A stretch of 63,681 bases of DNA, counting the filler, from Collodictyon triciliatum (Eukaryota): assembly GCA_043381765.1 (NCBI GenBank). It is 11 parts of 11 records of this genome, joined end to end, with 100 filler letters (N's around TTAATTAATTAA, not from the genome) between each part and the next. Parts side by side here need not be neighbours in the genome. Positions count along the whole stretch, not along the records: positions 52,627 to 58,101 come from JBHJMP010005160.1; 10 more parts are not named here. One strand, given 5' to 3'. Below are positions 1 to 63,681 of this stretch, piece by piece (position 1 is the first letter of the stretch; the number at the start of each line of letters is the position of its first letter). The translations under genes and the position numbers were made by a program. The notes beneath the pieces were generated by a model. It ran no database searches. It was not told where the DNA came from and saw nothing but the letters and a program-made list of their open reading frames with translations.

Positions 1-250
1 TAAAGAAAAGAAAAAGAAAAAGAAAAAGAAAAAGAAAAAGAAAAAGAAAAAGAAAAAGAAAAAGAAAAAGAAAAAGAAAAAGAAAAAGAAAAAGAAAAAG
101 AAAAGAAAAAGAAAAAGAAAAGATAAAGAAAAAGAAAAGAAAAGATAAAGAAAAAGAAAAGAAAAGATAAAGAAAAAGAAAAGAAAAGAAAAAGAAAAGA
201 AAAAGAAAAAAGAAGAAAAGAAGAAAAGAATAAAAAGAATAAAAAGAATA
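1..250. repeat. (AAAAAG)n-type A/G-rich microsatellite
   Basis: Direct reading of the sequence. Confidence 0.95.
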
Positions 251-283
251 AATAACAAATGATGTACATACCAGTGCTCAGCC

Positions 284-3200
284 ATGAGCGAAACCACCGA
301 GACGACCGAACTGAGCGAGCCGCGCGCGTACAGCTTCACGGTCGGGCATTCGCACACGCCACTGCGCCGAAAGTCCTCCGAGTCTGCCCACCAAATCGAC
401 CCAGCAAATCCACGCGCCGCCGAATCGCCGACGACTCCAAACCACACGCTTCTTCCGAGCGGCAAAGTGCGCGCCTCCACCATCGATCACGGGCTGCTCG
501 CTCGGCAGGAAGAATACTCTGAGTTCGCGGCCGAGATTGCAGAGTACTTTTCACGCAGACGAAACCCGCCTCACGAGACATTCGGACCCGGGACCCGACT
601 CGGCAAAGGCGCTCAAAGCACACACGACTCGGGCTCTGCTGAGCGTGGCCCGGAAGAGGCAGGATTGTCGGATGCCCCGGTCAAGGCTTCGCCCCAGATG
701 GCCCGACTCGGCAAAGGCCCGCTTCATCGCAAGCAAAACTCCCTGGGCAATGTCCTGGCCCATCCGCAGCATTCTCTGTCCGATGCAAGCCGCCCAGATG
801 CAAAGGCGATGGCTTCCGGCTCTGCTCCGAATCAGTCCAAGTGGGAGGCCGCTTCATGGCAGCAGAGCTCGATGCTTGCCATGGCGATGTCGCCGAAGGG
901 ATATACCGGCTCGCAAGTGGGTTCTGAAAGCAGTGCCGGCAATGCCCAGAACATGGGTGGGCTGCAGAGGGAGATTGCCGCAAAGCAGCTCAAGCACCTG
1001 TGGTTTGCTGTCGGTCCATCTGGGCGCAGAGAAGACACTCAGTATATGTCATCGGCGTCTGTTTCCGTCTCGTCCTCGCTGCATGAATCATGTGGGGTTT
1101 TCGAGCGCAACTCTATTCGTGTGCTGCTTCATGAATCGCAGGTGGATCTGATGCGTGGGTTGGACCAGGATGACCCTTCCAGAACAATACGCTTGGAGTT
1201 TGATAGGCATGTTATATATCAACTACAGATACCTTTCTTCTACTTTTCTTTTTCTTTGCTATGATGCTTTTTCTTTTTCTTTTTCTTTTTCTTTGCTATG
1301 ATGCTTTGATCGTGAGGTAATATGTGTCTTGGTATGATAGTTTATCATATTTTTTTATTCTCAAAAATAACTAAATGAGGTTATCTTGAGGTCAGGTTTC
1401 TTCCTCTTTGCATTTATTCCATATTATCAAAATCACGTTTTAGTCATGATTCTTTTTTATTCTTCCTTTCAACTTTTGTGCAGGACCGTGGGGTAGTCAT
1501 GATTTTCTTATTTTTTTTCTCCATTAAATCAGGTTCATGAGTGAATCAGAGGACAACATTAGTTGTGATGACGATTCAAGCTCAGAGTCCGACATTGAAT
1601 CTCCCCAAAATAGTGCAGGTTAACACTTTTTTTATACTTTTTTATCCATTATATATACATTTCTTTATTTACTTACATCTCAGATAGTCAAATAATGAAT
1701 ATGTGATGTTTTTTTTTTTCATCTTTGTAATTTTTTTCCATTATTCGATTCAAAGTACATCGTTTTAAAATTGAAAAAGGATAAGAAAAAAGAGCATGGT
1801 AGATATTTTCATGAAACATCCTATGCTCTACCTCATGCCTTTAACAAAAACTTATTAGGGATAGAAATACCCGCAAGAAACACTGACCCACACGCATCAA
1901 AAACTCCATACAACGAAGAGTCCCCAAAGGAATACCGCAGAAGATTTACTGATCGAAGCTTGTTCAATATGTCGATGTCTTCATATCCGAGCTCGCTTCG
2001 ATCTTCGATTATAACCGATAAAATATTTGGTGGATATGCCCTAGATTTCACAAGCTTCTTCACGCCACTATCGTATGACGACCAGTCATACAATCTTCTC
2101 AATGAAACAGAGAACAAACAAGAATATTTAAGTTCTACAGGAGGAAGTTCCGTGTCCAAAACTCAAGCAACAATTATTCCAAATTATGGATACAGGCGCC
2201 CCAAAGGTTTTCTATTCTTATTTTTAATTTTTTTTATTTAGTATCGTTATTCGTTTCCCCTGTCCTTCTCTTATCTTAATTTTCTATCTCCTCCTTTTTT
2301 CAAATGCCATAAATATTTACCATTAGTGCAAACATGTTGACCAAACATTACTATCCCATCATCTATGTTCTTTATAGGGAGCATGGTCGCTGAAGGAAAA
2401 TACCCTATGCCACAAAAATCTGCCAATGAAAGAAAAGAGCCTGTACGTCATTATTTTCCAGTTATTTTACATATGTCTTCTATTCAAGCATTATACGCAA
2501 CCAACACAACACAAATAAAAAAGTGTAAACTTCTCTGCTTGTTGCTGCAGCTTTTCACCACATAGAAATGATTTTAGGCATACATTTTGGGCCTTTTTTC
2601 ACTTTCCACCATAAATTCATCGAAAGTGAAACCAATTTCTTCATAAAATTGATATATATATGCCTTAAACAACCGTGGAATTATAGGAAGTTATTCCAAG
2701 GAACCGATTGAAGAAATTGCTTCACGTGTACCAATCATCCGCGCTTAAAAAAAAGGGCATCAAAAAAGAAATCGTCAAGAAACTAGCATTAAAAAAACAA
2801 GAGGTTTCCAATTTTATTTTTGCAAGAGAATATGCCATCTGATGCAGTTTACGAAGAACGTTGCATGAACATTTTTTTCAACTCATTTGATACAGATTCA
2901 TGAAGAATTTGGTCAACTTATTCGATGGCAAGCAGTTCAAACTATACACACGTATGATTTTATGTGAAAACTACTGACGCTGATAATAAAATATCGATTT
3001 TTTTTTTTATAGATTATTTAAAAATTACATCAGCCCTATTATAGATTCGCACTATCCTCACTGAATCGCGATGATTAATTTATTTATATTGTATTTTTAA
3101 AATTTGTAAACATAGATACAGAATCTACTCACAGTACCAAATATTGTCCATGAATCTTCGCATCCAATTACTGGATATGGCATTAAATGAGATGGAAAAA

Positions 3201-5341
3201 ATAATTGAGCAAATCACTATATTACTGAAGGATAATCAAAAAGTAATTCAACTGAATACAAAATCCTAAAGTCCATAAGGCGCACACATTCACCATCCTG
3301 CACAAAATTGAAAGGAAGAATAAAAAAAAATAAGTAAATAAGGCGCACACATATGATTAGCATCCATATTAGATTGGTTTGCTGAAATGATTTCGTTCCA
3401 TTAGACATACAATGGTTCTCATTTTCCCGAACCGTCTGCTTTAATGAAGAAAAAGCCTGCTTATTTGAGGACTGTAAAAGAAATAGAGGTAAACCACTTG
3501 GTTCTTTAGCGAGCTCTGACTCACATTGAAAAAAAAAGTACGATGATTTAAAAGAAGCAAACCGAAGAAATACGTTAATTTCATGCCTATACACATCGAG
3601 GCACATCGTTGTCACTATTTTTCGTTATAGATTATCGGGGTTTCATTTTCTTCATTTATACCAACCAATCATATCCCTTTTAGTTCCTTGATGAAAAGCT
3701 GAGCGCCATGGGACCACAATGGATTCTTTTGAAGAAGATGATTATATCACCAACCGCGGTTCGCTATAATTTTATACGGTGAGCTTATTTATACAAAATG
3801 AAAAGCTTAACTGATTAATAATACATGAATAAATACATGAATAAATAAGTCTAAAATGAAAGAGAAATCAACAAAAAAAATCTAGCCAGTTTAGAATCGA
3901 TGGTAACGAAAAAAAAGCACTATTTCCTCCATCTTTATGCTGATATCCGTTCATGGTAAAGGGAAATAGTTTTGGGTACACATCACTTACCCGAAGTTGG
4001 GTACCATGCAAATGATCGAAATATGCAGGATTATTTTGAAAAACTTGTGATGGACGAGCGTACAGCCGAAGGTATGCTAAGCATGAAGCAAGCTCCGCTT
4101 TCATCTGATTCTTGAATACTTTAGCATCAATATATGTCAAAGGCGTTGTGCATCCCTTGGCTGTATTAATATTTTCGCCTTTGGAATATCCGCTTGTAAT
4201 ATTTTAGTAGCGTGATTATTTTTTTTTTATATCTTGCTTTTTTTTCTTTTTGTACAGGGAAGAGGATTCGGCAACTGATTATTTTCTTAAAGAGTAAACA
4301 GTCCCACACAGTCAATCCAGGCGACGTCTCTTTGTTCTTGAATGTAATTCCATATTAGAAATGATGAGTCACAAGGCACACGAAAAGAAAATAATTATAC
4401 AATTGATGACACATTAGAGTTGTAACCGCCTATCTAAACGAAAATGATAATTAACTGGAGTTCCTCGACAAACATAGGATTTGGCTGATCAAATCTTGGG
4501 AGAGTGCAAGCTGAGTGGAGAAAAGGAAAGATCTGTTCTGAGACTCTATCTTTATCGTACGGTTTATCCTAGAATAATAGACTTCTGCAGGCAGTATGAA
4601 ACGTACGCTTTTTTTTCTTTTTACCCTTATGACTTTTCAAATATCAATATATCTTACGCATCAGTAGATTGTAATAATAGATGAAGCTGAAAATAATACA
4701 TAGGTAAGACGAGTAACATTATGTTGTATTTTAGAGAGGAAGAGCTTAATGATGATATCGCCCTCTACAAAAAAAAGCGATGGCTGGACAGTCTTACGTA
4801 CAAACAAATGGACGTTAGCATCAGTGTATTCTTTTAGCCTTGATTTTCTACATAAGTATAACAAAGTCATAGGCGCACATTGTAATACATAATCTCCCCT
4901 TCACACCGTTTATCATATTTAAGCACAAAGAATAGAATGAGAAGTATTGATAGTGACCGCGCATGGAAACATTTTCGATGAGTTTCCTTTAATGCATACA
5001 ATATCTGGGCCTTTTAGTTTTTCGATAATGAAGAGGCAGCCACAAAATGTTTTGAAAAAACATCAAACGTTTTAACGCAGTGTGGCCTAGAATGTGTAAG
5101 ATGTTAGTTCGCAATAAATGATTATTTCTTTTTTGTATGTCGGTTTTGAGGTTAAAAAAAATCAATGAAAGGTGCATTACTCTCTTGTCGACCGCATAGA
5201 ATGACTCAAACCACTTCTTATTGGGTTTAGTCTCCCACTCACCACCTCGTCAAACAGGTCCCAACCGACATGTTGTATCATATATACGCTGCAGCTAAAC
5301 TTATTGCGAGCAGTGCAAACCAAAATATGGCAAAAGGAATG
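284..5341 (+). CDS. Multi-exon gene, Ser-rich N-terminus and probable C-terminal VPS9 (Rab5-GEF) helical bundle/domain; 3'-truncated by contig end
   Basis: Exons join through splice sites, e.g. 284-1206, 1533-1618, then EVIPRNRLKKLLHVYQ, YRIYSQYQILSMNLRIQLL, DYFEKLVMDERTAEG, DLADQILGECKL...LYRTVYPRIIDF, EEELNDDIALYKKKRWLDSLTYKQMDV, FEKTSNVLTQCGLEC, VPTDMLYHIYAAAKLI. The last segments resemble the VPS9 pattern (LY..vf...D..L..ki..L..lt..qldi; P.dkl..I......I). Domain call is by eye. Confidence 0.55.
1452..1493 (-). mobile_element. Extremely 5'-truncated LINE 3' end in an intron, 11-bp TSD (TAGTCATGATT at 1441-1451 and 1494-1504)
   Basis: Reverse complement reads ...GTCCTGCACAAAAGTTGAAAGGAAGAATAAAAAA, matching the other LINE tails, and is flanked by a perfect direct repeat. 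Confidence 0.8.
3290..3337 (+). mobile_element. 48-bp 5'-truncated LINE 3' end in an intron, 15-bp TSD (ATAAGGCGCACACAT at 3275-3289 and 3338-3352)
   Basis: TCACCATCCTGCACAAAATTGAAAGGAAGAATAAAAAAAAA matches the terminus of the longer copies at ~31440 and ~62670. The flanking direct repeat is perfect. Confidence 0.88.
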
Positions 5342-5382
5342 GGTAATAGCACAACTATTGGAATCCAACACGATACATTATA

Positions 5383-5498
5383 TAACATAACATAACATAA
5401 CATAACATAACATAACATAACATAACATAACATAACATAACATAACATAACATAACATAACATAACATAACATAACATAACATGAAGAAACATAACAT
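5383..5498. repeat. (ATAAC)n microsatellite at contig end
   Basis: Direct reading. Confidence 0.95.
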
Positions 5499-5598
5499 NN
5501 NNNNNNNNNNNNNNNNNNNNNNNNNNNNNNNNNNNNNNNNNNTTAATTAATTAANNNNNNNNNNNNNNNNNNNNNNNNNNNNNNNNNNNNNNNNNNNN
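5499..5598. other. Artificial contig-joining linker (44N-TTAATTAATTAA-44N); identical linkers at 11089-11188, 16675-16774, 19762-19861, 25347-25446, 30932-31031, 36513-36612, 46946-47045, 52527-52626, 58102-58201
   Basis: Ten identical 100-bp spacers whose core gives stops in all six frames. Flanking contigs are mostly 5475-5498 bp, and genes are cut off at the linkers. Confidence 0.97.

Positions 5599-5690
<92 letters not shown>
5599..5690. repeat. (AAT)n microsatellite
   Basis: Direct reading. Confidence 0.95.
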
Positions 5691-5691
<1 letters not shown>

Positions 5692-6123
5692 GTAAAAAAG
5701 AAAAGAAAAATTGCTTTCAGAAGGTTTCCAATATATATCAGAGTCTGGGATGCTGCTTTCGAATATTGTATGGGCGGCACTTGTCCCAGTACTGGGGCCG
5801 CCGGAAATAGATTGTAAGTCCTGATCTTCGTGCGTCGGACTTGCCCAGCCATGCGTAGCAGGATCTGGACAATCAGATTGCAAAAAAAACATAACGGAAA
5901 TTATTATTTCCAGATATAGAGTACACACATATGTAAATAATCAGGTGCCGGTATAATACATATTTGTATAATGCATATGTACGAATGGAACCTATGCGAT
6001 TCTCCAGGCTTCTGTGTGCGGTCATTACCCATCGGATGTCAAAAAGCGCCGCAAAAAGTCGGATCAAGAACCGTGCAAACTTATATGCAAAAGGCCGGAG
6101 GCTCCGCTCCTTGACTTCCACCC

Positions 6124-7979
6124 ATGATGACGAACCTCTTGCAACCTTTCAACAGCTGCTCCATGATTCCGAGTCACTCGGGCCACGGGCATCCTGAACA
6201 ACCTTCGGACTACCAGGGAATATACCCGACAAGCAACCCAAATACGCAACTGAACGGCTCAACATGTTCTACCTCGTTTGAGCCGGCTTCTCCCTCTGCT
6301 CCAATAGCAACACCGTCCATTATGGCACACGGCGGCGGCATTCATCCCAACCTAGACTCTTCTGCTCGGCATATGTCACTCTCATCATATCCTCTCACGT
6401 TTAACCACGGACAGATGAACCCCATCCTTGGGACACCAACAGACTTTGTGAGTTTTTATTCATTTATTTCTTGACTTTTCTAATTAATCGTTTTGTTTTG
6501 TTTTGTTTTGTTTTGTTTTGTTTGTTTGTTTGTTTGTTTGTTTGTTTGTTTGTTTGTTTGTTTGTTTGTTTGTTTGTTTGTTTGTTTGTTTGTTTGTTTG
6601 TTTGTTTGTTTGTAAAATTAAAACCTAAGGCACAGGCCGATAGAGATGTATTTTTTTCAATTATTCTGTATTCTCTTGTCTGGCTCTTGGTTTCAAATAT
6701 AATACCTATTATATTTTACGTAGAATCCAACACCAACTCACAACAAATCACCCCCAACCCACCCGATGATCGGAAACATGGGATTATTTCACCAAGATAG
6801 AGATCCAGGGAGAGACTTTTCCCAGGGTCCCATCTCATTTGAATACCCTGCATATGGTACTGTAATCTCATTCATGCGCATGATATAAATTACAAGTCTT
6901 TCTTTAAATTTTGCCAAAAAAAAGCATCCGATTGGAATTCGCTTCTATATATTCTCCTTCTATCTTTACTTTTGTTTGTGCTTTGTTTTGTGTATCTCAG
7001 TTAATTACACATAACCGAAGATTTAAGATCCAATCTTGTCTTAATCCCTTACCGGCCATATTGTCATGCAATCAATGCTCTTGAATAGTAGATGAGTCCC
7101 AAGTAGCACACCTTCTTCCTCATTCTAACGGGTTTCCCAGTATGAATTCCATTCCAAACTTGCCTCATCGCGTAGAAAGTAGCTTTTCTTACAGCAATGT
7201 TTTGACGTCTCCACTCGAGAACGGAGTGTACGATTACGAGAGAGGCTTAGTCAATCAACCCCGAGATCGAGGCACACCACGTGTGAATGGGATGATGCCC
7301 ATATCATACTCATCTTTCCATCAGCCAGCAGACCAGCATTTAGTTTATCAGCAGCACGGCCGTTTTATGCAGCAAACTCAAAACCACCACAACCAAGGAT
7401 ACTTTCATCCGATACAAACCAACCCTCAGATTTTCTATCAGCACCACATCCACCATATTCCCCAACTACCTACCTACTTTTCGGAACAGATTGCCACTAT
7501 CGAGCAGTATTCGAAGGAAAAAGAGTCCATGGCACGAGACAGTATTCTGCGTACCAATAAGATTAGCATTTCTGTCATAAAGAAGTCAGGGAAATCGATC
7601 GACACAGGTGAATTCCTAAACATACTGATACGTCAACTTTTATTGTGGTCTTATTTGTCATATTTTTTATGTTATCTTCGTTAACAAGAGTCAGTAAGGG
7701 TTTTTTTTTCTTTATATAAGCGGGTTGATCGTAAAAAGTGTCATCACTTTGTATACACCCCTTTTCAATTTTGATGATGGTCTTATGTTAGGGTGCCAGG
7801 AGAAAATCACCACTGTCTTTAGCAGGGACGCTTCTTTCTACAAGGATGTCCAGAAAATCAACGAAATATCCAGCAAATCATCCACTGTTGGGAAAGTCTC
7901 TGTTCCAGTAACAAAGAAATCTCGCAAAAGGAATTTGAATTACGAAGGTGTGGCGAGTCTGATATCATCACTTACCTAA
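6124..7979 (+). CDS. Uncharacterised low-complexity (S/P/Q/H-rich) protein with a basic C-terminal patch (KKSRKR), possibly nuclear; multi-exon, start uncertain
   Basis: ORFs 6124-6474, 7142-7684 and 7725-7979 are bounded by GT/AG sites (e.g. GACTTT|GTGAGT, GACACAG|GTGAAT, TTAG|GGTGCC). No recognisable domain. Confidence 0.5.
6490..6612. repeat. (GTTTT)/(GTTT)n intronic microsatellite
   Basis: Direct reading. Confidence 0.95.
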
Positions 7980-9238
7980 AGCAATCTATTATGCAAAATT
8001 CCCTATCAATACATTCATGACATTATGTATACATGTTTAGATATAAAATGAAGCAACGTAATTCGCACATATTTTGTGTCACTAATATGTCTTTTTATTG
8101 TCATAACCCAACTTTTCCATGATAGAAGCACGCAACACGAGTGGTATCCAGCCAGCTTCAGCACCTCTGAGCCACACTCAATATTAAATTGAATGTGCCC
8201 AGAAGAAAATATTACCACTGCCATTAAAATATAGCAATAACAATATCAAGAGTAATAAAAGCAATAGTACTTTAAATAAAAAATAGCAATAGAAATTAAA
8301 ATAATAGAAATAGAAATGCGAATAATCTGAGTGATAATCAAAAGATTTTAGACATTAAAGAACCCTTTTATGTTTATTTAGATGTATCCATGTCATATAT
8401 TTACTTTATTCGATTATAGTTCATGAGAATTAAGCAATATAAAGAAGGAGAGCCAGGTCCTCATGGGAGAGAGTGAACACGAGTAGGAGAATACGCTACT
8501 GTGGTGATGCTGGCACTGGAAAGAAATCAGTGATAGCGAGTTGGTCAGGTGGGCGTCCCAACTGATTGATTGGTTACGTGGGTAGCAGGGGTTGGATGTG
8601 CTGTGGGATATATCACACGACACATTCCCACATCTCTCTTCGCTTGCAGTCAGAGTAGCGGAATATGCAGGCGTGTTTCCAGCAAGCTGTTCAGGAAACT
8701 GTATTGCACGAGACATTCAAGCCTGGATACATTGATTTCTCGTTCAATATAATCATTGAAGCGAGAGAATGCGCGCACACTCCATAAAGACCACAGCATA
8801 TGTCCCCTTGTGACTGTCCAGAGTTTTGCTTAGAACTTTTATATACAAACTACATGTAAATGGAAATGTTTACTGCAGAAAGGTGAAAAATACAGCAAAA
8901 ATAATGTATCGAAAATCTCTCAGGAGCACCCAGTAGCAAACGTAAAAGGAAAACCAGAGATGTAATCCCAGCGAGATGGTGCGGTGTGGGTCTGCGATGA
9001 GCTGCTATCTTAACTCCACATTTAGCATTCGGCTGAATACACGCTCAACTGTTGAATCCAAAGGCAGAAGCGCAAACGGGATTACGCCACAAGAAAAGAT
9101 TCCTTTCGAAATACTGAGAAAAACTGAGGAAAATAACTGAGAAAAACTGAGAAAAATAGCAGAGTAAAACTTGACCTGCTTCTACACCGGCGATCGAGTG
9201 CCTAACCCGTTCTAACCAAGCTTGAAAAGTAGAAAGGA

Positions 9239-10921
9239 ATGCACTCGTCAACTGACCCTCCTAAAAGAGATATGCAAACTGCAAACCCTGCCGATTTTGG
9301 AGAGGCCGTTGGGTCGCAAGTGAGCCAACAGGGTCGCTCTACCTTACGGCGCCTCAAGTTGGAACTAGGCTATTTATATTCGTTCACGTCGCACGATTCA
9401 GATCATTTGTTTGCTGGGTTGAAGAAGTTGACATTGCATCATTGCAGTATTGTTGACATGTCTCTAAAAATTCCTCTATTGTCCTCTCTTGAGTTCCTGG
9501 ACATCAGATGTCATATTACTTTACTACCTACAGAGATAACTCTACTGACTGGTCTGACCTATCTGCGCATGAGAGAATGTGAGTTAACTAATTTTCCAGA
9601 GGAGATCGGCGCTCTCACGAGGCTTGCTTGTCTCCAGTTGGACTATAACAACCTTGTGCATATAAGCCCAGTAATATCAAACCTCACCAGACTCTCATAC
9701 TTTAGTGTAAATGGAAATGATATAAGTACTTTACCGATAGAGATATCGGTTTTGACTAGATTAAAAGAACTGAATTATTCGAGATGCTCAGCGATGGTGC
9801 CCCCTCAGGCAATATCTGGTCTAAAACTCTTGGAGAGAATCATAGCCTCCATGAACTCTGAAGAGTCAATCAAACAATTGAATGCACCTTCAGTCACTTT
9901 TCTAGATATTTCAAGGTGCTATGTTGATCAATTACATTCAAACTTTGAGACTTTCACGGCCTTGAGAGAATTCAAGGCTATTCACTGCAGGTTATCATCC
10001 TTGCCAAAGGGATTTTCTTGTTTGACCCATCTGGAAGCAATTGATTTTCATGAGAACAACTTTTCCAGTATTCCACCAGAGATTTTTTCCCTTGTCAAGC
10101 TTCGCCAGCTTCTTTTGGGAGATAATTACATTTCGTACATACCTCATCAGATATCGTCTCTAACCAAGCTAACAGTTTTAAATTTTGAATTCAACACTGT
10201 TAGTTTTTTTTTTTTATTTTTTCATTTTTAATTCATCGAATGATACACCGAAACATCACATGTAATACATATTGAGAAGAAGAATAAAAAAAAAAGTATA
10301 AACATTTTGTGGGCATTCCGTTCACCCTTCTCTTTTCTTCGATACGCAGATACTCTCCATACCAGAGGAACTTTTAGAATTGAAGAGAATCAAACATTTC
10401 AGTATTTACTCTAGGGAATCCAGAGAGCATAATGTTAAAATATCAATTAAGGCGCTTAATTGTTCTTTTTTCAAGGATGGGTATATGCATGGGGTCCTTT
10501 TCGATATTTATGATTCATATCATTCAAACAAAGGACTGTCATGTGTGTCAGAGTTTATTGAAACATGGAAAAATATTACATCGATCGATCTGTCTTTCAA
10601 TAAGGTAAGCTTGATAAGTCAATCAAAGTAGCTATTCCGATGCAAGTATCATCTTTATTGACCCTCTTTGTGATTTCAAAAAGATAGTTTCACTTCCGGA
10701 TGCATTCAGTCAGCTCCAAGATTTGAAAAAGTTATGCTTGGCCAGTAATCAAGTCTGCTTCAATGTTTTACAAATTTTGAATCTATAAAAATTGCTATAG
10801 GAACGGCCATTAACTATTCCAAAATAATTGAATTACTTGATATTACTGACAGATAAAGGAATTTCCGCCTTGCCTCTTGCATATCCATGTACTTGAATAT
10901 TTAGATTTGTCAGACAATAGG
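9239..10921 (+). CDS. Leucine-rich-repeat protein (23-aa LxxLxLxxNxL..lP.ei..L repeats); 3'-truncated
   Basis: 330-aa ORF with repeats such as LTRLACLQLDYNNLVHISPVISNL and LVKLRQLLLGDNYISYIPHQISSL. It continues in exons ~10350-10604, ~10685-10752 (SLPDAFSQLQDLKKLCLASNQ) and ~10852-10921. Confidence 0.9.
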
Positions 10922-11949
10922 GTGAGAGCCTTTACCGAAAAAGTGATATATAACATGACTTTCAGATGCTCCCATCCCGCCCCTTTGTATGGCATAACCT
11001 CGCTACACTTTGAATCGAATAAAGGGGGGGGGGGGGGGGGGGGGGGGAGAAATCACTCTTAGTAGAAGATAGAGAAACATTTTTTTTTNNNNNNNNNNNN
11101 NNNNNNNNNNNNNNNNNNNNNNNNNNNNNNNNTTAATTAATTAANNNNNNNNNNNNNNNNNNNNNNNNNNNNNNNNNNNNNNNNNNNNAAATCATTTCAC
11201 TCGGAGAAACGAACAAGGTCTAGTAAGGTGAGGGGTATGGGTGTGAAGCTGTGGACAAAAGATTGCAGTTCGGTCAAGGGGGAGGGGGGGGTGTATTATT
11301 CAGCGGCAAACTGGTTTTTAGCGGGGATATGGTATGTGTTTTTCGATTTGGACATAATAATGGTTCATATTTTGGTTTGTTGGTTTTTTAAAATTCACAT
11401 TTGATGCAAAAGTGTATCTATTGATTTAATTAAAACGGAATTTAATACACGGTTACCAAGAATCTGCAGATAACTAAGCTTCTCTAGTAGATACGCAATT
11501 TAAAGATTTTTTTGTAGATTAATATTCATGAGGCTATACATAATACGATTATTGTAAAATAAACGACGTTACATGACGATTCTGTATGCAGACCATTCAT
11601 CTCGATTAAAATTTATTAGCGAATATATAGCTTATATTATTGTATTTATTTTAAATATTACAATATTGATTCCATGTATTTTATGCTAGGATAAAATCTA
11701 TCAACTAAATAATGAAATAACTAGCATGGCCAGACTCCCATGATAATTCTTAATTTTATAGATTTTGTACTATCATTATTAGTAATGGTTTTACAAGGGA
11801 AATATTTTTAATTATAAACTATTCGACTTTATACATGCTATATTTTATATGTTAGATAGGCAATCTTTTCAAATTAAATAAAGCCTCCTTACCGCAAAAA
11901 AGGATATATTACTCTCGATTACAAAAATTTACAACGAATATTATTTTAT

Positions 11950-14900
11950 TTATTTTTTGGTCATGAATGACTAGACAAAGACATACTTACTTCCACACAA
12001 CACAACCCAACACCCCCACCGTACGTTCTTAGACCTTTACTTCAGACCATCGGGAAAACTAGGAGCCGCCGATCCACCACCCCTCCCCCCTCCTCCAAGT
12101 AGTAGATCGAAACAGTTCCCTTTCCCACGGATTTTGTCTTTTGTCCCTCTCATTTTCAACTGTATCTGAGTTTTGTCCATGACTTTTGTTTGAACATTTT
12201 CCGATTGAAGATGAACAATCAATTCTTAATATGGTAGATTAAATAAAATAAAATGATTCTTCAGCTATTCCTCGTAATTGTCAGGTTCAACCATTTATCA
12301 AAACGAGACCTAAATTAAGAATGAAGTTTGATTGATAATCTGCTAAAAATTAGGCTTTGCACATGTACTTAAAATGTGCGTACTTGGTTTTTCTATCGTT
12401 GAATATCAAATGTGACGAATTTTCTGTGATACAAATTTAAAATTTTTCGTACTTTTCAATTATGAGAGTTAGAAGGTAAAATTAGACAAGAATCATACTT
12501 TTTTACTGTCATAATCTTGGTCAATCTGGCCCAATGATTACACTATTCTTTGTAATGCCCTCAAAGTTTTAATTATGAGTTTCTTTAATTATTGTAAAAA
12601 AAATAGATTCATGGTACTTGAAACCTTCAGATAAATAAATTTCCTTTCGATACTATGAATTGGCTTGGTCAACTTACTGAATGACTTATTTATCACCAAA
12701 AAATGAAAGCTCCAGAGTTCCTTGTAAGATGAAATGGGTGACAGATGGGCCCTTTCTGAAATTTCATGCAGTGCTATTAAAAATGTTTTTTTTGAGTTTA
12801 TCCTGAGAAATAATCAAAATATTTAGATAGTTGAAAGTTTTGTCCTGGTCTTCCTCCTTATGCAAGCACAATACCCAGGCTACAGGCCAAACCGCAGGAT
12901 GCAATTCCTGAATACCGACTACTTCTACGCCACCCGACCACCAAGTAGCGTCCATGCATACGATGGCTAGCGAACCAAAGCCAACATCACCGTCCTGCAC
13001 AAAATGAAATGGAAGAATAAAAAAAAATAGTCGAAAATTTTGTATTAATTACGTATAGATTTTTTCGTTACAATGAAACCCCCTCTAATATCGTTGAAAT
13101 AAACTCATGATTGATTTTATCCAACTTGGCTATCTTTTGATTCATACATCATTCAATATCATATATGCCTTGTGAAAGGTAAACGTAAAAATTAACTAGG
13201 ATAGCAAAGTATCAGAATCTAGCGTTTATTTAGTCATAAAATACATGTAGTGATTTTCCCAAATATGTGTCATACCTGAATCTGCTTGATTAAAGTATGA
13301 TTTTGAGATTCAAGGAGTCGAGTTGAATGGAAGAATATCTTCAGACTATAAGAATGGATAATTCCTTATTTATGTTTCCAAAATTTTGAGTAATACTGTA
13401 GTTGCTAATAAAAAAATAAAGGAATATTATTCAGAGTTTGCAAAAATAATTAACAGTATTCATGCTGGTTCCGCTAATGCCTATGCTGAATAAGTTATGC
13501 TGGTTTGTCGGCTGTTATACTTTATCTGTTAAATACTAGATATACATAAGTCAAGGGTATTGAATTTGGAGTCGAATAGAATGAACGAATATAAAGGAAT
13601 CTGATAGTAAAGGAGAGCAGGGTAGTCGCGTGCGCTTTCGCCCCAGGGGATTTCGCCTCCGATCAAATTGAAGTCAGAGACCTTGGTAGTTGCACCTCTT
13701 AAAGGTTGCAACTATTCTCGACCCTATCGGTTGCATATTGATGAGCCACAAATCCAGATTCCATACGCTGCTGGCCTGAACTTCTTAACCGACACATGTC
13801 ACTGCTTTCAACCAAGATGCAACAACTACGGCGTCCTGTAAAATTTCTTAAACACTCCATTCACTTGTATCGAATAAAGGAAAATATGTATAAACGAGGT
13901 ATTTATTTTTTCCACCAATAGGCGAATCCCATGAAAAAAGCCGAGTTGAGAAGAGAAAAGCAAACAGATCAACAACCAACCTGAAAGCAAATCCAATATC
14001 TAAGAGATGTTCTTAAAGTCTACGTTTGAAGGATCTCCATCGAAGTGACTTACTGTGGGCAGAGCAACCAGAGATTCAATCGCCCCGAAGCTCCTAGAAA
14101 GCATCACAAACCGCATGAGATTGGAATATAATTCCTTAAGATTCTTTGTAACAACGGCGAATTGCAAGTCAGCTAAAGCTTCCATAAAAAAATAAAAATA
14201 GAATCAAGGGCATTTCATATAGTGTGGATGCATGGCCAACAATGCTTTGCGACAAAAAGGCTCGGAAATCCGGAAGACCCCAGCTCTCCTTGGCTTGTGA
14301 ATATTCGTAATGATAAAGGCCCTAAAACCTCCGCAGGAAGGAGGAATAGTTAAATCTAATGTTATTTGGATATGTAGATAAGTTTTCATGTGTTTTGAGT
14401 TTTGAGTTTTGGTCGGTCGTGTGTAACATAACCCAGGGATAATGCTGGGCAAGGCTAGAGCCAATCACATGAAGTTTTGCTGAAGGGACTCATCTTTAGC
14501 CCGTTCTTGTTTCTTTCATTTTATTTTTATTTGCCAGCTTTTGATAGACTACCCCATTCTCGATAAAGTCTTCTGACTTTCTGACATAGGTAAAAGACTT
14601 ACTTGGGTTTAAACCTCCGCTTTTTGTAGAAAATAAAATAAAGCTATGTTTTCATGTTATATTATTCAGTTTGCTTGGTCTTATGTTGATCGGTGGTTTT
14701 TGTTTTGTTTTGTTAAAAATAATAAGTGTCCAAGCAAAAGGGATTCAATAGATCAGTTTTATGATGCTGGTCTTTGGCTTTTGTTCTTGACTGTCTGTGT
14801 GCTTTCGTTGGTGGAAATGTGCTGGTTGAGTGATCTGTTTATACTCAGGTGAGCCTGAATTTTTTTTTTTTGGTTTGTTTACATCGAAAATGAGTCGGAG

Positions 14901-14966
14901 TTTGGAAGAAAAAGAAAAGAGGTAAGTAAATTTAGTTTTCTTATTACAAACTCTAGTCGCGCAGAG
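11950..14966. repeat. ~3 kb dispersed duplicated block, copy 1 (copy 2 at ~22315-25346)
   Basis: Long collinear near-identical stretches, e.g. CATACTTACTTCCACACAAC..., GGAGCCGCCGATCCACCACCCC, ...ATTACAAACTCTAGTCGCGCAGA. Both copies carry the same LINE insertion. Confidence 0.92.
12844..13027 (+). mobile_element. 5'-truncated LINE 3' fragment with degenerate ~17-bp TSD (ATAGTTGAAAGTTTTGT / ATAGTCGAAAATTTTGT)
   Basis: Aligns to ~31300-31479 and ends GAAGAATAAAAAAAAA. Confidence 0.85.
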
Positions 14967-15238
14967 AAATCCAAAGCAAAAATCATAGGAAAGTGATGGA
15001 CGGAGCGAAGGGGAAAAAAAGGGGCTAGTGTCTTATTTATCTGAATAAGCGGGTTAGTGATTGTTATCAAAGTAAAAATAGCCTGAAATAATATTGTTTT
15101 CTAATACTGCAACCCAATCCATCTCTTCCGTCACATTATCAACTCTTTGTCAATTCTTAATTCTTTTTTTTTTTTTAGCCCTTTTTGGTTTTGCACAAAA
15201 ACCACGTTTCCCTTTGATTTTGCACAAAAACCACACGA

Positions 15239-16674
15239 ATGGCAACCAAGCCAAGCTCAGGTGCGGTGAGCGCAAGCGAAACGCACAAGAGCGAGGTGCC
15301 TCAACTTGACGACGAGAATGTGGTCTACGAGCACTACCGGACGCGACTGGTGGAGCGAGCAGCGGGATGCAGCAAAAGGGACTCTACCCGGCTGGCTGCG
15401 TGGTGCGCCTTGTGGGCGAGTACACTGGGACACTAACGCACGCCACACACCTGCGTCTGCTGGAGCAGCTGTGCAAAGTCCACTGCACCCGCGAGTGCGC
15501 CATGGAGGGTGTTGTGCTGCTGGCATCCGACCTGTCGAGCGGCCTGGGCCTTGCATACCCTCGCAGGGAGACGGCCGAGCGCTTTGCCGCAGGAGGCTCC
15601 TTCCAATTGGACGGCCACCTCCTCCACCCCCTCATCAGGGCCCACCCTCTCCACCCCCTCATCAAGGCCCGCACCCGCCAGCTGTACGCGCCGCGCCATC
15701 CTGTCAGCCTGCCGCCGCCACTCCCTCGCCCTCCGCGTCCACTTCGCCCAGCTGCACGGCCTCTCCATGGACAACGCCCTCGTCTCCTTCGACTCCGACG
15801 ACGCACACCGCGTCCCCCACCTCCCTCCCCATCCGCGGCATCCCCTGCCGCCTCCGCATCCTCCCCGACAGGTCGTCCCACCCGCCCCAGCCTCACTCGC
15901 CCGCCTCCTTGCGGCTATCGCTAGACAGCGCTATGCAGTTAGCGGAAGACGCACACAGCGAGACCACAAGTTCGCCCAATCGGGCAAATCCCAATGGCCG
16001 AGATTTAGCTACACAGCCCTCTCCGCCCTCACATCCAAATTTGGACGCTTCGCCACAATAAAGGCGAAGCCACACCACAGCTCGCGTCGATTCCAGAGTC
16101 AGCGCACACACCAACCCTGGCAAAACCCCCCGCCAACCCCAAAGACTCCACAAGAGGCTCCCCGTCCACTGCGGACAAAGACCCAAACGCGCCCTCCAAC
16201 TCGGCAGGCACACTCACAGGCAAAGCCGCACCCAACGCCGCCCCACAGCGGACACAAACAAAGCCCGCCGCCACCCAAGCGAAGGCGAGCGGCAACTCCG
16301 ATGTCTGCAAACAGACAACACTCAGCAGCACCCTCAAACAGACAAAGCCGACAGAAACAGCCACCTCCGCGATAAACGCTGGCGTGTATGCTACTCGCAG
16401 AGTAACACGCCAAGCTACTATCGCCGAAAAAGCTGCCCAACAGATGCCCTCCCACCAGAGGAGTGTATCTGCATCGGTGTCTGTGTTCCAAAGACCCACC
16501 TCCACGGCCGCCCACACGCCGGAGCAGACTGGAACAAAGCGGGAGCGCACCCTCAACAGCAACGAGAGTACCCACTCCAACGAGCACAAGTATCGTGAAG
16601 GCATGTTTTCCAACCACATCCGTACACGCGGTCAGTCTCTCACCGACGTTGTCTCGCCCGTGGTCAAGCTGAAC
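15239..16674 (+). mobile_element. GC-rich, intronless, frameshifted coding-like region; possible ORF1 (gag-like) remnant of a non-LTR retrotransposon
   Basis: Abrupt switch to GC-rich, C/A-skewed sequence like the LINE at 62663-63681. Protein-like segments (HLRLLEQLCKVH...LGLAYPRRETAERFAAGGSFQLDGHLLHPL; FAQLHGLSMDNALVSFDSDDA) sit in different frames, followed by a P/R/Q-rich tail. No RT or endonuclease motif seen. Confidence 0.35.
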
Positions 16675-16774
16675 NNNNNNNNNNNNNNNNNNNNNNNNNN
16701 NNNNNNNNNNNNNNNNNNTTAATTAATTAANNNNNNNNNNNNNNNNNNNNNNNNNNNNNNNNNNNNNNNNNNNN

Positions 16775-16885
16775 TTATTGTTATTATTGTTATTATTGTT
16801 ATTATTGTTATTATTGTTATTATTGTTATTATTGTTATTATTGTTATTATTGTTATTATTGTTATTATTGTTATTATTGTTATTA
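16775..16885. repeat. (TTATTGTTA)n microsatellite
   Basis: Direct reading. Confidence 0.95.
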
Positions 16886-17004
16886 TCTTTATCTTTCCTT
16901 TGTTTTCCTATTGTTTATCACATCCTTCCTACTGTCATACATTTGTAAATAAATATTGCCATGATTGAATCCCACAGATTTGGAAACAAACAAAAATGCT
17001 TACG

Positions 17005-17445
17005 CAAGGCTGTAGGGATGAAACTTCGGTATATCCACCTGCAAATGGGGTTCATCCTCACGGCTTTCGAAGAACTTTCCCAGTGATGCGTTTGTGTATG
17101 ATGCGATCACCACGCTGCCAGAATTGAGCTCCTCAACTTCAAATGGCCCTTTCTCCCTAACAGTCTCATGAACAGAACTTTCCGGCGGACTGCCTTTATA
17201 GGTCGGTGTCCTCTGTCTATGTCGGGCTGTCGTCGCTTCAAAAGCATTCTCTGCTTTGTTTTGGCCAATCGGCGTAGCGATTTCGCCCGAAGTGTGGATC
17301 GAAGCGGATTTTGGGTCGGCCAAGCTTCGGTCAATCTCATCAAATGACTCGGCAGGTTTCTTTGGGTGCGTCCAAAGTGGGATAATGCGCCCCATCACCA
17401 AACGGCTGTCAGGCTCGCCAGACACAAGGGCGCTCTGCTACCGTA
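17005..17445 (-). CDS. Exon of an uncharacterised gene, divergent from KARI; truncated by contig end
   Basis: 141-aa open frame ending at a GTAAGC donor. No recognisable domain. Confidence 0.4.
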
Positions 17446-18422
17446 CCTCAAAAGCTAAAAAAGTAAAAAGCCAAAAGCTAAAAAAGTAAACAGTAAAAAG
17501 TAAAACACATGAAGTTGGACACAGGCCAAGCCACGGAAATAGAGCCCAGTCTGTTCAACTTTGCTTACAGGATCAGTTGCCCTCACTTCGCGACAAGTTT
17601 TTTCAAAAAAAAAAATAGGTGGGGGAGGACAAGAAATGATCCACATTGAAACTGAGTCGCATAGCAAACAGGATGACAGACACCGGCCAGCCTCGAAATT
17701 CCACATTAAGGAACTAAGCACGTTCGTGAAATCCGCCACTCAACCACCCTAAACTTGTGGGAAAGAAGAGACGGGCGCCATCTAGCCACCACACCCACGC
17801 ATCCTATCATGATTGCTCTGCAGCGGCCCTTCCTGCTCTTGCGAAGCGCCTTGAACCGCTGCGCTGCACCGGCATCACGCAGGGCGGGCCCTTTTTCGTC
17901 TGGCTGATTCTGCGCACATGATTAATCTGGAATATACGCGGTTTGGCCTATGGCGATGACAGCCACATGCCAAACCACATAGGCTGCGCGACAGTAGCGC
18001 CACAGGCCTGTCTTTCCGTTCGCGGCATTTGTGCTTTGGCCTCCTTGTATCTGCTTGAGCGGAATGTGTATATATATAAATACATGTATAAAAGTTGCGT
18101 GTATAAATGCTCATGTGAAATTCCAAGCACGTCCACAACTCGTTACTAGTGGCGGGCGAAGGTGGCTGGGAGTGAGAATCCTGCAGAGGCGCTGCCCAGA
18201 GAGGCCGAATCATCCGCGAGATAACGTCGCCCATTGATGCCTGTGAGGGTTTTTTTGGCCTGCTCGACCCAATAAGCTGTGCAAAAGCCGCACGTCTGTG
18301 TGTGTGCCTTCCTGAGCGAACTCAGTCGCGCCCCGCCGATTCTGACATCCTTTATTTTATTCCCTTTATTCAACCCAGAGAGATTCTGACATCTTAATAG
18401 TCCCACTAGACCGGAATTCATC

Positions 18423-18773
18423 ATGAGCCTTCTTCTTGCGTCGCACTTGCGTGTGGCTGCGGCTGCCCGCTCTACAATTGGTTTGTCCAGCCCCAACCTG
18501 TCATTTTCTGAGGAACAAGCATTCTACTTATTGTTTGCGTTACGGCAACTACACATCAACTGCTTGTATTTATCCTTGGCAATATTCCTCTCCTTGCCTT
18601 CTCCGTGGGCATGGACCCGACTAAATGTCTTGGCTGAACCCTGCCTCTCACAGCCGCACGTGCATATGCCACAATCGACTTTGGTGGAGTCACAGAGAAT
18701 GTTGTAACTCGCAGCGAGTTTCCCTTGGCAAAGGTCTTTATCCTTACTTTTCTTTTCCTTTTTTTTTTTTTTT

Positions 18774-18813
<40 letters not shown>

Positions 18814-19555
18814 GTAATTTTTTTTTTTCTTTCTTTTCTTTTCCTTTTTTTTTTTTTTTGGCTTTACTTGTCTTTTCTTTTCTTTTTTCGCTTTACTTGT
18901 ATGTTTAGTTGTTGGCCTTCAGGGGCAGATGAAAATGTTCCCGTCCAAGTGACGTATCAAAGCACTACCTACTATGCCCACGGTCTTGCTAACTCCCCAA
19001 GCCCTGCCTTCCGATAATCAGGTGCAAGAGGTCCTTGCCAAAGACACCATGGCCGTGCTTGGATATGGAGTCCAAGGACGTGGTCAGTCTCTCAACATGC
19101 GCGATAACAAGCTGAGTGTACGAGCTCCCACACATTATATATACATATATTTCGAAACAAAAGCATACATCCTATCTGTTTCTAAGCTATCTTACAACGG
19201 TAAAAAAAAAAAAAAAGAGAGAGAGAGACCAGTTTCTTCTCGTCAACTTGTTCTTATCTGCAAAACAGGTTGTCGTAGGTGTGCGCAAGAACGGGCCGAG
19301 TTGGGACTTGGCGCAGCAGGACGGTTGGGTTCCTGGAAAGACGCTGTTTGATGTGGAGGAGGCTGCCGACAAAGGAAGCGTTGTCATGAATCTGCTGAGC
19401 GACGCCGGGCAGAAGCAGATGTGGCCCAGTGTCAAGAAGTATGTCACCAAAGGGAAAGCACTCATGTTCTCCCACGGCTTCAGTATCGTCTACAAAGACC
19501 AGACTGGCGTTATCCCTGCCCCGGATGTGGATGTCATCATGGTTGCACCCAAAGG
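18423..19555 (+). CDS. ILV5: Ketol-acid reductoisomerase, mitochondrial/fungal Ilv5-like; exons 18423-18480, 18654-18733, 19022-19117, 19269-19555; 3'-truncated
   Basis: Presequence-like MSLLLASHLRVAAAARS, then TIDFGGVTENVVTRSEFP, the Rossmann motif GYGVQGRGQSLNMRDN, DGWVPGKTLF, MNLLSDAGQ, FSHGFS and DVIMVAPKG. Confidence 0.95.
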
Positions 19556-19861
19556 GTAAGCACGCATCCATATACCAACAGATATTTGCTTCATCAAGCG
19601 AAATGGGCGTGTCGTTGTTGAGAAATACGAGAGAAGAGGAAGGGTTGAGATTCTGTTTTGCCTTATTTTCTTTTTTTTTTATCGAATAAATGGGGGGGGG
19701 GGGGGGAAAAACATTTTTTTTTTTTTTTTTTTGCGAGAAAGGGGAAAAGGGGCGGGGGATTNNNNNNNNNNNNNNNNNNNNNNNNNNNNNNNNNNNNNNN
19801 NNNNNTTAATTAATTAANNNNNNNNNNNNNNNNNNNNNNNNNNNNNNNNNNNNNNNNNNNN

Positions 19862-20248
19862 AAACAAGGATGACACCCTTCTTCTTGGCAAAGTCTTTGA
19901 GTCTGCAACAATTTTTTGATTTATCAATAAACCGAACATACAAACATGTAATCATGAATTTTTTAATTGACCAAAACGATGTTACTTTTTTTCGGCATTT
20001 GCAAAGAACTCGTCTCTTTCTCTTTGCATGTCTCGAAACGTGGAGGACATGAAGATTCTCAAGACTCTGGAGTTATAGACAATAGTCCATCTCCCTTCAC
20101 CATCAGAATAAACTGTGGCTGGAATCAAGCCTCCGCGGATTTTCTCATCAGCTGGTGCGGGTTCTCGTATTGGTTCCATAAGTTTCTGGTCTCCAGATTC
20201 TCGCTGGTTGGCGGCGTCGGAATGTCTGCTTGGTGATGGCTCGGACAT
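19862..20248 (-). CDS. 5' exons of a DUF4062-type protein (N-terminus typical of TEP1/NWD/NPHP3-like STAND NTPases); truncated by contig end
   Basis: VLRIFMSSTFRDMQRERD splices to LKDFAKKKGVILV, matching the R(I/V)FxSSTFxDMxxERD...L..fC..rG pattern that precedes DLRWG. Confidence 0.8.
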
Positions 20249-22314
20249 CTTCCTGTTGATTAAATGCGAATAATATATACGATTAAGAATGGTCTAATGA
20301 TATACTATAATCGTATGCTATTCTCTCTGTTTGACCGCCTCGGTTGATTCAATACTATTAATCGACTCGTCATATTTCCTCTCACTTTTGATTTTCATGA
20401 TAACTCCACTAAAAGGAATAATATTCATACAAATCTCTCGGATATATATTTTTGTATAATGGTGAGGGCTAAGACTTCACCCTTGATTACAATCTTATTT
20501 TTCTACTATATAATGATGAATCTTTAACTAAGCCCGTATTTGAAAGTAAAAATAAAGGTAAAATAATGTGTGAATCATGAAAGATGAGGCCTTTGGAGAC
20601 AAATTATTAGCTTTTAGATTATGCATTATATTATTTTAAAATTTTTATCTGATAACAAAGAATTAAGTTAGTTGAGATCATTTTGACCCATTAGCCAAAT
20701 CGTGCTTGAATGTTCTATATGAAAAAAATTATTCTCATTAAGTTAATCAATCATTAATACACAAATGCATCTCAAATAATCCAGCAGCCGATGCGAAAGG
20801 CCGTACATTACTTTACTTATATACTTAGCCTCCAAGGAATGGCATGAAACTGTAAAAGAAACAGCCTTTTTAGTGATAACCTTTAGGTAATTTCGAATTG
20901 TAGATAATTGGAAGCCATAATCTGAGTCGAAAGGAAACAAGCACATATTTTACAAATATTATGAATACCTACAAATGAAAATGTCGATTGCAATAATCAA
21001 GAGACTTGGTCACTCATAATCCCGTAGATTTCGGAAATGGTTCGACGAATCTGCACATTTGTTGTATATATCAGATTTAGATCAATGTGATATACAATAT
21101 TTGCCTTGTATGAATGAATGCGAGTCAAAAAATGAAAATATAAAGTTGGCATTTTAAATGTTTAACATATGATAGAGAACTGGTGACTTCATGGCCCATA
21201 GAACAGTCTAACTTTCAAATCAGGCATACTTCGAGAAGATGAATCGTATTGTCAGAGTTTGAAGCATATAGGCGGTGGATGATGAGCGCACTGGCTCCCT
21301 ATAGTTAATTTTTCTTAAAAAAATCATTTTATCGTAAAATTGTTGTTGAAATATGAGTAATATCTGAGTACAAATAAAAAATACTCACAGAAAAAAAGGG
21401 CGTGATCTTCCTGCAAAATAGGCGGTTCGGTCATCAAGTTCAGGTGTGAAAATAAACGCTTTTAATCTTGCATGTTGAGTTGGAGGGGAGGGGTGTGTGG
21501 GTTATTTGGAAATCTTCAAGCCTACAAATCCTGCAAAAAAAAGTATGAAGACGAGTAGAATGAGAATTGAAAACCCTTATCCTTAAATCGCATAAAGAAG
21601 CATTATATAAAAATTAGTACATAGCTCACCATATAGTAAACCTTCATATGTTGGTAAAAAGGCCTCGAACGGTGGGGGTGTATACGTAGTGCCAGTGCGT
21701 TGTTTGTAGTCTCATGTGTCCTGGGGGAGGGGTGGTGTCTGACGTATCTCTTTTTGGTGCGGGTTCATGGCATTAATAATACCGTTAGCCTGCTCTCTAA
21801 ACAATTTCCGCTAAAATTTACGATTATATACATAATTAAATATGATTCCTGATACGAATTCGGACGGCGTGACGGAGGCACAAGTTAGGCTTTTTCTGGT
21901 CTCTATTGAAATATTAATACTTTTCATAAAATGTATGAAAATCTAGAAGCGTCATATGAAGTTGCTTCACTGCCAAGGGAAACTCCTGACATAGAGAATT
22001 GCGACTGTTTTAAGTGGGGTCAATATACGAACAAAAGCATTAATTTTTCTCTGTAAAACATTTAAATTACTAATTGGCTGCTGTAAACGCGGCATTTTAT
22101 CGTAGATGCATGTTCTTCCGATCCAAACCAACAAATATCACTAAATGATTCTTGGATCTGCATAGTAGAGAAAAATTAATCTGAAATCTAGGTATCCATT
22201 ACAATTTCTTGTGTGAGCCATTAATCATAAAGTCATATGTACCTTGAATTTGTAGGAGCCGCAAGAAAGTCATTTCTCAGTCCCCTTAGATTTGAAAATT
22301 ATAGTTTTCTGATT

Positions 22315-25300
22315 TTTTGTTATTTTTTTGAATGATTGATCAAAGCCATACTTACTTCCACACACAACACAACCCAACACCCCCACCGTACGTTCTTAGA
22401 CCTTTACTTCAGGCCATCGGGAAAACTAGGAGCCGCCGATCCACCACCCCACCCCCCTCCTCCAAGTAGTAGATCGAAACAGTTCCCTTTCCCACGGATT
22501 TTGTCTTTTGTCCCTTCCAATTGCAACTGTATCTGAGTTTTGTCCATGACTTTAGTTTGAACAATCTCCGATTGAAGATGAATAATTAATTCTTAATATG
22601 ATATATTGAATAAAATAATACGATTTTTCGGCTATTCCACGAATTTGTCAGATTGCACCATTTACCAAAACGAGACCTAAATTAAGAATGAAGTTTGATT
22701 GATAATCTGCTAAAAATTAGGCTTTACACACATTTAAAATGTGTGTATTTGGTTTTTCTATCGTTGAATATCAAACATGTGACGAATTTTCTGTGATACA
22801 AATTCAAAATTTTTCGTGCTTTTCAACTATAATGAGAATTAGAAGGTAAAATTAGGGAAGAATCATACTGTTTTAGTATCATAATCTTGGTCAATCTGGC
22901 CCAAAGATTGCACTATTCTTTGTAATACCCTCAAAGTTTTGATTATAAGTTTTTTTATTATTATAAAAATTAGATTAATGGTACTTGAAACCTTGAGATA
23001 AATAAATTTCCTTTCGATACTATGAATTGGCTTGGTCAACTTACTGTATGACTTGTTTACTACCAAAAAATGAGAGCTCCAGAGTTCCTTGTACGATGAA
23101 ATGGAATGACAGATGGGCCCTTTCTGAAAGTTCATCAAGTGCTATTATAAATGGTTTTTTTTTGAGTTCATCCTGAGAAATAATCAAAATATTTAAAAAG
23201 TTGAAAATTTTGTCCTGGTCTTCCTTATGCAATCACAAGACCTAGACTACAGACCAAACCGCAGGATGCAATTCCTGATTACCAACTACTTAGCCACCCG
23301 GCCACCAAGTAGCGTCCATGCAAACGATGGCCAGCGAACCAAAGCCAATACCTTCACCGTCCTGCACAAAATGGAATGGAAGAATAAAAAAAATAGTCGA
23401 AAATTTTGTATTGATTGTATAGTTTTTTTTGTATCAATGAAACCCTCTTTAATATCGTTGAAATTAACTCATGATTGGTTTTATCCAACTTGGCTATTTT
23501 TCATTCATACATCATTCAATATCATTTACGCCTTATGAAATGTAAAGGTAGAAATTAACTAAGATAGCAAAGAATCAGAATCTACCGTTTATTTGGAATC
23601 ATAAAAATACATGTAGAGATTTTCCCAAACATGTGTCATACCTGAATCTGGTTGATTAAAGTATGATTTTGAGATTCAAGGAGTCAAGTTGAACGGACGA
23701 CGGTCTTCAGACTATTAGAACGGATAATTCATTATTTATATTACCAAATTTTTTAGTAATACTGTAGTTGCTAATTAAAAATAAAGGTACATTCCTTCGG
23801 AGTCTGCAAGAATAATTTACAATATTCTTGCCGGTTCCACTAATGCCTATGCTGAAGAAGTTATGCTGGTTTGTCGGCTTTTATATGTTCTCTGTTAAAT
23901 ATTATATATACATAAGTCAAGGGTATTGGATTTGGAGTCGAATAGAATAAATAAATATAAGGAATCTGATAGTAAAGGAGAGCAGAGTAGTCGCGTGCAC
24001 TTTCGCCCCAGGGAGATTTCGCCTCCGATCAAATTGAAGTCAGAGTCCTTGGTAGTCGCAACTCTTAAAGGTTGCAACTATTCTCGACCCATCAATTGCA
24101 TATTGATGAGCCAAAAATCCAGAATCCATACGCTGCTGGCCTGAACTTCTCAACCGAAACGTGTCACTGCTTTCAACCAAGATGCAACAACTACGGCGTC
24201 CTGTAAAATTTCTTAAACCCCATCATTCACTTGTATCGAATAAAGGAAACTATGTATAAACGAGGGATTTATTTTTTCCACCAATAGGCGAATCCCATGA
24301 AAAAGCCGAGTTGAGAAGAGGAAAGCAAGCAGATCAACAACCAACCTGAAAGATAATCCAATATCTAAGAGACGTTCTTAAAGTCTACGTTTGAAGGATC
24401 TCCATCGAAGTGATCTTACTGTGGGCAGAGCAACCAGAGAGTCAATCGCCCCGAAGCTCCTAGAAAGCATCACAAACTGCATGAAATTGGAACAGAATTC
24501 ACTTAAAATTCTTAGTAACAGCGAATTGACAAATCAGCTAAAGCTTCGATAAAAAATAAAAACAGGGATATTTCATATAGTGTGGATGCATGGCCAACAA
24601 TGTTTTGCAACAGAAAGGCTCGGAAATCCGGAAGATGCCATCTCTCATTGGCTCGCGAATAGTTGTAATGATAAGGGCCCTAAAACCTTTGCAGGAAGGA
24701 GGAATAGTTGAATTTATTGTTATTTGGTTATGTAAATAAGTTTTCATGTGTTTTGAGTTTTGGTCAATTCGTGCGTAACATAACTCAGGGATTATGCTGG
24801 GCGAGGCTAGAGCCAATCACATAAAGTTTTGTTGAAGGGACTCATCTTTGGCCCGTTCTTGTTTCTTTCATTTTATTTTTTTGCCAGCTGTTGATAGACT
24901 ACCTCATTCTCGATCAAGTCTTCTGACTTTCTGACATAGGTAAAAGACTTGCTTAGGTGTAAACCTACGCTTTTTGTAAAAAATAAAGGTATGTTTTCAT
25001 GTTGGATTATTCAGTTTGCTTGGTCTTATGTTGATCGGTGGTTTTTATTTGTGTTTTGTTAAAAATAATAAGTGTCCAAGCAAAAGGGATTCAATAGATC
25101 GCTTGTGTTTTGCTGGTCTTTGGCTTTTGTTCATGGTTGTATATGTGCTTTCGTTGGTGGGAAAGTGCTGGTTGAGTGATCTGTTATATACTCAGGTGAG
25201 CCAATTTGTTTTTTTCAAACCTCGGAACAGGTTTCTTTTCGTTTTTTTTTGTTTGTTTCTATTAAAAATGAGTCGGAGTTTGGAAGAAAAAGAAAAGACA

Positions 25301-25346
25301 TAAGTAAATTTAGTTTTCTTATTACAAACTCTAGTCGCGCAGAAAA
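22315..25346. repeat. ~3 kb dispersed duplicated block, copy 2 (runs to contig end)
   Basis: Collinear with 11950-14966. Confidence 0.92.
23214..23394 (+). mobile_element. Orthologous LINE 3' fragment in duplicate copy 2, TSD AGTTGAAAATTTTGT / AGTCGAAAATTTTGT
   Basis: Same position and flanks as 12844-13027. Confidence 0.85.
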
Positions 25347-25489
25347 NNNNNNNNNNNNNNNNNNNNNNNNNNNNNNNNNNNNNNNNNNNNTTAATTAATT
25401 AANNNNNNNNNNNNNNNNNNNNNNNNNNNNNNNNNNNNNNNNNNNNCTAAATATAATCATTTTTCCTAGAAAAGAAAAGAAAAGAAAAG

Positions 25490-25584
25490 GAAAGGAAAAG
25501 GAAAAGGAAAAGGAAAAGGAAAAGGAAAAGGAAAAGGAAAAGGAAAAGGAAAAGGAAAAGGAAAAGGAAAAGGAAAAGGAAAAG
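25490..25584. repeat. (GGAAAA)n microsatellite
   Basis: Direct reading. Confidence 0.95.
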
Positions 25585-25663
25585 AAGAAACAAGAAAGAA
25601 AATTTGTGACAACACAAAAACAGAGAAACAACGATATCAAGCCTGTTGAATTATACTCACCTC

Positions 25664-28600
25664 ATGGGCCTTATTAGCGACGAGCGTTTGGGGCTTCTAC
25701 GTTCTTCGGAAGAATACGTCCGACTTGTCCCCCCTCTACATGGGACATCTGGGCTCCGATTTGACAAAGATGACTCAGAAGGCTATCGACCTATCGTTTC
25801 ATGTATCATCCTTATTATAAAACTCCCATTCCCACTCTTGATCTGCTTATACTTTTCATTTTTTTTTTAAAAAAAAAATAGAGGCTAGTATACATAAAAC
25901 AGTTTGGGCAAAAAAAAACCATAACCACTAACCAAATATTTTGTAATTTCAATGATGCACCAGTCGTCTTCACAGTCAATTTTCTCGGTAACTTCATTCT
26001 CGACATTTGGCTATGCATTTCTCAGCAAAAGTCACTACATCACTCATATTTATAAACTTACTCGTATATTCACTAAAAACAAACCAATACAACTGAATCT
26101 AAAAGTTGGAGCTGGAGTGCTCGGTCTTCCATACGCTTTCTCTAAAGCTGGCATCCTAGCTTCTGTCTTATTTTTGCTTTTCATTATGATCATTGGATGT
26201 ATTACAATGTCTTGGATGGTTGAGGTATTTTTTCTTCATGCTTTTTAAAATGAAAAATTGAAAGATTTTATTCTTCTTCCCTTCAAGTCTCCTTAGGCCC
26301 ATACCATACCATACCACACCACAATACTAGACCAATGCGAAATCTACCTAACGAAATAGTATAATAATAACAATACTAATTATTTTTTTTCTGTCTTGAT
26401 TATCAATACAGATTAAATAAATAATGAATATTACCCAACCGAAAGAGAAAAACTAATTTTGATATTGAGAGCTCATCGCTAACCTATATATAAACAGGTT
26501 CAAGGAAGGTTGACAGGGTTGATTGAAAACAGAGGAGATCTTCAGGTTCTATCTGAATATTTGTAGACTTATAAAAGAAAATTTTTCTTTGACAAGCGTA
26601 CAGTTTAACTTTTGAACAAAATATGGATTTGAATTTTTTTCTCCATAAAAAATAGTCACCTCCATCCTGGGAAATTAAAAACTACAAATTTGAGGTATCT
26701 GAAATTGTAGAGTATTTTCTTGGAATCGTAGGAAAGCGAATTTACATCGCAGCTTTATTCCTCTTCACTGAAGGAGCCCTGTATGTGAATGGAAAATACC
26801 AAATTACTTATAGTCATCGATTGCATTGTAATTTCCAACAAAAAAGAAATACACTTTGTATTTTGGAAATTACTCAATTTGGTTAATCCATACGCAGATG
26901 GGTTTATACAGTTGTTTTTTCAGCATCTATGATTACTCAACTTGGATTTCCGGGGATTACCGATGGTTATGATTGGTGCAATATCTATTAAAGAACGATA
27001 TATAATGATAAATGTTTCTTTGTTTTCAACTCCTTTTTTTTTTATTTTTTAAACAACTAATCAATACTCTCCAACAATATTCAGTGATCTTTACGATGAA
27101 GACTCTGATTTTAGCTCTGATGCAGATAAAGATTCCGATGGGTATTCGTTACATTCATAATGTAAAAGACATTCTCAGTTGTACATTTTTTTAGTATAGT
27201 TTTTTTTTGCCTTTGTATTCCATAGATTCCAAAGCTGCCAAAATGGGTACTATATTTACGTTATCATCTACGGTTGCTTGATGTGTTTCATGGCTTTACG
27301 TGACTTAAAAGCCCAGGTTAATTTTGAATTTTTTTTTATGCGAATGTATGATAATGATTTCTTTTATCCTGAATTGCGAATGTTGGAACAATATTACATT
27401 AAATCCTCAAAATCGGTCAAACATTCTCTATAACAGGTGGGAGTTCAGATGACCTTGACTGGGCTAGCATTATCGAGCATGCTTGTCATGATATTTACTA
27501 TTGTAGGGGCAATAGGAAATGGCCCATATCCTTTAGAAGAAGGGTCTGCAACAAATAAAGTAAATTTTCAGTGTGCAAAGATTTTCAAAACTTAATTGCT
27601 ATAATACATAAATACATATCTTGCAAGTGATCGTCTTTTCTACTTGTATCCTCATGACTATGTCATCTTACTTTTATTCAATATAGGTAATATCTAAGGC
27701 AAGTGAAATAAACTCCACTGACAACTTGGGCGAATACGACCTTTTGAATATTGGTGGAATCGGATATATATTTTCAGCAGCTGTTTTTTCCATGCTTGCC
27801 CACCATGGAGCTCCCGGCGTCACGAGATTGTGTGCTGATAAGAAAAAGGCAATTTTATATCTGTATGAAACTTTTTATGTATGGACCACTTTCTCAATTG
27901 AATTACATTTTTTTCTATTTAGGTTCGAACAGTCTTTATTTCAGCTATGTTTACGACGGTCATGTTCTATGTGTCATTGAGCGTCGTCTGTGCCTTGTAT
28001 TTTGGAAAAGATGGAGTAAGGCAATAAAGGAAACCATTTCGGACGTTTATTTGTAAAGATATTATTTCCAAGATAATTTTATCATTATTATTGCTTAAAA
28101 ATAACTTGAAAACAACCTTATGATATTTATCAAGATTAAGGAGGTGATCACACTCAATTGGAAAGACTACAAGGAATTTTCAGGAACAGGGTAAAATATA
28201 CAAACCACAGTCATATACTCACATTTATCTACATACACACCAAATTGTGTCGTTTACATACACACTGGTATAATCAATTCAGGACGGGATTTTCTTCTTT
28301 CATCTCTTACATCGTTGTGCTATTCCCTTGCTTGACAGTCTCATGTGCTTTCCCTCTTTACGGTATTTTTCCTTTGAGGTGCAATATCGAGTTTAAAAAA
28401 AAATGTCTTAAGGTATGGTTATTTATGTGATAAATATTAATTAATATGAGACACATTAATGCAATAATAGTGGTAACATTGTCCAACAATGTTGCGTCAG
28501 ATATACCATATAGACTAAAAAATTACTTTAGTGATGAAGGTTTGCATGGTTCTTCACCTCAATATATTAATAAAGTTAGATGTATATTTCTCTCTACTTT

Positions 28601-29289
28601 TCTTTTCATTCCAAACCTAATTGAGGCATTTGTTGTGCGCATTCTATAATTGCAAAATTCGGTCGCTTTATATTCATATAATGTATCAGTTTTCACTGCG
28701 GTCCTGCGTATTTGCATCGCCCTCATTCCCTTGCTCGGAGGTATGTTCCAGAGAGACCCCGCCATCTGTAAGATTCATTTAATATCTTATTTTTAAATTT
28801 ATACCTCAAGATTATCAATCCTTTTTTTTTTTTGATTATCAAGATGTTGCTAATTACAATAACATTCACGACTATAATCCGAAGTGGTCAATTTCACTGG
28901 GATATTTGGGTTCATGCTCATGTTTTTCTTCCCTGCTCTGCTCCAATATCATTCGAAAAAATCGGTTGCAAAATACATAGGCGGGGTAAATCAGCCCATA
29001 ATATAAGACAATAACCACACCCCATTTTTTTTCTTGATAGAAACACCTGATTGCACATTCATTTTTTGAATCTGCGTCCTAGTGCACTACATATAACAAA
29101 AGGGCAAAGTATCCAATAACACTACCCCTAATTCTATTTTCTGCATGGGATATTTATGAAAAGGAGTATCTCGTCACCCCTTATTCGTGGCATTTCAGTC
29201 ACGACTACTATGTGTACGGTATTTCTATCCTGGCATTCTTTGGATTCATCGTAACGATTGTTCTGACCATCAAAGGTAATCTCATCTGA
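25664..29289 (+). CDS. Amino-acid transporter family (Aa_trans), TMEM104-like; apparently complete multi-exon gene
   Basis: Spliced translation gives FTVNFLVGAGVLGLPYAFSKAG, KFEVSEIVEYFLG, AAVFSMLAHHGAPG, ITLNW, IVVLFPCLTVSCAFPLYVVTLSNN, FTGIFGFMLMFFFPALLQYHS and TPYSWHFSH, ending at TGA 29287-29289. Confidence 0.88.
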
Positions 29290-30832
29290 TTTTCTTGACG
29301 ATGAAGACGCACATGGGCATGGAAGAGGACGACTTACCCACCATGTTGATAAGCTTCCATATATGTACGTGTATGCTCATCATAAATCTGGATTATGGAA
29401 CACTAGACCTCTGAAGGAATCAACAGGAATGGTGGCATCCGCAAGCCTTGAGGAGAAAGAAGAAACCGATTCAACCATCAACAAAACAAACAAAAGGACA
29501 AAAGAGATAAAAATAAGCCATAATGAGATTTAAGTCTGAGAGAAATGAATATTTTCGTATCATCTGTCTGTTTGTCAATAATCATTCTTTAAGATAGTTT
29601 CGGATTCCAATATTAGTATATCTGATAGAAACGAAAAGCATTTTTGTGCCATTCGCAGCGCTATCGCCACATATGTAAAAAAAAAAAAAAAAAGCACCTA
29701 GAAGTGGGCGTTAGCACTAACCGTGCAGATTAGTTTGTTCAATATTTTGAATTTCCAAATCTAAATTATCAGTATGGTTTTATAATTTATAATGCCTTTG
29801 ATAATTTTTTTCCCCATTCATTTTGTGCGAGGGTTGTTGGCCACTCCACTGGTAACAATAACATCATTTTGGTTGATTCTTGGCGCCATTCTTGAACCCG
29901 ATGTGTGTTCAAAGTTTGAGATAACTGTGGGCTTGTTTCATAGAGGTTGACCATGTGGCAGTCGTGTGAATTATGTCTCACCGCTTCGCAGCTGAGAGCT
30001 TCGAGCAAAAAGCGTTCTCTGTTTGAGTGAGAATGAGAGCACCATGAACAAATCTGGAGTGAAAAGAGAAAGAGGAAAACACAACCAAATATGGAATTTA
30101 TGGTTATGTCTCAATATAATACATGAACCGAAGACTAATAGAATTAGTCAAAAAAATATTCTGCATTATACCATACTATAATATTGCAATTTTTCAGGAG
30201 TTGAAATTGGCATACTTTTTTCAATTTTCCAAGATGGGCTGGAAGGTCGGTTGCGAGCATATTCATTGAATAACCAGCGATTTACCTATATTAAGGTCTA
30301 ACTCGCGCGAATTCAAGACGGATTCAATCCGCATTTAGATTCGCTACAGGGAAATTTCTGACGAAACCCTTTCTCACCCAAAAATTAGTATAGAAAATCA
30401 CTGTCCCGAGTATTCTTAAAAAAAAAAGGTTGAGGAACTGCTGCTTGGTTATTTCGATCTTTGCTATCGGATCGGGCGAGTACAAATTTGGAAGAAGCTT
30501 TGGCGAGAATAACACATAAGTAGATTTATTTGCATTTTCTGTATAATTATACATAACTGGAATATTTTCTTGGCTCAACGCCCACTTGGCCACAGCAGCA
30601 AACCCAATGCAAACGCAACACTCAAAGTTCTGACTGTTTCGCCCATCCAATTCATTTCTCGTTATCAAACTCGAATGGACACCCACCATCACGCGGTCGC
30701 CTGCGAACCATAATACTCAACGTTGCCTCGACTGGGGCAGAGATGGGCTCGATCCGAGCACCAGGACGGGCAACAAACTTGCTTCGGTCGACTTGTGCGC
30801 AGTCTGACCGTTCCATTTGATCGTGTACGAAC

Positions 30833-30931
30833 AAGAAAAGAAAAGAAAGAAAAGAAAGAAAAGAAAGAAAAGAAAGAAAAGAAAGAAAAGAAAGAAAAGA
30901 AAGAAAAGAAAGAAAAGAAAGAAAAGAAAGA
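30833..30931. repeat. (AAAGAAAAG)n microsatellite
   Basis: Direct reading. Confidence 0.95.
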
Positions 30932-31031
30932 NNNNNNNNNNNNNNNNNNNNNNNNNNNNNNNNNNNNNNNNNNNNTTAATTAATTAANNNNNNNNNNNNN
31001 NNNNNNNNNNNNNNNNNNNNNNNNNNNNNNN

Positions 31032-31479
31032 TATTTGGGCCTCTGCAACAGCTGCGTCCAGATGCAAAAACATTCTGGGCAGTGACGCGAGGCCATTTGC
31101 TATGGACTATGTGGATAGCGCGCATATACTCACGCAGAGCAAGACTCAACAACCAGACACCCATTCCTGATAACAGACTGGATGGCATCATACAAATCTC
31201 TTTACTCAACAGCTTCATTCGCTACCTGCACTTTCTCTACTACTCCGACCCTGTGAGAAGAGACATGTGGAAAGAAGCTGAGAAAGATATTCAACCTCGC
31301 CTTGTATCTCTCATGCAGGCACAAGACCCAGGCTACAGGCCAAGGCGCAGGATGCAATTACTGATTACCGACTACTCCGCCACCCCAAAACCCAATTAGC
31401 GTCCATGGAAAAAATAGCTAGCGAATCGAAGCTTATATCTTCACCATCCTGCACAAAATCGAAAGGAAGAATAAAAAAA
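31032..31479 (+). mobile_element. L1/Tx1-like LINE, 3' portion (ORF2 C-terminus + 3' UTR + A-tail), cut by contig start
   Basis: Encodes GHLLWTMWIARIY (W.iW..R motif after zf-RVT), is collinear with ~62663-63110 (-) and ends GAAGAATAAAAAAA. Confidence 0.85.
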
Positions 31480-33819
31480 TCACATGATATCTCACATTTA
31501 AATGGTGATTAATAAAAAATTAAAAATCTTCATTTATATTATGAAGCCTAGTTTTTTTAGTAGCCACGATTCGTGTTTCAATATTCAAATAATGGCGAGA
31601 GCTGAGCATTACAAATCTATTCAATCAAGCAGAGCTGAATATTCGCCCTTAATTTTGGGTTATTCTTCGAGATTTATGACAAAATTAAAAAAATTAGTGA
31701 ATCAAGTATAACTCAAATACTTGTCGAGGTAAGAAAAATTTTAAATAAAAATTTGGATGTAAATTGATGAAGAGTTATACAAAGAATTTGAGGATTAACT
31801 CACTATGTGTAATAGAATATTTTGTCTGCAAGCAATCTATAAGATTTCATTTCATCATAATTTTGATTTTTTATCGAGTGTTTATATAACATATTTAATT
31901 TCATATATTGAAGCTATACTTGACAGATTTTACCGCGAGATTCGCTAAAATTCGATGAAAAATACAAATGAATAAAAAATGACGGAAAATTAGTAAAAAA
32001 GTGTTAAGTACTTATCAAAAGAGCGCCAAAAGTAACGGCGCATAAGTGTACCTCTTAGCAGGGTTGCTATTTGTATAGACAGATAATTAAGACATTTGCT
32101 AAGTTTAATTTATTTATGTAGCTATTAGCATTTTTATGTGCCCACCTAAATCGACTGTGCTTTTAATATATATATATATGAGCCATTATATTTATGAAAA
32201 TTAAGATTATGTAAATAAGTATATATATATAACATATAAAATTCTATTTTTAATACTCAAATATATAATCCAGAGATTTTGCACGGGTCTTTAACTTTGA
32301 TGGACTCACAAGAGTCAGGAAGAAACAGAACATGACTTCGTCGAGCACACAAAGTGAACCAACCAATTCCTTCATAGAGGAGGATATTCTGAGACAGCAA
32401 CAAAAATCTTTCCAATATCAAAAAATTTTATTTATTCGACACATAATAGCGATTAATTAAACAATTGAGCAACTTATTGAGTGTCCCTAAATAACAAAAC
32501 AAGGGGTTAAAAAGTTAACTTTTATTGAGAAAAAACAGTGGTTTGAAAATGAACAATGTTATCCAGAGAGGCCGTAGTTACAAAATCATCATTTGTTAAA
32601 ATAAAATATCTCGAGAAAAATGCACCTGAATGTTGACTCAATTATAATTTTTTCCATATTAATGAATATTTAAATAAAAGGAGAGAACATAGAATTCAAC
32701 AGGGTTTTACAAGCCGTCAAAAATGAATGACATGGGTGCAAAGGATTGGGCAGAACGAAAGCCATGTAGTATGGTAATATAGATTATAATTACACCATCC
32801 AGGGAAGATGGAACACATTTAAAATAAGAAAAATTTAAAAATGCGTTCCAAAACTTTGAATCGAATAAAGGAAAAGATGAATTCATTCAAATAATCCAAT
32901 AATTTTCCAGGGCGATTCTGTTAGTTACAACAGTGGTAATATTCCCGGCGTGCCACTGACTGCAACTTGTAAATCGGTCATGGAGTTGGATGATAGAGAT
33001 GCATCATCTGCTGAGGGAACATCGAACAATCTCTTTGTACCCACGATTTACTACAAGGTAACTCCTTTAGGTTTAAGACCGTACTTTATACCATCAATCG
33101 CTAGGATAGTGAGTGCGAGGCCTTTAGCAACTCAGGAAGAGCACTGCAGAAATGAGACTTGTCCAAATTTTGAACTTCCAAACCAGCCCGAAATTCCTTC
33201 GTTAACTGGAGATAAAGAGGAAACGAATATCTCACAAAGACACATAACCCCAATTCCTCGAGAGACATTAGAATTTTCGAACAAATTTACAAAATTGGAC
33301 GAAGAAAAATATGGCATAAGTGAAAATTGTGATAATCCGGCAGAACCGAAGGAGTTTATAGAGTCCCGTACCTCAAGGTTCTGTTTTAAAAAACATCATA
33401 AAATTTATAAAATGTTTTTGTGTTATCATAACATTAACTTGTAAAATTTAAGAGATTAATAGATTAAAATTCCAGTGTCCAAAAAATTTACTGTCTGATT
33501 ATCTAGGTCAGCTACATATTCCGATGTGCTAAATAAAGCCCCTGTTTCCAGAAAAGCTGCTTCCATAAATTCAAACGTAGAAATTCCTAGTGACCAGTTT
33601 GGACGTCCTTACCAGGAACATAATCACTCTGTCAAAGTTATTATTCTGCAAATATCATAATTAATTTTGGCAAATATTTTAAAATGAGTCCAATATAAAT
33701 TAATTGAATGCATTCGAAAATTGATGTCCAAAAATTCACAGAATTTGACTCTTTATCTTAGGTTGAAGTAAGTATAAGCAATATAATTAATCCAAGGACT
33801 TCAAGCATCAGCTGTTCAT

Positions 33820-36187
33820 ATTCAGAAAAGGAGTTGGAAGAAATTAAAACTGCTGCACCTAATGAAGATGAGATGAATATAAAGGAAAATGAAGAATTCG
33901 AGGAGGTTGCAAAAGAGAGAGACATGGTTCCATTTTTTGCACTTTTCCAATTTGCAGACAGATGGGACAGGTTTTACATGGTTACTTTTATATTTTTGTA
34001 ATTTTGATTTTGTATTACATAAATATTAAAATGCCACAACGATTATTAAGTTATTCAAATAATTACTGTACATATAGTATGTTCGTTGTGTGCCGCCGCC
34101 AATGGAGCAGTGTTGCCTATATTTTCTTTAGTTTTTGGAGAACTGATAAATAGTTTGAGCTCTTCACAGGATGAAGTATTGAAAAAGGTAAAAAAGGAAA
34201 AATTGATAAGGTCCGGGTCTTCAGAAATGACAAATTGAATATTTTGGTAGCCACCATATCTTTTATTATTTTGTAACTCAATAATGAAATCAATTTGAAT
34301 AAAATTATAGGTGGAAGAAGTTTCCTCCATATTTTTCATAGTCGGCATATTCGCTTAAATATTTGCGCACGCTGAAGTTTCATTTTGGATGATGACAGGA
34401 GAAAGGCAGTCAATCAGATATAGGTTCTGATGGGTTAATTTTAATTTTATGCACAATCTGAATATATATTAAACTATATCTTTTGTTCAATTATGAGCTT
34501 TCCGATAAAAATAGGGAGGAATATTTCAAAGCGTTGATGCGCCAGGACATCTGTTGGTTTGAAAGCCATAATACAGGTGAGATAACATCAGAACTATCAA
34601 GGTAATTCAATTTTATATAGAGTTTTAAATAACATATATAAAAGAAAACTAATTATAAGCTGAATCGAATCAGTCATATGAACAAAATACGAGAGGCTTT
34701 GGGTGAGAAAGTTGGAAACACAATTCATCATTTTTTTACCTTCATATTCGGATTCGCTGTTGGATTTATTCAATAATTTATTTTAAAAGAGTAGACAATT
34801 TCTTATGTTTTAATCAATTCAATTTTACTCCATTTTGTCAATTTATATATTTATTTCGAGTTGGGAGCCATCTCTTGCAGTCGTTTCAATAGTTCCACTT
34901 CTTGCTCTTTGTGGAGGAATATGGACGAAAGTTTTACAAGATATTGCCACAAAGTCACAAGCTGCATATGCCGAGGTAGAATAGGAATAAAAGAATAAAT
35001 TCTTTATATTTTTTTCCCATTGAATATATACACTGACTATTAATATTCGGACTAAGGCGGGAGGAATGGCAGATGAAGTTATATCATGCATTCGCACAGT
35101 CACTAGGCTCGTCGGAAAAAGGAAAGAGACATAAAATGAGACAGTTAAACTAGAATAGACCCAATATATTGGAACAAAAAGGATTATACGTAAGAATAAG
35201 TCTCGGATTGGCCATCTTAATTTTATATGGCTCATATTGCCTCCCATTTTGGTATGCATGATTGAATAAATTTAATTCTGAATAAAAGTTTTAATTTGTC
35301 GCAATTAAAATGAAATCGTTTTATGTCGTAGAGTGATTGATATTATTACACACAGGTATGGAGCTAAGTTGATAATTAATCGAGAGAGAAGCTCCAGAAC
35401 AGGAAAGCCAATGACAGGCATTATTTTTTTTTAAGGATTTTGAGAAATTATTATTTCAACACTCTGAAACTTTTACAAATAAGAAATATTTTAATTCATC
35501 GCATATACATCACTGATGCCTTTTGATTGACTCATTTCATCAAGGTGGCGATGAAGTGAAAGTTTTATAGACATATTAATGGTGCAATCGCCATATGTCA
35601 AGCGACACCCAATATTTTAAATATCGAGTGGCAAGGTTGCAGCCGAAACGATTCAGGCTCTAATTGACTGAGTTCAAAGCATAGATTCTTCATTGTCATC
35701 TGGATTGAAGTTTAACCCAGTAAATAGTTCTTATACACATAAAAATCTTAATATAAATTAATGAAAATTTAGATATGTAGCTCATAATAGAGCTATTTAG
35801 TTAATAAGAGCCCCACCAAAGATGGAAATATTGGTCTGCAAAGTGTGAAATTCCGCTACCCATCGAGACCACAGATGGCAATTTTTGAAAAACTAGACGT
35901 AGAAATATCTTTAGGACAAAAAATTGGCATCGTTGGCAGCACAGGAAGCGGAAAGAGCAGTATTATAATTTAACATATTAAAATTACACTTAATATTGTC
36001 ATATTTGTAATATGAATTTCATCCATTTTGAAATTAGGACCCCAACTTATTCAATTTTTCTTCCTTTTTATTCATATGAAAAAATTGGCATAGATTTCTC
36101 ATTGAGAGATTTTATGACCCCGAATCCGGATCAATATCGATAGATAGCATTGACATTAAGAATTGTGACATCAAATGACTGAGAAAA
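33820..36187 (+). pseudogene. ABCB1/MDR-like ABC transporter pseudogene (TMD1 + start of NBD1); possible upstream exons from ~32320
   Basis: VPFFALFQFAD, AAANGAVLPIFSLVFGELIN, FWMMTGERQSIRI, YFKALMRQDICWF, LGEKVG, AYAEAGGMADEVISCIRTV, VKFRYPSRP, IGIVGSTGSGKSS (Walker A), LIERFYDPESGSISID. In-frame stops (FA*IF, ID*VQ, IK*LR), frameshifts and abrupt truncation. Confidence 0.9.
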
Positions 36188-36632
36188 TTCCTGCACCTGA
36201 TGGAAAACACAAGCCGTGACCCGTCGAAGACTTCACAAGTTGCAGCCAGTTCTTCTGGTTCCAACTCTGGTGCGAAAAACCCCGAGTTGCTCGTAAGTCT
36301 AGGAATACCCGTGCAAGAAAGCCGCTGCAAGTCTGTCTGATCGGACAGCTATTTTTTGTTTGGGGTCGAGCAAGTCGCTTACAAAACAAGAACAAGGCCC
36401 GCAGATTCACATGTGCGCTCGCCTCCTTCTTGAAAGCGAACAAACTTTGGGAAGAGTCCATCCAATTGCGCTTACCGGACAGCGAAGGCCTTTGCCTGAT
36501 CGCCTTCCGCACNNNNNNNNNNNNNNNNNNNNNNNNNNNNNNNNNNNNNNNNNNNNTTAATTAATTAANNNNNNNNNNNNNNNNNNNNNNNNNNNNNNNN
36601 NNNNNNNNNNNNAAAAAAAAAAAAAAAAAATG

Positions 36633-36774
36633 CACACACCTTTCTTTAAAAATCAGGCTGTCGGGTCTTTCCTGGAAGCCTTCACCACTACACAATCTTT
36701 GTGAAAAAAGTAGTGAGACCTTGGATACTAGCGCACCAGGTTTACCAGTCGAAAGAGTGGTATACCTTTTCTAG
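36633..36774 (+). ncRNA. Second copy of the Fanzor right end / candidate omegaRNA scaffold; no Fanzor ORF visible (upstream is an A-tract and the contig edge)
   Basis: 117/130 ungapped identity to 55460-55331 (-), then a shared TTCTAG end. Retains hairpins AGGCTGTCGGG-TCTTT-CCTGGAAGCCT and TACCAGTC-GAAA-GAGTGGTA. RNA function is inferred. Confidence 0.7.
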
Positions 36775-37012
36775 CCTGTGAAGTAAGTTCGAATAAAGGA
36801 GAAAAAAAAACCTGTAACGTAAATGAATTTGCTGCAAGCACGAGTGAATCACGAGATAAGAAACAAATAAAGCATGACCACGCAATAACAGAGGATGAAA
36901 AGAAATAGGGGTTCTCTTTCTTTCTTTCTTTTTTTCCAAGAAAACAGTAGAGTTAAAACAGTCACTCACGATCCTTTCTAACTTTGAAAACCCCCAACCC
37001 CAAAGCACCCCG

Positions 37013-51170: not shown

Positions 51171-51633
51171 CGCCCGGCAACCAACAAAGCGCAAGGCCGA
51201 TCACACGTCAAAATATTCAAAGTAAATAGCTCGTAGCACCCCAAAAGCACGTAACATGCCATGAAACAAAGCAGATCAAAAAAGAATCCGGCGGGGTGGG
51301 AAACAACCCAACACAGACCATTACGAGAATGAAAAAAAGGCGATCTTTCTTTGATCTTTCTCTAAAAAACTCTGCATTCTTGGCTTTCCGGCAGCGATCG
51401 GGGCTGCTGGCAAGTTTTTCTGTTCATTTCCTCGTTCTTGCTTCTTTTCAGAGCATGTGCGGTGAATCAAAGGAAACACAACCAGAAACAAAGGAAACCA
51501 GATGGCAACTCGAAAAACATTTTCTAATGCTGTGGATTCTCGTCGTGTGGTTCAGTGAATCTCAGTTCATTTGGGTGGATTCGCTGTATAGCGGGAAAGA
51601 CACAAACAAATTAAAGACAGCCGCTCTCAATAA

Positions 51634-52314
51634 ATAATTGCACCGTGTACGGTACCCCGAAGGATGGTATGGCATCCCATAAAATGTGTGGTCAATTTAC
51701 CCTTGCATTCTTTATTTTGTTGGTTGTTGTAGAACTTCATGTAAGCATGTCATAAAAAATATTTGAGAGCTGTGATTATTATGGCTAAAGAATACAGAGC
51801 AAATTTAAGGGTTAAATCAGTTAGATATGTAATCTCCACATATGTCATATGTGATCTCTTTCTTTGGAATCATTGTGTTGTAAGCGATACGTGATTTAAT
51901 AGTTCCAAATACCAGGAAGCTGGGTGACCAGTACTTTGATTTTGTAAAATTTGAATATAATCAACTTATAAAATCTATAATGATTTGAATTTACCACTAG
52001 TGACATAAATAATTCGCCGCATTGCAATAAATTCCGTAAATATTAACCCACTAAGGATTTGATTGCAATCAATTGATGGCATCCGTATTCTGGTGTGGTC
52101 TACTCTAGAAAAAGACTCCTTAATTGTAGAAATTCAGATTATGTCCAATAAACACGTACATATGTGGAAAATAGGCCAGACAATCAGATCCACCGTGGCG
52201 ATCGACCTGGGCATGTGGGTTGGGGAGAATGAGGCTGGTTTTTGTGAGAGTGGATTGGCCGTAGAAGGCAAGGCTGCCAGAGAAGGTGGGTGTGCCAGTT
52301 GAAGAGGACGCCAC
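51634..52314 (-). CDS. Possible small uncharacterised multi-exon gene (MASSSTGTPTF...)
   Basis: ATG at 52314 and short in-frame exons with GT/AG boundaries. No homology recognised. Confidence 0.25.
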
Positions 52315-52626
52315 TTAATCAACACGGCGCGCAGTTGCTTTGAGTGGCACAGAGAGAAAAACACCCATAATCTAGTCAACAACAATAATAACAAATGAGG
52401 TGCGCTGGTGATTGCTTTTTTCTTCTGAAAACTAACCACAGCCTTTTTCCCTTTCGCTGTGATGGTTGCTTCAGAAACCAGATCCAGTTTTTTTTTTTTT
52501 TTTTTTATTTAATCCTTCCCCCCAACNNNNNNNNNNNNNNNNNNNNNNNNNNNNNNNNNNNNNNNNNNNNTTAATTAATTAANNNNNNNNNNNNNNNNNN
52601 NNNNNNNNNNNNNNNNNNNNNNNNNN

Positions 52627-52977
52627 GTCATTATCATTGTCATTATCATTGTCATTATCATTGTCATTATCATTGTCATTATCATTGTCATTATCATTGT
52701 CATTATCATTGTCATTATCATTGTCATTATCATTCTCATTCTCATTCTCATTCTCATTATCATTCTCATTATCATTCTCATTCTCATTCTCATTCTCATT
52801 CTCATTCTCATTCTCATTCTCATTCTCATTGTCATTATCATTGTCATTATCATTGTCATTATCATTGTCATTATCATTGTCATTCTCATTCTCATTGTCA
52901 TTATCATTATCATTATCATTATCATTATCATTATCATTATCATTATCATTATCATTATCATTATCATTATCATTATC
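52627..52977. repeat. Compound hexamer microsatellite ([A/G/C]TCATT)n
   Basis: Blocks of GTCATT-ATCATT, CTCATT and ATCATT units. Confidence 0.95.
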
Positions 52978-53170
52978 GTTTGCCCTTTTATAATCTGAAA
53001 ATTCGTTGCATTTTCCTCTCGTATGTATTTGATTCTCCCACTGATCTCCAGGCCAATTTTCTTAAGAATTTTCTATATAACAACTGCAAGCTACTATTGA
53101 AATGATACCTTGGCTCTTTGAATTTTTACACGTGTCGTTCTCTTTCTGTGCTTAACTCCTCTTTGCAGGA

Positions 53171-53271
<101 letters not shown>

Positions 53272-54025
53272 GTTTTATGAAAGAAAGGTTTAGATAACCT
53301 CGAAATATAATTTTAGGCTCGTCTATGCAGAGACCCCAAGGATATTTTTCTTTTCATGGATGCCAACCTTATTGGCCAAGTAAAGAAACTATCTCTCAAT
53401 TAATATAATTAGTGCTCGAACAATATCCATTCCTTTAATTTTTCTCCATTAGATAACTACTAAATAATGTCCACAAAAATCATGGATAACTCATATAATA
53501 TCCACAAGAAATTCATTCCGGAAAAGAAAAAGAAAAAGAAAAAGAAAAAGAAAAAGAAAAAGAAAAAGGACATAATATACAAGTTAAATATAAAAAAACC
53601 TCCCTCTTCCAGTATAAACCTTCGTCATGAATATTAAGTTTCTGTCCTCATCAATAGATGTGTGCATCATTTCATATCGCCTACGCCGAGTACTTAGAGC
53701 TCATTGGTGACTGCATGGGGGCCGCTAAAGTCTACAAACAAGGGATATCGTTGTATGATTCGTTCGAAATATTTGAGTTGCTATGAAGTATCCTCCAAAG
53801 ATTATAATTGGAACTGCAGTATAAAATAAAATAAAATAAAATAAAATATTAGAATCCATCACTTTTTTTTTATGGCCTTTATTTCCACCTGATTTCGGCT
53901 TCATGAAATACACGATGCAGAAAATCTTTTGTATCACCCCTATAGCTTAACTACATCGTGAAAACTACAGGAAAGCAACACCAGTCGATATTCTGACACG
54001 TCGACGCCATGATTTTCAAAAGCGT

Positions 54026-55178
54026 ATGGTGGAGTCATTAAAATCGGGTGGGTCATCTAGCAACATTCTGATGCAGGATAAAACCCCACGTTCCACAAAC
54101 CGAGTGGGTGACGAGAACCATTCAACAAGAGGTGAAGAGAATGGTAGTAGAACAAGCAACATCCAAGAAAAGAGACGTATAGCTCTCAATCCATTGTCTG
54201 ATGCCGAAGCTAAATCTCTTCATCGCCCATCCACACAAAGAGAATCGCTACCACTCTGTAAGAAAATATTGCTAACATAATACTAACTAAAATGTGACAC
54301 TTTTGAATCATTTTGTTTTTTCTTCCTGTTTCTATGTTTTTTTCATTAGGGAGAATGAGCTTCGAATTCCTACTTTTATTCAATTAATAGTGCACCTGAA
54401 TCTACATATTGCTTTAAATCAACATAATACATTCTTATCATCTCAACAAATTAAAATGACAGCAAACACAGAAGGCGCGACACTGAAGCATCAAAAGGTT
54501 TCCTTTGAGGTTTGTAATTCTCCTTTATCCCTGCAAGGGTGGATTCAGGGGACCCAAACCACTCCCAAAGTTGCGCCACAATCCTAGTTGATGATTAAGT
54601 CAAATATCTTAATCTCTAATCCACTCTATCTCGAGGGACTTGAGATCCAATGTTATGAAGGCAATAACAAATCATCTTCGGCAGAGGCTTTGTGGTTGCT
54701 GCTTTATATCTTTTTTTTTTTTTTTTTTTTGCCAGAATCCTCATTATAGCTTCCCCTTTTAAGATATACTCTGAACCTGCAACCATGGAAGAGCAGCCCA
54801 AATGGACAAACCTCCCACCAATGACCGAGCGGACCAAGGAGAATGACGGGGTTGCAGTTCCCATGGCCGGGCAGACTGTGAGTCCGTCACAAGTGCAACA
54901 AGCAATATTTCCGATTAGACGAGTTAAATTTTCATCAACATTTTCTCTCTTTCTCTTTCTCTTTTTCTTTCCCTTTCTCTTTCTCTTTCTCTTTCTCTTT
55001 CTCTTTCTCTTTCTCTTTCTCTTTCTCTTTCTCTTTCTCTTTCTCTTTCTCTTTCTCTTTCTCTTTCTCTCTCTCAAACTAGATTGATGCTGGACTTAAA
55101 CACCGTCCTGCCTACAACGCACCTGCGGAGCCAGTGGGTTTATCAAGAGGCGGATTCCGCGTGATGGAGGACTCATGA
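54026..55178 (+). CDS. Small uncharacterised hydrophilic multi-exon gene, convergent with the Fanzor element
   Basis: MVESLKSGG...LPL|, ANTEGATLKHQKVSFE|, IYSEPATMEEQPKW...AGQT|, IDAGLKHRPAYNAPAEPVGLSRGGFRVMEDS*, with GT-AG boundaries. Confidence 0.5.
54945..55074. repeat. (CTCTTT)n intronic microsatellite
   Basis: Direct reading. Confidence 0.95.
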
Positions 55179-55321
55179 CCGCCAGAGACACCTCGCCATT
55201 GCAGGCTCTGCCGATTCCTTTGCCTGCTATTTGCACATAAAGCGAAACATAAACCACAGAGAATTCCAAACATTCGTTGCTTTCGAGTGGCGCTATGTTT
55301 TGGTTTGCTTCTTTTAGATGA

Positions 55322-55460
55322 CTAGAAGTATACCAATCTTTCGATTGGTAAACCTGGTGCGCTAGTATCCAAGGTCTCGCCACTTTTTTCACAAAGATAG
55401 TCCAGTGGTGTAGGCTGCCAGGAAAGACCCGACAGCCTGTTTTTTAGAGGAAGGTGTATG
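55322..55460 (-). ncRNA. Fanzor element right end / candidate omegaRNA scaffold
   Basis: Directly 3' of the Fanzor RuvC-III. Contains an 11-bp hairpin AGGCTGTCGGG/CCTGGCAGCCT, a CCACT/AGTGG stem, a CCTTGG/CCAGG stem and a perfect TACCAATC-GAAA-GATTGGTA hairpin, then TACTTCTAG. Duplicated at 36633-36774. Confidence 0.75.
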
Positions 55461-55474
55461 AATATTTTGAAGGA

Positions 55475-57329
55475 TTAAAAGAACTTTCTGAGTAGATTTT
55501 TAGCGCTGTTAAAGTCCTTTGTCAAGAATACACTTTGTTTGCTTTTTGAGTGATTACATTCTTTACATATTAGACATTTATACATCTTTTGAACTTTCCA
55601 TTCGGCGTTATATATTCCAGTTCTTTTTCGCAGGTAAAACACATCTCGAGGTTCTTAATTCATTTACACTAACTGTTTCAAAACGTTTGGATTGTATTTT
55701 TTATAACCCTCTTCCGATTGTTGGCATAAAATGTTTCATCTGAGATTTTCTGCTCCTGTCTCCATACGCTAGTACAACATCCTTGCCAAATGTCTTTTCG
55801 ATTCGGTCCACAAACAATAGTTCACTTCTTTTTGTATTAGCATAATGTCTCCATCTCATCTTTCGAAAAGTTACGTGTTCATAAAATCCGGAAAATTCTA
55901 TCTGGTATCTTGATTTCATAGATACATATTTTTGAAATTTTTCATAATCGGCCGCGCATGAATTATGTTTACACAGTTCTGTCTCTAAATCGATTAAAGA
56001 TACTTTTGATGTCCCAAACTGCTGATTCTCTTTAAAAGTCATGAGACCAAAAGAAACAACACTTTGTAAACCCGTTGCTATGCATATCCTTGAAAAATTG
56101 TACTTTTCTTTATCGCGCAAGAGTGTATTTTGTGATTTTTAAAGAGATTTGCTATCATGTCTTCTTTGGTGTATCTTGTAACGTAATTTCTTACCTTTCT
56201 CATCCACCATGTAAACCATATTAAACTTACCAGCGTTCACTCTAGCTATTTTTTTGCCGCTAATAAAGTTAACTACTCTTCGGAAAGCTCATCTATAAAC
56301 ACATTCTTCGGTTGTTTGATTATATTTGAATTTTGAATCTGAAATACCTTTCTTTTTCAAACAATAATGACACCGCCAAGCCGTCTCTTTGTATCATGTA
56401 TTTAAAATTGTAGTCTCTTTGATGAAATACCCTCTTCATTTCAAAGAACTCATCCCATAGTGTTTATGCATCCTGATATATCCTTCATGAGTGATGTTTT
56501 CCCCAGTTGATACTAATAAATTTATCAAATATGCAGTATCTAGAGTAATATGAAATGGTGTATTGGTTAGTTCTTACAGAGATTGGTTGAAGCAGTTTGG
56601 CTCCAATGTCCTCAAAAATGCGATTCATGTAAATCAGACATGCAATATACTTATTTGGATTGACTTTGACGTCATATTCGATACCATTTACAATATTGCT
56701 GGGAATGATACCATGCAAATGCGTTATAGCCCATCCTTTATCTTGTTCCGGTATTTCGAGATTCTTGAAGATGACTTTTTCAACTTTTGTAACTCTGCCT
56801 TTTTAATAGCTTCTGTAATATTCTCATCTTTAGGAACTATTTGATTTATAAAGCGCAGAAACCTCTTTGCAAAATGTTCCTTAACATTACTATGATAAGC
56901 TGTTAACATTTGATCGCAAGGTACAGTAATACAAGAGACAGTCCAACCAACGGAAAGCGCTCTTCTCGAGATAAAAAGAATCGAAAATTATTGATATAAA
57001 AAGTCATCATATCATCTCTCATATCTGGGTTTTTTTTAAATCTTGTGGGTCTACCTTGTGAAACTACTCCGACCGCCTTTAAAGCATACAAATTAAAACA
57101 AAAAAAAACTACTTTTCATCGATTGTTGGGAGCTGTTGTGATTTCAATGTGTAACATCTTGCAGACAGATAAGTGTCGGTAACCAAATTATAATGCAATA
57201 AAACCGCATCGTTGGTTTTTCATAGTCATCCGAATTCTTTACAATCGACTTTAGAGACGTTTTCACATTTCGTTAGTGTAGTTTTACAGACTTGAGATTC
57301 TCAGACTCAAGGCGATTTCTTTTCTTCAT
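55475..57329 (-). pseudogene. Fanzor1 (TnpB/Cas12-like RNA-guided endonuclease), intronless, multiple frameshifts and stops
   Basis: Pieced across frames: VKTSLKSIVKN; LPTIDE; NVKEHFAKRFLRFIN; YDVKVNPNKY...YMN; KLLQPISVRTN; IQRDG; RuvC-I VNAGKFNMVYMVDEKGKKLRY (DPGK decayed); FRKMRWRHY; IEKTFGKDVVLAYGDRSRKSQMKHFMPTIGRGL; RuvC-II VNELRTSRC; RuvC-III VFLTKDFNSAKNL. Confidence 0.88.
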
Positions 57330-58396
57330 TTGAAAGTCTTTGCTTTACTTTTTCCTTTAGAAAACTACCGAGTTTTCGATTTTAATAAAACTTAAGTCAT
57401 TTAGTCAATTAAAAAAAAATAACAACAGCATAAAGTCAATTATGAAAAATTAAGCATCTGCCGAATCTTTCAAAATGTGCGCTTTGTGGCAAACAGACAC
57501 ATATAATTTTTAGAAGTGATTTGAGACAAAACGCTGAGAGCCGATTCGACGAGTTCGAAAGGACAGCTGTATAGTCATTGCGACTGAAAGTTAACATATC
57601 GACCCCAAACAACATGATTACCGCCGCAAGTGCGGATAGTATGCTTTTTTGAAATGTATGCTTGGTGGCAGGTATATAGAATGGGTTCTGTCAGGGCCAA
57701 GGCAAAGGCTTGTTTGTAATTTTTAATTTTAATGATATTATTACATAAATGAGAATACATATAAATTGATTACATGAATATAATGAGATTGTTAAGTATT
57801 TTCAATCTTATTATATATACTAACATACTATTATATTATTCAGGTTGTCTCTTGGATTCGTCAAACCTCCTGGTTTCGTTCATCCAGATTTAATTCGATG
57901 GTTGTCTGTGCAATAAATTGCTATATATGGGTACGCTTTCGTTGTATAAAAAGTGTTGTGCCTAAAAGGGATAAACCCAAGTTCGTCACAACCTTTGTAA
58001 TGAAGTTTATTTAGTCACAGGCTAAATGAAACCGTAGAAAAAAGAAAAAAGAAAAAAGAAAAAGGAAAAAAGAAAAAAGAAAAAAGAAAAAAGAAAAAAG
58101 ANNNNNNNNNNNNNNNNNNNNNNNNNNNNNNNNNNNNNNNNNNNNTTAATTAATTAANNNNNNNNNNNNNNNNNNNNNNNNNNNNNNNNNNNNNNNNNNN
58201 NAAAAAGAAAAAAAGAAAAAAAGAAAAAAAGAAAAAAAGAAAAAAAGAAAAAAAGAAAAAAAGAAAAAAAGAAAAAAGAAAAAAGAAAAAAAGAAAAAAA
58301 GAAAAAGAAAAAAAGAAAAAGAAAAAAAGAAAAAGAAAAAAAGAAAAAAGAAACAAAAGAAACAAAAGCCAAAACATTTGAGGGATAAAAGAGGTA

Positions 58397-58570
58397 TTTG
58401 CACCTTTTGAAGCTTGTGACAGATTTTTCCTTGCTGCCGTCGTCAACAACGGGCACCGTTTTTGCTGGAGGAAAGAGTCGAACGATGACGAAGACGATCA
58501 TGAAAAAAATGAAGCTGATCAGAACAAGCTGAGCCTTCTGTCTAGGGCTGGATGCTGATGTGTTTCTCAT
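58397..58570 (-). CDS. First exon of a type II membrane protein (short basic N-tail + TM helix); truncated by contig end
   Basis: MRNTSASSPRQKAQ-LVLISFIFFMIVFVIV-RLFPP; function unknown. Confidence 0.4.
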
Positions 58571-59304
58571 ACTTCACAGAGACTCGCAGTTCTAAAGGAG
58601 ATATCAAATGATTAGCTCTATAACTTAAAACGAAGGGACTTTATAAAATGATGGCATGTATAGCATTCTCTCTGGGCATCTCAAGTTCGGTTTGGCTGAT
58701 CGGCGTACTGCAGGATGAATGACTTTATGATGTAAGGGACGGAAGGAAATACATAGGGAATGATGACTTTAATGTGCTGCAGTTCCTTTCGGTTGCTTGG
58801 GACTTCGACGGTCTTATGGCTGGTCTGATCACAACGCGCGGGGCAGCCACCAAAGATTTGGATAAGCTCTGCCTTTGATTTGGGGAAATAGCTTAGTTAT
58901 CTTTTCCACGAATGGATTTTTAATCTGGAATTTATTAATGAATATGCTTGACTCTGCGATTAGCGACCAAATATTTGACAGCAATAGAGTAATTTTTTGT
59001 TTTATCATCATAGGAAACCAATCTATGAACCACTTTTGGTTGGGGTACCCCACTTTGCTCCTAGTCTGCAAGCAAAATCTACAGACGTGGGTCAACGTTT
59101 GTGAGAGGGTAGCGATAATTGATACTTTTTGAAAAGCTCTTATTTTATTCTATAGCATTCGATAGCCAGGTCATGGGTGAAGATGCTTCATAACAATTCT
59201 TCATGACAGGGTGCCGTTGTTGGCTAGAATCAGTCTGTTTTTTTTTATTTCACCATGGAAACATGATGCAAATTGGGGTGGCAAATGCATGACTCGACTA
59301 TATG

Positions 59305-61504
59305 TCAGAACAATGCTTCTGGGCTAGGGTATGAGTTTGTTGATTTCTTTGGAATAATGAATTCAAGGGGTCTATTCCACGGTCTTCGTTTGGCATCTAC
59401 AATAGATCCATTCATAAAGGTTGTTCCAAAATGGTCCTCTTCACCATAGCTTTCATGGATGTGGCCAAAGAGATGATATTGCGGTTTCAGTCTGCATAAA
59501 GGATATTGTTAATATGTACATAACTACCACATTAAGTGAGATGCAATGATAATTATATGCTGGCCTGAGTTGGGATCCACTCATAAATCGAGCTGGTTCA
59601 AAGAACAAACTTTTTGACAGTTGCAAGAAGGTCTTCACACCCAGCGCGAATTCCTTGAAAATTGCGGTCCAAAATGTTCCATGGCTGTCATTTGCAGTAT
59701 CGCGGTTTAGAATAGCGTAGTAAATTCGATGTATGTGGTAAAGAAGAAGCATATAATTTACAACATTAGCCTTAAAAGATAAATGTATTTCTAAGAACCG
59801 GTCCATGAGTTATCAGAATATCAGTAGCAGCAGGAATCAAATCCCATTTTTTTTTTATGGTTTGCCCTCGGTCGAGGTTGAAGGCCCTTTGTATGAATTA
59901 ACATAGAAAATTGATTTTGTTCTTTGACGATACATATTCCATCTATAGAGTGCCATAAAAAGGCATCGAAGTGATATTTGTTCTCACCAATTGAAATAAG
60001 TAGGTTGCCATGGCGAGCCCCATATGTTGATTCCATCTATTTGAACACCCGAATCTTGGAGGTATATAGCATCACTTAAACACTTTATGGGTGAAATACA
60101 ATCTTGCTTCTCAGTATGAAATCTAAAGCAAATCAATTGATAGATTAGCAATAGGAGTAATGCCAGTAACAAAATCACACAATAATACCTATGCCAATTT
60201 TGTTCATAAAAATCTGGTTGTAGAGTGATATCATGATTTCCTATTAATCGCATAATCTCAAGATCAATTTTTGCATATTTATATGTACCTTTAATTTAAC
60301 TTGGAGAAGAACTTAGTACTTTTTTTTTTTAAAAAAAAAAGAAGCATTCACCTGAGATAACAATCTTAATTTTGTGTGGCTGCTTACTAAGCCACTTATT
60401 GAATCCTCTTATCTCATCTTCAGTCCCTGAGACACTAAAATCACCTAATTGCAAAAATGAATCAATATCAGGCTATAATTATTTCAAAAAAATCATGCAT
60501 ATTTGATCCTCATAGTTCGTCAAAATATGCATATTTTTGTTCGGTGATGAAGGTATAAACCTCCATGAATCAATACATCCCCTGGCGGAATTTTTACTCG
60601 GTCATGTAAACCATGTGTATCAGACAAGTAGATAAAGGAAACGTAGTCTTTTCCATTATTTGTTTCTACAGTTCGAAAAAAAAAACTAGAATTATGGGAG
60701 AGTGTATTTGACTCATTTTTTTTTACATTCTCGAAGATATTACAGACCAAGAGCAGCTGGTAGTGGCACAGAAGCTGGTCCTTTTCTAATTATAGAAGAA
60801 CAAGTTAAAAAAAAAGATAAATTTAGTTTTTTATTCTGAAGGATTATTCACTGAAGAAAAAATCACTATAATATAATTATAAGATACTTTGTATTGATTT
60901 CATACAAAGGAGGAAAATATTCTTTCGTTAAAGAGGGGCCAAATCTCGGGTGAAGTTGTGTTGTGTCCCTAAAATGAAAAATACAATAGCGACATTGATC
61001 TAATGAAGATCAAAAGTTTATGCCATACACCGCTGATTTATTTATATTTATTTCGTAGTGTTTCATGAATTGCAAAATAACAATTACTTTACTATAGTTA
61101 CCGCACTAAAAGCCAATGAAAAAATAGTAAATAAATACATTATGTAAAAAGATATTTGTAATTTTCATGAAAAATTACTTTGATATGTGTCCATTCACTG
61201 ATGTCTTGTTTGTGTGGAGAACGTCGACCATATCCACGGCTGAGGGGGACCTTTTTTATGTCGTCAATTGTTATAAGTTTAATTCTTGATATACACTGAA
61301 AGACTCCTAAGAAAAATTTGTGACAAAAAGAACAAACACTTTTTTTTTTTAAAAAAAAAAAGAATACCCTAACCTTAAGATTTTTGACCTATTCATAGTG
61401 CTATCAAGAGAGAGTCCATCCATCCCAGCGCATAAACCTACTTCTTTGTCAACCTCTGCCCTAACTTCGAGCTCCTGATTGACAAAAGTGCCAGATGTTT
61501 CCAT
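59305..61504 (-). CDS. Calcineurin-like metallophosphoesterase, MPPED1/2 (239FB)-like; complete multi-exon gene
   Basis: Motifs SDTHG, GDVLIHGGDF, KIVISGNHD, IYLQDS, IWGSPWQP, WAFNLDRG, WDLIP..TDILITHGP, HLFGHIHESYG, TTFMNGS. Confidence 0.92.
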
Positions 61505-62662
61505 TTGATGAAGAGTAACTGGTTCACGATGAATAGATTGATGCTGCGATAGTGACAAAATATTTTAAAAGAAAATGGACCGGGTCGATTTTTCAGCATT
61601 TTTGTCTCTCCTTTGCTCGCTTAAAAATTAAAACTCTTAAAAAAACTCTATGTTCCTCTTTAAACTTGGTCGTTCATTAATCAGTAACGCGGACCAAAAA
61701 AATAAATTATCAACATTAAGATTTAAAATTATGATCGACGAATGTATGATTCATCAAATAAAATGCAAAATAGCTAAAAGTAAATAACTAGGCTCATGCC
61801 TGTAAACTAAAAATAAAAGTTACAGTGGCGGAGGTAGATGCCGTTTGGTTCAAGAGTTTCTGATCATGAATGTTTGACATATTGATACATCTGCTCTAAT
61901 GCGTGAAAGACTCACAAAAAAAAGAGAAGGAAAAAAAAAGTCGAGTTTGTTGCGTAGGTACTTCTAGTGCAATTGGAGGAAGAATGGAACGAATTAAATG
62001 TGTGGATGTCGATATGTTCTTCATCATGGTGTAGCCCTTCGGAAATGTGCTGGCACCGATGCGCTCATGTCAAATTGAATGCGCCAGAAGCAATTTATAC
62101 CATGGATGAAGAGACATAAACGCGTTCTCTTTTGGTGACTGCTATGTTGTCACCTCGAGTTTTCTTCGCCTTTAATCTACTGATGTCAACAAATCTTATA
62201 CTTGAACCAAACCAACTATCGAAATCGTGCGTTTGTTCATTTTTCGGGCGGTTTGGGGATAACCCACAATTAAAAATATGGAGAATCGGCTGGAAGAACC
62301 TCCAAGAAGTGGCTTGGACATGAAAGCCATATCAAGACACTCTCTTTGAATTGTAATCGTGGTCAAATAGAGGTTACTAATTAGCAGGAAGGGAAAAAAT
62401 TGGGCGACTTAGGGATACCGAAACAGGTCGAGTCACGCGCGCCCCAACACACCAAGCACCACCCCACCGCCTGGTGACTCGTATTGTGGGTTCGACTCGG
62501 GATACCAAGAGCCGCGCACGAGGAAATTGACAGGGTGATGAGGAGTTGGCAATGAAATCAGCGGTGCTGGTCATTTAATAACATAGGTTGCTGCAATCAT
62601 ATGTCGCACCATATGTTTTTCATTAGCTACTTAGCAACCGTGTTTCTATTTTATTTTTTTGT

Positions 62663-63681
62663 ATTTTTTATCCTTCCTTTCAATTTTGTGCAAGATGGTG
62701 GAGATGTTGGCTTTGATTCGCTAGCCTTTCACACTAACGCTACTTGTTGGCCGGGTGGCGGAGAAGTAGTCGGTAATCGGGAATTGCATCCTGCGGTTTG
62801 GCCTGTAGCCTGGGTCTTGTGCTTGCATGAGAGATACAAGGCGAGGTTTAATATCTTTCTCAGCCTCTTTCCACATGTCTCTTCTCACAGGGTCTGAGTA
62901 GTAGAGAACGTGCAAGTGGCGAAGAAAGCTATTGAGGAAAGAGATTTGTATGGTGTCATCAGCCTGTTATCAGGAATGGGTGACTGGTTGTTGACCCTTA
63001 CTTTGCATGAGTATATGCGTGCTATCCAAATAGTCCATAGCAAATGGCCTCGCGTCAATGCCCAGAATTTTCTTGCCTCTGGACGCAGCTATTGCAGAGG
63101 CCCAAATATCGCCTGGATTGGACAAACAGCCGCGGTCGTCTAGAGTGCCAGTCGGAGAATCTCATCGGCTGTTTCACGCAGGTTTTGAGCGAAGGGACAT
63201 TGCACAAATGTGTGCTCGATGGATTCATCACCGTTGCTGTCGAGTGTGCATTTTGGGAGACTTTGCCAGCTTTTGCCGCGCGTGTGCCTATCCATAGCTA
63301 CCTATTGGTGATATTAAGCATTAAAGAGCGGTGATTTGGAAGGACTTGCGGGGTTCGTGCTTGTCTCCAGCTCGCGGTGAGCGGGGCGTGGGTGATGCCT
63401 AGTGTTTCTCCCCACCGTTGATGTTTTGACTTTTTGTAAGGTGTCGGCGGCGATATTTTGTATCGAAAGAATTAGGAGTAGGCCATAGCCATCGAGAGCT
63501 GCATAGACTGCGCACCGTTAGACGAGCGTTCGTTCTTGAGGCGGAAAAAGAATGGCGACGGGATGTCGTATGAGATTTGTCTGCGTGAGCGCCATTTTCC
63601 TTTGTTATTCAGGACGGCTGTGGTTGGCTGTGCATCTTGTGTGCGGAATGCGGTGGAGCCTGGCGTTGTGATGTATGAGCC
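62663..63681 (-). mobile_element. L1/Tx1-like non-LTR retrotransposon, degenerate ORF2 C-terminus (zf-RVT) + 3' UTR; continues beyond the window
   Basis: WRQARTPQVLPNHRSLML...LWIGTR, then KCTLDSNGDESIEHTFVQCPFAQ (zf-RVT-like ES.EH.F..C..A) and GHLLWTIWIARIY. In-frame TAGs and a frameshift; A-rich tail. Confidence 0.85.

What the first reader, a model, noticed from the sequence alone, without database searches (positions are those of the whole stretch)
36633..36795. Second omegaRNA-like copy defines the scaffold/guide boundary and a different candidate guide
Seen: 36633-36762 (+) matches 55460-55331 (-) at 117/130 positions without gaps. After a 3-nt indel both end in TTCTAG and then diverge completely: CCTGTGAAGTAAGTTCGAAT here versus TCATCTAAAAGAAGCAAACC in the Fanzor copy. 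A constant scaffold followed by a variable flank is the expected omegaRNA architecture. The middle stem is kept in a shifted register (CACTAC/GTAGTG versus CCACT/AGTGG), and GGTCT/AGACC could form a pseudoknot in both. This copy lies ~240 bp upstream of the threonine aldolase ATG, in the same orientation. Inference: it is either a non-autonomous guide-donor locus acting in trans or the tail of another Fanzor copy lost at the contig edge; an A-tract and the linker hide the upstream sequence.
Basis: partly seen in the sequence, partly recalled or inferred. Interest (0 to 1): 0.85.

Follow-up and report, generated by a model that had tools for sequence, protein, structure and literature searches.

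The report
Leftover right end of Fanzor transposon
This stretch is the tail end of a second, cut-off and decaying copy of a Fanzor-type jumping gene, carrying the family's likely guide-RNA module; it marks where the element ends, but nothing shows that it works.

Summary
36625-36774(+) matches 55468-55322(-) at 88% over 150 nt (E 1.5e-50); 36633-36762 is 117/130. After a 3-nt indel both copies end in TTCTAG, and the flanks are then random (12/40).

The window is about 11 small contigs joined by N linkers, so the two copies lie on different contigs.

Copy B follows a Fanzor1 pseudogene with frameshifts, in-frame stops and RuvC-I D->N.

The shared block has two parts:
- The last 24 Fanzor codons plus the stop. 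An intact 648-aa relative reads the same tail in frame.
- About 70 nt of non-coding right end, closing in a 12-bp GAAA-capped hairpin. This matches the layout of the SpuFz1 omegaRNA.

cDNA-like contigs from two runs hold roughly 10 and 8 further diverged copies. Every flank printed for these copies differs, and each starts within a few bases of the same end, so the boundary is real.

Copy A's homology stops at an A-tract 18 nt before the scaffold edge, and it carries private stem-breaking changes. It is most likely a truncated relic, not a proven guide donor.

No covariation can be tested with two copies. A covariance model from giant-virus relatives, whose own 3' RNA does covary, does not recognise it. 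ORF-less "ghost" Fanzor loci are already published, so this is a new member of a known kind.

The parts
36613..36630 (+). A-tract (18 A) at the very start of the scaffold piece. Homology to copy B fades here.
   Evidence: X2 contigs also show A-runs just upstream of the element in other copies (table 7).
36630..36704 (+). Remnant of the Fanzor C-terminal coding tail: 24 codons (MHTPFFKNQAVGSFLEAFTTTQSL) plus TGA at 36702-36704.
   Evidence: It is in the same frame and has the same stop as copy B (IHTPSSKKQAVGSFLAAYTTGLSL*). The intact relatives P0001, P0121 and P0122 read ..KIPHTKLFKKQAVGYSS.. in frame with RuvC-III.
36654..36681 (+). Stem 1 hairpin inside the coding tail. In copy B it has 11 bp including two G.U pairs. 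In copy A it is broken by C->A at 36676.
   Evidence: Folds. It has 1 substitution in 28 nt between the copies. At 36676 the other copies mostly read C (10 X1 contigs and 8 X2 contigs).
36705..36774 (+). 70-nt non-coding right-end module, the omegaRNA-scaffold candidate, ending in TTCTAG.
   Evidence: There are 2 substitutions in 36716-36765. The layout parallels SpuFz1's 75 nt between stop codon and IR.
36739..36766 (+). Terminal hairpin GGTTTACCAGTC-GAAA-GAGTGGTATACC. It has 12 bp with one U.U mismatch in both copies and an extra G.G (36748/36757) in copy A.
   Evidence: (predicted in all sense folds).
36775..36794 (+). Flanking DNA of insertion A. It would be the guide segment if an omegaRNA is made here.
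   Evidence: It is unrelated to copy B's flank (12/40 identical). No contig was listed or printed with this flank, which does not show absence.
55322..55468 (-). Copy B of the same terminal module: coding tail, stop at 55391-55389, and a 67-nt non-coding right end.
55389..57329 (-). Fanzor1 pseudogene. Its pieces lie in three frames, it has in-frame stops, and RuvC-I reads D->N.
   Evidence: frames. (tblastn of P0001, 57329-55404, E 3e-89; KLH*RN, GRGL*KI, VGVDPGK against ARVNAGK). (family profile against the Fanzor1 structures PpFz1, SpuFz1 and GtFz1, E 3e-58 to 2e-46).
55302..55321 (-). Flanking DNA of insertion B, the candidate guide of copy B.
37014..39959 (+). Neighbouring spliced gene of the Beta_elim_lyase (threonine-aldolase type) family. 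It is not part of the element.
   Evidence: (GT..AG joints; poly-A loose end at 39959).

Best explanation
Copy A is the right-end remnant of a second insertion of the same Fanzor1-type transposon family that left the pseudogene at 55389-57329(-). It keeps the last 24 codons of the Fanzor gene, the stop codon and the ~70-nt non-coding terminal module. In Fanzor1 elements that module is the template for the omegaRNA scaffold. The element ends at ..TTCTAG (36774), and what follows is simply the DNA of the insertion site. By the known Fanzor/TnpB mechanism (inferred here, not shown), transcription reading out of the right end would attach 15-20 nt of that flank to the scaffold as a guide. Upstream, the homology gives way to an A-tract 18 nt before the scaffold edge, so the copy is truncated or interrupted rather than merely cut by the assembly. 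It carries private changes that break two predicted stems. It is therefore most likely a decaying relic that marks the element boundary, not an active guide locus.
For: 1. The match is far beyond chance: 88% over 150 nt, E 1.5e-50.
2. The partner element is a Fanzor1. The 145-aa piece hits P0001 at 57% identity, E 2e-45. P0001 aligns along 57329-55404. The profile of 37 family members hits the PpFz1, SpuFz1 and GtFz1 structures at E 3e-58, 1.6e-56 and 1.8e-46.
3. The first half of the block is coding tail. P0001, P0121 and P0122 read ..KKQAVG.. in frame. Copies A and B keep that frame and the same TGA.
4. The boundary is sharp. The A and B flanks are 12/40 identical. Contigs from runs X1 and X2 include pieces spliced at GT..AG introns of the neighbouring gene, so those pieces at least are RNA-derived. 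They hold further copies, judged from the contig counts at variant 36676 (10 in X1, 8 in X2). The six loose ends printed behind 36747-36774 give six different flank strings; the two printed behind 36698 are alike.
5. The layout equals that of SpuFz1: a 75-nt scaffold between stop codon and 3' IR plus a 14-15-nt guide. The GtFz1 omegaRNA overlaps 17 codons (PMC10432273, section 7 read).
6. The giant-virus relatives (38-47% protein identity) have a conserved ~80-nt 3' region ending sharply at GGTGTAA. Its terminal stem covaries: 94.2% of cells paired against 86.3% when shuffled, 0 of 500 shuffles as high.
7. Substitutions between A and B avoid stem 1 (1/28) and the 3' module (2/50) and pile up in the other blocks (11/57). 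Fisher p is 0.008, with the blocks chosen post hoc.
8. Signs of decay in copy A: 36676 A where 10 X1 and 8 X2 contigs read C; the A-U pair at 36748/36757 has become G.G; the tail has 1 synonymous against 8 non-synonymous codon differences.
Against: - No RNA of defined size, strand or ends was seen. The runs are assembled contigs of 385-500 nt, not small-RNA reads, and DNA carry-over in the element contigs cannot be excluded.
- With two sequences there is no covariation: 0 compensatory changes among 13 substitutions. Sense and antisense strands fold about equally well (-35.8 against -38.9 and -41.5 against -40.6 kcal/mol). The z-scores of the 70-nt module are modest, -1.2 for copy A and -2.2 for copy B.
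- The covariance model built from the viral relatives' 3' RNA finds neither copy. There were 25 matches at E<=10, none at 36625-36774 or 55322-55468, and the best was E 0.77 elsewhere.
- The conserved end could be kept at the DNA level as a transposase-binding terminus.
- No left end or inverted-repeat partner was found in the window.
- The only Fanzor gene in the window is dead.
- What lies upstream of the A-tract is unknown because the scaffold starts there.
Confidence: 0.7

Rival explanations
1. Copy A belongs to an ORF-less, non-autonomous 'ghost' derivative: an A-tract followed by about 145 nt of right end. This derivative would be amplified in the genome and transcribed, and it would supply guides in trans to Fanzor protein made from intact copies elsewhere.
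For: Homology to the Fanzor-linked copy stops at the A-tract, not at the scaffold edge. Three X2 contigs from other copies also have A-runs immediately upstream of the same point. Their loose ends before 36655 and 36656 read A13-CCTCACCC-A8T (2 contigs) and AAAAATGCACACACC.. (1 contig). Many diverged copies appear in cDNA-like contigs. There is a precedent: 134 ORF-less ghost Spu-1 loci keep the omegaRNA-like 3' region in S. punctatus (PMC10432273, section 7).
Against: Only 30-nt loose-end consensus strings are visible, so the shared A-run is thinly documented. Copy A has stem-breaking private changes. No contig was listed or printed with copy A's own flank. No intact Fanzor gene is known in this genome, since the only copy in the window is dead. 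No left end was seen.
Confidence: 0.12
2. Copy A is the 3' end of a full-length (intact or decayed) Fanzor copy whose ORF lies beyond the assembly break. On this reading the A-tract is either an assembly artefact or a short insertion or expansion inside the gene.
For: Repeats break short-read assemblies, and copy A starts exactly at a scaffold start. The coding tail is kept in frame with the same stop. The genome is full of long A/T homopolymer runs (one search hits; K- and F-runs), so an expansion at the CAAAATA site of copy B is conceivable.
Against: The 18 bases before 36631 are pure A. Copy B has ..TTTTAATCCTTCAAAATA there instead. A-runs at the same point occur in other copies.
Confidence: 0.15
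3. The conserved block is not an RNA gene at all. It would be the gene's 3' end plus a DNA-level transposon terminus (a transposase-binding end), kept alike only because the insertions are recent.
For: Any two insertions of a transposon share sequence up to the terminus and then diverge. There is no compensatory change and no strand asymmetry in folding energy. The viral-relative RNA model does not match. In the viral relatives the RNA's 3' end coincides with a terminal inverted repeat: 34 nt and perfect in L058, and a left-end partner in 44 of 76 loci. DNA-level function and RNA-level function are therefore confounded.
Against: Fanzor1 proteins with solved structures use exactly this region as omegaRNA. 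In the viral relatives the terminal stem keeps G.U pairs and double changes. Stem 1 of copy B has two G.U pairs that would be C.A mismatches on the other strand. Substitution density is uneven.
Confidence: 0.15

Closest known systems
SpuFz1 (Spizellomyces punctatus Fanzor1) omegaRNA and Spu-1 element (Saito et al. 2023, PMC10432273; PDB 8GKH)
   Same: The protein family is the same: the profile of the window's family hits 8gkh at E 1.6e-56 over its full length. [quoted passage not shown] In both, the variable flank starts directly after it, and the published scaffolds end ..CACTA followed by variable bases.
   Different: No sequence similarity to the SpuFz1 scaffold is evident from reading supplementary file 4. 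No 30-nt inverted repeat pair was found here. No small-RNA data or TAM exist for this element. The linked gene is a pseudogene.
Ghost Spu-1 loci (ORF-less elements keeping IRs and the omegaRNA-like region; 134 loci in S. punctatus)
   Same: Both are copies of the right-end omegaRNA-like module without a contiguous Fanzor ORF directly upstream.
   Different: Ghost loci are defined by two IRs around a ~550-nt conserved core. Here the upstream part is an A-tract and then the scaffold edge, so neither a left end nor a core can be checked.
GtFz1 (Guillardia theta Fanzor1) and ISDra2 TnpB omegaRNAs that overlap the ORF 3' end
   Same: A predicted, well-kept hairpin (stem 1, 36654-36681) lies within the last 17 codons. 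The scaffold may therefore overlap the coding tail, as in GtFz1, where the overlap is 17 aa.
   Different: The overlap here is only inferred from conservation and folding. No RNA ends are known.
[quoted passage not shown]
   Same: The proteins are homologous at 38-47% identity to P0001. Both have a conserved ~80-nt 3' region with a sharp end, a shared GAAAAAGT..AGACC-like start, and a G(A/G)TTT(T)AC / GGT(G/A)TA-type closing stem.
   Different: The viral RNA has a long terminal stem enclosing an inner hairpin and ends in GGTGTAA inside a 34-nt TIR. The window's version has a simple 12-bp GAAA hairpin followed by T-rich CTAG. The viral covariance model does not detect it.

Membership tests
Fanzor1 / OMEGA omegaRNA (right-end guide RNA) | Lies at or overlaps the 3' end of a Fanzor/TnpB ORF, on the same strand | tested here: met
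   Copy B follows the Fanzor1 pseudogene on the same strand. Copy A keeps the last 24 codons and the stop in frame, but nothing further upstream.
Fanzor1 / OMEGA omegaRNA (right-end guide RNA) | The associated protein is a Fanzor1 (RuvC plus zinc ribbon) homologue | tested here: met
   The family profile hits PpFz1, SpuFz1 and GtFz1 at E 3e-58, 1.6e-56 and 1.8e-46. The window gene aligns to P0001 at E 3e-89. It is a pseudogene, and RuvC-I reads D->N.
Fanzor1 / OMEGA omegaRNA (right-end guide RNA) | A constant scaffold ends sharply at the transposon right end, and the flank differs between copies | tested here: met
   (flanks 12/40 identical). The six loose ends printed behind 36747-36774 give six different flank strings.
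Fanzor1 / OMEGA omegaRNA (right-end guide RNA) | Conserved secondary structure supported by covariation | tested here: inconclusive
   Only two full sequences are available, with 0 compensatory changes among 13 substitutions. One X2 variant keeps the CCAATC/GATTGG stem with a different loop (a consensus string only). Viral relatives do covary, but their model does not match here.
Fanzor1 / OMEGA omegaRNA (right-end guide RNA) | A discrete transcript made of the scaffold plus ~14-20 nt of flank | not testable with these tools
   Only assembled contigs of cDNA-like runs were on offer. Contigs cannot show RNA ends or strand.
Fanzor1 / OMEGA omegaRNA (right-end guide RNA) | The RNA binds the nuclease and directs TAM-dependent DNA cleavage | not testable with these tools
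   This needs biochemistry. No TAM can be derived because no left end was found.
3' RNA of the giant-virus Fanzor1 clade (model R1 built here) | Significant match to the covariance model of sequence plus structure | tested here: not met
   cmsearch with filters off over the whole window gave 25 matches at E<=10. None overlaps 36625-36774 or 55322-55468.
Ghost (ORF-less) Fanzor element as in S. punctatus | Both terminal inverted repeats present around a short ORF-less core | not testable with these tools
   The scaffold starts 18 nt upstream of the homology. No genome is held. The one sequencing-run search and the one read-laying run were already used.
Any Rfam family | Match at gathering score | tested here: not met
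   The window has 0 matches at gathering score. Only chance-level hits appear at E<=5 around copy B.

The most novel reading that the evidence does not exclude
The genome holds an amplified, transcribed family of ORF-less mini-elements. Each would consist of an A-tract followed by ~145 nt of Fanzor right end carrying a compact ~70-nt omegaRNA scaffold, and each would sit beside a different flank. Together they would act as a dispersed natural guide library, used in trans by Fanzor1 protein from a few intact master copies. Copy A would be one, possibly fading, member.
Probability: 0.1. Interest if true: 0.6.

Novelty: new member of a known kind. Interest (0 to 1): 0.3.

Why it matters
The copy fixes the right-end boundary of an undescribed Fanzor1 element family in a eukaryotic genome. 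It also delimits a compact candidate omegaRNA scaffold: about 70 nt after the stop codon, possibly extended by a hairpin inside the last 17 codons. Anyone wishing to test the intact relative (P0001 or P0122, 648 aa) as an RNA-guided nuclease would need exactly that boundary. Biologically it adds one more case of Fanzor right ends persisting without their gene, which is already documented as 'ghost' loci. In this window both the gene and this copy look dead, so the finding is useful annotation rather than a surprise.

Tried and rejected
A genome-wide copy census was therefore impossible.
- Pfam found nothing in the gene fragments. On P0001 it found only a sub-threshold Cas12f1-like TNB hit (E 0.11). 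NCBIfam found nothing.
- Scans with P0001 as a single protein found no relatives in viral contigs (36 stretches matched a pattern, none confirmed) or in genome contigs (53 stretches, none confirmed).
- Exact or degenerate DNA patterns from the window's module gave 0 matches: 0 in metagenome contigs (a 26-mer and a hairpin pattern) and 0 in viral contigs (an 18-mer). BLASTN of copies A and B against the 80 viral loci gave no hit at E<=0.01. No more copies of the window-type RNA could be collected, so no covariation test or model of it was possible.
- Sequencing runs: no RNA holder is listed on record. The three runs are small-share holders from one study. No contig was listed or printed with copy A's own flank, and several bins of the stretch had no cover. 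Neither point says anything about expression of copy A.
I then laid the first part of copy A's scaffold only, 36614-42093.
- An inverted-repeat search of the Fanzor contig and a search for a partner of the right-end 17-mer with up to 3 mismatches found no left-end TIR. The single extra hit at 49615 lies on another contig and has 3 mismatches.
GGTCT lies partly inside stem 1, the middle block is the most variable part, and the two copies fold differently there.
- Text search of the 8 supplementary files of PMC10432273 for five motifs of this family found nothing. Wrapped or cut sequence cells could hide matches. The two PDF supplements could not be read.
- Rfam at E<=5 gave only chance-level hits for copy B and for the viral locus L058.

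Full report
**What the window is.** The 63,681-base window is not one stretch of chromosome. It holds ten linkers of the form N44-TTAATTAATTAA-N44 and one 836-N gap. These cut it into about 11 pieces, most of them ~5.48 kb long. Copy A (36625-36774, + strand) sits at the very start of the piece 36613-46945. Copy B sits on the separate piece 52627-58101.

**Check of the observation.**
- BLASTN aligns 36625-36774(+) with 55468-55322(-) at 88% over 150 columns (15 mismatches, 1 gap, E 1.5e-50). It finds no third copy in the window.
- In 36633-36762 there are 13 substitutions, so 117/130 is exact.
- A 3-nt indel lies at 36766-36768, and both copies then read TTCTAG.
- The next 40 nt are 12/40 identical, which is unrelated.
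- The gene downstream on the + strand is a spliced Beta_elim_lyase (threonine-aldolase type) gene. The ATG of its first open frame lies about 240 nt past 36774.

**The gene next to copy B.**
- The - strand from 57329 to about 55400 aligns with a 648-aa database protein, P0001 (tblastn E 3e-89). The best-kept 145-aa piece is 57% identical to P0001 (E 2e-45).
- A profile of 37 family members hits the solved Fanzor1 proteins: PpFz1 at 3.1e-58, SpuFz1 at 1.6e-56 over its full length, and GtFz1 at 1.8e-46. The family is therefore Fanzor1.
- The window's gene is dead. Its homologous pieces lie in all three frames (by my reading against P0001, at least eight frame changes).
- Well-aligned blocks contain stop codons (KLH*RN, GRGL*KI). 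The RuvC-I motif VGVDPGK reads ARVNAGK.

**What the shared 150 nt consists of.**
- The intact relatives P0001, P0121 and P0122 all continue past the RuvC-III motif as ..NNALSILKIPHTKLFKKQAVGYSSTALTVTHKRMRM.
- Copy B reads IHTPSSKKQAVGSFLAAYTTGLSL* in the matching frame. Copy A reads MHTPFFKNQAVGSFLEAFTTTQSL*. Both use the same TGA, at 55391-55389 and 36702-36704.
Only the last 70 nt (copy A) or 67 nt (copy B) are non-coding.
- Between A and B the tail shows 1 synonymous and 8 non-synonymous codon differences, so there is no coding constraint, as expected for dead copies.

**The boundary, and more copies.** One search of public runs gave three coded runs from one study. I laid them on 36614-42093 at 80% likeness or better.
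- Contigs from X1 and X2 join the neighbouring gene's exons across GT..AG introns with 0-1 differences. Some of their loose ends are a poly-A run or look like library adapters (my reading). They are therefore at least partly cDNA from the same species or a very close one.
- The bin 36614-36796 collects many diverged contigs. At variant 36676, 10 contigs in X1 and 8 in X2 carry the other letter. The listed pieces differ from the window at 8-16 positions per ~100-120 nt.
- The six loose ends printed behind 36747-36774 give six different flank strings. The four whose junction can be read continue after ..TTCTAG, ..TTTTAG or ..CCTTTT with TAGAACCG.., TCA.., TATACTTATAG.. and AAGCATCATT... Two further ends, printed behind 36698, are alike.
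- The element end at or within about 4 nt of 36774 is therefore real, and the family is multi-copy. None of the listed or printed contigs carries copy A's own flank; contigs show presence, not absence.
- Whether the element contigs come from RNA or from carried-over DNA cannot be proved.

**Is it an omegaRNA module?** The architecture fits published Fanzor1 systems. I read section 7 and supplementary file 4 of PMC10432273.
- In GtFz1 the omegaRNA overlaps 17 codons of the ORF.

The sense-strand folds predict these features:
- A 12-bp terminal hairpin, GGTTTACC-AGTC-GAAA-GAGT-GGTATACC (36739-36766), followed by T-rich CTAG.
- A hairpin inside the coding tail (36654-36681). In copy B it has 11 bp, including two G.U pairs that would be C.A mismatches on the other strand.

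Substitutions between A and B spare these two modules and cluster elsewhere:

| Block | Substitutions |
|---|---|
| 5' part (36631-36653) | 5/23 |
| Stem 1 (36654-36681) | 1/28 |
| Middle (36682-36715) | 6/34 |
| 3' module (36716-36765) | 2/50 |

Fisher's test on the two spared blocks against the other two gives p = 0.008, but the blocks were chosen post hoc. The variant positions among the run contigs also concentrate in 36685-36714.

Evidence against:
- None of the 13 substitutions is compensatory.
- The pair 36748/36757 changed on both sides, but to G.G.
- Sense and antisense strands fold about equally well.
- The z-scores of the 70-nt module are only -1.2 (copy A) and -2.2 (copy B).
- Rfam has no match.
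I reject both.

**Relatives elsewhere.**
- P0001's family has 244 database members at E<=1e-3.
- In IMG/VR, 432 of 598 candidate stretches encode relatives. Of these, 80 loci were kept, many labelled as giant-virus MAGs, at 38-47% identity.
- In 76 of the 78 loci with a stop codon, the ~80 nt after the stop are conserved and end at ..AAAGGTGTA(A), after which the flanks diverge completely.
- The closing stem covaries. Of the cells, 94.2% are paired against 86.3% in shuffles. The covariation score is 0.233 against 0.133, and 0 of 500 shuffles reach it. Six of 15 pairs have double changes.
- So this Fanzor1 clade does carry a structured RNA-like right end. [quoted passage not shown]
- A covariance model built from 63 viral sequences (R1) finds neither window copy. 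With filters off there were 25 hits at E<=10, all elsewhere, the best at E 0.77.
- By eye, the window's module looks like a shortened version: GAAAAA(A)GT..AGACC at the start and a GGTTTACC/GGTATACC closing stem. That is a resemblance, not a test.
- No closer DNA relatives could be fetched.

**Stand-alone copy or cut-off gene?**
- Copy A's similarity to copy B runs to about 36627-36631. The 18 bases from there to the scaffold edge are pure A, where copy B has ..TTTTAATCCTTCAAAATA.
- A colinear Fanzor gene merely cut by the assembly should show ORF sequence up to the edge. It does not.
- Two loose-end consensus strings from X2, covering three contigs, show other copies with A-runs at the same point. 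This hints at a truncated or interrupted subfamily, either ghost-like or carrying a poly-A-ended insertion.
- Only 30 nt of each loose end is visible, so the hint is weak.
- Copy A also has A at 36676 where 10 X1 and 8 X2 contigs read C. That change breaks stem 1, and there is also the G.G mismatch in the terminal hairpin.
- ORF-less Fanzor 'ghost' loci that keep the omegaRNA-like region are already described: 134 in S. punctatus.

**Verdict.**
- Copy A is the right-end remnant of another insertion of a Fanzor1-type transposon. It fixes the element/flank boundary and delimits a plausible compact omegaRNA scaffold.
- The 'guide' is simply the insertion-site flank.
- Function as an RNA, and any trans-acting role, are inferred from family knowledge and not shown here.
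- The gene in the window is dead, and copy A itself looks decayed.
- This is a new member of a known kind and of modest interest.

Noticed in passing
window, whole; linkers for example at 36513-36612: The window is a chain of about 11 small contigs or scaffolds joined by N44-TTAATTAATTAA-N44 linkers, plus one 836-N gap at 42094-42929. Distances and neighbourhoods across linkers therefore mean nothing.
   Followed up: yes
L058:2021-4414 and 43 other IMG/VR loci: The giant-virus Fanzor1 relatives sit in compact elements. In L058 the TIRs are 34 nt and perfect. A left-end partner with at most 4 mismatches in 24 nt occurs in 44 of 76 loci, and 30 of those 44 elements measure 2358-2403 bp. The ends read TTACACC...GGTGTAA, which looks like TA-flanked Tc1/mariner-style termini. 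The omegaRNA-like 3' stem coincides with the right TIR.
   Followed up: partly
L058:2118-2385 (+), and aligned upstream regions of other loci: A small conserved ORF of about 88 aa (..KKYTAPKRSKTYYENHKEE..; lysine- and glutamate-rich, which I guess to be coiled-coil) lies between the left TIR and the Fanzor gene in many viral elements. Its function is unknown. No counterpart was seen upstream of the window's pseudogene.
   Followed up: partly
viral loci, about 25 nt before to 20 nt after the stop codon (A3 columns 25-60): The motif GAAAAAGTAAGACCATC is kept whether it is coding (EEKVRPS*, or EKVGQSVDF.. where the ORF reads on) or lies past the stop. A GTAGG/CCTAC hairpin that holds the TAG stop is present, or cleanly absent, as a unit. 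This suggests RNA-level rather than protein-level constraint on the ORF end.
   Followed up: partly
window 52627-53300, 54900-55090, 58040-58101 and elsewhere: The genome is rich in long homopolymer and microsatellite tracts: A/T runs of up to ~100 nt, (GAG/AAG)n, and (GAT/AAT)n that reads as NDNDND. Such tracts probably cause the fragmented assembly and the break at the A-tract beside copy A.
   Followed up: no
window 40111-41073 (-): X1 contigs show a second spliced gene on the minus strand downstream of the aldolase gene, with CT..AC joints at 40427-40716 and 40811-40954. It was not characterised.
   Followed up: no

What the first reader, a model, noticed from the sequence alone, without database searches (positions are those of the whole stretch)
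55322..57329. Fanzor1 RNA-guided nuclease element in a protist genome, with its structured right end
Seen: an intronless ~1.85 kb decayed ORF in an intron-dense genome, carrying all three RuvC motifs in order. RuvC-I is decayed to VNAGK (D>N at ~56236); RuvC-II E is intact at ~55660; RuvC-III D is intact at ~55515. It is followed immediately by a ~140-nt multi-hairpin segment ending TTCTAG. Established: Fanzors are eukaryotic TnpB relatives whose omegaRNA is encoded at the transposon right end just past the ORF, with the guide taken from flanking DNA. Inference: this copy is dead, but the motif set (KEHF..RFLRFIN, QMKHFMPT, TxDxNSAxN) resembles Fanzor1 of large DNA viruses, suggesting virus-host exchange. 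Intact copies may exist elsewhere in the genome. No transposase is visible in the element.
Basis: partly seen in the sequence, partly recalled or inferred. Interest (0 to 1): 0.85.

Follow-up and report, generated by a model that had tools for sequence, protein, structure and literature searches.

The report
Dead Fanzor1 nuclease gene copy
This is a full-length but thoroughly broken copy of a Fanzor1 gene, a known RNA-guided DNA-cutting gene carried by jumping elements of eukaryotes and giant viruses, so it is real but ordinary.

Summary
On the minus strand, 57329 to about 55391, lies a collinear, intronless, full-length relic of a ~646-codon gene. It is 58% identical (365 of 629 aligned residues) to an intact 648-aa metagenomic protein, P0002. 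It is broken by about 14 frameshifts and 3 premature stops. All three motif calls are correct: DPG has decayed to NAG, the Glu in NELRTS is kept and the Asp in TKD is kept.

A profile of its relatives matches only the three solved Fanzor1 proteins in the PDB (E 9e-47 to 1e-42). A confident model of P0002 superposes on SpuFz1 over its whole length (TM 0.78/0.84).

The 3' ~140 nt (55322-55468) overlaps the old ORF end. It recurs at 89% identity on another contig (36625-36774), and both copies stop at TCTAG. That position fits an omegaRNA/right end, but two copies give no covariation.

Its lineage is sister to a clade carried on giant-virus contigs. In the larger giant-virus clade analysed here, the elements are TIR-bounded, lack a transposase and have a clearly covarying 3' RNA.

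Verdict: a dead new member of a known kind. Interest is low.

The parts
55391..57329 (-). Decayed, intronless, full-length Fanzor1 coding region (~646 codons): about 14 frameshifts and premature stops at 57275, 56275 and 55703.
   Evidence: Frameshift-aware alignment to P0002: 365/629 identical, Met1 to C-terminus. P0001 vs P0002 E 3.4e-71. Three-frame translation.
56380..56388 (-). WED-domain 'TDG' motif of Fanzor1, here R-D-G (Thr lost).
   Evidence: T312 and G314 are invariant and D313 is >=90% conserved in 76 family members. The window reads MIQRDGLAVSLLF. The motif is named in PMC10711439 (passages read).
56229..56237 (-). RuvC-I 'DPG' motif decayed to N-A-G (catalytic Asp to Asn, Pro to Ala).
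   Evidence: D364 and P365 are nearly invariant in the family.
55752..55766 (-). Y-G-D-R-S: Gly at the canonical RuvC-II Glu position (rearranged active site). The family's invariant Trp is here Arg.
   Evidence: G521 is invariant in 76 sequences. W523 is invariant in the 8 closest. Window sequence.
55659..55661 (-). Alternative RuvC-II glutamate (Ealt) in VNELRTS, intact.
   Evidence: E555 is invariant in 76 sequences. It aligns to the EF/YxTS Glu of PpFz1 and SpuFz1.
55514..55519 (-). RuvC-III 'RD', here K-D: the Asp is intact and the invariant Arg is replaced by Lys. It lies in a different frame from RuvC-II.
   Evidence: R603 and D604 are invariant. Window frame 1 reads LTKDFNSAKN.
55322..55468 (-). 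Repeated 3' tail: the last ~78 nt of the old ORF plus ~65 nt of non-coding sequence, ending TCTAG. Putative omegaRNA scaffold and right end of the element, with three predicted hairpins.
   Evidence: 89% identical copy elsewhere in the window. Shared end in both copies. Fold z -3.09. Analogous conserved, covarying tail in viral relatives.
36625..36774 (+). Second copy of the tail, at the very start of another contig (36613-42093) that also carries a host-like Beta_elim_lyase exon. Either a solo ('ghost') tail or the end of a second element cut off by the contig break.

Best explanation
This is a dead copy of a Fanzor1 element lying in a eukaryotic genome.

The ancestral unit was a single intronless gene of about 650 codons. 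It encoded an RNA-guided RuvC endonuclease of the TnpB/Fanzor1 type, with a DPG aspartate, a rearranged 'alternative' glutamate and an RD aspartate. The unit also carried a roughly 140-nt structured RNA, the omegaRNA scaffold. That RNA starts inside the last codons of the gene and ends at the element's right boundary (TCTAG). The guide would be read from the flanking DNA beyond it. No transposase was carried.

This copy can no longer make the protein. It has about 14 frameshifts and 3 premature stops, the RuvC-I Asp is now Asn, and three further family-invariant residues are replaced (Thr312 and Arg603, invariant in 76 members, and Trp523, invariant in the 8 closest).

Shown here: homology, family, fold of the relative, the decay, the repeated tail with a shared end, and kinship to giant-virus-borne elements.

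Inferred: that the tail encoded the omegaRNA, and that the element once moved within this genome.
For: Homology and family:
- Full-length collinear homology to the intact P0002 (E 3.4e-71).
- The window piece alone ranks PpFz1, SpuFz1 and GtFz1 as its top 3 of 177,635 PDB sequences, weakly (E 0.01-0.04) but in the correct RuvC-II register.
- The profile of 8 relatives hits only those three Fanzor1 proteins (E 9e-47, 1.4e-43, 1.1e-42). For SpuFz1 the match covers profile positions 5-604 of 620.
- The AlphaFold model of P0002 from a 76-sequence alignment has pLDDT 89.3. Its top 7 PDB matches are all Fanzor1 (TMq 0.64-0.78). The next match is Cas12X at TM 0.33, Fanzor2 ranks 25th and ISDra2 TnpB ranks 43rd.
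- The Fanzor1 hallmarks TDG, DPG, Gly plus Ealt, and RD are invariant or nearly so in 76 members. They sit at the aligned window positions.

Tail:
- It is repeated at 89% identity, and both copies end at TCTAG.
- It has a three-hairpin fold with z -3.09.
- In 65 distinct giant-virus relatives, nucleotide conservation stays at 0.6-0.9 until about 90 nt past the stop and then falls to 0.2-0.35.
- In those relatives, 11 of 23 predicted pairs show compensatory changes.

Multi-copy family and decay:
- Two freshwater metagenome runs hold 25 and 63 short contigs that are 80-99% alike and are spread over the element. Some carry an Arg codon where the window has the stop at 55701-55703, and some carry single-base indels at or near window frameshift sites 56565 and 57219.
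- The window branch is long, 0.58 against 0.09 for P0002, as expected for neutral decay.
Against: - Pfam finds nothing in the window fragments or in P0001.
- The two tail copies differ at 13 of 131 positions with no compensatory change. The 4 differences in predicted pairs all break them.
- A covariance model of the viral tails does not find the window tail. nhmmer and blastn do not find it either.
- No terminal inverted repeat was found between the right end and the 770 nt upstream of the ATG. The left end is undefined.
- 10 of the 14 frameshift sites lie within 12 nt of a homopolymer of 4 or more bases, so a few could be assembly errors. The substitution lesions cannot be.
- No RNA data exist for this locus.
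Confidence: 0.88

Rival explanations
1. The copy is a relic of integrated giant-virus DNA (a fragment of an endogenous giant virus) and not a transposon copy that spread in the host genome.
For: The nearest identifiable relatives are on giant-virus contigs. These include GVMAG contigs up to 255 kb and loci with NCLDV capsid genes beside them. The sister-clade relation has support 99. Fanzor1 fragments shared between an endogenous giant virus and its algal host are in print (10.1101/2024.09.03.611062, passages read).
Against: None of the 8 flank ORFs scanned has any Pfam hit, viral or otherwise. The flanks are microsatellites of the same kinds as on the host-gene contigs. A second tail copy sits on a contig with a host-like split gene. 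Many diverged copies exist in metagenome contigs. The closest viral relative is only about 47% identical to P0002.
Confidence: 0.08
2. The gene is intact in the organism, and the breaks are artefacts: assembly indel errors, an unusual genetic code or unrecognised introns.
For: All four in-frame stops between 56288 and 55576 are TAA. 10 of 14 frameshift sites lie near homopolymers.
Against: There is also a TAG stop. Frameshifts are needed whatever the code. The catalytic Asp and three invariant residues are substituted. Other contigs carry unbroken exons of 100-330 codons, one of them 93% identical to a transcriptome protein. That argues against a 0.7% indel error rate. The alignment to P0002 is collinear with no intron-sized gaps.
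Confidence: 0.03
3. The conserved tail is only the untranslated end or terminal repeat of a young repeat family. It is similar in two copies by recent common descent and encodes no guide RNA.
For: There are only two copies. There are no compensatory changes and 3 predicted pairs are broken. The copy B fold is unremarkable (z -1.85), as is the antisense strand (z -1.87). There is no Rfam hit and no hit with the viral covariance model.
Against: The position, length, overlap with the ORF end and sharp boundary match what is shown for Fanzor1/TnpB omegaRNAs (PMC10432273, PMC10711439, passages read). They also match the covarying tails of this family's viral members. The three-stem shape is as described for Fanzor1 reRNAs (PMC10711439).
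Confidence: 0.25

Closest known systems
Spizellomyces punctatus Fanzor1 (SpuFz1; PDB 8GKH) and its Spu-1 elements
   Same: Full-length sequence-profile match (E 9e-47) and fold match of the nearest intact relative (TM 0.78/0.84, rmsd 3.9 A). Both are single-ORF units of about 2.1 kb without a transposase, with the omegaRNA at the right end. Both genomes hold full, partial and gene-less ('ghost') copies (PMC10432273, passages read).
   Different: Only about 20% sequence identity. Spu-1 has clear 30-nt inverted repeats, and none was found here. This copy is dead.
Fanzor1 elements of giant viruses (Nucleocytoviricota), such as the PGv-1-type elements of Bao & Jurka 2013 and the GEVE Fanzor families of Chlamydomonas
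   Same: Same protein family. The window's clade is sister to a giant-virus-borne clade. The fetched viral copies are about 2.4-kb units with a conserved, covarying 3' RNA and no second gene inside the conserved unit. Sharing of such elements between virus and host is in print (PMC3627910 and 10.1101/2024.09.03.611062, passages read).
   Different: 38-47% protein identity to P0002. In the large viral clade, 28 of 61 loci carry the left-arm motif of a ~35-nt inverted repeat ending TACACC...GGTGTA about 400-475 nt upstream of the ATG, and 77 of all 80 fetched viral loci have intact ORFs. The window copy has neither. The tails share no detectable sequence. The published GEVE elements carry a Tc1/mariner transposase in their full-length form.
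TnpB/omegaRNA of IS200/IS605 and IS607, and Fanzor2
   Same: RuvC fold with a zinc-ribbon insertion, and a guide RNA from the transposon right end (established knowledge; PMC10432273). These are weak fold matches: ISDra2 TnpB ranks 43rd and ApmFz2 25th.
   Different: No sequence-profile hit at E<=1 and TM only 0.20-0.21. The family here has the Fanzor1 REC/WED extensions and the TDG motif.

Membership tests
Fanzor1 (by descent) | Full-length sequence homology to experimentally characterised Fanzor1 proteins, and not to Fanzor2, TnpB or Cas12 | tested here: met
   Profile of 8 relatives vs PDB: 3 hits at E<=1, all Fanzor1 (9e-47 to 1.1e-42). Window piece alone: the top 3 are Fanzor1. Window to P0002: E 3.4e-71.
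Fanzor1 (by descent) | Fanzor1 fold: bilobed, with REC extensions and a RuvC domain with a zinc-ribbon insertion | tested here: met
   Tested on the nearest intact relative P0002, not on the broken window sequence. pLDDT 89.3. Top 7 PDB matches are SpuFz, PpFz and GtFz, TMq 0.64-0.78. The next class scores <=0.33.
Fanzor1 (by descent) | Rearranged RuvC-II: Gly/Pro at the canonical Glu site and an alternative Glu in the ..E(F/Y)xTS motif (PMC10530073, PMC10711439) | tested here: met
   The window has AYGDRS and VNELRTS. G521 and E555 are invariant in 76 members.
Fanzor1 (by descent) | WED-domain TDG motif (PMC10711439) | tested here: met
   T312 and G314 are invariant and D313 is >=90% conserved in the family. 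The aligned window position is present but reads RDG, a decay of the Thr.
Fanzor1 (by descent) | Structured omegaRNA/reRNA overlapping the ORF 3' end and running to the right end of the element | tested here: inconclusive
   The window tail has the right place, size and shared boundary in two copies, plus a three-hairpin fold. It shows no covariation and there are no RNA data. The feature is clearly met in viral relatives.
Fanzor1 (by descent) | Residence in a eukaryotic or eukaryotic-virus genome, within a mobile element | tested here: inconclusive
   The other contigs of the window carry split eukaryotic genes. A second tail copy and many diverged metagenomic copies point to a repeat family. 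No TIR, TSD or transposase was found.
Active Fanzor1 nuclease | Uninterrupted ORF | tested here: not met
   About 14 frameshifts and 3 premature stops.
Active Fanzor1 nuclease | Intact catalytic triad: DPG Asp, Ealt and RD Asp | tested here: not met
   The Asp of DPG is Asn (AAC, 56237-56235). Glu and the RuvC-III Asp are kept, but the Arg of RD is Lys. The first Cys pair of the zinc ribbon is disrupted by a frameshift.

The most novel reading that the evidence does not exclude
The tail copies are not debris. They may be 'ghost' guide-RNA loci, as in S. punctatus. This would include the one at 36625-36774, which lies about 1.45 kb upstream of a host threonine-aldolase-like exon on the same strand. 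Such loci would still be transcribed and loaded in trans by an intact Fanzor1 paralogue elsewhere in this genome or brought in by an infecting giant virus. A dead element would then go on supplying guides, and so targets, to a virus- or host-encoded nuclease.
Probability: 0.08. Interest if true: 0.45.

Novelty: new member of a known kind. Interest (0 to 1): 0.18.

Why it matters
It matters little on its own. Fanzor1 genes, their right-end guide RNAs, their presence in protists, fungi and giant viruses, their decayed and gene-less copies, and their sharing between giant viruses and hosts are all in print.

The locus adds a little-sampled Fanzor1 lineage. P0002, P0134 and this copy are about 58-61% identical to one another, and the lineage is sister to a giant-virus clade. 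P0002 is a natural intact representative that could be tested.

The family is very large: 5,695 cluster representatives at E<=0.001.

Tried and rejected
- Pfam on six window fragments and on P0001 gave no meaningful hit. Pfam on intact relatives gave only sub-threshold Cas12f1-like_TNB and OrfB_IS605 hits.
- Rfam (gathering thresholds) and ARAGORN on the whole window gave 0 hits, so the tail is not a known RNA family or a tRNA-derived repeat.
- nhmmer and blastn of the tail against 80 viral loci gave only chance-level matches.
- Covariance model R1, built from 61 viral tails with 16 pairs, was searched over the window with filters off. It gave 31 matches at E 0.12-10, none at either tail copy.
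- No whole genome is held for the window, so paralogues could not be searched.
- The 'near'-length protein search found only P0134.
It did not return the contig of P0131, the twin of P0002, so the tail of the closest lineage could not be compared.
- The look-up of sequencing runs listed no RNA holder, so nothing can be said about expression.
- The first structure prediction, from 8 sequences, was unusable (pLDDT 35.9; one search was not yet finished, result). It was replaced by a 76-sequence alignment.
- The search for TIRs in the window found nothing.
- The sigma-70 promoter and terminator scan does not apply to a eukaryote and was ignored.
- Our-findings look-ups by place, by sequence and by the first word set returned nothing.
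- Supplementary tables of the Fanzor papers were not seen. They may already list this lineage.
Full report
**What is in the sequence.** The minus strand from 57329 down to about 55391 holds one long, broken reading frame. I aligned the three frames to the nearest intact relative, the 648-aa metagenomic protein P0002, with a frameshift-aware dynamic programme. The alignment runs from Met1 to the C-terminus. It has 365 of 629 aligned residues identical (58%), 19 unmatched protein residues, 16 extra codons and no intron-sized gap. It needs about 14 frame changes. It crosses premature stops at 57275 (TAA), 56275 (TAG) and 55703 (TAA). The TGA at 55391 lies where the relative ends. The exact lesion count depends on the alignment; for example, one TAA near 56138 can be read instead as a pair of frameshifts.

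- V-N-A-G-K has AAC at 56237-56235, where relatives have DPG.
- The Glu of VNELRTS is at 55661-55659.
- The Asp of TKDFNSAKN is at 55516-55514.

**Context is narrower than it looks.** N runs come in pairs of 44 around TTAATTAATTAA, every ~5.58 kb. The window is therefore a chain of short contigs. The gene's true context is only 52627-58101. Those flanks are microsatellites and a poly-T run of about 100 nt. None of the 8 flank ORFs scanned has a Pfam hit.

**What family it is.** Pfam sees nothing in the fragments. I read 55610-56288 through two TAA stops with X, giving P0001 of 226 aa.
- Against the PDB, P0001 ranks Parasitella, Spizellomyces and Guillardia Fanzor1 first, second and third. The scores are weak (E 0.01-0.04) but the GDWS / E(F/Y)xTS register is correct.
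- In the 5.8-billion-protein collection, P0001 finds 8 longer proteins among 445 candidates: P0002 at E 3.4e-71 (60% identity), P0003 ('Transposase', viral metagenome) at 2.7e-38, and six ~620-aa proteins.
- Among proteins of similar length it finds one, P0134 (61%).
- A profile of the eight longer proteins (A2) matches exactly three PDB sequences at E<=1, all Fanzor1. SpuFz1 scores 9e-47 over profile positions 5-604 of 620, PpFz1 1.4e-43 and GtFz1 1.1e-42.
- The same profile finds 5,695 cluster representatives at E<=0.001 and 1,178 at E<=1e-30 among 1.84 billion.
- I aligned P0002, P0003, P0004, P0005 and P0009 with 71 of the 150 listed representatives, chosen for full length and a single matched stretch. 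The invariant columns are T312, G314, Y481, G521, E555, S559, R603 and D604. D313, D364 and P365 are at least 90% conserved.

These columns are the published Fanzor hallmarks: the WED 'TDG' motif, 'DPG', and the alternative RuvC-II glutamate with Gly at the canonical site (PMC10711439 and PMC10530073, passages read). The 'RD' is part of the motif of Bao & Jurka (PMC3627910, abstract and passages read).

The window keeps G314, Y481, G521, E555, S559 and D604. It has lost T312 (Arg), R603 (Lys), D364 (Asn), P365 (Ala) and W523 (Arg).

**Fold.** A first AlphaFold run on 8 sequences failed (pLDDT 35.9). With the 76-sequence alignment the model of P0002 reaches pLDDT 89.3 and pTM 0.87. Foldseek against the PDB puts seven Fanzor1 chains first (SpuFz, PpFz, GtFz; E 1e-28 to 8e-24; TMq 0.64-0.78; 8GKH rmsd 3.9 A). 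The next hit is Cas12X at TM 0.33, mimivirus Fanzor2 ranks 25th and ISDra2 TnpB ranks 43rd. The fold test was made on the relative and not on the broken copy.

**The tail.** Homology to P0002's C-terminus (...KKQAVG...) continues into it in another frame. The old ORF therefore overlapped its first ~78 nt, as in GtFz1 and TnpB (PMC10432273, passage read).

The segment recurs on another contig: 55328-55468 matches 36765-36625 at 89%. After a small indel both copies end in TCTAG, and then the flanks differ. Copy B begins 12 nt after its contig's first base. I cannot tell whether it is a solo tail or the end of a second element cut by the assembler.

On folding:
- The sense strand folds into three hairpins (dG -42, z -3.09, 1 of 200 shuffles as good).
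- Copy B gives z -1.85 and the antisense strand -1.87.
- The two copies differ at 13 of 131 positions. Nine differences fall in unpaired positions and four in paired ones, and those four break three pairs with no compensation.

The structure is thus plausible but unproven here. A three-stem shape is what Yoon et al. describe for Fanzor1 reRNAs (PMC10711439, passage read).

**Relatives and how the family works.** A scan of IMG/VR found 509 pattern matches and 374 confirmed relatives. The best 80 were kept (38-47% identity to P0002), many on giant-virus MAG contigs up to 255 kb.
- 77 of the 80 viral loci hold an uninterrupted ORF of 583-637 aa. Two of the other three run off the locus and one starts inside the gene.
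- Among recurrent neighbours, an NCLDV major capsid gene lies beside the gene in 6 loci. No recurrent neighbour had a transposase domain.
- In 65 distinct loci of the large viral clade, nucleotide conservation stays at 0.6-0.9 through the ORF end and for about 90 nt beyond the stop. It then drops to 0.2-0.35.
- Upstream, conservation fades about 400-425 nt before the ATG.
- RNAalifold on these tails gives 23 pairs, 11 with compensatory changes. Examples are columns 126/212 (CG 34, UA 22, AU 9) and 283/358 (UA 25, GC 24).
- 28 of 61 loci carry the reverse complement of the right end (TACACCTTT...AAAACGCC) 400-475 nt upstream of the ATG.

In the large viral clade analysed, the units are therefore about 2.4 kb, TIR-bounded and transposase-less, with a genuine structured 3' RNA whose last helix includes the terminal repeat. 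This agrees with PMC10711439. The window tail shares no detectable sequence or covariance-model similarity with them.

**Kinship to viruses.** I built a quick maximum-likelihood tree of 50 rows. The rows were P0001, P0002, P0134, P0003, 13 of the 80 viral ORFs and 33 of the 150 representatives. The model was LG+G4 with SH-aLRT support and a midpoint root for drawing only.
- The window piece groups with P0002 and P0134 (support 99).
- That group, together with P0159, is sister to the clade of L001, L002, L003, L005, P0003 and P0135, inside a 10-row clade (support 99). Every member of that sister clade with a known source comes from giant-virus contigs.
- The window's terminal branch is 0.58 against 0.09 for P0002, as expected for neutral decay.

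This fits shared ancestry of host-borne and virus-borne elements, which is already published (PMC3627910; PMC10432273; 10.1101/2024.09.03.611062, passages read). It does not give a direction of transfer.

**Is it a repeat family in a eukaryote?** Other contigs of the window carry fragments of eukaryotic genes. KARI_N is split over two frames. There are also SH2, cNMP-binding, Beta_elim_lyase and LRR fragments. The KARI exon is 93% identical to a EukProt transcriptome protein. Its next named relatives, at 72-75%, are the zoosporic fungi Sorochytrium and Rhizophlyctis. 'Protist' is plausible but not shown.

Two freshwater metagenome DNA runs hold small shares of the locus's words. Laid at 80% or more likeness, they give 25 and 63 short contigs, most under 95% alike, over 23 and 29 of 30 bins. 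Some carry CGA (Arg, as in P0002) where the window has the TAA at 55701-55703. Some carry single-base indels at or next to window frameshift sites 56565 and 57219. Contigs from metagenomes may come from related organisms, so this shows a diverged multi-copy family and not copies in this particular genome.

**Could the breaks be artefacts?** Ten of the 14 frameshift sites lie near short homopolymers. Against an artefact, unbroken exons of 100-330 codons on other contigs, the TAG stop and the substitutions at invariant residues all argue that the decay is real.

**Verdict.** This is a dead, full-length Fanzor1 copy with its right-end tail, belonging to a sparsely sampled lineage next to giant-virus Fanzor1 elements. 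It is a new member of a known kind. Earlier notes of this scan list 1,459 findings that mention Fanzor, in at least 234 genomes.

Noticed in passing
window 5499-58201 (N pairs at 5499, 11089, 16675, 19762, 25347, 30932, 36513, 46946, 52527, 58102; 836 N at 42094-42929): The window is a chain of contigs of about 5.59 to 5.575 kb, slowly decreasing in length, joined by N44-TTAATTAATTAA-N44 linkers that put a stop in all six frames. Neighbouring segments are therefore not neighbours in the genome.
   Followed up: partly
L006-L080 (for example L012:3529-5922): The large giant-virus Fanzor1 clade forms units of about 2.4 kb with ~35-nt terminal inverted repeats ending TACACC...GGTGTA. There is no second gene inside the conserved unit. 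The 3' RNA has many compensatory pair changes, and its last helix includes the right repeat.
   Followed up: yes
L071:495-1757 and 23 other viral loci: A ~421-aa ORF family with no Pfam hit recurs in 24 of the viral loci. It lies at variable distance and orientation from the Fanzor gene and may be another multi-copy or mobile gene of these viruses.
   Followed up: partly
window 14833-14908 and 25212-25286 (minus strand): Two stretches on different contigs share the same start (CTTCCAAACTCCGACTCATTTT...). They surfaced as the two best chance-level hits of the covariance model. Probably a short repeat family of this genome.
   Followed up: no
window 18953-19559 (+): A ketol-acid reductoisomerase gene is split over two frames, implying an intron. 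The exon is 93% identical to a EukProt transcriptome protein, and the next named relatives are zoosporic fungi.
   Followed up: partly
window 36766-38676 (+): The second tail copy points, on the same strand, towards a Beta_elim_lyase (threonine-aldolase-like) exon about 1.45 kb downstream.
   Followed up: no
window 15270-16722: A GC-rich (~48%) stretch has long open frames on both strands, proline- and arginine-rich. This is unlike the ~35% GC of the rest of the window.
   Followed up: no
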